DNA from: Podarcis tiliguerta | Lineage: Eukaryota | Direction: 5' to 3' (one strand) | Length of the DNA stretch: 64,000 nt | Assembly (NCBI GenBank): GCA_965153285.1 | Contig: OZ229114.1 | In this document: piece by piece, positions 1 to 64,000 of the stretch | How positions within the stretch are numbered: position 1 is the first letter of the stretch | How the letters are laid out: every line of letters begins with the position of its first letter | The notes under the pieces: model-generated | Told to the model about the DNA's origin: nothing | The model's database searches: none | What the model saw: the letters and a program-made list of their open reading frames with translations, nothing else | Position numbers and translations under genes: made by a program

Positions 1-40
1 GGGGACAGTACACAACCGGAGTAGCCTCATTTGCCCTATG
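1..40 (+). CDS. TRPM2: TRPM2 coding exon (~exon 5, 3' part only; MHR1/2 domain)
   Basis: Frame from position 2 reads GTVHNRSSLICPM, resembling human (W)GTVHRREGLIHPT; GTGAGC donor at 41, phase 0. Confidence 0.8.
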
Positions 41-789
41 GTGAGCCATTTTCAGGCTGTGTTACTAGAAGAATAGGATGCTTACAGCGCAATCCCATAC
101 ATGTCATATTTAATGTCATTTTTGCTGTTCTATCCTGGTGGAAATATGGCTATATTTCATATACATACATGCTTACTGTTCCTAAAATAGCATGCAAGTA
201 TATCCATATAATTTCTCTCTCCCCCCTCCCCCCAATATACTTAATCCAATTTGCATTTAAGCTTCTGCTAGAAAAAGAAAAGAAAGAAAGCAGGTGAAAT
301 TAACAGGTGTATAGGATCACATGTGTACTGCAAAAAGAAGTTTTTGTTTTTTGTTTTGTTAAGACTCTGATGACAGATGAAGAAGGATGAGCAATGGCCA
401 AAAAGATAAGTTATAAATGCGAACCAATCATATACAAGTACAATTCATTATAATGGTACTGCATTATAAATATAGACCAATCATATACAAGTACCATTTC
501 TTGTGGAGTGGAAAGTTTTGTGTTCTAACACCCTGGAGATCCCACTGCTACCTCACCAAACTCTAAGAAAAGTAAGCACCATTTGTAGCGTTTGTTTTGG
601 TACTAGAAAAAGACCTCAACATGTCCACTTTCAAAAAACATGCCACATTTTCTAAAGATAAGGCATTCCTCTACAGGAATATTTTTGTGAAGCATGTTAT
701 GCAAACCCAAGCATGAGTTAGAGCCCCAATAATTGAGTCCTTTGTTGGTTTCTGACCACTCCCCCCCCCCAACCCCTGGATGTTTACAG

Positions 790-970
790 GGTAGCTTCCC
801 AGCTGAATATGTCCTGGATGAGGAGACTCAAGGGAACCTTTCTTGCCTGGACAGTAATCACTCACACTTCATCCTAGTGGATGATGGGACACATGGGAAA
901 TATGGAGTGGAGATTCCCTTGAGGACCAGACTTGAGAAGTTCATTTCGGAGCAGACGAAGGTGAAAGAAG
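790..970 (+). CDS. TRPM2: TRPM2 exon ~6 (MHR1/2)
   Basis: tttacag acceptor; GSFPAEYVLDEETQGNLSCLDSNHSHFILVDDGTHGKYGVEIPLRTRLEKFISEQTKVKE contains the TRPM LDxNHSHFILVDDG signature; gtaatt donor. Confidence 0.96.
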
Positions 971-1605
971 GTAATTGTGATGCAGTATACAGGGTATCTC
1001 ATTACTGATAGAAGTCTGATGTGCAATCTGAGCCCTTCCCTCCTCTAAGGCTTGTTTAGCTTGGAATTCATTTATGTCAGCCAGGCCAATGATGAAGAAC
1101 TTGTTTCAGATTCTGTTGGACTTCAGCTCCCATCAGCTCCATTCAGCATGGTCAATAGCCAGGTTGGTTGTTGTTAAATTGATTACCCACCCTTCATCAT
1201 AGGTCCCTGGGTGGGTTTCAGTTATTTAAAATTCAGAATTAAAAACAGTTGAAACATATTACATTTCCAGGAATAGGTTCAATATAAGTTTTAAGCCCAT
1301 CAACACCTGGAGGACCAAAGGTTCCCTCTTTGTAGGCTTCTGCATTAGGCCTTGATGATGTCAGATGGAGAGTGGAGAGACCATGAAATATCAGGACATT
1401 GAAATATCAGGACATTATTTGATAAGGTAAAGTGCCAAAAGACTTGAATCCTGGGATCAACATCCATATAATAGGGGCACTGTTGTTAGAGATGGGAGGG
1501 AAGAACAGTTTCTTTAGATTTGGATGTTGCTTCCAGTGGTATGCAGTTTCTTCCATTTGGTACTGCAGTCTAGTTCAGTGTTTTTGATGCCAAGATGTTG
1601 TCAAG

Positions 1606-1780
1606 TGATATTGCTCAGCACATGCTTTGCGTTCTAAAGGTCCCTTGTTCAACCCTTGACATCTCCAGATAAAAGTGGGAATGATTGTTTTCTGAAGAAA
1701 GTCTGAGTGCTGTTGTTGGTCAGTGTACAGTTGTGAGCTTGATGGTCTGACTTTGTCTAAGGCAGCTCCTATGTTCCTAG
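1606..1780 (+). mobile_element. Degenerate tRNA-derived SINE (Squam2-like)
   Basis: Resembles the copy at 46483-46660 (head with gttcaacccttgacatctccag; tail ggtctgact...aaggcagctcctatgttcc). Confidence 0.5.
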
Positions 1781-2682
1781 TTGTGACCGCATAAATGGCT
1801 AGTCTTGTGACATGGTGGAATGCAGGGCAAGTGAAGGGAGGGGCACAGAATGATGGGAAAGGGCAAGTGGGAAAAAGAAGTTGGTGACAGTTGGACCTGA
1901 AGAGAGAACTGAGGAAGGTGGAAGAAAATGAATAGCCACCAGAAATTGAGGAATTATAAAGACCTGGTCTAAGAAATACATGTGTTATTGAGTTATATCA
2001 ATTCTAAGGGATTTTCAGGTCTCAAAAATCAATGAGAAAATGACCTCCATGAAGAACTTGAGTAAAACAATGGGATTCCCTGTGGCAATGTATGCCTCTC
2101 AGGTCTACCTCAGCTGATATCCATGAAAACCCAAATGGAATTCCTACACAGATGGTTTTATATCAAAGTCTGATTAGCTAAGGTAACAGGGTGAGACAAC
2201 GGCTTTGCACTGGAGAAGCTGCTGGCATAAGTGTACATACTGGCAGTTGTGATGAACTGCCCTCCAGGGAGCAGGTTGTTAAGTGAGCCAAATTATGTTT
2301 GTGAGTATAAATTCAAATATTGAATTTATTTATTTTATTAAAATTTATATACTGGCCGATTGTAGGGGAAAAAACTCCAAAGAATGGCTTTATGCTAGTT
2401 GCTGACCATTAGGCAGAAATGGAAAAATGCTAAGGGTGTTGCCTTGGAAGGGTAGTAGGCAAAGTTGTGGTTTGCGGCAGCCATGTTAACTCATCATATT
2501 CATGTTATGGGGGTGAATCCCAACCAGAATCTGACTTTACAATTTGACATGGTTTTATTTTCTATATGAGCAATAAAACAAGAGCTGCAAAGTATAAGAG
2601 GAGGTGGAGGATTTCATAACAAACAAAAAACTACAAATATGTTTTTGCACAAGTTTTCTGCTGTTGCTGTATCCTGTTATTA

Positions 2683-4260
2683 CCGTATTTTTCGCCCTAT
2701 AGGACGCACTTTTTCCCCTCCAAAAATGAAGGGGAAATCTGGGTGCGTCCTATGGGGCGAATGCAGGCTTCGCAGACCTCTCCGCAAACAGCAGGAGCGC
2801 TCCCGCTGCTGGCGGAGAGGTGCCTGCATGCTGAAGCCTGCGCACTGAGCTCAGCGCGTCCAGGCTTCGCGGACCTCTCCGCTAGCAGCGGGAGCGCTCC
2901 CGCTGCTGGCGGAGAGGTGCCTGCATGCTGAAGCCTGCGCGCGCTGAGCTCAGCGCGTCCAGGCTTCGCGGACCTCTCCGCTAGCAGCGGGAGCGCTCCC
3001 GCTGCTGGCGGAGGGGTGCCTGCATGCTGAAGCCTGCGCGCGCTGAGCTCAGCGCGTCCAGGCTTCGCGGACCTCTCCGCTAGCAGCGGGAGCGCTCCCG
3101 CTGCTGGCGGAGAGGTGCCTGCATGCTGAAGCCTGCGCGCGCTGAGCTCAGCGCGTCCAGGCTTCGCGGACCTCTCCGCTAGCAGCGGGAGCGCTCCCGC
3201 TGCTGGCGGAGGGGTGCCTGCATGCTGAAACCTGCGCGCGCTGAGCTCAGCGCGTCCAGGCTTCGCGGACCTCTCCGCTAGCAGCGGGAGCGCTCCCGCT
3301 GCTGGCGGAGGGGTGCCTGCATGCTGAAACCTGCGCGCGCTGAGCTCAGCGCGTCCAGGCTTCGCGGACCTCTCCGCTAGCAGCGGGAGCGCTCCCGCTG
3401 CTGGCGGAGAGGTGCCTGCATGCTGAAGCCTGCGCGCGCTGAGCTCAGCGCGTCCAGGCTTCGCGGACCTCTCCGCTAGCAGCGGGAGCGCTCCCGCTGC
3501 TGGCGGAGAGGTGCCTGCATGCTGAAGCCTGCGCGCGCTGAGCTCAGCGCGTCCAGGCTTCGCGGACCTCTCCGCTAGCAGCGGGAGCGCTCCCGCTGCT
3601 GGCGGAGAGGTGCCTGCATGCTGAAGCCTGCGCGCGCTGAGCTCAGCGCGTCCAGGCTTCGCGGACCTCTCCGCTAGCAGCGGGAGCGCTCCCGCTGCTG
3701 GCGGAGAGGTGCCTGCATGCTGAAGCCTGCGCGCGCTGAGCTCAGCGCGTCCAGGCTTCGCGGACCTCTCCGCTAGCAGCGGGAGCGCTCCCGCTGCTGG
3801 CGGAGAGGTGCCTGCATGCTGAAGCCTGCGCGCGCTGAGCTCAGCGCGTCCAGGCTTCGCGGACCTCTCCGCTAGCAGCGGGAGCGCTCCCGCTGCTGGC
3901 GGAGAGGTGCCTGCATGCTGAAGCCTGCGCGCGCTGAGCTCAGCGCGTCCAGGCTTCGCGGACCTCTCCGCCAGCAGCGGGAGCGCTCCCGCTGCTGGCG
4001 GAGAGTTGCCTGCATGCTGAAGCCTGCGCGCGCTGAGCTCAGCATGTCCAGGCTTCGCGGACCTCTCCGCTAGCAGCGGGAGCCAGCACTGGGCTCCCAC
4101 GGCTTGCAGAGAGCTGCCTGTTTGGGGGTTGGGGTCGGGGGAAGCTCGGGCTTCCCCAACCCCGCGCCTGGGGGGGAAATAATTTTTTTCCTTTATTTCC
4201 CCCCCAAAAAAACTAGGTGCGCCTTATGGGACGGTGCGTCCTATAGGGCGAAAAATACGG
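2683..4260. mobile_element. Non-autonomous Tc1/mariner-superfamily (Tc2/pogo-type) DNA transposon carrying a tandem array
   Basis: Perfect 27-bp TIRs CCGTATTTTTCGCCCTATAGGACGCAC (2683-2709 / 4234-4260); TA on both flanks (2681-2682, 4261-4262); subterminal partial TIR copies at ~2742-2761 and ~4216-4230. Confidence 0.9.
2764..4083. repeat. 99-bp GC/CpG-rich palindromic minisatellite, ~13.4 units
   Basis: Units start at 2764 (degenerate), 2861, 2960, 3059 ... 3950 and 4049 (partial); each holds the palindromes AGCAGCGGGAGCGCTCCCGCTGCT and CGCGCTGAGCTCAGCGCG. Confidence 0.97.
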
Positions 4261-4641
4261 TACTTTTTATAGGATTGTATATTGGCCTTTTATCACTCCT
4301 ATTGTATGTTGCCCTGATACTTTCCCCTAAAAATCATTTAAACAAAATAAGCAAAGGGACTGACTGCAAGCGACAAACAACTGATACCATAGTGAGTAAG
4401 TAACTAATGGTGGCTTAACACTGGCTTATTTGTGTGATGATGGGATGGTTGTGTTTGTTCATCATCATTAGAAATGTTAATTATGTAGCTGCTATTAATT
4501 GATTGCTCTTAATGTTATTTGAGATAAATATTGTTCATTTTAACTGCATTCAAAGGTAACTGCCAATGGGCATCAGCAAGAAGGGAAAGAAATGACTAGC
4601 TTTCTGCACATGGGACTGACTGAGCCTTTATTTCCTTACAG

Positions 4642-4703
4642 GAGTTGCCATTAAAATACCAATTGTTTGTGTAGTACTCGAGGGTGGCCCTGGGACTCTT
4701 GAT
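4642..4703 (+). CDS. TRPM2: TRPM2 exon ~7
   Basis: ccttacag acceptor; (G)VAIKIPIVCVVLEGGPGTLD; gtaagt donor; phase 1 to 0. Confidence 0.95.
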
Positions 4704-5393
4704 GTAAGTACTCTACAGGCATCAGGGCAACTAATTATGGGAAAAGAAGCAAAGTGTAGGAGAATTCAGTAATTGTTAACACCTGGATATTTCTCTCTCA
4801 GAGCACAGTGTGCCTCAATCACACAGTAACTACTTTTGTGGTGTCTTTGTAACATTGCAGAAACACATCTAGTTGTAACTACAAAGCAGGGACTGGCTGT
4901 ATGGGCACAGAGAGTTCTGACTTGTACATTTCAAGCCCTTTTAACTCACACATAGCAAAGAGATTCTGCATAGCAGAAGATATAAGAGTATGCCTTAGCT
5001 GTAAACAATGAGAATCGCTCTAAAACAGTTGAAACCTGCTCAACATGCTGATCGGCAGAATGAAGTGGCAGAGCAAGGTGGAATTCTGAACTACATCACT
5101 TAAGACAGCAGATGGGAGAATCATGTTTTTAAACTTTCCTTCACATAAATTCTCTATACTACTCCTTAATCCCAGATATGCTCCATAGATTACTACAGCA
5201 TACAAGGAGCATATATATTCCGAAACATGATCTCCCACCTGTGCTGTGTGATATGATACAGTTCAGAATTCCAAGATGTCATTCTACAAGCTCAATTCAT
5301 AAATTGATTCTGAACTTAGTGGCAATATCAAAGTGATGTCCATAAGACAGCACCAGCTCAAATGCAGTCATGCTCCTGTATTCTGTTCTACAG

Positions 5394-5594
5394 ACCATCT
5401 ACAATGCAATTACCAATGGCACCCCCTGTGTGGTTGTGGAAGGCTCAGGACGGGTGGCTGATGTCATTGCTCAAGTGGCTAATCTGCCCATCTCCCAAAT
5501 AAGCATCTCCCTCATTCAGAAAAAACTGAGCATATTCTTCAAAGAGAGCTATGAGCAGTTTACTGAGAGTAAGATTGTGGAATGGACCAAAAAG
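5394..5594 (+). CDS. TRPM2: TRPM2 exon ~8
   Basis: ctacag acceptor; TIYNAITNGTPCVVVEGSGRVADVIAQVANLP...KIVEWTKK; gtaagg donor. Confidence 0.96.
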
Positions 5595-5695
5595 GTAAGG
5601 CAAATGGTCTCTGTGCAGCTTTTACTGGGTTTTGTTGGTGAAGTTGCAGTCATGAGCTAGGACCTTCAGTCTTACCTTTTCTTTGGCATTTGCAG

Positions 5696-5798
5696 ATCCA
5701 GGATATTGTACGCAACAGGCAGCTCTTGACCATCTTCAGGGAAGGCAAAGATGGACAACAGGATGTTGATGTAGCCATTCTTCAAGCAATGCTCAAAG
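5696..5798 (+). CDS. TRPM2: TRPM2 exon ~9
   Basis: ttgcag acceptor; IQDIVRNRQLLTIFREGKDGQQDVDVAILQAMLK; gtgaga donor. Confidence 0.95.
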
Positions 5799-7049
5799 GT
5801 GAGAAGTGCAGTGGGTGTTGCAGATGAGGTACAGAGATCAGTAAGTGAAACTGTTTCTTTTAGGACGTTCCCTTGTGTTGGAATGTGGTATTGCTTCAGA
5901 ATGCAGCACAAGACAGTACTGTACTGTAGAACCTTTTGTGTGTCATAATTTAGACTTCACTTACCTTGAGGGATTTGTTTCCATGGAAGTGGAGGCACAG
6001 CAAGGACACCTGATCACCATATGCAGTGAGGAAAATACTGTTGGAGAGAGAGGCTTGGAAGAGAGATTCCTATTCTCCAGTAGCAGAGTTAAGCACAATG
6101 GTGATTGCTCGAAGAACTTTAAAACTTGGTTAGGTTTGCATCTACCCTCGTCCACCTTTAAAGAATGTTCCCCATTAAAATACTTAGGCTAGGAAAAAAA
6201 TCACAGACACTTAGCTTGGAAATAAGTGATTTTTTTTTACTTAAGAAATTCCCAGAAGTTACAGCAAACAAATCTCCATCATCTGGCAATAAAACAAAGA
6301 TGAAAAGGTTCCAAACAACTTTAAAAAGAAAAGTACCATACTTTGTTTCCTTACAAAAGGAATCATGCAGTCTGTGGGTTTGCAAAGTTGCAGGTTTTAA
6401 AAACTCACCTTTAAAGCGATTCAGTTCACTTACAGGATCAGCTGAGTGGGGAGCCAAAGCTACATGGCTCCTTTTTTGCTTGTTCTAGGAAGCATTAAGG
6501 GGGGAAAGGAGGGGGGGGGCAGAGGCTGCTGCCAGCCTGCTAAGCCACATTCACTGGCAACCTGAGCTCAGGTTAACCCTTTCACACATGGAAGTGTGAG
6601 TCAGTAACTGTACAGTACAACAAATACTACCTGGTATCATAACCCGAAACTGTGACATTGCATGAAGTGGGATGTTGAGCAATACCTAGGAGATACAAAG
6701 TCATTTGACACAAACACATTTTATTTGATGTGTTGAGTTTGATTGTTAACCTTACAGCTCATAGGAGGTAACAGCAATTGAAAAAAACCCAGCTCAAATA
6801 CTTAATAAAACATGCAAGCCACATAATGGAAACATTAAAATGACTCCATACTTGCTTTGCTCCAGCCATTAAATGTCAACATAAACAAGAAAGTCTCTTT
6901 GGAAAATGCTCAGAGTAACCAAGCTCTAGGCAGTAATGTTGGGTATGTTACATGTGCTTAAATCCACAGGATATTTAAAGAAGCAGTTGGGGGCCAAAAG
7001 GGTATGCTAGTGATACGTTTATGTTGCAAGGTACCTAGGCCTCCCAATG

Positions 7050-7275
7050 CAGTGGTACCTCAGGTTACATACGCTTCAGGTTACAGACTCCGCTAACCCA
7101 GAAATAGTGCTTCAGGTTAAGAACTTTGCTTCAGGATGAGAACAGAAATCATGCTCTGGCGGCGCGGCGGCAGCAGGAGGCCCCATTAGCTAAAGTGGTG
7201 CTTCAGGTTAAGAACAGTTTCAGGTTAAGTATGGACCTCCAGAACGAATTAAGTACTTAACTTGAGGTACCACTG
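7050..7275 (+). mobile_element. Tigger/pogo-type MITE (family A, copy 1)
   Basis: TIR CAGTGGTACCTCA / TGAGGTACCACTG, TA at 3' flank; near-identical copies at 29859 and 62149. Confidence 0.85.
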
Positions 7276-7398
7276 TATGTTTCTCTTGCCATTCATTCCC
7301 CTTCAAGTTCTCAATGTGCATGAGTAAGAGACAGCCAGTAAAGGTCAGCCCTTTGCAACCTAGTTTCAGCCATGTTTTTGTTTATTCCTCTATTGCAG

Positions 7399-7520
7399 CC
7401 TCTCGATACAGAGATCACTTAGGCCATGAAAACTGGGACCACCAGCTGAAGCTTGCAGTGGCATGGAACAGGGTGGACATTGCCCGGAGTGAGATTTTCA
7501 CCGATGATCATGAGTGGAAG
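7399..7520 (+). CDS. TRPM2: TRPM2 exon ~10
   Basis: ttgcag acceptor; (A)SRYRDHLGHENWDHQLKLAVAWNRVDIARSEIFTDDHEWK; gtaggg donor. Confidence 0.95.
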
Positions 7521-8828
7521 GTAGGGAAGCTTTTGGTGACACACACTGGCAATGAGCATATTTGCTTTCTGGCTGCATAATTAGAGCAGGGTCTAAAAGC
7601 ACTAGGCTTGGCTTGACTGCATGCATGTCTCTTGGGAAGGGATGGGGTGTCTTGAGGGTGAAACCAGATGTTATAAGAGTTGCCTTGCACAGCTGCCAAT
7701 CTGTGTCTCTTTGCTCTTCCTTCCCCCTAATATGTGCTGCAATACACTGTGTAACACCCGTGACATGTTATCATGAGGTGTGTCTCCCCACCTTCACACA
7801 ATTGGCAGGCAGGGATGAGGAGACACAATGCACAATGATGTTGTGTTGTGTTGTAGACACATTATGAGGAAGAGAGGGTCAAGAGTAATGGAATGGCAGC
7901 TCTTCCAGTTCTTTACGGTCATTTTGTAAGTAGCTTTGCATTGCCATGGCAAAAAAGTGACTAATATTTGCAAACATGCCATAAAAACATATAAAATAGT
8001 TTTTAAAACAGTATGGAAACAACTAAAGCTAGGTTTAAAAACAATACAGAATGAACACTTAAGGCAGAGAGCTTCTCATCTAGATGCATTGTTAATATAA
8101 AAATGTATTCAGTAGTCTCTGCAAAGTTGTGGGTGCCTGTTGTATCTCAGCAGTAATTCCTGGCTCGCCTTTGTATATTTCACTCAGTTGCATTGTAAGC
8201 TGCCCAGAGAACTTTGTGTAAGGGAATAATAGATCAGTGCAGCAGTATGCATGGTCTTATGTAACGCATTCCTTGTTTGCTGTTGTTCATACGGAGGACA
8301 GAATAGCCGTAATGCTTGTCTGGCAATGGCAGGCATACTTGGGATGATCAAAGAACAGTTTATTCAGAGAACTCGTGGTGTCAGAAGGTGCAAAACAACT
8401 CTTACATTGCCAGAGGTTTTTCCGTTTGGATGTGAACGCTTAAAAACTCAACCTTTACAGCTTGCTACTTTGAGGAATCTTTAAGACACCCACTTTTATC
8501 TAAACTGCCTTATGGGATCGCGTCATGTTTCTTAGAGGTGTCCACAAAAAGCAGGGAAAATGCCATTTTTTATTGTCTGTGCCGAAAACACTCTCCCTGG
8601 TCAATTGGCACCAGAAGACAATAGCAGAGTAAGGTGGAATTATCCCATGGGCTCCAAGTAACATTTCATGAAATAGCGAATACTTTCACATTTTTAGGGT
8701 TTTTACAAATAGGTAAACCAAGTTATTTAAACCCTGTTGTTGCTGCACTGGCAGTGTGGTTGAGTGGCTGCCCTGTTGCTGTGACATGCTAAAGAGCTGG
8801 GTTCTGCCCTCACTGAAAAATCTTTTTA

Positions 8829-9193
8829 AAAAGGTAAAGGACCCCTGACAGTTAAGTCCAGTCATGAATGACTCTGGGGTTGCAGTGCTCATCTCACTTT
8901 ACTGGCTGAGGGAGCCAATGTTTGTCCACAGACAGTTTTTCCAGGTCATGTGGCCAGCATGACTAAGCCACATCTGGTGAAACCAGAGCAGTGCACGGAA
9001 ACACTGTTTACCTTCCCGCTGGAAGGGTACCTATTTATCTACTTGCACTTTGACGTGCTTTTGAACTGCTAGGTTGGCAGGAGCTGGGACCAAACAATGG
9101 GAGCTCACCCCATTGCGGGGATTCGAACCGCTGACCTTCCAATCGGCAAGCCCAAGGCTCAGTGGTTTACACCACGGCACTACCTGCATCCCT
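8829..9193 (-). mobile_element. Sauria SINE
   Basis: Reverse-strand tRNA-like head (ggggattcgaacc B-box complement), diagnostic core cctatttatctacttgcac...gaactgctaggttggcaggagctggg, and (ACCTTT)-type tail. Confidence 0.88.
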
Positions 9194-9705
9194 TGAAAAA
9201 TCGCATGTTAATAATACCTGTGTCATACATATTTTGTGTCAGAGCCAACATGGCAACTTCCAGCTACTTCTTGGAATGGGACGCAGTACTAACCATGAGG
9301 GGGTGGTGTGTGTTGCTGACTGACCCCGTGGGCATGGCTCACCCACTATTGTCCTGTTGTCCCTTAGGGTAGCATGCTGTGGAAAGACTCTTGCTATTGG
9401 CTTCTCATGCATCCATCACTCCATGCTAGAGAGGAAGCGGCTGTGCCCCATCAGCATCAGTGAGACCTGCTTGCTTCAATTTGCCTGCTGCTTTCTGTGC
9501 TTTGCTGAGGTGTAAATGTGGACTAAACGGGAGATAGAACACTTGAACATAAGCAGGCCAGCTTCTATCTCTTAGCTTTCTACTGCCTGCTTCATCTGCT
9601 TCAGGGACTTTGCTTTAGCTATCAGCTTCTGCCTTTCTAGAGACTGCTGCAACTCCTGTATGCTTCCTCATTACCTTTGAGCTTGCACTGTGTGTATGTC
9701 CATGT

Positions 9706-9706
9706 C

Positions 9707-9765
<59 letters not shown>
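9706..9765. repeat. (TCTG)n(TC)n compound microsatellite
   Basis: Directly visible, ~85 nt upstream of the TRPM2 exon at 9849. Confidence 0.95.
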
Positions 9766-9768
<3 letters not shown>

Positions 9769-9848
9769 CATGCCCCCCCCATGGGGAGGACAACCGGCAT
9801 TACCTTTGGTTGATGTTGTCTCTTTCTGGTTGTCTTCTTGGCCAACAG

Positions 9849-10199
9849 CCCTCTGATCTGCACCCAATGATGGCTGCTGCCCTCATAGCCAACAAGCCAG
9901 ATTTTGTCAAGCTGTTTCTTGAGCAAGGTGTGCGCCTGAAGGAGTTTGTTACCTGGGACACCCTGATCTACCTCTATGAAAACATGGCAAACCCCAGCGT
10001 CTTCCACACAAAGCTACAGAAGGTGTTAATGGAAGAGAAGGAGCGCTCAGCTTTCTCCAAAGTGCCAAGAGTCCAAATGCACCATGTGTCCCAGGTGCTG
10101 AGGGAGCTGTTGGGAGATTTCACTCAGCAGCTGTACCCTAAGCCGAAGAACACTGAGAGACACCGGCTCTCTATCGCCGTGCCCCATATCAAGCTCAAT
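9849..10199 (+). CDS. TRPM2: TRPM2 exon ~11 (MHR3/4)
   Basis: caacag acceptor; PSDLHPMMAAALIANKPDFVKLFLEQGVRLKEF...VPHIKLN; gtaatg donor. Confidence 0.95.
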
Positions 10200-11031
10200 G
10201 TAATGTATCTCCGCATGTTACTAATCCCTTACAACCTTTCATGGCACCCCTTTTTAGTACAGGGCAGTCCATACATCCCCTTGCCACTTCTAAGAGTGGT
10301 CCCTGCACCAATGCCAGGAGAACATCACCTTTGGTAAGCTAGTTATATGTATACATTTTAATATTATACTGTGTCCTGCAGGCAGTTTGCTGTAGCAGCA
10401 GAAGCTGAATGAAGAATTGATACTGGAGAATTCTTTTACTGGCATCCAGGACATTCATGCAGTGATTCCCCCTATTTCCAATGTTCAAGTTGCAAGTGCC
10501 ATCAGTTATGTAACCAAAACAGCACTGCCCAATTGCAATAGAGAGGTATCAGCAGGTTTGAAAAAACCTTCCAGTTTGCAGAAGTAAAAAAATACAACTG
10601 TAAGGAGGGAAACCCTGTCAACCTACTGCCACAGAATGCTGACTCAATGTTTGGGGGTATGGAGACAAAACTGGGAGTAGAATAGTGCAGCTGGAATCCT
10701 GCACGTCACACTGAAACATTTTGTTGCCGGTTCCATTTACTATGTCTAGTGCCCTTTCTCCACTCACTGGTGCAAATCTTTGATTTTGACTTCCTTTCAA
10801 TATGATTGTGGCTCTCTGTATCCCAGCCTCTCTCCTCTTAAATTTAGTTCCAAGATTTTGTTCCATAACTTCAAACCAGGAAAAGGCCTGATGTGCTGTA
10901 TCTTCCTAGACTCAAGGAAATGGCCTTAGAATTAGTTAAGCAAGCTGTGGGAGAAAAAGAGACTGTACCAAGGTTAGATGCCTCCTTCCTTGTGCCCTCT
11001 GTTGGTGGCAAAAGCTGAATGGTGAGTCTAT

Positions 11032-11205
11032 GGCTGTGTACACACTAGACCTTTGAAGCACATTCCCCCCCCCCAAACAATGCTGGGCACTAGTTTGTTA
11101 CAGGTTGCTGGGAATTGTAAATCTGAGGAGCAAGCTACAATGCCCCAGATTCTTTGAGGGAAAGAATGTGCTTTGAATGAGCTTTAAAGTTATGTGTACA
11201 CAGCC
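11032..11205. mobile_element. Small MITE (PIF/Harbinger-like termini)
   Basis: 13-bp TIR GGCTGTGTACACA / TGTGTACACAGCC with a quasi-palindromic interior; superfamily assignment tentative. Confidence 0.6.
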
Positions 11206-11425
11206 TCCATGAGGGAAATTAATTTGAGGCTGAAGACACCCGATCCAGTATTGACGTTTCTATGAAGAAGGCATCACTGACCATGGTGTGTATGCTCGAT
11301 AATAGGACAGAAAATGAACATGAAAATTAAGAACAATAGTCCTCCTTTCGCTCACACCACCACTTAGCAATTGTTATCTGATTCCAGCTTTATAATCATG
11401 TTCTCCCCCCACCCCTCTTTTAAAG

Positions 11426-11563
11426 GTACAAGGGGTTAGTCTCCGATCCCTGTACAAGCGTTCTGCTGGCCGAGTCACATTCACAATGGATCCCATTAGG
11501 GACTTGCTCATTTGGGCAATTGTCCAAAACCGCAAGGAACTGGCTGACATCATCTGGACCCAG
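11426..11563 (+). CDS. TRPM2: TRPM2 exon ~12
   Basis: ttaaag acceptor; VQGVSLRSLYKRSAGRVTFTMDPIRDLLIWAIVQNRKELADIIWTQ; gtaaag donor. Confidence 0.95.
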
Positions 11564-12146
11564 GTAAAGTTTTCCTTTTTTCAACAATCTCCAGATAATA
11601 CCGTACCCAGCTCAAGAAAAGCTGGTAAGATATCTTCATAGTTGTCTTCCTTACAGTCCCGAGCCTTCACAACCTTCACCGCCTCTGCTAGCAGCAGCCC
11701 CCCTTGCATGAGACATGGGTTTCCTTTGGCACTCCTTTAACATGACGAGGCCTTGGGCCTAGTTCTCACAGGTGATAAATTTGAATCTGGGTTGCACCAG
11801 TTGAGGCTGCATATGGCAGAATGCTGTTCCATTAAAAAAAAAAATGAAAGATATTCTCCACATAGAAGATTATCCTGGATTTCTAATGTACAGGGATTTT
11901 TTATTTTTTTGCAAAGATGCTGTTACTCCTGTGAGTCTCTGCTTGGAGTTTGAAGCAGGCCAGGCCAGTCACAGGTTTGCTAGTCAATGAGAAGCTGGGA
12001 ATGACAAAGACGTCCACAGACTAGGAGTGGGAAGGGCTGAAAGAGCAGCAAGCTCACTTCCAAAAGAGAGGACTCCTGAAGGTTACACGGTCAACCTGGG
12101 ACCCAGAAGTATCATGTTCTTGCTAACCTGAGTCCTTTTGCTTCAG

Positions 12147-12276
12147 AGCCAGGACTGCACTGCAGCAGCTTTGGCTTGCAGCAAGATACTGAAGGAGCTG
12201 TCCAAGGAGGAAGATGACACTGACAGCACAGAGGAAATGCTGAGCCTGGCAGAGGAGTATGAGTACCGAGCCATTG
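12147..12276 (+). CDS. TRPM2: TRPM2 exon ~13
   Basis: cttcag acceptor; SQDCTAAALACSKILKELSKEEDDTDSTEEMLSLAEEYEYRAI; gtgagt donor. Confidence 0.95.
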
Positions 12277-13175
12277 GTGAGTCTGGGCTGGTAGGCATCT
12301 GATCAGGGCACGTTAAGTCCTCCAACTTACTGGATGCTTTCCTGTGATACCTACTCTGTCTCCCCTGCTCATACTACAGACCACCATAGCATTATCTCAT
12401 GAAAGGCTAGATCCCTCAGTACAACTACACAGATCCTATAGATTCAGTTCATTCTGAAACATGGGCGTTTTGTATGTAAATGCTCTGTAAGCAATGATCC
12501 CAACAACAGGTGAACACTGGGATCAAGAAGCTACACTACAACTATGCCTGTTCCCTAAGTTGCTTTTAGAGCTCCCCCCCCCCCCAACACATATCCTACT
12601 TCCTGAGCTCTTTGACTCTGGTAAGCCACACCCATAGTTGTAGTCTCTGTTTCTATGACTAGAAATGCAGTGTCATACTGGTACTATTGCTTATTATGTC
12701 CCTGCAATGCACATGATGCTCACCTGTGACCTGTGATAAGGCTGAGAGGCACAGGGCTTGTCCACACTTCCTCTCACCCCACCGCTTTTCCCTCAGGGAA
12801 ACCTGTTTTTACTGCTGAATCAGAGCAAATGTCAGTTGGGGTTTTCTGTGGACTAACGTTTGCTTTCATTCAGTGGTAAAAGCAGAGATAGTGGCATGGC
12901 TGATGGAAAACCCCTCAGTCCTGTGCTTTCTAGGACCACAGTGGCTGGCCAAGGTCACCCAGAGAGCTTCATGCCTGAGTAGGGATTGCAAACCAGGCTC
13001 TCCAGTCCTGTGGCTTTCTCAGTCTTGGCTGTTAAGTTTGTTACGTAGCAGCTCACTAATCCTCAGGCTAAGCTACCTCACAGGCTTGTTTGAGGTGGAA
13101 GTGCTTTTCAGAGAACCTGTGGGAGAGAAATACAAAAGAAATAATAAGAATCTCTAATCCCGGTTACTCTTCTAG

Positions 13176-13321
13176 GTGTCTTCACTGAATGTTACCGGAA
13201 GGATGAAGAAAGAGCCCAAAAACTGTTGATCCGCATATCTGATGCTTGGGGGAAGACCACCTGCTTACAACTAGCCCTGGAGGCCAAAAATATGAAATTT
13301 GTGTCTTATGGGGGCATCCAG
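13176..13321 (+). CDS. TRPM2: TRPM2 exon ~14
   Basis: ttctag acceptor; (G)VFTECYRKDEERAQKLLIRISDAWGKTTCLQLALEAKNMKFVSYGGIQ; gttgga donor. Confidence 0.95.
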
Positions 13322-14478
13322 GTTGGAGTGCTTACTGACAAAACTTTGTTGCTTAAATAGTAATGTTAATCTGATTTACAGCTAACTGTGCAATATGTAG
13401 CCCCAACAGAATGGATTAACTGAAATACTTAAAAGAGAGACCACTGTTGGGGAAACATTACCCAATTTTCACCCTTTAATTAAAGTAACCATCTCTGTTG
13501 CTACTACTGCCTGAGGAACTTCAGACCTCACTATGCATGGCCATTGCTGCTGATGCTCCATTGACAGAAAAGGTCACCATTCTCTAAGTACAGTTCCATT
13601 TGGCTACTGGGAAACTTTGGCTGCCCCTTTAAGAATTCCTGTGTTGTAGTTCCTGCTTCTCCATTGAGGGTGAACACTCAGGGTTTGAACTGCAGAAATA
13701 CTGCAGAAACTCTACAGCAAAGAGCAGGCCTTTTAGAACAAGTAATGGTGGAAAATTATAAAGCAATACTACCAGGACTACATTAGTTCATATCTAAAAA
13801 AATAAGAGAAATATCATCTAGGTTTTCAGAAACAAATGAGTGAGTGAGTGAACATTAGAAAAGCCCCACTATATGAGACCAAACGCCTACTAGTCCTGCA
13901 TTCTGTTTTCAGAGTGGGTAACCAAATGCACCAGGAAGAATGGTGTTGAATGTAGAGGGGGGGGGGAGCTATTGTGGAAACACCATTCATTCTAGGTTGC
14001 AGATGTGGAATCAGTGTGTGATTTGGGGGCACAGCAGTTAAGTCAAGGCCTACAGTTACTGTGTGGTCTAAATTTTCCCGATAGGTGGGTGTCCTTGTAC
14101 TGCCAGTGATTCTGACTCAGCTAACAACACAGCTCATGCTTGTGTGCATCCTTCTGGGTCCTGAGATCCACACATGATGGCCACTTTCATTTTGCCAGAG
14201 CAAGTGACAAGCCCTATCACCCTCCTTTGTTACCTTTGCCAAGTTCAAACCACACGAATTTCTGGCATTCTTTTTACCACAGGCACAGTCATGCTATTTA
14301 GCATTTGTCCTCTATTCTTTGGCATAAAGCCCACAGACTTTCAGCAGAGAATGTTGCCTGCTGTCCTCCCTGCAAATTGATCCCCAAGTATGTCCCATCT
14401 TTTGCCTTCTGTTCTTGACCTTACCCAGGACATGGGAAACAGGCCTCAACCTTCATTGCACTGTGTTCCTTTTTCTAG

Positions 14479-14591
14479 GCTTTCTTAACCAAAGTTTGGT
14501 GGGGCAAGCTGAGTGTCGATAATGGGATATGTCGGGTCATCATGTGTATGTTGTTCTTCCCCCTTCTCTACACTGGCCTCATCACATTCAG
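14479..14591 (+). CDS. TRPM2: TRPM2 exon ~15 (pre-S1)
   Basis: ttctag acceptor; AFLTKVWWGKLSVDNGICRVIMCMLFFPLLYTGLITF(R); gtactt donor. Confidence 0.95.
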
Positions 14592-14746
14592 GTACTTGTC
14601 AGGGCTTGACTGCACCACTCTCTGGCATGGAGATTCAGTTCTCACATTTTTGTACTGCATAGTGGCAGCTATGACCAGTCCACTCTTAACAATTCTCTGG
14701 TATCTCCTCCAAAGATGTAAAACTATATCATTCTTTCTTTTCACAG

Positions 14747-14960
14747 AGAGAAGAGGCTGCAGCCTATGACTTGCCTGAACCGCTTCCGAGCCTTCTTTAC
14801 AGCTCCTGTTGTCATCTTCCACCTCAATATCCTTTCCTACTTCACCTTCCTTTGGCTCTTTGCCTATGTGTTGATGATAGATTTCCAGCCAACTCCATCC
14901 TGGCGCGAGTATGTCATCTATTTCTGGCTCTTCTCCTTGGTGTGCGAGGAGACACGGCAG
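14747..14960 (+). CDS. TRPM2: TRPM2 exon ~16 (S1-S2)
   Basis: tcacag acceptor; EKRLQPMTCLNRFRAFFTAPVVIFHLNILSYFTFLWLFAYVLMIDFQPTPSWREYVIYFWLFSLVCEETRQ, ending in the Ca2+-site EExxQ motif; gtattg donor. Confidence 0.96.
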
Positions 14961-15749
14961 GTATTGGCTGTGCAAAGGCGGCTGTGACAATGCAGTTCAG
15001 AAACAGTGCTCTCAAGTGCCTGTTCCCATAGGCTATGTGTGGGGAACTTTTTCCAGCCCAAAGGGTCACATACCCTCATAGGCAACCTTCTGGTGGCCAC
15101 AAGACAGTGCCGAATAGTGAGTGAGGCCAGGGCATGACTGGGGACCAAATTGGATAGAGCAATAGATGCTACCTTTGTACACTTTGCCTATATTATATTT
15201 GACTATATTATAGTCTATATAGCCTATATTATATTTGACTATATTATACTCTAGCATTGCAAAAGTCAGGGATTTCTACAGACAAACACACCACAACTCT
15301 CTTCATCCAGGATAGCAAGAGAAGCATCATCATCATCACAGTTCAAGAATACATTTCAGCTATGCAAAGCACTCATGAAGAGTGCTAGGCAGAGACAGGG
15401 ATGTAGCCTGGGGACGAGGCATGGCATGGAGAATCTCAGTGGCCAATTATAGAAACCTTGATGGCCATATTTGTTCTGTGGGCCTGAGATTCCTCCCTCC
15501 CTCCCTAGTCTTCTGGTCCTTTTGAGATTATTGTTTTATGTGTGAGAAATGAGAAAATGTTACTCAGCTTTGGGAATCAACCTCCAAGAAAACTACAGTG
15601 GGGAAGTTGCATTTGATATCCTGGTTTGTAATTAGAGAGCAAGTCCCAATTTTCTGGTTCATATGCAAAAGAGAAGGGAATAGTGCCTTGGCACAATGCT
15701 TTTTTGATCCAATAAACTATGGTTAGTAAAATCATTTCTCTTCCTTCAG

Positions 15750-15868
15750 CTTTTTTATGACCCAGATGGGTTTGGCTTAGTGAAAATGGCTTCCTTGTAC
15801 CTCAACGATTTCTGGAATAAATTAGATGTGTGTGCCATCCTAATCTTTATAGCTGGGCTAAGCTGCAG
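15750..15868 (+). CDS. TRPM2: TRPM2 exon ~17 (S2-S3)
   Basis: cttcag acceptor; LFYDPDGFGLVKMASLYLNDFWNKLDVCAILIFIAGLSC(R); gtgagt donor. Confidence 0.95.
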
Positions 15869-16731
15869 GTGAGTTAATATGCAATGACTCCAGCTAGCTG
15901 GAAAGGGAAGAGAACAAGGCATGTTTGGAAAATGAGTGGGGGTTTTTAAAATCTAAATGCTGATTTATGCTTAATTTTTTCATCAAACTGGATCACTTTG
16001 CCAACGTATGATTGGAGGAGGCTTGTGTTTATGTTGTATTTTTATCCCTCAGTTCAGTCCCCTTTAGATCAATGTATGAGGAAGCTTATAAGCTGCCCAT
16101 TTGCTACCAGGCCCAATTCAACATGTTGATATTAGCATATAACACCCTAAATGACTAAGGGCCCAAACTCTTGAAAGACAATCTCTCCCCTTACCTCTCA
16201 AATCAGGCCCTGTGTTATTCAGGGAAGACCCTTCTTCTGATCATCCTGATGGCTTTATCCATCTTGCTATGATGCAGAATAGGGCCACCCTAGTGGCAGC
16301 GCCCTGGTTGTGGAAGATATGACAGTCATCCTCACTGATCATTTTTAGGAAGCAGCTCTGACATCTCTCAGAAGAATGGTCTAGAAAAATAAGTACATTT
16401 ATGTATGCAAAGCTGCTGCCTGCTATGCCACAGTTCCCTTTAACTGTCTCTTTCATGAATTGGCAGGACTGGAATTGTTGAGCATTTGGCATCACTTGCT
16501 GCTCTTTTCCTGGTTGGAGATCTAATCTCACTCCTGAAACTCCCAACCCAGTTCCCTCTAAGCCTCTTCTATTTCTATGGGTATTTTTCATCTTTTGGCT
16601 GCTGTGCTTGGTTTGCCTTAGGAAATAGTTGTAGCAGGAGCATATGCGCAATCCCCTTTGTTTATTTGAATGACAGTTGTTTGCTGCAGCAGGTTGGACA
16701 CTAGTGCAGAGATATATGGGTCCTTTGGTAA

Positions 16732-16992
<261 letters not shown>

Positions 16993-17010
16993 TGATAAGC
17001 ACCATGGTAA

Positions 17011-17839
<829 letters not shown>

Positions 17840-18746
17840 TATACAGTAAGCTCATAACTTATATGTTTGGCAAAAAATAATCCCCCCAAAATTGAAAGGG
17901 GGTGAGCATCTGGGGAAAAAGACTTTGGCAACCCCACCTGCAATCAAACCCAATGTGTTTTGACTATACAAAATTTGGCTTTAGGCATAATCCCAGGAAC
18001 GTGTAAGTTGTGGGCTGACTGTATTCCAAATAGGCCCAGACCTGACCTCACATGGGGGCACTGTATAAAAAACAGTAAATATGAAGCAATGGTGCAAGCA
18101 ATCGTTAACTAAGTAAGCATGTGATGATCAAGCTTTTTAGAAAAATATGGCTACCTAATATGTTTTTGATTGAGACTGCTCTGGCATAAGCAACCATCAT
18201 GCTGTTATCATGTGTTGCTGACCTTGTACGTGTGATAAAATTATCCCAATGGTGCCTCTTGTGTTATGTAAGTTCTGGTTTGATTAAGTATCATCTGAAG
18301 TATGTGCACCAATATTTGCTTCTTAGTCCCAAGGCAGCTACATCACTGGGTTTCTCAGCCCTTGTTCTTAGGCTGCTGCTATAAATAGCACTTCAAGCAA
18401 ATACAGGGTCCCCAGGAGATGAGCTCCTGTGACATGTCTCTGGCAGCAATTCACTGGCAGCACATCTTTAATAACATTTCTCAGAGGGAGGAAGAAAAGT
18501 GTGTGATTATGTGAATCTCCTCTCAGATTAGCTCCTGCTTTCATATCAGTCAGTAAAGGACTGAGTCATTCATTCCATACCTTCGAAAAACTTTGTTTTC
18601 TAAACTCTAAACAGAGCTTGACGTCTGTCATTCTGTGTTATAGATATGGCATTTCAGATTACTCTCAGCAGGCAAGAAAATAGGATGAGGACTTCCTGTT
18701 CCAGGAACAGCTCAGCACTTTTGAGGTTCATTGTGTTTTATGGCAG

Positions 18747-18930
18747 GAGTGAACTTCAACCCGGATCAGTGCAGCCCAAATGGTACTGACCCATACAAGC
18801 CCAAGTGCCCGGAAAACAATGAGACAAATCAACAGCCCATCTTCCCTGAGTGGCTGACAGTCATCTTGCTCTGCCTGTACCTGCTATTCACCAACATCCT
18901 TCTCCTCAATCTCCTCATTGCAATGTTCAA
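18747..18930 (+). CDS. TRPM2: TRPM2 exon ~20 (pore turret, S6)
   Basis: tggcag acceptor; (G)VNFNPDQCSPNGTDPYKPKCPE...FPEWLTVILLCLYLLFTNILLLNLLIAMF(N); gtgagt donor. Confidence 0.96.
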
Positions 18931-19348
18931 GTGAGTTCTACATTCAGCACCAACTTCTATCATTTCTTTCCCCTTAGTTCATTTCTAACAACAATGAGAC
19001 TGACAGGCCTAGAAAACCTGTCATGGTCACTGCCCTTTGATCAACTAAGCTTCTTGTGATTTACATCAAGCCCAGGTTGCCAAATTGCAACATGCACAGA
19101 ACCCAACTAGAGGTTGCATGGGCCAGTTCAGGACATCACTTGAGCAGCTAAGCAGAGGTAGTATTAATGGATAGTAGCAGGCAGTTCTGCAAGATGCCTC
19201 CACAATTCAGAATGGAGATGTGCTTCTGCAAAACTTTGCCCCTCCACCACTACTTATGGGATGTTTAGGAGAGGACCACCACACTCTAGATGTATTTAAA
19301 TTACAACCACAGAGTGGCAGAGCTAACTCTTGTATTCTTTTCTCCCAG

Positions 19349-19530
19349 CTACACATTCCAGCAGGTGCAGGAGCACACTGATCAAATCTGGAAGTTTCAG
19401 CGCCATGACCTGATTGAGGAGTACCATGGCAGGCCCCCTGCTCCACCACCCTTCATTCTTCTCAACCACCTTCAGCTCTTCATCAAGCGGGTCATTCTCC
19501 GGAAGCCAGCCACACGGCATAAGCAACTCA
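19349..19530 (+). CDS. TRPM2: TRPM2 exon ~21 (TRP box)
   Basis: tcccag acceptor; [60 protein letters not shown] with WKFQR TRP box; gtaaga donor. Confidence 0.96.
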
Positions 19531-20018
19531 GTAAGAAGCTCTGCTGGGTAGGGCCTTGCAGAGTGGGTGTTGCAGGGTCAGCTTGACTGGAGTTATGATA
19601 TGATGATACCCCCTCCATCACTGCTGACCATTTTTATGATGATCTGTGACATTCATCAATACTGGAAGGGAGGAGATTGAAGCATGTGCTATAACATGGG
19701 ACACCAGAGCCATTGGTTCTCTTAGTGGACCCTGGAAAACAACAGCAATGTTGCTTGGCTGGCTGGTACCTCAGTCTCCTCTGTGCCTTTCTTCATGTAA
19801 TTCCTACTCCTATGACATTATGGTATGCACAACATGTGAGGGTGACACAGAATGTTTAAAGGCAACAACGGGAATGTCTACATTAACAGCTTTAATCTTA
19901 TTAGAGAAAGGAATATTGTTTTTTACATTGGATTCAAGGGATGGCCAATCTTCCTCTCCTCTTCCATAACTGGGAACTGTGTACATTACATTGCTTCTTC
20001 TGTTTGATTGATCTGCAG

Positions 20019-20151
20019 AAGAGAAGCTTGAGAAGAATGAAGAGGCAGCTCTCTTATCCTGGGAGATGTACATGAAGGAAAACTACCTGCAGCTTCAACA
20101 GTCTCAACAGAAGCAGAACACTGAACAGAAGATCAGTGACACTGCAGAAAG
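20019..20151 (+). CDS. TRPM2: TRPM2 exon ~22 (rib helix)
   Basis: ctgcag acceptor (CAGAAG tandem acceptor); (K)EKLEKNEEAALLSWEMYMKENYLQLQQSQQKQNTEQKISDTAE(R); gtgagg donor. Confidence 0.94.
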
Positions 20152-20547
20152 GTGAGGTACCCTTGCCATGCTAAGTAGTCACCAATGCCAGACCAACTGG
20201 GTATGCTGCTTATGGGTACAACTCAAAAGAACCTGGTGCAGCTAGCACTTCACTCATGTATACTGCTCTTAAGGCCTTGCAGCTGCCAGAAGTCCTCACC
20301 ACTGCCCTACCCTATCCTACTGCTATTTGTTCATCATGACTTAGAATACCACTTAACTGTGGAAATTAGTGTCATAAGCCCAGACTCCATTTTTGAGGTG
20401 ATCCCCATGGACAGTCATAGAAAAACACCCTTACTCATTCATTGGAGCTATAAATGATACACCCAAATGGCAAGTTTTGAGGACTCAGTGGCTATCCATA
20501 GGATACTGCCTGCACCTCTCACTTAACACTGATTTTGTTCCCCCAAG

Positions 20548-20635
20548 AATGGATATGCTGGTAGAAATGCTGGACCTCGATCGGGTGAAAAGGACAGGCC
20601 TGGTGGAGCAGAAGTTGGCATATCTGGAAGAGCAG
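20548..20635 (+). CDS. TRPM2: TRPM2 exon ~23 (coiled coil)
   Basis: cccaag acceptor; MDMLVEMLDLDRVKRTGLVEQKLAYLEEQ; gtgagg donor; phase consistent. Confidence 0.92.
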
Positions 20636-21139
20636 GTGAGGGGTGACTTTTAAGGCTTCCCCACGTGGAGAATGCTGAAGGCTCATGAGGAGGATGGGGT
20701 GAACTGAAGCTTGTCAGTCAATGTCAGGAAACTGGAAAGGGTGGGAAGAAAATAAGATCAGGTGCCCTATCTTGTGTCAGCCACATTACTTCACTGCATT
20801 ACAGAGGTTTCCATACAGAGGAGTCTCTTAAGTGCCAGCTTCTTTCTGCCAGTAACTAGCCAGAGGAAATGTGGCCAATTGTCTGCTCACCTACATGATT
20901 AACCTTATCTAAGTGGAGAGGATGTTCTCTAGGGAAGAAGGGAGATCCATGAATGCTTCACCAGTAAGAACAATGTGTTTACTGGACCAAAATTGGAGAA
21001 AAGATCATTCCCAGGTTCCTTTTTGGGACCTAGACTCACTCAACAGACTAATCTTCTCCCTCCCTACCCCCCTTTCTGGACAGAGGTGCTGGTTGATGAG
21101 TGCAGGCCTTAACAAGTTTGATGTGCTACTTCTTTTTAG

Positions 21140-21227
21140 ATGTTCCAGTTTTCAAAGGCGCTGCGGTGGGTGGTTCACTCACTGTCAAGCAGTGGGTTTG
21201 GATCAGAAGAAGATGTCCCCACCATAG
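21140..21227 (+). CDS. TRPM2: TRPM2 exon ~24
   Basis: ttttag acceptor; MFQFSKALRWVVHSLSSSGFGSEEDVPTI, resembling human ALHWIVRTLRASGFSSEADVPTL; gtatgt donor. Confidence 0.9.
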
Positions 21228-21349
21228 GTATGTCTGGCTACAAATATGAGTCTGAGGACTGTTTCCTCTCTCTCTCTCTCTCTATATATATATAATTTTG
21301 ATTCCGATACTTGTGGTATATAACTACTTTGTACTCATCACTTACGACT

Positions 21350-21493
21350 GCTGGGATAGCTCAGTCAGTAGAGCATGAGCCTCTTAATTTCAGGGTTGTG
21401 GTCTGGAGCCCCACGTTGGGCAAAAGATTCCCACATTGCAGCAGGTTGGACTTGATTAACCTTGTGGTCCCTTCCAACTCGACAGTTCTATGA
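21350..21493 (+). mobile_element. tRNA-Lys(CTT)-derived SINE with CR1-type 3' tail
   Basis: Head GCTGGGATAGCTCAGTCAGTAGAGCATGAGCCTCTTAATTTCAGGGTTGTGGTCTGGAGCCCCACGTTGGGC resembles tRNA-Lys; tail ggttggact...ccttgtggtcccttccaactc...ttctatga matches the CR1 3' end near 58110-58160. Confidence 0.85.
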
Positions 21494-22456
21494 GGGAACA
21501 GCATGAATTGTTTTCAGGTTTCCCAGACATACCATATTTGTCCTTCTGCTTCCCCTGCAGGTATTTTATAAGAGAAACATTCTGAATTATACATGCACAC
21601 ACAAATGCTGTTGTTCATAACGGAAGTGAAATGTGTGTACTGTATTTTCTACTTGGTTTTTGGAACCTGGGTGCAAAACGTGTCACAAGAAGTGGACCTG
21701 AGATGGGCCAATTGCCCAACTTGGTTTGAGCTATACTGAGCAGTACTTTCTCTGGACATGGCAATTATGATTATTTATCCATGTGTCCGTTCTAGTAAAC
21801 TAGCGCTGTCATATTTCAAACAGGGAAGATCTGGACAGAAAAGTTGTTGAGCATTTTAGCAAAATAGCAAACAAAATTGTCATTTTTGAGCTAATCGGCA
21901 AAAGCGGCACTGCTGGCATGGGCTGCCATATGTCCAGTATTCCGGATATGTCCAGGAAATTCCAGACATATGGTAACCCTAAGTAAACAGACAAATCTGG
22001 GACTGAGGTCTACCACTGACAGCCATCCAGATCCAAGGTAGTGGTGATGCTCAATAGGATACCATACTATATTACCTAAACAACGCATGTGTTAGGTATG
22101 GCCCTTAACTGCTGTAATTTCCTTGCTTTTTGGAGCTTGAGAAAGCATGGAAAACCCTTAACATAACATGCTGAAATGTAACTTTTTTTGCTAATTGAAT
22201 TATACCTGTACGAGGAAAACTTGTTTCATTAGGAGGAAAGACTACACAAACAGAATTGTAGACAATGAGTGTGATAGAATTTGCCTTAGTCTAACCAGTT
22301 TTGAATAAAAGACTATATCAGAATACTGTCTTCCAGCAGTGGTTGGTTGGCTAGAAATAAAATAAATTCAAAAAATATAGAGACACAAAAGCATGGCATG
22401 ACAAGATCCACAGTTTGAATATGTGGAGTGTGAAGAAGTCATCTTGTTTGACCTAG

Positions 22457-22608
22457 TTCCTAGCAGAGCCCCTGAGATGAAGGAATGCCATGAAGAGGAT
22501 GTCCCAGAATCTTTTGACACCATGTATCATGTGAGCGCCAGGAACCTCATGTATCCCAGCTCCACTGCTCTCTGCTTTCCTGTACCAGATGAGAAGGTGC
22601 CTTGGGAG
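22457..22608 (+). CDS. TRPM2: TRPM2 exon ~25 (linker and start of NUDT9-H)
   Basis: acctag acceptor gives the required phase 1; (V)PSRAPEMKECHEEDVPESFDTMYHVSARNLMYPSSTALCFPVPDEKVPWE; gtagga donor. Confidence 0.9.
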
Positions 22609-22936
22609 GTAGGAGCTTTATATCTTAGGGAGCAAGATATGGTTTCATATAAAAAAGAAGGAACGATGCCATAAGTCATTATATGTGACCACGGTTGTGC
22701 ATGACTGAGAGCAGAGCTATATTACAATCTTAAGATGGTTTAATAGCCATTACCTCTCCCCAGTAAACCCTGCAAACTGACCTTCTGTGGGGACAGGGGC
22801 ATTAGAAATTTCTAGCAAGAATTTGCCATATTCTCACATTCTATAGTTCTGACACAGGAGAAGCCATGTCAATTAAACTGGCAAAAAATGTATATGGAGA
22901 GGTGATACAGATATTTGTAGTGTATATATGATGCCT

Positions 22937-23612
22937 TTGTTGTTTAGTCGTTTAGTCGTGTCCGACTCTTCGTGACCCCATGGACCAGAGCACGCCAGGC
23001 ACTCCTGTCTTCCACTGCCTCCCGCAGTTTGGTCAGACTCATGTTTGTGGCTTCGAGAACACTGTTCAACCATCTCGTCCTCTGTCGTCCCCTTCTCCTT
23101 GTGCCCTCCATCTTTCCCAACATCAGGGTCTTTTCCAGGGAGTCTTCTCTTCTCATGAGGTGGCCAAAGTATTGGAGCCTCAGCTTCACGATCTGTCCTT
23201 CCAGTGAGCACTCAGGGCTAATTTCCTTAAGAATGGATGCATTTGATCTTCTTGCAGTCCATGAGACTCTCAAGAGTCTCCTCCAGCACCATAATTCAAA
23301 AGCATTAATTCTTCAGCAATCAGCCTTCTTTATGGTCCAGCTCTCACTTCCATACATCACTACCGGGAAAACCATGGCTTTAACTATACGGACCTTTGTT
23401 GGCAAGGTGATGTCTCTGCTTTTTAAGACGCTGTCTAGGTTTGCCATCGCCTTTCTCCCAAGGAGCAGGCGTCTTTTAATTTCGTGGCTGCTGTCACCAT
23501 CTGCAATGATCATGGAGCCCAAGAAAGTAAAATCTCTCACTGCCTCCATTTCTTCCCCTTCTATTTGCCAGGAGGTGATTGGCCCAGTGGCCATGATCTT
23601 CGTTTTTTTGAT
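22937..23612 (-). mobile_element. BovB (RTE-clade LINE), 5'-truncated 3' fragment
   Basis: Minus-strand translation gives BovB-type ORF end (MATGPITSWQIEGEEMEAVRDFTFLGS...KAMVFPVVMYGSESWTIKKA...LEKTLMLGK.EG.RRRGRQR.RW...HGVTKSRTRLND) with one in-frame stop; short (CAA)-type tail. Confidence 0.95.
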
Positions 23613-23621
23613 GCCTATATA

Positions 23622-23625
<4 letters not shown>

Positions 23626-23662
<37 letters not shown>
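23626..23662. repeat. (TG)n microsatellite
   Basis: Directly visible at the BovB 5' junction. Confidence 0.95.
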
Positions 23663-23665
<3 letters not shown>

Positions 23666-24201
23666 ATGCCTATAGACTTCAATTAGAATGTGTGTGTGCA
23701 TGCGCCCCCCCTCCCCAGAATTGGCTTTGGGCTCAACCTTCACTGAAAGTTGATGGTAGCAATATTGTCAGCTTCCCTTGGCACAATAAGAGGGGTCTGA
23801 AGAGAGCCCATGTGCAGTTTTTGCCACGGGTGCATTGCTCATGCATGAGAAAACATACTTACTTGTTTGTTAAGATTATATACGCTGCCCTAAGCTAACA
23901 AGCTTTCATGGTGGCTCACAAGATCATAACAAGATAAAAGTATGAATAACAATCATATATAACATACAGTAACACAGGAAAAAACAAGCAAAAACATGTG
24001 GCACATTAGCTCTGGGAGTATTGTCAGAGCTGCCAAACAAAGAAAAACACACTCCGGAATTTAGATACAGGGAAAGTCATAAATGAAGAACTCTGAGTTC
24101 TTGCTTCTGGGTTCTTATTAATAGATCATGCTTGAAATGTGAATTTGTGCTGCTCTGGAAGACTCGTGAGATATGTCTAAAACATCCTTTCCCCCTGACA
24201 G

Positions 24202-24278
24202 GTAGAGTTTGAGATCTACAACCCTCCCTTCTACAGTGCAGAAAGGCAGGAGAATGCTTCACCTGACTTCCTGAAAGA
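24202..24278 (+). CDS. TRPM2: TRPM2 exon ~26 (NUDT9-H)
   Basis: tgacag acceptor; VEFEIYNPPFYSAERQENASPDFLK(D), resembling human TEFLIYDPPFYTAERKD; gtatgt donor. Confidence 0.92.
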
Positions 24279-24465
24279 GTATGTATGTCCTCAGAGAGTC
24301 AGAAACATACACACACTGTATCTGTACTGTTTTTGCTCTTTCTTCCTCTGTTTATGCCACCCATCTTCTAGTGATTGTATTTCATTGTACTGGTAAAGTA
24401 CTTTGGGTTTGATTTTCATTGACTCGACATGTTGTGGAGATGAAAGCTTTGTCCCTGTCTTTCAG

Positions 24466-24567
24466 CTCTTTAGAGAATCTTTCAAGGATAAATTTCAACA
24501 GTATGGATGGAGATATCAACAGACAGAGCTTCCATGGCACCTATCTTATTGAGGACGGCCTGCCACT
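24466..24567 (+). CDS. TRPM2: TRPM2 exon ~27 (NUDT9-H; 102-nt symmetric exon)
   Basis: tttcag acceptor; SLENLSRINFNSMDGDINRQSFHGTYLIEDGLP(L); gtgagt donor. Confidence 0.93.
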
Positions 24568-24656
24568 GTGAGTGAGTCTGGTAACAAGAGTGGGAATCTT
24601 CATTATGGTGCCCACATCACACCAGGAGCAACATAGTTCTTTTAATATTTTTATAG

Positions 24657-24743
24657 GAATCCCATGGGAAGGACAGGCCTGAAGGGCCAAGGTATTCTTC
24701 GGTTCTTTGGACCAAATCACGGTCTTCACCCTGTTGTGACACG
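24657..24743 (+). CDS. TRPM2: TRPM2 exon ~28 (NUDT9-H)
   Basis: ttatag acceptor; [28 protein letters not shown](R) with the NUDT9 NPxGRTG..GPNH motif; gtgagt donor. Confidence 0.95.
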
Positions 24744-25576
24744 GTGAGTAGATAGGGTGCCATTTCTCATCCCTGTAAGTGTAGTCTTCTACTCTAAGTT
24801 GGTATGTCTGTGCTCAGGACTGTGTGAGAAACCACAAAATAAGCTATAAATGAAATGTTACCATGATTTCTACTTTGATTTCCAATAAAGGGCAGGAGCC
24901 TATTCTTACTCCTCAGTTCTTGGTTCCAATCAAGGGCAATTTCACCAGGTTCATTTTGAGAGCAGCAAGATGCATCCCCCCCCCCACTTCAGACTTGTAC
25001 TCATCCACAAGCAGTCTGCTTTTCACAAGTTAATACTGTAAAGTGCCCTGCCTATTTTCAGAGCACTTTTGAGCCTTAGCTGATAAATACAGCGCCTTTG
25101 CAGGAGTAAGTGCTGTATCCATGACAACAACAGGCCAGGAAAAGAAACATGGATGTCCCTAGCCTGAAAACTGACTGATGCAGGTCATGTGGGCTGCAGA
25201 TAGCTTCCTTGCTTCAGAAGACACTTTCTTGCTTCCAGAAAGCAGCGTTTTGTCCTTGTGTCCGGGAACTATGTCAAAGAAATTGTATTTGAAGCTGAGA
25301 ACACTTCACAGGCACCAGAGAAGTCCATCACAGTAGCTGTGGTGCAGAGACTTCTCACTATCATTTTTCAAGATGCATGTATACAAAGAATGATAGCTAT
25401 ATCCTGTCTTTTTTCCATTACACAATTCAAGGCAGCATATGTTGGGTTCCCATGTGGTCTTCCATCCAGACAGTGTCCAGTCCCAGATCTGCATAGCTGC
25501 CTCAAAGTCATTGTATCAAGTATCTTCAAAACCATGGGATAATACTCTGTAACATCTTTCTCTATGGTGTTTGTAG

Positions 25577-25682
25577 CTGGAGGAGGAATGTGGATGGATC
25601 CATTTATAGAAAAAGCTTAAAGAAAATGCTGGAAGTCTTAATAGTAAAATTCCCCTTTTCGGATCATTGGGCTTTGCCTGGG
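25577..25682 (+). CDS. TRPM2: TRPM2 exon ~29 (NUDT9-H)
   Basis: ttgtag acceptor; WRRNVDGSIYRKSLKKMLEVLIVKFPFSDHWALPG; gtaagt donor. Confidence 0.95.
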
Positions 25683-26172
25683 GTAAGTAGTTATATTTCT
25701 TCACATCTAGCCCATATCTGAAGAAGGGAGGTGTATGCCAAGGTTTTAATAAAGTCAGAGTGATAAATTACATGAGCTGTTAAACCCCTGCATTCCAGGG
25801 GTTCTTCCAGAGAAAATGCCAAACCTAAAAAGCCTTTCATAAAACAATAGGGCACTAAAAGTATGTTAAGCTGACCTTCTTTCTTAGCCTTGTGCCAGTG
25901 AGCTCCCACTGATTGTTGTGTTAGGTGTATCTTTTGTCTGATTGGTTCTTAAAAGTTCAAGCCAGACGTTCTAGCTTTCTTGTTTGAGTTTCCAAGATTT
26001 GACTGTAATACTCGTTCACTTGAAAGGCATACTTTGCTGCAATTCCAAGAAACGTTTGCCAGCTGGAAACCAGATAGAAACTCCTGCTTTCTTGGCCTAG
26101 TATCTTGGAACATACTTTGTGGAAAGCTTTAGCTGCTTCTTACATCAAGTAATGTTTTGATTTTTCTTCCAG

Positions 26173-26274
26173 GGATCTTTAGAGCCAGGGGAAGCTTTGC
26201 CACAGAAGTTGAAGCGGATCCTAAGACGGGAATTCTGGCCACAATTTCAGAAATTGCTGAATCAGGGTACAGAG
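26173..26274 (+). CDS. TRPM2: TRPM2 exon ~30 (degenerate Nudix box)
   Basis: ttccag acceptor; GSLEPGEALPQKLKRILRREFWPQFQKLLNQGTE; gtactt donor. Confidence 0.95.
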
Positions 26275-26978
26275 GTACTTTGAGCACCAGTGGGGCTTGA
26301 CAGAAACAAGGGCACTATCAGTGAACCCCTTCGCCCCACTCCCAAAATAATGTATGAGAAGATGGTGGGGAACCACATTCCATTAGGCTTTGGGGCATGA
26401 TGCACCAAATGGGCACATGACATAGTCTTAAATCAATAGTGTTTTAAAAATGCAGAGGAGGTTTCAGGCTCCAGACAATTCACCAGTACTTTGTAATTTC
26501 CTGTGGACAATCCTCTGGTCATACAATCCTCAACTGCTGCCTTAGATCACATCTGTGGGCTGGGGTGCTGAAGCAGAGTAGACTCTGTCATGCTTTCCCA
26601 TGAGCCCTTAACCCGAGATCCACACAGTGATTCCTCCCTACAAGGCCCAGTATGGAAAGCTGACACAGAGACATAGTGCGGAAGAGAAAGATGGAGGAAA
26701 CAAGTGGTAAGCTTGAATTGGTAGTTGTAGCTGTAGGAGTCTGATGAAATCTAATTGCTGTCTGGTACTAACCTTCCATCCTTGGGCACTTTGGTTGGCT
26801 AGTATTTTCTTTAATAAAGGAGCAAAGCCACCATGCCCTTGGAAAAGCTACTTTAATATCTACTCTTCACCTCAATCATTTGGAGAGATCTTTAGAACAT
26901 AACGATCACCAGTTTTAGGAAGAGTCCATACATTATGTATTCTCTTTTTCCATCTACCCTTCATTCACCTACTTCTAG

Positions 26979-27095
26979 GTATACAAAGGATACGTGGATG
27001 ACCCCAGGAACACAGACAATGCCTGGATAGAAACGGTGGCCATTAGTGTGCACTTTGAAGAGCATAATGATGTGGAGATGAAGCGTATGAATTCG
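26979..27095 (+). CDS. TRPM2: TRPM2 exon ~31 (NUDT9-H)
   Basis: ttctag acceptor; [39 protein letters not shown]; gtacat donor. Confidence 0.96.
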
Positions 27096-27723
27096 GTACA
27101 TGCCATAATGCAGCTTATTACCCTTATGCCACAAAATTCTCCTCTAGAGGTAGTGGGATGAAGGCCACAGGTTTTGCAGAAACCATGGCATGAAATCTTG
27201 CTGTGTAAGAAGAGGGAGAAAGGGCAGCTCCTTGAATCTTAAGCATCAGAATGGGCATGGTGCCAAGTGAAAATATTTGGGAAGCTTAAGAAAGACGATG
27301 CTGAGGGCATAGAAAAAGAAATGAATGGGCAGATATTGGAGAGGTGGTTCTCTGTGTGTGCATGTATGCGTCTGAGTGTGTGTGAGAGATAATTACCTAA
27401 TACTACTCTGTAATTAAAATATTGCATTGCAGTTCCTGAGGGCTGTAATCAGGAATATTCAGCACACCTTGGTGTAATCAGATGCAGGCACAGTGCTATA
27501 TATAGCACAAAGTAGAAAGTAGAAAGAAGTGGAGCAGGCCCCAAGAGTGCCTGTTTTGACTATTTCCCACAGGTTCTTTTAATACTCGGTAGACCCCTGT
27601 TAGTAGATGTATTGATGGTTCTGCGAGAATCTATCCATATCACTTGGACTGTGACTGTGGCTTGCGAGAGGCTGATAGGAAGCTGACAGTAACCTATATT
27701 CCTTTTGGGGTTTCTTTCTGCAG

Positions 27724-27849
27724 TTTCTCCAGGGCTGTGATCTGGAGGCGACCGTCCGGTGGCAGGTTGTGGATAAGAGAATCCCGCTTTATGTGAACCA
27801 CAAAGAACTCCTGCAGAAAGCATGTGTCCTCCTGGGGGCATACTACTGA
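27724..27849 (+). CDS. TRPM2: TRPM2 last coding exon (~32)
   Basis: ctgcag acceptor; FLQGCDLEATVRWQVVDKRIPLYVNHKELLQKACVLLGAYY then TGA (27847-27849). Confidence 0.95.
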   Translation, partial: FLQGCDLEATVRWQVVDKRIPLYVNHKELLQKACVLLGAYY

Positions 27850-29402
27850 GGACACAGGACCATCACCCTTAGTCTTCCTCCCATTTCTCTCTCAGCTCTT
27901 TAAAAATGCAGCCAAACCTGGCTGACATCTTTCCCTCTGGTGATTTTCTTTGTGCATTTTCTTTTTCCTGTGTGCAGAATAACACTTCAGCTGACCCTCA
28001 CAAAACGACTGTAGAAAGCAATGTAATCTTGGCCCTTGAATAACAGTTAGTATTTGCCCATAGAAGGAAAAGGGGCAGAGCATTCTTTTGTTGTTCTTCC
28101 TGGAGCAGGGCTGCTGGGGCACTGGATTTCCTTTTCAGCTCTTCCATTGGCTAACAATGTATCTTTTGTGTTTGGATTTTCACATTTTGAAATATGGCAA
28201 CCTTAGCTTGAAGAGTTACTGAAAGAATGTGGCCACAATCTATGCCACAGCATGGTAATTAATATTAGTAACAATTTCTTGCTGTAATAGTAAACTCTGG
28301 ATTTAGCCTCAGGTAAAAAAAGGAAAATGTTCCCCACATATCATAAGCTTAGCTTGTGTTACGCATTCAATAAATTTCCATTTGTGTAATTTAAATCATG
28401 TAAAAGTTACTTGAAACATTACTACACAGTGAACTATGGCCAGAGATACTAATTCCCAGTAATCTGTTCTATTAGTGTTCTGATACACTCTGAATTCTTC
28501 TTCAACAACACTACAAACCTCATTTGTTTCAATGGAGGTAATTTGCACAGACAAATCCTTTTTGTTTGCCCTCTCTTTTGGCAATGCATAAGTGACTAGA
28601 TGGTCCCTGCTCACAAGTACTCATTACACAGAAACAACATTTTACAAAGAGTATTCCCATGAGCATTTTCACAATTCCAAATGGTGCTGGTCTAATCCTT
28701 CTTTGTAAGATACCACTAATCCATTATGTGTAAAATTAATTAGAAGAAACTGCTTCAAATGCCATTACTGAAATGTTTTTGCTTCTGAATTTTCTCTGGA
28801 CTGTAGTGCTCCTACTCCACATTCTTCCTCATACTCACCTTAATATTGGGGCATCTTGATATTTCATGTTAGTCCAATGGTGCTAATGTTAATGGATTCT
28901 ATGCTTATGCCTCACATTGGTCTGCTGCTGCTTAATAAAAAGCTGTGCTTTCGCCAAGTGTTGATATATCCATGCCAGAGATTCCATTAATGCTGCTGCT
29001 TTTTATTTATAGGTGGGAAGATTGTATAATACACTGTCAAGACTGCAGCTAGTTTTTCCTCAATAGCTTTACTCTCTCTGTTAATCTGTTGCAAAGTAGT
29101 TTGATCTCCCATTCATTTGCAGATTTCTTGTTTTATGTAGAAATATTCTAAAAGCCTGAGACAAATCTGGGAAGGTTCATGAAAGAGACAGAACTTGAAG
29201 ACATGTTTTTAATAGAATTGTATTGATGGGCTGGTCCCAGAGAATATGAAACGTGAATATGTTGTGACCAAATGATATAATTTTAGCAGTGAGACCACTA
29301 TGGACACACATCTGGAGGATTCAGATAACCTACTGTGCATGTCCCCCTCCATAGTATACCCCACATCAAGCTCAGAGTAATCCTGTTTTGGTTTTCAATA
29401 AA
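27850..29402 (+). other. TRPM2: TRPM2 3' UTR region with candidate polyadenylation signals
   Basis: AATAAA at 28369, 28934 and 29397; which one is used cannot be told from sequence. Confidence 0.5.
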
Positions 29403-29858
29403 AGCCTTATTTGCACAGGCTGATTTATTACTACTGACTGGCTCACGCAAATAACAAAGCCATTCCTCCCATCTTAAAGTGCTTTTTTAATAGTAAAGTG
29501 CTTACCAACTTTAAAGTTTTAAACAAATTTGAAATAAACCAAGTGGTTGAAAACTACAAGACAAACAGGTGCTTGAAAAACCATCAGCATTCAGTTTGGA
29601 GCTATGTATGCATGTCCTTTAAGGTGGCAGTTGGGAGAAGAGGTCACTCTACAGCAGAAACACTTGTGCACAGGAATGGGTAAGTGCATTCAGCCTAAAA
29701 TTACACCTTTGATTGCACTCATTTTTTTTCTTAGAATTTTTTTTCCAGGCTTCAAAGGCCCAATTTAAAATTGAGTCCATGAGACATGTGCGTAGCTGGG
29801 GGAGGGGTGCAGCTGCCCCCCTAAAATCAAGTAAATTATTTATTTCTACTTTTAGTTA

Positions 29859-30090
29859 CAGTGGTACCTCGGGTTACATACGCTTCAGGTTGCATACGCT
29901 TCAGGTTACAGACTCCACTAACCCAGAAATAGTGCTTCAGGTTAAGAACTTTGCTTCAGGATAAGAACAGAAATCGTGCTCCAGCGGCGCGGTGGCCCAA
30001 TTGGCTAAAGTGGTGCTTCAGGTTAAGAACAGTTTCAGGTTAAGAATGGACCTCCAGAACTAATTAAGTACTTAACCTGAGGTACCACTG
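29859..30090 (+). mobile_element. Tigger/pogo-type MITE (family A, copy 2)
   Basis: TA-CAGTGGTACCTC...GAGGTACCACTG-TA; internal duplication of catacgcttcaggtt. Confidence 0.88.
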
Positions 30091-30839
30091 TATTTTAATC
30101 AGAATATTTGAAATTGAAATGCTTGCTGAGGTGACTTGGATGATGATGTGGTGCATTCTAGTGATAAGTGATACACATGGCTTTTATGAACTGACCAATT
30201 GTGTTGCAGGTAGCTCAGTTCTGGAACAAGACATGTCTGTGTTCTGCCCCCCCCCCCCCAAATCCTGGTTACACCTATGCCATAAGATGGGTTTAAGTGT
30301 GTGAACATACGAAGACTCTTGCAAAAAGCACTCTGAAGGCCTATCTAATACAACATCCTGGCCTCACGAAAGCCAACAAGTTGCCTATGGGAAGCTCAAA
30401 AGTATGACCAGAGTGCCAAAGGGCTCTCCTCCCTTGTAGATTTTAGGCAACAACATTTTAACACCTGTGACCAGTGAATAGTTCGGTAGTGTTGCAATGT
30501 TGAAAATGGACAAACAAAAGCAGTATACAAATACAATTTTGATACTGAATCAAATCTACAGCTTTCAAATCAAATCTACAGCTTTCAAATAGTGCAGTTT
30601 TGAAAATGACAACTGGTCTGGTATACTGCACACTGCATATTTTTAAGTGAGATCCAGAAATATTGTGTGATGTGGCAGCTATACAGCAAAGGGCCTCTGA
30701 ACAGGAGCCTACTGACCATACTGACCTCTCAGCCCATCTAAAAAGGCTTAACTGCAGTATACAGAATGAGAAGTCCTTCCAGGCCTCAGGCGCCAGACAG
30801 TTTCCATAAAGGCTTTTCCCTCTCAAAATTCCCTACACA

Positions 30840-32160
30840 TCCGAACACACGTGTGTGGATCCCTTCCCGCCGCGGACTTGCAACCAAAATTCTATTACGT
30901 AGAATGGTAGTAAGTGCCTATAAATTACTGTACGGCCTTTTAAGTCTTTGGGCCAGGCAAACGGGGCTCGCGCCCTACGGCGTTTGTCGTCGACCTTTCC
31001 CTGGTGTCGGGAGGCGCGCCTGCAAACACATGCCGGGTATGCATGTGCCACGTGCGCGCAGACGCGAGATCCCCATCCCATGCCACTGTTTCTCAACACA
31101 AGGACTGAAATGCAACTTCACAGATGGCATTTTAGTAGCTAATAAAAGCGGCGTTCGGAGCGAGACCCAAGCCGGCGGCTCGACAGCAGACGCAACCAGG
31201 ACTGGCGGCTTTCTCTGGCCTCCCCGGATCTGCTTTCCAAATGCGTAAAAGCGCAATATGGCTGTGAGCGCGAGGCAAGGCGAGCCTTCCTTCTGCCTGA
31301 GCGGCAGCTGCCCCTTTAAAAAATCCAAGGATGCCCCCCTCCAGGCTGTCGGTGACAAGCAGGCGCTATCCAATTACAGCCGGCAGCCCCCATGAACGGC
31401 TTTGTGTGCGACTGGGAGGAAGGCGAGAGGATGGCAGCAACAAGTCCTGCGCGCAAGCGGGCTGCAAGTCCTCGCCGCGGTGCCGCCGCCGCCGCCGCCT
31501 CGGGCTGCGCCCGCCCCCTCGACTAAGGGCGTGGCCAGGAGAGCGGCGCTGCGCTGGTGGCGCGGGAGAAACTTGGCACAGTCGCGTCCGGTGGGCTCCA
31601 GTGACCTCAGCTCAGGTAACGCGCCTGCACGCCATCCTCAGGTTGGGGAAGGGAGGGAGGGGTGCGCCGGGGAGGGCCAGCCTGTAATTTTAACGGGGAC
31701 GGAACTGCAGGATGGATGGGATCCATAGCGATCTAAGTTAAAGCACTGTTGGCGAGGCTCTCGGAGCCCTGCAAAGCGGGATTCCGAGATCCGAGCTGCT
31801 TTTGCACTGCGGGCATCGTGCTCGGAAGTCTGAGAAGCGCCGTGTGGGCGGATGCTGCAGCGAGATCTTTAGTGTCATATTCACATCGCCTGGAGGGAAA
31901 GGCGAGATCAGCCTCTTTCCCTGCTGGGCTTACAGCAGGGATGGCCAAACCTCTGGGCGTTATGACTCATGTACCTTTAATAGTTGTGGGGAAAGCAGCA
32001 GATGCCTCTTGTCATGTCACGGCGCTTGCCCAGCTTGGAAAAGCTGCGCCTGTCAGAATTCCCTCGACGACGCATCTATTAAAGGGAAAGGAACGCCGCC
32101 GCTGAAAACGGTCCTAGGTAGGACAAGGGAGGGGGGAAGCAGCGGGATTCTCCCGGAGAT
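30840..32160. promoter_or_regulatory. CpG island / LRRC3 promoter
   Basis: Sharp rise in GC and CpG content; GC box (CCCGCCCC ~31510), TGCGCGCA NRF1-like motifs (~31033, ~31448), CACGTG E-box (~31028), (GCC)n tract ~31482-31499. Confidence 0.85.
31440..31615 (+). other. LRRC3: Probable non-coding first exon of LRRC3 (5' end approximate)
   Basis: Strong donor CAG|GTAACG at 31615/31616 inside the CpG island; matching acceptor cctttgcctttgcag at 35115 just upstream of the CDS. Confidence 0.55.
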
Positions 32161-35143
32161 AGAGGGGATTTCTCCTCTATCATCATCACCATCGTCATCA
32201 TCACTACAGTCAAAGACTGAGACCCATAACAGGATACATACAGCTGGTCATCAACACCCTATAATGCCCTGATGTTCAAATGCAAAATAACTTCAATTTT
32301 CTAGCTCCCAGCTGGCCACTAGCAGGGCATATTTATACTACAGACTTAAGCTGTAGTGTAGCAGTCCTAGTCATTTCCTTTCCTCAGGGAACTCTGGGGA
32401 TTGTAGTTCTATGAGTGAAGGTTTAGAGATGTCATAGAATTGTAAGTACCCTTCCCCAGACTATGGTTCCCATCCATCATAGTTAAGCTTGTATAAAACT
32501 GATACAAATTTGTGGTGTAGAATGGGCTATGAGTGGCGTAGGTTGAGGCATGGATTGATAAATGCAACAGCAACAATAATGGCCATCAGTTATGCAGTTT
32601 TCAGTGTCTTGATTTTTTAAAAAATTGGGGTCATTTTATCAACAGCCATACGAAGTTGGTAATATATTCTGAACATGATTCAAATAAATATTTGAGTGTT
32701 ATGCACAAATGCATGTGACGAACCTGATAGACCTGGTTTCATTGAGGAAAAAATACTTCTGAAGGGTACGCTTTTTAAAGCAGAGGTGTGGTAGGGCTTA
32801 AGGGAGTGCCTAACCCCTTTAAGACTCATCACTTCTCCACTCCACATTGCCCTCCACAGCTGCTTTTCCCTCTGCAGAGGGTACACATTTTATTTATTTT
32901 AATGTATTTTAAAGTACTTTTATATTGCTTACTATTATTAAGAAAATCTCAAAGCAGTTCACAATGTAAAATATGTTCAGGAATGGGTGGGGTGATGCTG
33001 TCACTTACCTGAATGGGACAAGACAGTGGTAAGGTTGAAACACTGCCCCCTTGCCGCCACACTTGGCAGTGTTGCTGCTGCTCAGAGGGTGACTGGCACC
33101 ACAGCACTGGTTGCTCCTGCATACATTAAAACGATTTTGAAAAATACAAATATCAGAAAAATATATGATTGCAGAATCTAGCATTAATTATTGGGAAAAC
33201 CTTTGATTAAATGGATGTGACAGAAGCATGCTGTTGTTAATACCTCTCTGATAACAGGGGAGAAGGCCCATTTCCTTCTTGCCACCTGTGGAGGAAAGGA
33301 GGGCAGGGCATTTCCTTACTCAATCTATAATAACAAAACCCATCTCTCATTCCATTGTTGCTCATTCAGTCTCGCTTACTTTGTCTGAACCCTTAACTTA
33401 CCAGTAACCCAGTAAGGTTGGGGGATAGGCATGGTACAAAGCTAGTAATAGACAGATATTACATTTAACGAAGGTACTTTACCTTAATGACCTACAAGAT
33501 TATAAGGTGCACAAGTTTAGCTGGTTACTTTAAAATAGTGCTGTAGTATACGCTTTGTTGTTACTGTCAGTTTAAATATCAACAGCTTATATCCAACTAT
33601 AATGTTAAGGGAAGACAGCTTTAAGGAAGTAACTGCTTCCCTATAAAAATCTTTTGCCAAATTGCCCTTCTGTTCTCTCCACCCAAGTTAATCCCCACCA
33701 ACACTGTAGTGGAGGACTTTTTCCAATCCTTTTTTCTGACCTGTGTAAGTACTGGTTTGTCTTGCTGTCCTGCCGTCAGAATCTTCCCTCACTACTCCTG
33801 CCAGTCACCAGAGTCCAGCATTTCAAACTGCTTCTTCCTTCTCCCTTCAGTGCTGCCGGCAGGTTCTCCCCTTTTCTATTCACCCTAAGCCAAATGCTTC
33901 CGCTGTCCTTCAGCCACCAAGCCGCTCTACCTGCCTCTCAGGTCTTCCTTCCTCTTATCCATCCTCTTCCTCTGGTTTTGTCTCTTCCTTTTGGCTGACT
34001 CCACAGACACCATGCACCTCCAGCCGTCTCCGGCCAACTAACTAACCACTGACCAGCAGCCGACCTTATATGCGCTTCTTCTGGCCTTTCCATTCCAGTC
34101 CCAGCCAATCACACTGTTTAACTGAAAGTTCTAAACCTGCACCCACCAATCAAAATGTGCATATATTCAACCCTTTATTTGCATACTGGGAATTCTAATA
34201 CCAATCTTTCTTCATAGGTGTCAGTTAAGGCCCCGAGCGACAGTTAAACTAACTGCCACACAGAAAATTCCTCACATAAAAAAACATTACAATGGACAAT
34301 ACAATACAGATGTCAGAACACATTGCATTGCAGCCAGTAAAATGTAATTCAAATGTAAAACAGGATTTATTCACGTGTCTCCTGCCCTTTCTAAATGGAA
34401 GAACACCAATATCTAGATTATCTTTAAAGTCCTCTTCAGCTATGATCCAAAACCAGTTAAGCACCCCTGCCTCCTGCTTCCACTGTTGGTGCCAGACCTG
34501 TGTTTGTACTCATCTCAGCCAATGTGGCTTTGGGAGCATGTATTTGCCAAGGCCATATGGGCTAACTTCTGCCATCATTTGTTTGTGTGTCCCCCACCCA
34601 TGTCCATGGTTCCAGCAAAGGAAGGAAGGCTGGCTGGCTGTCAGGCCTTCGTAACATGCATTTGTAACATGTCCTCAAACTTTGTAGGACAGCAGGTGCT
34701 TGGTCGGCTGTCTTAGACTGAACCGGAGAATCACGAATCCTAGAAAAACCTCTTCATATTGTCTTCCCCATGGTGATCAATGCCAGATTACCAAATAGGC
34801 AGAGTAAGCACCATCTTATGGGCCCTAAAACAATGGGTCAAAATAATATTGATTTGATGTTGAAAGAAAATTACAATCAAGCTTTCTTAGTTCAAAGTGA
34901 GGGCCTCCCCCCGCCCCCCGAGATTTCCACTGCCTAGGGGCCTCCACAGGGTTTAATCCAGCACTCATTTGGGTTGCTTACCCACCTCTGGAAGACAAGA
35001 GGAATGAATGAGGAGCAGATGGCTGGGCTGGACCTGTGTCTCTGCAGATAGCTGTGTGATGGTAGGAATTCTTAGTTTAAAAGATTTTGAGAGAGCCTTG
35101 CCTTTGCCTTTGCAGCCATGCAGGACTGCACACTCCTGATTGG

Positions 35144-35929
35144 ATGACCAGCATGTTTCTAGCAGCTGAAGCATCTCGGCCTGCGCTGTTGTTCTGGTCT
35201 CAAGCCCTCTTCTGCCTCCTCTTCTGCGCCCCTTCCGGTTGTTGTACCTCCTGCCCCGACCAGTGCCAGTGCACCAACTACTCGGGAGCCACAGCTGTTC
35301 TGTGCAGTGCTAGCAACCTAGATGAAATTCCAAAAGATATTCCCAAGGACACCATGTTTTTGAAACTGGATGCCAATAAGATCACCTCTGTCCCTAACAG
35401 CACATTCAGGCACCTCGCCCACTTGCAGGAGATAGACCTCTCCAAAAATGCCATTGAGAAGATTGATTCTGCAGCGTTCAAAGGGGTTGCCGATGGCCTG
35501 CGGCTGCTTGACCTCTCTGGCAACCACATCCAGAGGATCCCAAAGGAAGCCCTGGTCAACTTAAATGCCATGATCCGCCTGTCCAATAACCCCTGGCACT
35601 GTGAATGTACTCTGCAGGAAGTCTTGTGGGAAGTGAAACTAGACCCTGATTCAGTCAACGAGATCACCTGCCAGACATCTGTGCAAGAGGAGTACGCTGG
35701 GAAACCCCTGCTCCATATCCTCGATTCCGGCATCAACTTTTGCAACATGCACCAGAAAACCACGGATGTCGCCATGTTTGTTACCATGTTCAGCTGGTTT
35801 ACTTTAGTCATCAGCTATGTGGTGTACTATGTTCGGCACAACCAAGAGGACACAAAGAAGCACCTGGAATATCTGAAATCCCTGCCTAGCACAAGGGTCC
35901 CTAAAGAGACCATCAGCACTATCCTGTAG
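35144..35929 (+). CDS. LRRC3: Leucine-rich repeat-containing protein 3 (single coding exon; signal peptide, LRRNT, LRRs, LRRCT, TM)
   Basis: CPDQCQC LRRNT, LxLxxNxI repeats, LSNNPWHCEC LRRCT, KTTDVAMFVTMFSWFTLVISYVVYYVRHNQED..KHLEYLKSLPS and C-terminal TISTIL typical of the LRRC3 family; syntenic position between TRPM2 and TSPEAR. First in-frame ATG after the acceptor is 35144 (alternative 35153). Confidence 0.93.
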   Translation: MTSMFLAAEASRPALLFWSQALFCLLFCAPSGCCTSCPDQCQCTNYSGATAVLCSASNLDEIPKDIPKDTMFLKLDANKITSVPNSTFRHLAHLQEIDLSKNAIEKIDSAAFKGVADGLRLLDLSGNHIQRIPKEALVNLNAMIRLSNNPWHCECTLQEVLWEVKLDPDSVNEITCQTSVQEEYAGKPLLHILDSGINFCNMHQKTTDVAMFVTMFSWFTLVISYVVYYVRHNQEDTKKHLEYLKSLPSTRVPKETISTIL

Positions 35930-37884
35930 CCAGGAATGTTGATCCTTGGCTGGACTTCCAGTTTTCTATGTAGGAAAGAACGTTGGGAGGGACTTGGGAC
36001 ATTTATGTCCAACTAGTTCTGCAACAACTTTTTTTTTAACAAAAACAAACCAACAGTTTAATAGAAAATGAAAACTTGTTGTTATATAAATATAGGAAGA
36101 GTGTCCAAGCCAAGGTTCCCATGTTCTGTGCCATATTACCAGCAGAAGGATTCCAGCAGAAACTAGAGATAAGGAGCTCTGCTTTCTAGGAGAACTTTAG
36201 GACAATGGACGGTTGATGTGAGATGTTTACAATCAGGATTTGATTCTGTGGGAGAGACCCCAAAGCCCTGCAGTGTCTAGAAGTTGGTGGCTCCGAAAAT
36301 GCTTTTGATTTCAATGGGAAGTATGTACATGGTTGACCTTTACTTGATTCTTTGGGACACTGCAAACACACACTCTCAGGAGTTTTTGGAACCACACAAA
36401 GTCCTTTCTCTCAAATCGGTAAATTGTGCAAGCATGCACACGCATAGATTCATGTACGTGAGCAGGAATTATGTTTGATGTAAGTGTGCTTGTGTTGCAA
36501 AGCTGAAGAGGGTATGTGCTTCCTTTGGGCTTACGTATTACATGGCATTTGGAGTCTGCACCTCTTCGCTCTCTGTTAGGTTACTAACCTATTTTCATGG
36601 TGACCACTATTAAGGTGAGCATTGAAAATAATCAGAGAGGACAATTTTAAGCATATATTATGTAACGAACGAGCCGGAGCAGGCTTCTTCCACAGAAAGG
36701 GAGGAAGGAAGCATGTGACCGAAAATGCTTATTTCTAAATATGCCTCTTTCTCATATCGCAAACCCACCCCCCTTCCTCAAGGATGGTCCTAAGATGTAG
36801 CTGGTGTAGTAAGGCGGAAAAGTAGGGTATGGATTATATGTAAACTAAACAAAAATTAGGGGGCACATGGCAGTGGCAAGTTGCTACACTCAACATGTCT
36901 TTCCAGCTGACAAAAATTCCTAGGCAACGCAGCTCATTTGCTGAAACAATAAACAGTAAGGAAATAAAATTTCAAGTGGTTCCTCAAACTGTTAAAATAA
37001 TCTCAGCTGCTGCAGTATTCAAAGCTCCAGTAGCCTTTTTAGAAAAATGGGTATAGCTACATGCATGTTTGTTGAGACTCTGTTTCTACAGTACACACGA
37101 TCCAATTTAATAGTACTCTGGCAATTAACAGCCAAAATAAAAAAGAGGGATAACGCAGTGCCAAAAGAACAGGATCTTAGGGCCTTTTTCTGATGATCCC
37201 TTTATGCACATTTGCTATTCAGCTATTGTGCCCATAACTTCCTCAAGGTTGGGTTGCAGGGATATCTCTCAGCCCAACACTCAGAACTGCTATGTTACAT
37301 TACTGGCGGAAAACAAATCATCCTTCTGTTAGCACACACATTGCTACTGGGATGTCCTTGTAGTATGCAGTTGTGTATCACAGACAACATGTGCCTGTGA
37401 CATCACTCATGATGCATTACACAAATGCCTGTTTTGTGAACTTTATATTGGGTGGCTGTGTGCTCTTCAGGTTGCGTTGCCACCATGGTGGAGTGCTCAT
37501 CCTGTGCTACTTTAAAAAGGAATGTTTGGACTTCTTCACACATTGCTTTTTCAAAAAAGGTTGGCATTCCCTCACCTGACCATTTGCTCTTCAGTTTCAG
37601 GAGCACTGCTACTGCTGCTGCCTATAAAGATTTTTAGACACTTCAGAAAGATTAAAAAACAATACAGTCCCTGCCTATAGGGTACATTTGAAAAAGGGGA
37701 TGGGCATGAAACAGCAAATTAAGCACTTTGAGGCACCAATTCTTTCAGAATTTACACTAATGTTTCATGACCAAGTAGAGTGGCTATTAAGAGAGTGTTC
37801 TGGAAATGGAGAAGCCAGTTGAGAGTTTGCCATAGCCAAGCTGAAGAATGGCGTGGATATATTTTACTGGATTTTATTTGTCTA

Positions 37885-38129
37885 CAGTTATACCTCGGAT
37901 TTCGAACGCTGTGGGTTGTGTGTTTTCGGGTTATGGACCGCGCCGAACCCGGAAGTACTGAAACGGGTTACTTCCAGGTTTCAGCGCTCGCACATGCACA
38001 GAAGCACAAAATGACATCACACGCATGCACAGAAGTGCCGAATTGCGTCACGCGTGTGCACAGACACGGCGCTGCGGGTTGCGAACGTGCCTCCCGCACA
38101 GATCGCGTTCGCAATCCGAGGTATGACTG
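37885..38129. mobile_element. Tigger-type MITE (family B)
   Basis: TA flanks; imperfect TIR CAGTTATACCTCGGATTTCGAACGC / GCGTTCGCAATCCGAGGTATGACTG. Confidence 0.8.
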
Positions 38130-38135
38130 TATTTA

Positions 38136-38291
38136 CTGTATTTTTCTGTGTATAAGACGCCCCCTATTTTGGGGGACTCCAAATTAAGAAAACACCCCTC
38201 AGCACTACCCATGTAAAAGATAAGCCCCAATTTTAAGCCTAATTTTGTGGTAAAAAAAAAACACCCTAGTCTTATACACGAAAAAATACGG
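38136..38291. mobile_element. Short Tc2-type MITE
   Basis: TA flanks; TIR CTGTATTTTTCTGTGTATAAGAC / GTCTTATACACGAAAAAATACGG, related to the TIR of the 2683-4260 element. Confidence 0.8.
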
Positions 38292-38764
38292 TAATTTTCT
38301 TGCTGAGTTTGACCAGCCTTCCCCCACTCCCCACCCCACAGTTACAGTGCTGGAGCACTCCTACTGCACATTTTTAAAGAAGTTGTATATCCTTTAAAAA
38401 AGTGATATCCTTTCCCTGACAAGATGATTACCTGCATCCATTATACCTAAGGATGACATATTATGCTGTTGATGCTGGATCAGAGCTAATGCAAGCACAA
38501 TGGATAAAATCTGGTATGTTGTGTGTGTCTTTATTGTCTGGAAAACAGTTGTACACATTATGCTGAAGCTTAAATCAGGTGTTGTCAAGCCTAAATCAAG
38601 TATCCTTTCAGCAACAATTCCACTCTGTGGGTCCAGGGGCAGGAAGCCAGCCTAGAAAGATACCATTCATCTTATTTCAAGCAGATGAATGTAGGACTTG
38701 GTTATAACCGAAAAGGAATAATTAGCAAGTTTTGCTGGGAGGGTTTTGCTCTTTATTTGTGCCT

Positions 38765-38765
<1 letters not shown>

Positions 38766-38797
<32 letters not shown>
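38766..38797. repeat. (TG)n microsatellite
   Basis: Directly visible. Confidence 0.95.
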
Positions 38798-38800
<3 letters not shown>

Positions 38801-39656
38801 CTAGGCAACAGCTACCCACAGCACTGTTTAGCCGAAATGTTTGGCCTTCTTCACACGTTGCCTTTTCAAAAAAGCTTGGCACTGTCTTAAGATTCCCTCA
38901 CCTCAAAGGAACTGTCAGAATATGAAAGTAACAAACAGGTGACATCATCTAGGTCAGAGAACCAGGAGCAGCTTTCTGGTTGACTTCAGAGATCACAACT
39001 CACTGATAACAGCCCCTGCTCTGAATGCAGAAGGTCCAAGATTAAATCTCTGCCACCTCCAGTTAAAATAATCAGGTAACAGCTGATGGTGAGAAAAACT
39101 TCCACGAGACCCTGGACAGCCACTCCCAGCTGGAATATTGGTGTATGTCCAGAGTAGCCAGTGGTGTGCCATCCAGATGTGTTGGACTACAGCTGCCATC
39201 ATCCCTGGCCATGACGGCTGAGGGTTAGGGAAGCTGGAACATAGCAACATCTGGAGGGCAGCATGTAGGCTCCCTGTTTTAGACAGATAAAATACCGGTG
39301 GTCTTACATTGTTGCTGGTTAAGTGTATGCTTACTAGTACGGTAAAGTCACGCTTGCTGCTGTTTGTTGTGCCTGGTATGGGAGGAGCAGGGCAAACATT
39401 TCCTCAGACTGCTTCACACACACCACATATTTCCTACATGAGGGTTATATTGCCCAAAAGACCTACCTAGAAATGCTATTACTAAAACCACCTCTAACTG
39501 GCTTAGTCCCCTTCATACTGTTAACAGCATCCTTTGGAACATTCTCCTTCATTGCCCCCTCCTGGGCTTGGTAAGGAACACAACCATTTTATTTTTTAGT
39601 TTTAGCCTGGGTTGAACATACCAGATTAGTTAAACCTATCTATAAAATCATAGATC

Positions 39657-39657
<1 letters not shown>

Positions 39658-39703
<46 letters not shown>
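39658..39703. repeat. (CA)n microsatellite
   Basis: Directly visible. Confidence 0.95.
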
Positions 39704-39704
<1 letters not shown>

Positions 39705-41641
39705 GGTATATTCTTATTTAGGATGAACAAATTAAAAACTGCATTAATTCCAAGAAGCAAGCAATATGTAGTAGAAGGGAATATATAGATGGTGAAAGTG
39801 ATGGAGGGGAGGGGGACCTTTGCACAGGAGAGTGATGTCACATTGACATAAGTGGTCGAGAATGTCTCACTAGGAGTTGTGATTGCATAGGATGCTTGGG
39901 AATGGGATTCCTTCACTCATTCCTGCACCTTGTAGGCTGCATTATAAGCACATTCCAGACCCTGTAAAATGTTCTCCTCTCTAATCCCCTTTGAGACTTA
40001 CCTATGCTAGTGGCCAAAGCCACAATCTGAGGCAGTGAATCCCATAAATTAATCGTGCATTATGCAAAGTAGTAGTAAAAATCAGCCGTCATCTTTTATG
40101 TTTCGTTGCTTCAGTGTGTTTTTGCAAACAAAGCTGAACCTAACTTAGGTAAGTCTGGTCGCCAGGTAATGTGGACCTAGAGAGTTATGGCAACTGGAAC
40201 TGCATTTGTTCACTTATTTCAGCTAAGATGGGTGTTTGTCTACAGTGCTAACAAAAAATAACCCCTGAAGCAGAACCCCTGAGGTTATCAAAGTCACTCT
40301 GTCAATTTTATTGGGTGCTACTTTCAAAATTGCAAATATTCTTTGGATAATAAATAATAATTCCACCTCCCTATAAGAACTGCTATTGTCAATAGTAGCA
40401 ATTCATACAATATAAACATATCATTTATAGAGAATGATTTGAAATCCTTTGCAGTAACAAGAATTAGTTATATTTTGGGGGATTATTCACAGGCTAACAT
40501 GTAAGCAAAGACTGAGAAAGCACCAATGAAAATGGGGTAGAGCTTACTAGAGAAGTGCCACAGATCCACATGACAAGGTACTAATGGCTTTCCAAATGTC
40601 AATAAGCACCATTTTGTGAAATCCACAACAGCTGTTCATGAAGCCTAAACATAACAAGAATACATCTGACTTTCCGTTCCTTGTAGTTATGCTGAAAATG
40701 TGGAAGACTAATGTACAGATCACTTTTTAAGGCCAGGGCTTTCACCATAGCCCACTGGTCTGTGCAACTGTTGGCATGACAACGTCCCAAGCCAATATGG
40801 GTTGTGCATCTTCTCTGGTGTGAATGCAGTACTTTGTATTAAGGGAGTAATTGGGCTTCAGATTTTCTCAGCAAGGCCCAGATATTTCCCCTTGAACTCC
40901 TAAAATCCAGAGCCATAAATAATTGCCTGAACTGGTTTAATAGCTTTGAAAAAACAACAGCTGGGTCTTTGCTGTAGCACAAAGCTCTCAAGCTACAGAC
41001 AGCGTATCCATATCCTAAGGAATCTTCTTTCCGTTCTTCTGGGATCTTTCTCAGGGATCCAGCAATATCCACAGGGGCTCACAGTGGGTTGGAATATGCC
41101 AAAATGGTGCACACACTGAAGCTCTTCCCATAAAGTGACATGGCAGTGGAAGCATTCATCTGAAATCTGGAAGGAGTGAATCAAAATGCTTATATTTGTT
41201 CCATATTGCTAAACTGGGGGTCAGTAGCCCATAATGTGCTGAAGGCATCTTCTAGTTTCTGTTGCCCACAGGATTGTGGATTATATTAGCAGCTCCTTAG
41301 GTCTGGAAGGTGTTCGGAAGTGGGCATGTGTTTGTCTTGCATGGATAGTGTGGTATGTCTGAGAGAGAGAGAAATCAAGGTTACTGTACTCACTAATATC
41401 ACTGGCCAGCTCCAAGTTATGTATATTCCCAGCTCATTCCAGGTATTGGAAAACAGGTTAGAAATCTAATCTTGAGCAGCCTCATACTCAGCCTAATCCA
41501 GAGAGGCAACCTGGGCATCTCTGGCATTCATGGCAGTGACTCTTCGGTACAGCATTCCTGATCCCTGAGTAGCCAAAGTAGTTCCTCACAAGTCCGGACT
41601 TGCCCATTTGTTTGCAGCAAATCAAAGCACCCCTGTCCAGA

Positions 41642-41795
41642 TCAAAAGGTTTTCAGCTTCAGCACCCTGGATAGTGGTTCTTTTGCACTTGAATACATGA
41701 GGTAAGAGCCAGCTGCAGTGGTGAAAGCTTCCCAGTCCCTACAGCCAAACGTTGGAAGATGGTGAACAGCTACAAAGCCTTCATATCCTTGCCAT
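41642..41795 (-). CDS. TSPEAR: TSPEAR last coding exon (~12; EAR repeat)
   Basis: Minus strand: ctgtag acceptor; (R)[50 protein letters not shown] then TGA. Confidence 0.95.
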
Positions 41796-42754
41796 CTACA
41801 GTAGAGAGAGAAAAGAGTTACTCAATGGCTCATGATCACCAACCTCACAGGACCTGTTTTACCCCACTGCCTTCAAACAGCTTTCCCATTCAGAAAGAGG
41901 TTGTGAGGAAATGTGCTCCTTTAACACCAGTTCAAAGAGCCTACCTTATAGATAGCGGACACGCTCCTAACACCCAGTATAACTGTATCATACTTGAAGG
42001 GGCCACTGGCATTGTGCCGCAAGGCAGCACTTGAAAGCAAGTGTGGGAAACAATTTTCCGCCCAGGGGCCACAGTCCCTTCTGGGGGACGCATGCGAGTG
42101 GTCTAGCAGATGTGTGTCTCTTCCTTCGTACAGTGGGTCATATGTAGATTTACAAAGAAAGCACATCTCCCCAGCCACCATTCAGGTAAGCAAGAGGTAT
42201 TGCCACAATTCAATGACACGTCCTGGCCAGGAAAAAGCACTTGAGAAGTGTGTGGAGCACAGTCAGTGAGCTGGTGTGGCTTCGTGAGAGGAGGCATAGG
42301 CTGGGATGAAGGGGTGAGCTGGCCCCAAGAGTTAAGCAAAGAGGCCCAGAGGGCCATTTTTGGCCCCTAAGCCTAAAGCTCCTCACCTCTGGCTTTCAGA
42401 GGTGACTTCTGCATGTAGCCTATTGTACAAAGTTATGTGGCTTTCAGAGACTCACATGGTAGTGCTATTGACTTAGGAAGGGAAATGTACTGTGGGTACA
42501 AATTGGGGGTAATAGACTGAGCCGTGGTAGCCAGCAGGGCTACACAGGTGGGGCTGCATTGCCTTTTGACTTTCCTGCACCATGATTCACTGCCGGTTCC
42601 TGAGAGGAAGGGGAAGGGGCAGAAGGGAAGAAAAACAGTCCTAACAGTTGTATTAGGGAATGAATTGCATGTGCAGCACCCTCTGTGCACACCCACTCCT
42701 GACTGTATATCCCTCCTCTCCAGGACTGCACAATCAAGTCCAGAATCCAATACT

Positions 42755-43117
42755 AAGGTAAGGTAAGGGTACCCCTGCCCGTACGGGCCAGTCGTGTCCG
42801 ACTCTAGGGTTGTGCGCCCATCTCACTTAAGAGGCTGGGGGCCAGCGCTGTCCGCAGACACTTCCGGGTCACGTGGCCAGCGTGACAAGCTGCATCTGGC
42901 GAGCCAGCACAGCACACGGAAACGCCGTTTACCTTCCCGCTAGTAAGCGGTCCCTATTTATCTACTTGCACTTAGGGGTGCTTTCGAACTGCTAGGTGGG
43001 CAGGAGCTGGGACCGAAAGACGGGAGCTCACCCCACCGCGGGGATTTGAACCGCCGACCATGCAATCGGCAAGCCCTAGGCACTGAGATTTTACACACAG
43101 CGCCACCCGCGTCCCTC
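42755..43117 (-). mobile_element. Full-length Sauria SINE with 11-bp TSD
   Basis: Sauria core motifs; (ACCTT)n tail; TSD AATCCAATACT at 42744-42754 and 43118-43128; many CpGs retained, so probably young. Confidence 0.92.
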
Positions 43118-43267
43118 AATCCAATACTGGATGGCTGCTATTGCTTGACAGTTTTTGTTGGCTATTTGCAGTGTAGTAGCGCTGCAGAGAGCTTGCTGGG
43201 GAGACCATGCATTAAAAAGGGACTCAAAAATAACTTAAACAAGGTTTAATTACAAAAAACAATGGTA

Positions 43268-43560
43268 AGCGCCCATTGCTCTGCCCCAGCTCCTGCCAAC
43301 CTAGCAGTTCAAAAGCATACCAGTGCAAGTAGATAAATAGGTACCGCTGCGGCAGGAAGGTAAATGGCCTTTCCGTGTGCTCTGGCACTTGTCAAGGTCC
43401 TCTGTGCGCCAGTAGTAGTTTAGTCATGCTGGCCACATGACCTGGAAAACTGTCTGTGGACAAACACCGGCTCCCTCGGCCTGAAAGCAAGATGAGCGCT
43501 GCAACTCCATAGTCGCCTTTGACTGGACTTAACCGTACAGGAGTCCTTTACCTACCTTTT
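43268..43560 (+). mobile_element. 5'-truncated Sauria SINE
   Basis: cccagctcctgccaacctagcagttcaaaagca...gtgcaagtagataaataggtacc...catgctggccacatgacc...cctttacctaccttt tail. Confidence 0.88.
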
Positions 43561-43655
43561 TTACTAGTGCTTTTACTAGTTCCGCTTTCATTCACTATGA
43601 AAATAATCAAGTATGACTCAAGCTATGACACTGAGGGGGTTGTGCACCTACTTAC

Positions 43656-43757
43656 CTATAAATAATGCTGTTTACAGCAAAGGTCACACCATCAAATGAA
43701 TTTGCTACCACCAAAAAGTTATCTTCTCCAACTGAAAAGAACTCCCAATCCACAGCA
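43656..43757 (-). CDS. TSPEAR: TSPEAR exon ~11 (EAR)
   Basis: ctgcag acceptor; (S)[33 protein letters not shown](R); gtaagt donor. Confidence 0.95.
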
Positions 43758-44071
43758 CTGCAGCAGAAACCAACCAAACAAGAAGAGATTACAACAACGG
43801 GATAACTGCTTGGGAAAACATCCTCTTTCCATTTACTATTTAGAATACATTTTTTAAATCATTTCCCCAAATCAGACTATTTTAAGAGAAGTGAGCGTTT
43901 TCATCTTTCTATTATACATTTTGACCACCTAGATCAATTTAAGAACACATTTTGGACTGCAGTCTTACAATTTTTTTAAAAAAAGAATCAAAACATTCTG
44001 GCAGACCGAAACACATTCTATTATCAAATTGACACAAAGCTGGTGTTTTCAGTAATACATAAAGGAGGCAC

Positions 44072-44253
44072 CTGTAGGTAAGAATGTCTTGGAACTTGAC
44101 AAACATTTGTGCAGTGATGTTAAGCTCGTAGATGGAAGAATTGATGGCAAAGCTGTTGTTTGGGGCAACAATTGTACTGTCATAGCTGTTCGCCAGAGCG
44201 AGGAAGACCCTGTCTTGGATCTGGAAGACTTCCCAATCAGCAGCACCAAAAGT
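44072..44253 (-). CDS. TSPEAR: TSPEAR exon ~10 (EAR)
   Basis: gtctag acceptor; [60 protein letters not shown](S); gtgcct donor. Confidence 0.94.
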
Positions 44254-44409
44254 CTAGACCAAAAGAGAAGGCGTGAAGAAAAGCTTTGCAGAAAATGAGC
44301 AGCAACTGCAGAAGAATGCATCCAACACAATACATGGAGGAGAATAATCCAGACCTCAAGTTCCCCTCCGGGGAGCCATTCAGCATATGCACACCAGTTG
44401 CCATTAAAG

Positions 44410-44774
44410 CAGGGGTGGGGAACCTCAGGCTTGGGGGCCAAATTCAGCCCTGTAGGCCACTCTGTCTAGGCCTCAAGGTGCTATCTAGGCTGTTCATCCT
44501 CCCCAGGCCATGCCCCACTCTGGCCTTGCTCCATCCCATCCTTGAGAGTTTTTGCCTTGCTAGAATATGTCCTTGAATTGTGTCTGGATGGAGAGATGTA
44601 TGTAGAACATCTCATGTACATGGATTGAATGTAGCCTACTGCACAAAGGCAAGAACCACACTGTTGTCCCACCTACTTTTTGCCTGTGGCCACACCCACC
44701 ACTGGTATGTGGCCCCCAAAAGCTGACCCGTGAGTGAATGTAGCCCTTAGGCTGAAAAAGGTTCCCCATTCCTG
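44410..44774. mobile_element. hAT (Charlie-type) MITE
   Basis: TIR CAGGGGTGGGGAACCT / AGGTTCCCCATTCCTG; 8-bp TSD CATTAAAG / CATTAAGG. A related degenerate copy lies at ~61237-61678. Confidence 0.8.
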
Positions 44775-44832
44775 CATTAAGGGCTTCTATATACAGTAAG
44801 AATTTTATTATCACCACTGTCATAACCTTTTA

Positions 44833-45087
44833 GAGAGCCAGTGTGGTGTAGTGGTTGAGAGCAGTAGTCTTGTAATCTGGGGAACCGGGTTCGTGTCTCC
44901 GCTCCTCCACATGCAGCTGCTGGGTGACCTTGGGCCAGTCACACTTCTCTGAAGTCTCTCAGCCCCACTCACCTCACAGAGTGTTTGTTGTGGGGGAGGA
45001 AGGGAAAGGAGAATGTTAGCCGCTTTGAGACTCCTTAAAGGGAGTGAAAGGCGGGATATCAAATCCAAACTCTTCTTCTTCTTCTTT
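44833..45087 (+). mobile_element. tRNA-derived SINE (Squam3-like), copy 1
   Basis: A-box TGGTGTAGTGG, B-box GGTTCG, gctgggtgaccttgggccagtc core, (CTT)n tail; nearly identical to 61802-62058. Confidence 0.85.
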
Positions 45088-45284
45088 TAGGGGCAAGCAG
45101 TGCAGACATCATCCTTTCAGGCTGGACTTTGAACACTGATTTTGCCAGTAACTGAATGACAAACCACAATTGCTTGCATACCTGATTCTTCTCTCTCTTA
45201 ATAAAGGCTGAGGGTAGTGTGTGTAAGCCTGGGATGGGGAACTTGCTGCTTTCCAACTGGACTCCAACTGGACTCCTGTCAGCC

Positions 45285-45621
45285 CAGTGGCATAGCGTGG
45301 GTTGTCAGCACCCGGGGCAAGGCAAGTAATTTGCGCCCCCTAACCCGGGGCAAGGCAAGTAATTTGCGCCCCCCCCCCTGCTGCACTGTCCCTCCCCCAG
45401 ATAGTCCCTCGCTCTCTCTCCGCACCGCACGCCTGGCACCCTCCCCTCCACAGTGGGCAGTGACCCGGCGGCTCGGATCGGATTCGCACAGCCAGCACTG
45501 CAGTGAGAGAGAGTGAGTGAGCCAGGTAGGGGCAGAGAGCTGCGAGTGCGAGCGCCCCTCCCCCCCCGATGTTGCGCCCGGTGCGGCCGGCCCCCCCTGC
45601 ACCCCCCACGCTACGCCACTG
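45285..45621 (+). mobile_element. GC-rich hAT MITE (family C, copy 1)
   Basis: TIR CAGTGGCATAGCGTGGG / CCCACGCTACGCCACTG; TSD TGTCAGCC / TACCAGCC (6 of 8); internal 33-bp tandem duplication. Confidence 0.85.
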
Positions 45622-46482
45622 TACCAGCCCCAGCCATGAAGCTATGAAGAGCCAAAGGCTACTCATCCCTGGTGTAAGGTGATTGCAATACTGCCACAGG
45701 CACTCATTGCCCAGTTCCTGTGACCTCTGCTCATGAAAATAAAAGAAAACTCCAACCGCCAATCCATCCACCAAATGCCCAAGCCATTTTGGAAGCATTT
45801 TTTGCTTGTTTTTTCATTTTTGGGGTTTTTTTTTTTAAAGGGGAATGCTTTTCTTCTTTTCCATATTAGTGCTCATATAGCCTTTTAAAAAGGAAAATTC
45901 TACCAAAATTAAGATGGGCTACCCTCCTCCCCTGCCACTCTCATTCAAAAACCATTTCGTTTCTCCCCTGCAGCCTGGTGTACAAGAGGGTTTGAGTAGC
46001 CACGTAACTCTTGCAGAAGCAGACCTAGCAGCTAGTTAGCAATAAGAAGGAAGGTCTGGTGTGGGTCCCAATTTTAGAAAGCTGCCCAGATGTGTCAGCC
46101 TGTTCACTCACTTGGTTTTTACTCGGAAACCCCCTGGTGCTCACAATTATGAAGAATGCAAAACCACATTCCATTCTACTTCCTGCACAGCTGGGTTCCA
46201 TTGGAAATATTACTAGCAGAATGTCTGGCAATGCTTCTTCCTGCTCTCTTATTTCATGCATGACATTCCCTTGCACTGGGACATTATCTTAGTAGCAGCC
46301 CTACTAGGGACAAATGTATCTCAGTCCTCTGCTCTCAACTAGTAGCACAATTTCCAGAGCTGTGTTAAATGATGCATGCAAACCCACCCATTTTCTAACA
46401 TAGCTCACACGAAATAGAGTTGCCTTTGCTGAACAGCTACACTGATCTATGGGTGGTCTCAATGAGGCAATGGTCTTTAGTA

Positions 46483-46660
46483 GGCTGTAGCTCAGTGGTA
46501 GAGCATTTGCTCTGCCTGAAGAAAGTGTCTGGCTCAACCCCTGGCAGATTCAGGTAAGAATGGGAAAAACTTCCTCTCTGAAATCCTGGAATGCTGCTGC
46601 TAAAAGCATTGAGCTAAATGGACCAAAGGTCTGGCTCAGTATAGAGCAGTTTTCTAGGTA
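46483..46660 (+). mobile_element. tRNA-derived SINE (Squam2-like)
   Basis: Head ggctgtagctcagtggtagagcatttgc with A-box; tail tggaccaaaggtctggctcagtatagagcag. Confidence 0.65.
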
Positions 46661-48562
46661 TTTATGAAGGAACGTAGCCAGAAAATATTGTGCCAAAGCT
46701 GAAAATCCATGTAGGTTCTTCAAAGTTCCTTGAGACTGGAACTTGACTGCATTCACACAGCAGTTTATTCCATTTCCCTAACTGTTAATTTGAGCTTTCA
46801 CGTGGCATTAAAAGCAAGCCCTTCTGGAAATCTACAGTGCAAGTATAGCACCCATCTCCATGTAATTTGCTTCCGGGGGGGGGGGGGGACCTGCTTGCAA
46901 ACAACATGGAAACAATCTATGAACTTGCTCTATATTCCTGGAAGTGGTTTTTTCATTGTGTGGAAGTTCAAATATAATGCAGAAATTAACAATTAGGGTA
47001 ATGGGGAAATGGAACAAACTGCTGTATGGATGCAGATTTAAGAGTCCCATAGGCAGCTTGCTTGCCAGAAAAATCCATGTGCATTTTTTATCCCAGTGAA
47101 GCATTTTCCAATAGCTTTCCATCATAAGGAATCATTCCTAAAGCATTATTCCATGAAGGAAAACAAGGGCCAGCTCCAGATTTTTGGAGCTCCAGGCAAG
47201 GAACTGTACCAGCCCCTCCTGTATCTTGCTGCTCCCCACTTCCCTGAGCCTCTGGCCCAAGCGCCGCCATTTTTGTGAGGCTCATCAGTGGTGACCTCAA
47301 TTGCCTCATGGGAAGAGGAAGGTGAGGCCAAAAGTGTCTCTCTCTGGGCCAGCGGGATGAGCACTGCAGAATGGCAAGACCAAGAACAGCTGTGACATCG
47401 CCATGGCAACCGGAATGCTCTCCACCACAGCTGCCATCTCCAGCTGGGAAGCTGGCCTGGTTGCCACGGTGACTGAGATGTGCCTCAGTAGTAACACAGG
47501 AGCAGGGGGACTTGTGGGAAGGAATTGCGCATGGCGAAGCATGGAGGCCCAAAGGGAGCAGGAGAGCCATGTGACTCCTGAGACCCCGGGCAGCAGGTGG
47601 GGAACAGGGAAGCAGCAACTCCCTTCATTTGAACTGAAGTGGCCAGAGGGTGAGCTCACCCTGACATCAGGATGGGCAGCATGCCCTGTCTCGCTACTTT
47701 ATTGGCTGCTTTAGACAACCTGCCCTTTTTTGCCTTCAAACACTTTAGCGAACTCATTCAGGCAACAGCTGCTGACTGGAGTGGCTCATAAGTCCCAGCA
47801 GATGGCTAGCTAAGCTCAGGGTGGGACAGAGAAAAACCCATTACATTCGAAGAAGTAAAAAATGCCAACTTTTCAATGTTGGAGACTTCAATTCCTATCA
47901 GCTCCAGCCATTATGGTAGTTACAGTCCAAAACATCTGGAGGGCATCAGGTTGCGGGGGAGGGGGAGGGGAGCTGAATTCAAGCATGATTTTATTTGCCA
48001 TTTACCCGTTCCCCAATGAACCTGATCTCTAATGTTACAGATTCCAACAGAACTTAAAAAACAACAACAGCTGTATAACTTTATATCACCAGTTAGCATA
48101 CTCAGTGATGCTGCTGATCAGCACTAAGGGAAAAATAAATCAAGGAAGGGTGAACCTACACTTTTATTTTGCAGTCCCATTAAAACAAATAACACAAAAG
48201 TTGGTATATGGTGACTCAAGACAACCTGTACTATGATGGGGCTACAGTCAATAGATTGCACAATGCACATCTATACTTATATCCCCCTAATCTGCAGTCA
48301 CATCTGCATTATGGTTTTCATTACCTGTGTGCAACGGACTTCAGTAGTGACATATATGAATGGAAGGGAAATCTTTGGCTATGCCATTTTGGTGGCAGTG
48401 GCAGCATTCAATGCAGCTTCATGCATACAGAACTATGTATAAAAACCAGCACACCCACCCTCCCTTTGCCTATATAGGGTATATCCACTGAGGTGTTCAG
48501 AGCAAAATACATTGCCCAAGCAATCAAAGAATTATATTGGTTTTCCCTACTCAATATCTTAC

Positions 48563-48792
48563 CAATATTGACTGGAAGAGCTGGAAGGCTCCACTGAGCC
48601 AAATGTAGATGTGAGAGTTGATTGTGGTGGATGTTCCATTAAATGTGTTGGCCACCACGAGGAAGGAATAAGGCCCAATGCTGAAAAATTCCCAGTCGTA
48701 GGCTCCCGAGGTAGGAATGGTCTGGTTGGTTTCAAAAAGGCCTGTCCTGGCATTCCACCTGTATATGACACTGTCTATATTGTGGTTATTCC
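48563..48792 (-). CDS. TSPEAR: TSPEAR exon ~9 (EAR)
   Basis: ccttag acceptor; (G)[76 protein letters not shown]; gtaaga donor. Confidence 0.95.
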
Positions 48793-49060
48793 CTAAGGAA
48801 GAAAAAAATGTCAGACGTGAAGGACTGACCTCAAGGTTTTTATCTGAAAAGGAGAGTCATGTGAGAGGGTTGTTGTTGACAAGCTGAAGGAAATGACTGT
48901 CTAGTTTTTGACCAGATAAAGAACCAAAAAGGGAGCTAATAATTCAATTCCCCTGAAAAGATTTCAAAAGACAATGGCATTTTTGCATGGGATGGAATGT
49001 ATAGCATCCCATAAATAAGCCTACATGGGGCTGGGGGTCATATGCTCCACATCCCCTCTG

Positions 49061-49140
49061 ATAATAATAATAATAATAATAATAAATTTTATTTATATCC
49101 CGCCCTCCCCAGCCGAAGCCGGGCTCAGGGCGGCTAACAA
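49061..49140 (-). mobile_element. Retroposon 3'-end fragment with (ATT)n tail
   Basis: (AAT)n run followed by tttatttatatcccgccct...gggctcagggcggctaaca, the reverse of an L2/SINE-type 3' end. Confidence 0.5.
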
Positions 49141-51134
49141 CAATCAAATAATCAAACAATCAAATAATCCAACATTCTAAAAACATTTCTTTATAAAAAT
49201 TAATTAAAATTAAATGTGAGCTTCTCCCTCCTCCATAATAAAAAATATAGTAATGACACCCCAAATAAGCTGCCTGAGGCCTGCCTAGTGGCAAGGCTGG
49301 ACTTGGAAGAGAGTAAGGCATTACATGAATGAGAAATAAAGAATTTGATCAGCTAAGCTTTAGATTTTAATCATAACCACTACCACCCTTTTTCTTTTTG
49401 CAAAAGCAATTGAGGGGCCCAGTACAAATAGGACTGATTTAATAGCATTTACTTCCATATTGTCCCTGTTTACTTCATACTAAGGCTGAAACTACCATAC
49501 ATGTTAATTTTTCTTCCCACACAACACATTCTAGTAAAACAGTTCTTTCAATGGACTATGTTAACAGACTCCACTGGGTGGCAGCATATGGCCATTTCAT
49601 GGGCACTCCAAATGATTTTGGATCCCCAAAAGCTTCCAGGAGGTTCCACTTTAGTTGGGAGGCCAGGCTTGCAAGCCATGCTAAGCCCAGGGAAATCATG
49701 TGAGTGCGCAGCCTCTGAGAGAGGTGGTTTTGGTTTCTGTGCTCCTTCCCAATTGTTCTGCTGCTGCACTGAGCTAAATGAAGCTCTAGTTGCCTTGATT
49801 CGTTGAAAAAACCCAAGCCTGTGGTTTTAGCTATGTTCAGGCTTTGGCTTTTTGGCTCATAGTTTGTGAAGTGCAAACCATACCAAGTGACAAACCATTC
49901 TGATGGTTTGGAGGAATGTTGCAGAATTTTAACCTAGATGCCTGAAATCTAAACTACCAGCCATGTTTTCAACCAAGGTTTGGCATACTGTTTGTGGGAA
50001 ACTAAGAATCAGTTGTTTTTCCTCAGGGGCTGGGCTGAGGACAAACACTCTAGCAGGGGACCCATTTCCCAGCTCAAAATACCTCACAAAGTTGCTATTC
50101 GTTACTGTGCAATTTTAGGCAGGGGGGACAAAAACCACCAGGGGATGATTTTCAGCAGGAAAACAACATAGGGGCAAATGGTTAAAAATAAATAAATGAC
50201 GACAACGACATCCTGCCATGTTGCAATCTCACTCTGGATTGAGGACCCCCAGGGTTGCTTTCATAAATCCAGGTTTTTAAAATGTCTCTCTTAACACTGC
50301 ATAGGCCCTGAGACACAAAGAAAGCATCCGTTTGTTGCTGGGGTCTAAATATGTATAACCACATACTAAACACAGTACAGATGCAAATATGAAAAAGCTG
50401 GTGGAAAATGAAGCAGACACCCACGGTTTAAAAATGGTTTTAGCCAATACAAATTATTAATTTAAAGAGGACACAGAGCTCTTGGAAGTGAATTGCTGAG
50501 CAGCATCTGAACCCTGGCAGGTGGGGGCGAAAGAGGAGTGCAATTCGTTATTTCCCTGTTATAGACCCTACAAGGGAAGGCTGCAGTCAGTTGGACTGCT
50601 GATCGCAATAGCTACAGTGACAGCAGCTTCATTGATCCCTTGCAGTATCTCTCTTGGCTGAAGAGTCACTTCTGGTGGAAGAGTCTCCTAAGAACACAAA
50701 CCTAGATGGATGAGACCAAGGATGCACCTAATCCAATATCCTGCTTTCCACAGTGGCCAACCAGATGCCTCCATGCAGTAGCTCTCCCTCGAGCAACAGT
50801 GGTTTAGTGGAGACTGGCAGACCTATCCCTATACACATTCATTTAATCCCCTTTGAAAGTCATCTAAGATACTTGCCCTCTGTGTTTTGCAAGCAGGGCA
50901 TAGACTAGATAAATAGATAGATAGAAAGATTAAATTAATTAAGGGGAGCTCATCACGGCATTTCCATGCCAAAAATGACACCTGTTGACTTGATGCATGC
51001 CACACAGCTGTTAAGAGGAACAGAACATATGTAAGGAAAGCAGGTGCAAGCCAGGTGGTTCTGGCTGTCCAATGGCAAAGGGAAGGGATTTTGCACATGC
51101 CAATTGGTGTCACTGTACATTGGCAACCAGAGAC

Positions 51135-51321
51135 CTTTTCTATGATTAGCCACTGCGAGGAAGGCCTCTCCATCAATGACGAATGCCTCCCAGTCTCGAG
51201 CACTGTATGTGTTGATCCTCTGGTACACAGTGAATTTCTCCTTTCTGTAGTTCCACTTGTAAATCACAGAAAACTCTTGACCCCTTTCATTTGCTTCAAA
51301 ATTTGCCACTGCAAGGAAAAT
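51135..51321 (-). CDS. TSPEAR: TSPEAR exon ~8 (EAR)
   Basis: tttcag acceptor; [62 protein letters not shown](G); weak gtctct donor; phase fits the next exon. Confidence 0.93.
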
Positions 51322-51410
51322 CTGAAAAACAAGAAGCTACAACAGCTCAGTCTCTCTTCTTACACAGAACTATCCATATATTCTGCGTGAAATCGTTACT
51401 GAGGTTACTG

Positions 51411-51636
51411 AGTTGTCCCACCCTCCATATTTTCCCAGTCTGGCCCCATCGGATGTCTTTCTTTTTCCAAAACTGAAATCTGCACTGAAAGGGCACAGAT
51501 TTTCCAACATTTCACTCATCCAAGCTGCTGTGACGGTGGAACTGAAAGCAGTACGAAAAGAGGACTTTTCCAGAAGTTCTACAAACGTTGTCAATGGTGC
51601 ATTGTATCAGAGGGGGCCTACTTTGAAGGCCTGTAA
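51411..51636 (+). mobile_element. Mariner transposase C-terminal remnant
   Basis: HPPYFPSLAPSDVFLFPKLKSALKGHRF matches the mariner HPPYSPDLAPSD motif; after a frameshift it reads ...CQWCIVSEGAYFEGL then stop. Confidence 0.88.
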
Positions 51637-51971
51637 GCACAACAGGTTCTTTTCCAGAGAGGAAAAACTCTCAAAATGCGAAAATATGCTATCCTTCCCC
51701 CCACCCCACCCCAGACCACACATACTTTATTTGGAATATTTATTGGGCACACTCCATGAAATGCTCTCAGAATTTCCTACAATAAAATAGTGAAACCGCT
51801 ACAGAAGCCATATTTCATAAATAGCAATAGAGCAAGACACAGCAGTGCAATGAAAGCCAGCTTTGAAAAGCTCTTGCACTTTGCCACCAAACATCTCTGG
51901 TATGAGATTCTTGGTCTGCTAAAGTCTTCTAGCACAGCCTGCTCCAAATCTCCAAATCTCTTCTTCTAGAG

Positions 51972-52357
51972 CAAATGTGGGGAACTTTTTCTGGCCAGAG
52001 GGCTGGATCTCTTCCCCACCCTGGCAGGCCAAAGTTGACAGGTGGGCAGCCCATCACATGACATCACATACTGATGTCATGTGATGTTTCCCTTTGAGTA
52101 TCGTGAAGGTTTGAAGAAGCACGGGGGGGGGGGGGCATTTGAAAGCCTTGATCAAGGCACATGCTGACCATTTATCAGCTGATGGGCGGGTAGGAGTGCA
52201 CTTTCAAACACAGCCCCCTCCATGCTTCAAACTGCAGAGTTCTGAAGGAAAAGCACAAGGGGGAGTTGAAATTGATGGGTGGATAGGAATACACCTTTCT
52301 CAATCAAAGGAATTCCTACCCTTGCTGGCCAAATGGTAAGGAGTTTCCCCCATCCCT
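51972..52357. mobile_element. Degenerate hAT (Charlie-type) MITE
   Basis: Termini caaatgtggggaact / agtttccccatccctg; 8-bp TSD TTCTAGAG / TTCTAGAT. Confidence 0.65.
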
Positions 52358-52542
52358 GTTCTAGATAAATAAGAATACCAGTATGGAGGTGTGGAGGAAT
52401 TATATCTATATCCATTTCAATCTATATCTGTATATTTATTTGTGTTTGAAGGGGGAAATGTGTTGTGACCTTTATCAAAGTGCCTTGATTTGTCATGGTG
52501 TTGTAAGCCTACATAGTAGTAGTTCTTGGGGACAGGTTATGA

Positions 52543-52548
<6 letters not shown>

Positions 52549-52578
<30 letters not shown>
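52549..52578. repeat. (GA)n microsatellite
   Basis: Directly visible. Confidence 0.95.
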
Positions 52579-52580
<2 letters not shown>

Positions 52581-52816
52581 ATCACCTTACAAATGTATTA
52601 GATGGGGCCTGGATCAGCTAAATTTAATCCGATCGGTCTGGATGACAGTAGATTCTTATTGGCTTAAGGTTCCAATTCACTTGGGAGTTGACTGTCAGAT
52701 GGGGGTTAATTGCCAGTTAAGGAACTGGTAAGGGAGGTGTGAGAAAAAGGCCAGAGAGAAAAGCTGATGGGAATAGTGGAGTATCCCGTAATACTGAAAA
52801 TTAACTTACAATTTAC

Positions 52817-53049
52817 CTTTTTTCCGATAGTAAAGAATTTCCAGGACTGGGCTTGGTAAGTGGGGATATTTTGGTATGCCACAAATTTCTCATCCGTCCA
52901 TTTGTAGATGGCTGACCCTGGAGGAGTGTACCGATTAGCAGTAGCTGCAAAGAGTCCCACGTCAGGGATGACAAAGACCTCTATGCCCATGGTTTCAGAA
53001 TTTGTAGCTAAACTCTGGTATTCTTCCAGATAGTCCAGTCTTTCTTCAA
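52817..53049 (-). CDS. TSPEAR: TSPEAR exon ~7 (EAR)
   Basis: tcatag acceptor; (V)[77 protein letters not shown]; gtaaat donor. Confidence 0.95.
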
Positions 53050-53310
53050 CTATGAAATCAAATGGCATTAATAAGGGGATTCTGTAGGCAGAATGATCCA
53101 GCAGAATTAGCATTCCTGAAATGATTTATCTTCTCCTCCCCTCCGCTTCTGTGACCCTCTTCCTTGGGCCTTCTATCTGCCCTGAATTTCCCTCTCATTC
53201 CTTCTGGTTTCCCTACCCCTGATCCTATTCAAACTTACCTTTCACATTTAGATCTAGCTTCTCTGCTCAGATGCCTATAAGCCAGTTTAAACATGGTGCC
53301 TGAGCCCCTC

Positions 53311-53782
53311 TCGGCATGTTTGCACTTCTGTCTCATTGACGTCTATACTGCCTTGTCATATACACACAATAGAAGATGGCAGGCTCCCCAAGGGGCTGGC
53401 TTCAGGCACCAGTTCTGCTGGCAGACCAACCCTGCATTACAAAGATGTCTGAAAACATGACATGAAGGCTGGCAACATTAACTCCGCCGTGAAAGAATCC
53501 CTCACAGATGACCACAGCACCTGGAGACAGGCAGTCAGGTTGTGCAACCACAGAAGGGACCAGAAGAGGAATGACTGCTTGGAGGAGCGCAGAAAGAAGA
53601 AATGCCATGCTTTACCTGCACCAGCACAACCAAACACCCTCATCTGCCCCAGCTGCAACAAAACATGTCTCTCCCATTTTGGTCTCTACTGCCACAGCAG
53701 GTGCTGTAATTCCCCAAAGGTTTGACTTTACCCCCAAAGAGACACTCCTGCATTGTCTCCCAAGACAGACGGAGGCCAACCA
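53311..53782 (+). mobile_element. RTE-clade LINE 3' fragment (degenerate)
   Basis: Remnant of DGRLPK...GRP.L.YKD..K.DMK...D.STWRQ...ICPSCNKTCLSHFGLYCHSRCC, the C-terminal CxxC..H zinc-knuckle-like end of RTE ORFs. Confidence 0.75.
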
Positions 53783-53878
53783 ATTTGTTGTTTATTGTTT
53801 GTAAGCCGATTTGAGATTCATTTGAATGGAAAGCGGAACAGAAATACAACCAATCAATCCGTACCCAGAAAGGCTTAC

Positions 53879-54010
53879 CTTCTAGCAAGGAAATCCATTT
53901 ATCCCCGCTGCATATAAATAGCCCTTTCTGAGCAGCATTAAACCAGAACTGACCACTTTCACTTTTGGTACAGGGAGGGCGAGACCCCAAAGTCACCTTC
54001 ATGTCTGCTT
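53879..54010 (-). CDS. TSPEAR: TSPEAR exon ~6
   Basis: attcag acceptor; (E)ADMKVTLGSRPPCTKSESGQFWFNAAQKGLFICSGDKWISLLE; gtaagc donor. Confidence 0.93.
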
Positions 54011-55459
54011 CTGAATGATAACAGTTAAAAAAAAAAACACAAGCAAATTAGCAGCAAATAAATACTTGCTCTGGCACCACGAGAAATGCAATTATAGATA
54101 TCAATATGCAACTGCACTGGATTATGAGAGATAATGCTTGGCTACAAACATGTTTTTCTCTGTGTTCATTTGCCACTGGACAAGTATGGTCTTTGATTTG
54201 GGGGGGGGGGGGCAATTCGAGAATGAGTTATAAACAGTGAATGGCCTTTTAGGCTTCCTCCATGTGAATAGTTCACTTTTTGAATAATAAAAATTATATG
54301 TTATGGGGGGTGGGGTGGCGTCAGGATTTTAGAGATGCTTAGGTGGGGCATGGCCAAAAAAAGGTTGGGAACCACTGGTCTAGCAGATGAAGTCACCAAA
54401 TAAGTCATGGTAAAGGCAGGCTGCTGGGTTCACACATAACACCAAGCTATAGTTAAAACAAACCAAGATTCATAAGCAAAACAACAAACCATCACTTCAG
54501 ATTGTGGTTTTGTTCGCAATAAACAAGCCATGGTGGTGTGTGATAACAACCAAATCTTCTGCAAAGGAACAGTTCATCCAGAAGCACTCTGGGTATGATG
54601 TTTTATTACGCCATAAACTAAGCAATGACAGTTGGCTTAATTAGGAGCTTGCACTGTGGAACTGTTGTTGAAAATTCCCCTTGGGAATTTTCCTATGAAA
54701 TCCCACAGTCCCATTTTGTCCCTCGTAGCTCTTTAAGATCTTTACATAAAACCACTTGGAAAGTTCATCTGAGGATTCAGAATTAAATGTCACCAGTGGG
54801 CTGATAACACTCAATTATATCTCTTCGGCAACCTTGACCACTGGCCATGGTGGCTGAGGCAGATGGGAATCATAATCTTCTACAATGTATACAATTTCTT
54901 CTCCCATATAAACACACTACTGGATGGTAAGATTTGCAGGAGAGGCTCTGCTCTGAGTCTTGCCAGCCTCTGAAGTCAGGCAGGTAGGGATAAGGAGCGG
55001 GGCCTTCTCTGTGGTGACACCTTTCCACTAGTAAACGGCAAAGCAGACATATGTTGCTGTCATCAAAGTATAGGCAAGAAATATTGTTTTGCATTTGATA
55101 ACAGAAACACTGTACAATGTTTTTGTTTATTAATGGCATTTGTCCTAAGATACGAAGTTTTCTGGGTAGCTTAAGCAATATATTATGTATATCAGTGAAA
55201 AGGTCCGCAAGGAAGAAAGGTTCATTAACTACAAGGAATCAATCTCACTATTTTATCGAAGGGGGAAATGAAACAGAATAGTATTATATGACAAAATTCA
55301 AACATACCCTTCTACTGCTGCAAGTCAATCAGCCCAGATCTGCTCTAACTCCAGGCTCTCTCTCTGCACTTGGAAGGGTTACCAGCTTGTTCTCCTCTAT
55401 AGTTTCCTAATGCAAGTTGTTGGAAGCACCTCAAAACCTATTTTGTTTGTTTTACTGAC

Positions 55460-55616
55460 CGTAAGGGTATTTCAGCAGCCCATTGCCCGCTGGTTTCACG
55501 GGGAGATCCTGCAGAATTTTAGGGATGGAGAGCACTGCTAGATTAAAGTTCATGCCAGTGCACATCCTTGAGGTAGCATCAGATCCTGGCAACAGGACCA
55601 GCTGCCTTAGCAAGCC
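55460..55616 (-). CDS. TSPEAR: TSPEAR exon ~5 (end of laminin-G/TSPN domain)
   Basis: tttcag acceptor; [52 protein letters not shown]; gtcagt donor. Confidence 0.94.
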
Positions 55617-57672
55617 CTGAAAAGAGAGGAAGACAGACTAGGGAATGAAATCAATCAGGGTTGTTGGAAGACCGTGGTTGGTATGTTTACAACATTGATT
55701 TTCTTTCTTTGTTCAGTTGATGACGGGGCTTAAGCCCATTTGAAAAATCATGGGCCCCAATTTTCATATGTGTGGGGAGCAACTGTGACTCATCAGTGAC
55801 AGGGGAAAACTACCTTTCAGGTGCTCAGGGGCACCCTCTTCATATTGCTCTATGTGGGCTATTGAATCTGCCGTTGAACATTGATTCCAGGGCTGAGCTC
55901 AGAGGTTCCAAAGAGTCTCTGCTCAAAATAAGTTCTGTGCTGCTGGCCTCTATTCTTTATTCACAAGAGCAGCTTCTCACCAATGTGTACATGATGGGTG
56001 AACAAGTATGGTATATGAGCAATAATTCTTTGACTAATCTGTCCTTTTACTATCCACATTAACATTGAGGGTGATAGGGAACACGAGAGAAAGTATGACA
56101 CTTTCATGTTATGTTGACCCTGTTGAAAGTGTATGGCTGAATTATACACCACAGTGTAGATGCAGATCAAAGCAACATTTCATGCACAAACATACTAGGT
56201 CTTCATGGAATGCCGGATATTAAGGAGCATATGCCTTTCAAACAACAGTATACTACCCCATGTTAACATTGGTTTGTTATAAAACACTTCTGCAATGGTT
56301 ACCCTGCCACTTTGAGACGGATTAAACTGTTACTGAAGCTAATGTGGAAATAAACTTCTACTGGTGGAGGAAAACCCACACCCTGTAATCTAAGAAAACT
56401 TAGTATTCCATATTTTCTTGAACTAAGGATCTAGCTATACATTATTTAACATAGGTATGTAACAAAAACCTGCTGGGCTGGCTGCTTGTCCGAGGAGGGA
56501 GATTAGGGAAAAAGCACGCATGTGCAGTAGTTGTAAGAGTGTGGAGAGTATTTTCCTTCACTTCCAATAGGCTTCACTTAAGGGAATGACTATTCAACCA
56601 GTCCATGGAGTATAATATACTGCTTCCCCTATTGCCTCTCATTCATCTATAAGTCTTTTGGGACAGTAACTGGATCCTTTTTATGGCTTTCCTGCACTAG
56701 TTTCTCTCTCTAAATTTACTCTCAGCATCTCAGAAACAATTTGCCAGACCCCCCATCTTCCAATTATCCCCTTAGAGCTAGTTCTAGCACTCCCCCAATA
56801 CACCTCTTTCAGCCACCCATCCTGAGCACACACCCACACCCTCGGTGCAAATAGTTTGGCTTTTCACTCTCTTTAAGTTTGAGATGTACGCTTCAGGCTG
56901 TTTTGTCATAATCTGAATTTAATAAATCATTTGTAAGCGCGAGATGAAGATCAGCATAAATCACTTCAGCTAATGTCTTCTTCATTTCCTGTTTGTTCTA
57001 CCTGATCTTGCAAAGACTCTTTTTACTACAATGGAAAGCATTTCAAGAAAACATTATTTTTTTTTAAAAAAATGAACGATTGTTGACCTTTAACCATCGC
57101 AAAACATTAAGAAAGGGATAGGTGGTTTTGTCACAAAGATGTACTCAGAAACAAATCACGTTTTCGGGGATGCTAAAGTGTGGGAGTTTTGGCAGTCAAA
57201 CCTAACAATGTTAGTATCTATGCTAGTTAGTAAATGAAGGGGTTAAGGACCACAGAGCTGTAAATTCCTAGAGAAGGCACACTCACCATGATTTGTTACA
57301 TTTGTGTGTGTGGATTCACAGTGCTCTGAGCCTTGTTTCGATATACTGTGTCCATACTGTAGGTTTTGTAACTTGAACCAACCAACTGGAACACATCTCA
57401 TAGCCAAAAAACCCTCCTTAATGCAGGAAAACCAGAACATTCCCAACAGTCCCTGCTTGAAAACTTTCAGGGATAGTTCACCACCCCTCTAGGTATCTCT
57501 CCAGTTTTTAAACTAATTTGGCTGCTAGGCCATTTTCAGGCACAATTCAAAGTGGTGATGCTTCCCTTTTAAACCCCTAAATAGTCTGGGGCCCAGATAT
57601 CTGGAGAGTGGTTTTCTTTTATATGAACCTGTGTGATTGCTAAGGTGATAATTGGAGGCCCCTGCTTAAAAT

Positions 57673-58310
57673 TAGGGCTGGCCAAATACATCAATTTCAT
57701 TATCTCATCTGTCCAATTTTAAGTTCAGTTCTCCATATTTCTACATCAGCTTGTGATTATTACTTTCTAAAGTCGTCCTGAAAACATAGCAGGATTTTAG
57801 TCCAAATATCTCCTAAATACACATTTTGTATGCAGTTTTGCCTAATATACACATTTTTGCAAAGCATTTTCACCTATGCATTTTTGTATGCTACTTTCAT
57901 ACAAAGCTACTTTGTATGCTATGGATCCAAACTACAAGAAAGAAGATTCCACCTAAACATTAGGAAGAACTTCCTGACAGTAAGAGCTGTTCGACACTGG
58001 AATTTGCTGCCAAGGAGTGTGGTGGAGTCTCCTTCTTTGGGGGTCTTTAAGCAGAGGCTTGACAACCATATGTCAGGAGTGCTCTGATGGTGTTTCCTGC
58101 TTGGCAGGGGGTTGGACTTGATGGCCCTTGTGGTCTCTTCCAACTCTATGATTCTATGATTCATATGAATTTATATGCACAATTTACCCTAGTATGTGCA
58201 TTTTGTTCACATTACTTGGCTGGAGAACTGCGCTGCAAAATCTGGAGAAGTGTGAATTAGGTAAGTCTACATTTAAATGCAAGCTGAATCAATTTTCTCT
58301 CCCATCCCTA
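57673..58310. mobile_element. hAT-type MITE interrupted by a CR1 insertion
   Basis: Termini TAGGGCTGG / CCATCCCTA; TSD CTTAAAAT / CTTAAAAA; a related copy without the CR1 lies at ~58780-59211. Confidence 0.65.
57921..58162 (+). mobile_element. CR1 LINE 3' end
   Basis: [54 protein letters not shown] (CR1 ORF2 C-terminus) followed by the (ATTCTATG)n tail. Confidence 0.93.
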
Positions 58311-60011
58311 CTTAAAAATCCCTACTTAAAAATCCCTCTGCCTTCTGAAATGAGATTAGTGATGACAGAAGAAAGGGGTCCCACCCCCTTCCCTGGTCCT
58401 TCTGGCAGCCCACACATCGTATGTTCTCCCCAGAGAGCCTTGCCTAGTACTGAATTAGATGTCCTTCCCACACCAGATATTTTTATTTAGTCAGCCTTTC
58501 CAACATGGCAGCTGGTTTTAATCCAATAAATTTTATTGGTTGCTGCTAGTTTTTATTACTCTCTTTAGGTTTTTTACAGTTCCATCCTTGTTAAGTGATA
58601 TCTATAGCTATCTGAAATTGTTTTAACGACTATTATGAGCCACCCTGGAAGTTTTGTTAAACTGCAAGTGGCATAGACATTTTTTTGGGGGGGGGGGAAA
58701 TCCCCACAGATGGCTGGATTATTAGTGTTCCACCGGGTTTCTCATTGTTTCGGTATATCTGTGTTCTCTTCAGATATCACATGGACCAGAGATGAATGAA
58801 AGTGTTGGTTCTGGCTTCTCTCCATTTCTTGTTTTTCCAGTTTTCAGTTCTCCACATATAGCACACATTTGAATTTTTTTAAAAAGTCCTAATGAAAATT
58901 CGGTAACATTTTACTGCACATTTCTCCTAATAGGCACATTGTTTTATGCAATTTTTCCTCGTATACACATTTTTTTCAAAGCAATTTCTGTAATATAATG
59001 CACTTTCATATAACCTTCTCACCAATACATGTATTTATATGCACACTTTAACTTAGTATAAGCATTTTGTGCACATTACTTGGCTAGAGAACTGTAATGC
59101 ACAAACTGGTGAAGTGTGAATTTCAAAGGTGAATTTTCACATTTTGTTTCGGGAAATTTCTGCAAGTTTGCCTTGAAATGGTAACTGAATCCAATTTCTG
59201 CCCCATCCCTACTCTTGACTCATCTTTCTTGCCTTAGAAGTTTCTGTGTCTTTCTCTCTGTGATTTTTGCTATGGAAATCTCTGGCTATCAGATTGGCTT
59301 TGGCTTTGTAGGCTTATTATCAGCTTTTATCTTGTCCATAATTTGTGGGCATGGAACACTCAGATCCTCCTCCCCAAAGGCTGAGTTATCTTGAACCAGA
59401 TGCTTCTCTGCTCCGGTCGGCTTCTTTTCACAAGTTAGTTTTAAAGGAAGGGAAAATAGAATTTTATCTCTCACTCAATCGTGTCTCCCTGTCCCAGCCA
59501 CACACGGTATTATGTATCTGTTGCAATGTCTGCTCATGAAAGCCTGCTGATCTATCTGAGAAAATGGCTAAAAATTATCGCCAGCAACCCAGAAATGAAC
59601 AGAAGCTGTTCCGTGTTTGCATCTGCTGTTTATCTGGAAATGCTACAAGAGAGAGGGAAAGCCAAAGCATTCCTAGCAGATTAGTACCACGGTTTCCATC
59701 AGTGTGATTCCCTCAGGGTCTGTTCTGAAGTTGGTTTGATCTTTATGCAGAGCTTTGCATACTCCAGAGTTTTATGAGGCCTGCACAGAACATGGCTGAT
59801 GAATGTCACAGAAACTCTTAACGCAGACCACTTTTTATCAATATCTCACCTCACAGCCTACATAAAATTGTCACGTCCCCTGCCTCAGGGTACCTGTGCT
59901 GGCTTGAAAAGCAGTGAAGGCTGACCCTCTAGGGCAAATGGGGCACTGACCCACCAACCTCAGTCTGCCTTCAGCCACCCCACCTGTCTGCCTTCTTACT
60001 TACAAATAGTC

Positions 60012-60772
60012 TAGAGCATTTCTGGGAAATGATATATAATGAAATGAAAAAGGTATTTAAATATACCTTCCTGAAGAAACCAGAGGCCTTTCTCCTGGGC
60101 ATGGTCGACCAATTGGTGCTAAAGAAGGATAGAACTTTTTTTTATGTACGCCACAACAGCAGCAAGAATACTCATCGCAAAGTATTAGAAGACACAAGAG
60201 CTACCCACCCGGGAAGAATGGCAGATGAAGCTGATGGTCTATGTGGAAATGGCAGAAATGACTGGCAGAATCCGAGACCAGGGAGAAGAGAAGATGGAAG
60301 AAGATTGGAAAAAATTTAAAGTATATTTACAGAAATATTGCAAAATTAATGAATGTTAGAAGAATATTGGAATGAAGTTACATGGTTTTAGCAGAAGTGT
60401 TATTAAGAATTATACAAAAATTAATTGTTAATGCATTAAAGTGGAAAATTTAAAGTTAAACTGTGTTAGGGTAAATAATAGAACAAAAATTGAGAAAGAG
60501 GGAAAGGATTTGTTGAAACAGCTAATTTGAACTAGAATACAAAAAAGGGAGGTGCGAGGAAGTCGAGGAAACAAGCATATGAAAGATAAAGAAATGAAAT
60601 TTGGATGTGTTTTTAAATGTTTTAGTTTTTGTTATTGTTCTGTGGCGTTGTTTTTTCTTTTTATTTTTGATGTATTGTTTGTTAAATTTTTTATTGTTTC
60701 TTCTTTTCTTTTTTATTCTTTTTCTTTTTGTAACTATTAAACATTTAATAAATATTATTTTTAAAAAAGAAA
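60012..60772 (+). mobile_element. L1-clade LINE 3' fragment
   Basis: Frameshifted ORF2 end (FWEMIYNEMKKVFKYTFLKKPEAFLLG...MYATTAARILIAKY.K...PTREEWQMKL), AT/T-rich 3' UTR, AATAAA and A-rich tail near 60747-60772. Confidence 0.8.
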
Positions 60773-61021
60773 GGTCAGTTTCCTCAGAGAATCCAGGGAA
60801 TGTATTTCCACAAGGGGGGAGCCAGGAATCACAAACAAGGAATTCTCAGTATCTTGCCAAGCTATAATTCTCAAAATCGTTTGGGGGCACCAATGAAAGT
60901 TAAAGTGATATTAAACGGGCATGCATTGATAATGCACATCTCCATCCCCATGTATGGCAGAGTCAGCCCATTGCATGCTGAATGGCTATGATAATCTCTT
61001 CAACACAAATAGTGTACTCAC

Positions 61022-61112
61022 AGTGAAGAAACCTTTTCTTCTCCTTCTGCTCCCTACATAAAATCGGGATCCTGTCACAGTCAAAGATGTGGGGAAAACA
61101 GCATCTGTAATC
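61022..61112 (-). CDS. TSPEAR: TSPEAR exon ~4 (laminin-G/TSPN)
   Basis: ccttag acceptor; ITDAVFPTSLTVTGSRFYVGSRRRRKGFFT; gtgagt donor; phase 2 to 0. Confidence 0.92.
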
Positions 61113-61801
61113 CTAAGGTGAATAAAAAGGAAAGCACATATGTATCCAGATAGTTAAGTCATCATCACTGGTAACAGCAGAGGTAAATAGACTTACACCT
61201 TTCATCTGGGCTCTTGATGTGTGCATTCACACATTAAGGGCTGGGGAACCTGAAGTCCATGGGCCTATTGTGGCCCCTCAAGCCTTTCTCTCTGGCCCCT
61301 GAGACTCTCCCCAGGCCAGAATCCTTCCCAGCCACACCTTCTAATGGCCCTACTTCACAATCTCCTTGAGTTCTTTTGCCTGGCTGGAATGTCTTTGAAC
61401 TCTCTGCTGTTGCCTCTTGCTTCCCTGGATGAAGGCTAGAGAGGTGTTTGTGTACATTACTATAAAATGCACATTCATTGCTCCGCCCACTTTTACTCTA
61501 GGCTCCGCCCACCCCTGGAATGTGTCACACACACTCCCCAAATGTTGCCTAGAAGGGAATGCAGGCTGGAAAATGCCCTCTACCCTTGCAGTAAGGTTTA
61601 CCATGAAGACACAGGAAGTTTCTGCTTCACCACCTTTCCTAGTTTGAATAGGAGCAGCAAACCATGGTTCCCCAGCTTGGCATTATGTCCAAGTCAGGGG
61701 TTGTGGTTTGTTTCACTTCAAAGAAGCCATGATGGGACACAAAGATTTGTTCTTAGCTTATCAATCTTGGACAATACATGGTGTCTGGCTCAGACGGTTA
61801 T

Positions 61802-62058
61802 GTGAGCCGGTGTGGTGTAGTGGTTAAGAGCGGTAGTCTCGTAATCTGGAGAACCGGGTTCGCGTCTCCGCTCCTCCACATGCAGCTGCTGGGTGACCTT
61901 GGGCTAGTCACACTTCTTTGAAATCTCTCAGCCTCACTCACCTCACAGAGTGTTTGTTGTGGGGGAGGAAGGGAAAGGAGAATGTTAGCCGCTTTGAGAC
62001 TCCTTAAAGGGAGTGAAAGGCGGGATATCAAATCCAAACTCTTCTTCTCTTCTTCTTC
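61802..62058 (+). mobile_element. tRNA-derived SINE (Squam3-like), copy 2
   Basis: Near-identical to 44833-45087; (CTT)n tail. Confidence 0.85.
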
Positions 62059-62086
62059 CTCTGGGAGTCAGGGAGTAAACCTTTTA

Positions 62087-62454
62087 CAAGCAACTCCCAA
62101 TTCACACAGGGGTTTCGTTCCAAGGCACCTTAAGTGAAATTGCATATACAGTGGTACCTCAGGTTAAGTACTTAATTCGTTCTGGAGGTCCGTTCTTAAC
62201 CTGAAACTGTTCTTAACTTGAAGCACCACTTTAGCTAATGGGGCCTCCTGCTGCCGCCGCGCCGCCAGAGCACGATTTCTGTTTTCATCCTGAAGCAAAG
62301 TTCTTAACCTGAGGTACTATTTCTGGGTTAGCGGAGTCTGTAACCTGAAGCGTATGTAACCCGAGGTACCACTGTATTTGAAAGACCATTGGAAAAGCCT
62401 GTGTGTAGGCAGAGATGTGCACCTATTGAGAGCATGTAAATGGGGAGTCGCCTG
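62087..62454. mobile_element. Older Tigger-like MITE hosting a nested family-A MITE
   Basis: TA flanks; degenerate TIR CAAGCAACTCCCAATTCACA vs reverse complement of TGTAAATGGGGAGTCGCCTG. Confidence 0.6.
62149..62374 (-). mobile_element. Tigger/pogo-type MITE (family A, copy 3, inverted)
   Basis: TA-CAGTGGTACCTC...GAGGTACCACTG-TA; reverse complement of 7050-7275. Confidence 0.88.
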
Positions 62455-62793
62455 TACTATATTTTTGTTTATAACGTTGTGCAAAATAGGGTCACAGTTA
62501 ATCTGCTGTTTCTACAATCCATTTGTGCCTTCAATCCTTCCGGGCGGCTATGACAGGCTAATTGCTCACATGACATTGCATCTTGTTGACCTAGTTGGTT
62601 ACCCACCCTATCTACAATCCCACTTTCATAGTCTGGAGGCCAGACTGGAGTACAGAGCACCATTAGGCAGCGGGTGGGGGCCCCAAATGTAGCCCTTTAG
62701 CCCCTGGGGTTCTCTGCAGGATGCTGGACTAGATGGGCCATTGGCCTGATCCAGCAGGCTTTTCTTACATTCACACACACCCTCCCATAGGCC

Positions 62794-63130
62794 CAGTGGC
62801 ATAGCGTGGGTTGTCAGCACCCGGGGCAAGGCAAGTAATTTGCGCCCCCTAACCCGGGGCAAGGCAAGTAATTTGCGCCCCCCCCCGCTGCACTGTCCCT
62901 CCCCCAGATAGTCCCTCGCTCTCTCTCCGCACCACACCGCACGCCTGGCACCCTCCCCTCCACAGTGGGCGGCGACCCGGCGGCTCGGATCGGATTCGCA
63001 CAGCCAGCACTGCAGTGAGAGAGTGAGTGAGCCAGGTAGGGGCAGAGAGCTGCGAGTGCGAGCGCGCACCCCCCAGATGTTGCGCCCAGTGCGGCCGGCC
63101 CCCCCCTGCACCCCCCACGCTATGCCACTG
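62794..63130 (+). mobile_element. GC-rich hAT MITE (family C, copy 2)
   Basis: Perfect 17-bp TIR CAGTGGCATAGCGTGGG; perfect 8-bp TSD CATAGGCC (62786-62793, 63131-63138). Confidence 0.92.
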
Positions 63131-63373
63131 CATAGGCCGCTCCCTCCTGTGATCATGCTTCTCTCTTGCTTTTCTGGAAGGTGGACGGAGGTGCATGTGT
63201 GCCTGTAGAACACCAGAGGCAGATTTTGGCCAAGACCTGATGAAAAGAGCTCCCACGTTTTGCACAAAGCCTTCAGACTTCCCAGTTCTGGGCAGTGCCA
63301 TTTTCCATGCAGCCCCAACCCAGGGATGGTGGTGGTGGCAAAATTACCCCTGAATTGTACGTGCTTCACGTAC

Positions 63374-63612
63374 ACATCTGTGGGGATGCTGCAGTCCACA
63401 GTGAGAGAGAAGGAGCCTTTAGTTACTGCCAGTACCAGTGTGTGCCACTGATTGTCTGCCAAAAATACGTCCCGGAAGGTGACCCGTGTCTGCCAGCCAT
63501 TGGAAAGCTCTCTGCTCCAGAAGATGAAGTGAATTTTATTCCTCGAATATCGGAGTCCAAGCAGCAGAGTGTCACTGTTTTCCTCCAAAACCGTAAAGAT
63601 GTACTCGTTTCT
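63374..63612 (-). CDS. TSPEAR: TSPEAR exon ~3 (laminin-G/TSPN)
   Basis: tttcag acceptor; RNEYIFTVLEENSDTLLLGLRYSRNKIHFIFWSRELSNGWQTRVTFRDVFLADNQWHTLVLAVTKGSFSLTVDCSIPTD(V), with LADxxWHxL LamG motif; gtacgt donor. Confidence 0.94.
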
Positions 63613-64000
63613 CTGAAAGGACAGTTAAAGGCTGTTAGTCGGAAAGCTTCCCCTGGCTCCTCCCATTTATCAACCTGACTTGTCAAAATATTTTGTAAAA
63701 AAGAAAAGAAAACCTTTAATCCCAAGCATCGGAGGAACAATAAGGTTCATAGAATAAATGTCCTCCAAAACTCATTTTTTTGAAAACACAGTTAAGCTTG
63801 TCAGCCTGAAATACATTATTTTCTTCTACCAGCATATGAATCACTAATTTAATTTTTTGAGCACTCTGGCCCCAGCTTCACAATACATTTAAAGCAGTAT
63901 CACACCACTTTTAACTGTCATGGCTTCCTTCCAAAGAATCCTGGGAAGTGTGGTTTGTTAAGAGTGCTGAGTGTTATTAGGACGACCCTATTTACCTCAG

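Follow-up and report, generated by a model that had tools for sequence, protein, structure and literature searches.

A MITE-like transposon carrying an array of near-palindromic 99-bp units in a TRPM2 intron

Within the 64,000 nucleotides of Podarcis tiliguerta DNA analyzed here (the window), a striking 1.3-kb, GC-rich palindromic block lies between two exons of TRPM2, raising the question of what such a block is, how it grew and whether it does anything for its host. Drawing on its ends, on contigs from public sequencing runs and on the variants among its repeats, we hold with considerable confidence that the block is the interior of a 1,578-bp non-autonomous, MITE-like cut-and-paste transposon, which inserted recently in the TRPM2 intron and whose array grew head to tail. 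The element probably has no host function, and it is ordinary selfish DNA, of a kind already known from frogs, clams and flies. Explaining the block in this way is mainly of value for annotation, and it also carries a caution, namely that such blocks should not be taken for RNA genes or CpG-island promoters.

The element and its empty site

Two open frames (733-1005 and 5346-5657), each searched singly, match TRPM2 chains on either side of the block (Table 1), with TRPM8 as the next best match (E 1e-13 for the upstream frame and 1e-7 for the downstream frame), and a TRPM2-like domain (PF25508, E 5.5e-21) lies farther along at 13148-13357. Judging from these protein matches, the host gene is TRPM2, read on the plus strand, with the element in the intron between the two exons. 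An earlier note on this DNA had specified intron 6 of TRPM2; the part of that placement borne out by the flanking frames is the TRPM2 intron.

Table 1. Coordinates of the element, its parts and the flanking exons in the window
Feature	Position	Strand	Basis
Upstream TRPM2 coding exon (predicted)	787-972 (approximate)	+	Residues 257-318 of chain 6mix_A, E 1.4e-31
Left TA target-site duplication copy	2681-2682	.	Sequence and empty-site joint
Left terminal inverted repeat, 27 bp	2683-2709	+	Exact match
Left chassis arm, itself a hairpin	2683-2763	+	Self reverse-complement match; other copies diverge after ~2770
99-bp unit array, 13.4 copies, head to tail	2764-4083	+	Tandem Repeats Finder, unit cutting
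Right chassis arm	4084-4233	+	Sequence; other copies start to match at 4123
Right terminal inverted repeat, 27 bp	4234-4260	-	Exact match
Right TA target-site duplication copy	4261-4262	.	Sequence and empty-site joint
Downstream TRPM2 coding exon (predicted)	5385-5590 (approximate)	+	TRPM2 chain residues 336-416, E 1.6e-32

The same note had identified a transposon by perfect 27-bp terminal inverted repeats (TIRs) and a flanking TA, and we found these where it had placed them, with both the TA duplication and the identity as a transposon backed by contigs of the empty site. In the whole 64-kb window the TIR 27-mer has exactly two occurrences, identical at 27 of 27 bases (0 mismatches), against a chance expectation of 0 matches in 100 shuffles. 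No further copy of it was present in the window when up to three mismatches were allowed, blastn found no further copy of either arm or of the 99-bp unit there, and a metagenome scan with the TIR returned 0 matches; the window itself is free of N letters. Between its outer limits (2683-4260) the element measures 1578 nt, and its two arms are rich in short symmetries. The left arm contains the inner TIR half a second time, inverted, at ~2742-2761, which makes the arm a hairpin; over 74 columns, positions 2691-2761 agree at 75.7% with their own reverse complement. In the right arm, what remains of a diverged unit half, with a short loop, lies at ~4084-4122, followed by two short palindromes (4138-4157, and 4169-4182 paired with 4193-4206) and, at ~4217-4233, by a degenerate copy of the inner TIR half in direct orientation.

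Among the public runs matched to positions 2100-4800, 20 of the 23 listed contain part of the stretch, none being on record as RNA, and the fraction of sampled words present was 0.67-0.81 in four runs of organism A vs 0.36-0.41 in six other species. We compared the contigs of four runs, all of them short-read contigs, with positions 1500-5500: X1 and X4, from different samples and studies of organism A (the same species), X5, from the sister species organism B, and X15, from another species. A 1,608-nt contig of X1 runs from 1500 to 2680 and continues from 4261 to 4520 with 0 differences, and a 1,567-nt contig of X4 takes the same course with ~1% differences. In both, the joint from 2680 to 4261 has 255 letters on each side and leaves out 1580 letters, equal to the 1578-nt element and one TA. 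The same joint appears in one contig of X5, whose flanks are ~3% different, with 37 letters on the shorter side. Because the filled allele has only TA(C) in common across the site, a contig that crosses it means that reads from an empty allele exist. These contigs show the boundaries of the element and its TA duplication, with the qualification that the joint is ambiguous by three letters (TAC), which formally leaves room for a duplication of 3 bp with unequal ends; they also show at least one chromosome without the insertion in each of the two organism A samples. Should X1 come from the assembled individual, its empty allele would signify heterozygosity there rather than a second individual. 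Another joint, from 1668 to 2680 with 20 letters on the shorter side, was set aside as a probable chance match.

The empty state is ancestral and not the product of excision, because it shows one TA without any footprint and is found in the sister species as well. The insertion is recent and still polymorphic in the species, and because it is polymorphic, the family to which it belongs is active or was very recently active. Recent activity is uncommon among amniote DNA transposons, and the notable feature of this locus is that the insertion still segregates. Polymorphic insertions of this family could be used as population markers, and its insertions could be used to test how well vertebrate chromosomes tolerate long near-perfect palindromes.

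The element combines a TA duplication, TIRs, no coding capacity and many copies at unrelated sites, as expected of Tc1/mariner MITEs, and its central core array lies between TIR-bearing flanks, as expected of tandem-repeat MITEs. Its use of TA is suggestive of integration as in Tc1/mariner-superfamily elements; the superfamily is assigned from the TA duplication and the TIRs alone because no autonomous partner or transposase was found, and the Tc2 group named in the earlier note is a candidate placement within it.

Family abundance and modular build

Contig pieces matching positions 1500-5500 number 10,041 in X1, 8,662 in X4, 18,965 in X5 and 570 in X15, almost all of them on the element ends. 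Summed word depth in X1, a quantity that does not give copy numbers, reaches 244,461 and 603,358 in the left-end bins and 303,445 at the right end, compared with 16.6 in the flanks. At position 2681, matches break off in loose ends in 112 contigs of X1, 99 of X4, 125 of X5 and 21 of X15, with an agreement of 0.35-0.38, and flanks that agree so little imply many different insertion sites. The family is thus very abundant in the lizard lineage. Array bins in X1 have summed depths of up to 124,610 and 131,575, from which it follows that the 99-bp unit is also present elsewhere in that genome; depth in the middle array bins is 0, which presumably reflects the placement at the array edges of pieces that match more than one unit.

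Copies of the family are not all built alike. Loose ends after 2770 occur in 13 contigs of X1 and 36 of X5, with an agreement of 0.85-0.87 on a different interior, and other contigs start to match only from 4123. These two breaks define ~2683-2770 and 4123-4260 as a family chassis, the interiors of which vary between copies, and at least one other "cassette" is carried on the same chassis. Single contigs of X5 run from the left arm into the right arm with 0 to ~2 units between them (2760 to 4094, 2785 to 3985 and 2994 to 4093, with sides of 28-36 letters), which may reflect a core copy number that varies between copies, although short-read contigs can collapse repeats. The copy in the TRPM2 intron is divisible into ~260 bp of chassis, in the form of two hairpin-rich, TIR-bearing arms, and a remainder given over to ~13 repeats of a 99-bp near-palindromic, CpG-rich core.

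The 99-bp unit and the growth of its array

Tandem Repeats Finder describes the array with a period of 99, 98% matches and 0% indels, and its figure of 13.4 copies is the one given in the earlier note. That note had also described two symmetry centres per unit, and palindrome search together with unit cutting located both in all units, at unit positions 35.0 and 84.5. One is the centre of a loopless 46-nt palindrome with one mismatched pair and the other that of a 38-nt palindrome that is 89% complementary, while longer arms spanning units are 71-78% complementary. In a periodic sequence, symmetry about one point entails symmetry about another half a period away, so the second centre is an automatic consequence of repeating a single near-palindromic unit and calls for no special mechanism. 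Aligned with its own reverse complement, the unit matches at 87 of 107 columns, leaving 4 substitutions and 16 gap columns; the two half-units are 4 substitutions apart, with 8 unmatched letters in each half.

Differences among the units are few and are arranged in an orderly way. Eight of the 12 full units match the consensus exactly, and six consecutive units (3356-3949) are identical. A single variant marks the unit at 2960, and the units at 3158 and 3257 have in common a two-variant haplotype made up of that variant and a second. Divergence is found at the edges: the diverged first unit measures 97 bp, four changes mark the last full unit (at 3950), and a diverged half-unit with a short loop lies beyond the last partial unit. 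A homogeneous centre with diverged edges is the usual picture in tandem arrays.

This arrangement bears on whether the assembly can be trusted here. No contig of the four short-read runs spans the array, and six identical consecutive units are hard to count with short reads, both of which would be expected if the length of the array, or the array as a whole, were an assembly artefact; yet the ordered, unit-specific variants and diverged edge units are what a resolved array contains, and contigs of all four runs include array sequence. We consider an artefact very unlikely.

Direct, head-to-tail amplification is the reading that the units themselves favour, and it departs from the proposal in the earlier note that growth inside the element proceeded by repeated duplication, in inverted orientation, of a ~50-bp monomer through fold-back or template switching. 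All units are in direct orientation: the forward consensus fits 13 of 13 units (92-99 of 99 positions) better than the reverse one does (84-87 of 107 columns), and the asymmetries between half-units recur identically, in the same orientation, in every one of them. The variants that neighboring units share, in columns 55 and 73 of the unit, have no mirror on the partner arm. Asymmetries repeated in one orientation and unmirrored variants together indicate that the most recent duplications, a dozen at the least, were direct and had a period of 99, and the recurrence of the asymmetries further indicates that the halves diverged before amplification and were then copied together head to tail. Inverted copying would have yielded perfect palindromes or flipped markers, whereas the 4 substitutions and 16 gap columns that separate the halves keep the same orientation throughout. 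Self-complementarity at 87 of 107 columns and the presence of two symmetry centres are what gives the fold-back proposal its appeal, although the second centre follows from periodicity once there is one, and errors of replication driven by stem-loops have been put forward for arrays in MITEs (Hikosaka and Kawahara 2004, cited in PMC3879986 and PMC12628747). Fold-back copying could have made the first inverted dimer; it is disfavoured for the most recent duplications, a dozen or so, and as an account of how the array as a whole grew we regard it as very unlikely.

For direct amplification, replication slippage and unequal exchange are both candidate routes, and the data fit the two alike; hairpins that stalled replication would probably have helped. 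Because the insertion is young and the 99-bp unit is abundant elsewhere in the genome, we infer that most of the array was already present when the copy now in the TRPM2 intron transposed.

Elements of this general design have been described, contrary to the suggestion that this one belonged to no described kind of family: MITEs with tandem arrays are in print, among them a Tc1/mariner MITE of Xenopus. We found no literature on this lizard element family or on its TIR 27-mer, and Repbase, Dfam or the supplementary repeat libraries of lizard genomes may contain the family. MITE-derived tandem repeats listed in a review include Xstir on Xmix in Xenopus laevis and miDNA4 in X. tropicalis (PMC9659126). 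The latter, a Tc1/mariner MITE with internal satellite DNA (Scalvenzi and Pollet 2014, via PMC9659126) that contains either a single monomer or an array whose copy number varies (PMC12628747), resembles the lizard element in being a vertebrate Tc1/mariner-type MITE with a satellite-like repeat inside (PMC9659126; PMC12628747). The two differ in host and sequence, the comparison being one of descriptions only; the capture of a repeat that already existed is the origin favoured by the authors for miDNA4, and the review passages concerned do not call that repeat palindromic. In Xstir/Xmix, tandem repeats likewise derive from internal MITE sequence (PMC9659126), and a stem-and-loop replication model has been put forward for such MITE arrays (Hikosaka and Kawahara 2004, via PMC3879986 and PMC12628747). 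As described there, that model involves two neighboring elements and predicts long satellite arrays, whereas the lizard array sits within one TIR-bounded, still mobile element.

A cassette-like arrangement is found in bivalve MITEs of the DTC84/pearl type, where flanks with short inverted repeats surround a tandem core as a "cassette" and each core repeat has a palindrome that has been suggested as a hotspot for length change (PMC3879986). Features described for DTC84/pearl but not shared by the lizard element are an AA duplication, at most ~five repeats of 160 bp, an adjacent tetranucleotide microsatellite and perhaps a Helitron-like nature (PMC3879986). The lizard element has a TA duplication, 13 units of 99 bp and a unit that is palindromic as a whole, and Tandem Repeats Finder detected no microsatellite within 2683-4260; with TA in place of AA and no microsatellite, it is an analogue of pearl/DTC84 and not a member. 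In foldback elements the repeats are located within long inverted termini, and membership in that group was rejected as well, the TIRs being 27 bp long, the array central and all 13 units in one orientation. Tetris, a foldback element of Drosophila virilis, is similar in being a DNA transposon that is rich in internal repeats and seeds satellite DNA (PMC4079207).

Composition, predicted RNA structure and the rest of the window

The array has a G+C content of 71% and a CpG observed/expected ratio of 0.92, against 0.11-0.14 in the adjoining kilobase on each side and 0.29 in the window, a level that fits a very young, or unmethylated, insertion. It also folds tightly. Three units folded as RNA reach -267.9 kcal/mol (z -16.1) and one unit folded as DNA reaches -43.2 kcal/mol (z -6.7), with 0 of 200 shuffles equalling either value; the very stable RNA hairpins anticipated in the earlier note are therefore predicted at a level far beyond chance. 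Side effects in carriers are likely, in the form of a CpG-island-like block and a hairpin-forming intronic RNA. A broader proposal, which we put forward only as a long shot, is that a mobile MITE family delivers CpG-island-like palindromic minisatellites into genes, so that carrier and empty alleles differ in methylation, in replication stability, or in small RNAs or edited dsRNA. If this were true, the locus would offer a natural presence/absence experiment on the effect of such a cassette on its host gene.

That the array is a working hairpin-RNA cassette borne on a transposon, whether as a source of miRNA, siRNA or piRNA or as an ADAR substrate, is highly improbable. The extreme stability of the predicted RNA structure and the location of the element in the intron of an expressed gene, on its sense strand, speak for it, as do MITE ends in contigs of X15, a run guessed to be RNA. 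In that run, however, one contig lies on the downstream TRPM2 exon and many lie on the MITE ends, with almost none on the array, where depth is 0 to 51 vs up to 5,420 on the ends. Rfam miRNA precursor models (MIR1437, MIR1151, mir-503 and others) gave at best 78.1 bits vs a gathering score of 168, and none of the 55 matches reached its gathering score; they fall on both strands and to unrelated plant and animal miRNA models, as for any long hairpin, and we discounted all 55 as generic hairpin matches. Because the insertion is polymorphic, and it is moreover absent from the sister species, the element has no conserved role at the TRPM2 locus. A coding reading was likewise rejected, the 508-aa minus-strand open frame through the array being a by-product of a stop-free 33-codon unit; no Pfam family scored above its cut-off in that frame (SAP has 18.3 bits against a cut-off of 23.9).

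Elsewhere in the window, several further features were recorded. Just downstream of the insertion, positions 4794-4931 are matched in X1 by two contigs, one with 0 differences (depth 12.0) and the other with 8 differences (depth 22.2), and are either heterozygous or a repeat of low copy number. EPTP/EAR repeats (PF03736, E 1e-12 to 7e-19) are encoded by open frames at 48554-53125 and 62629-63624 on the minus strand, accompanied by a weak laminin G match below the cut-off. By their domain content these frames look like a TSPEAR-like gene, tail to tail with TRPM2, which TSPEAR also adjoins in mammals. Two repeat pairs, 45282-45621 with 62791-63130 and 44835-45086 with 61804-62054, are 94.5-95.6% alike and are another young repeat family, the first pair containing in both copies the same perfect tandem duplication (33 bp x 1.9, at 45310-45373 and 62819-62882). 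Finally, three copies of a repeat of ~220-230 bp, 88-96% alike and in both orientations, are found at 7046-7281, 29885-30096 and 62146-62378.
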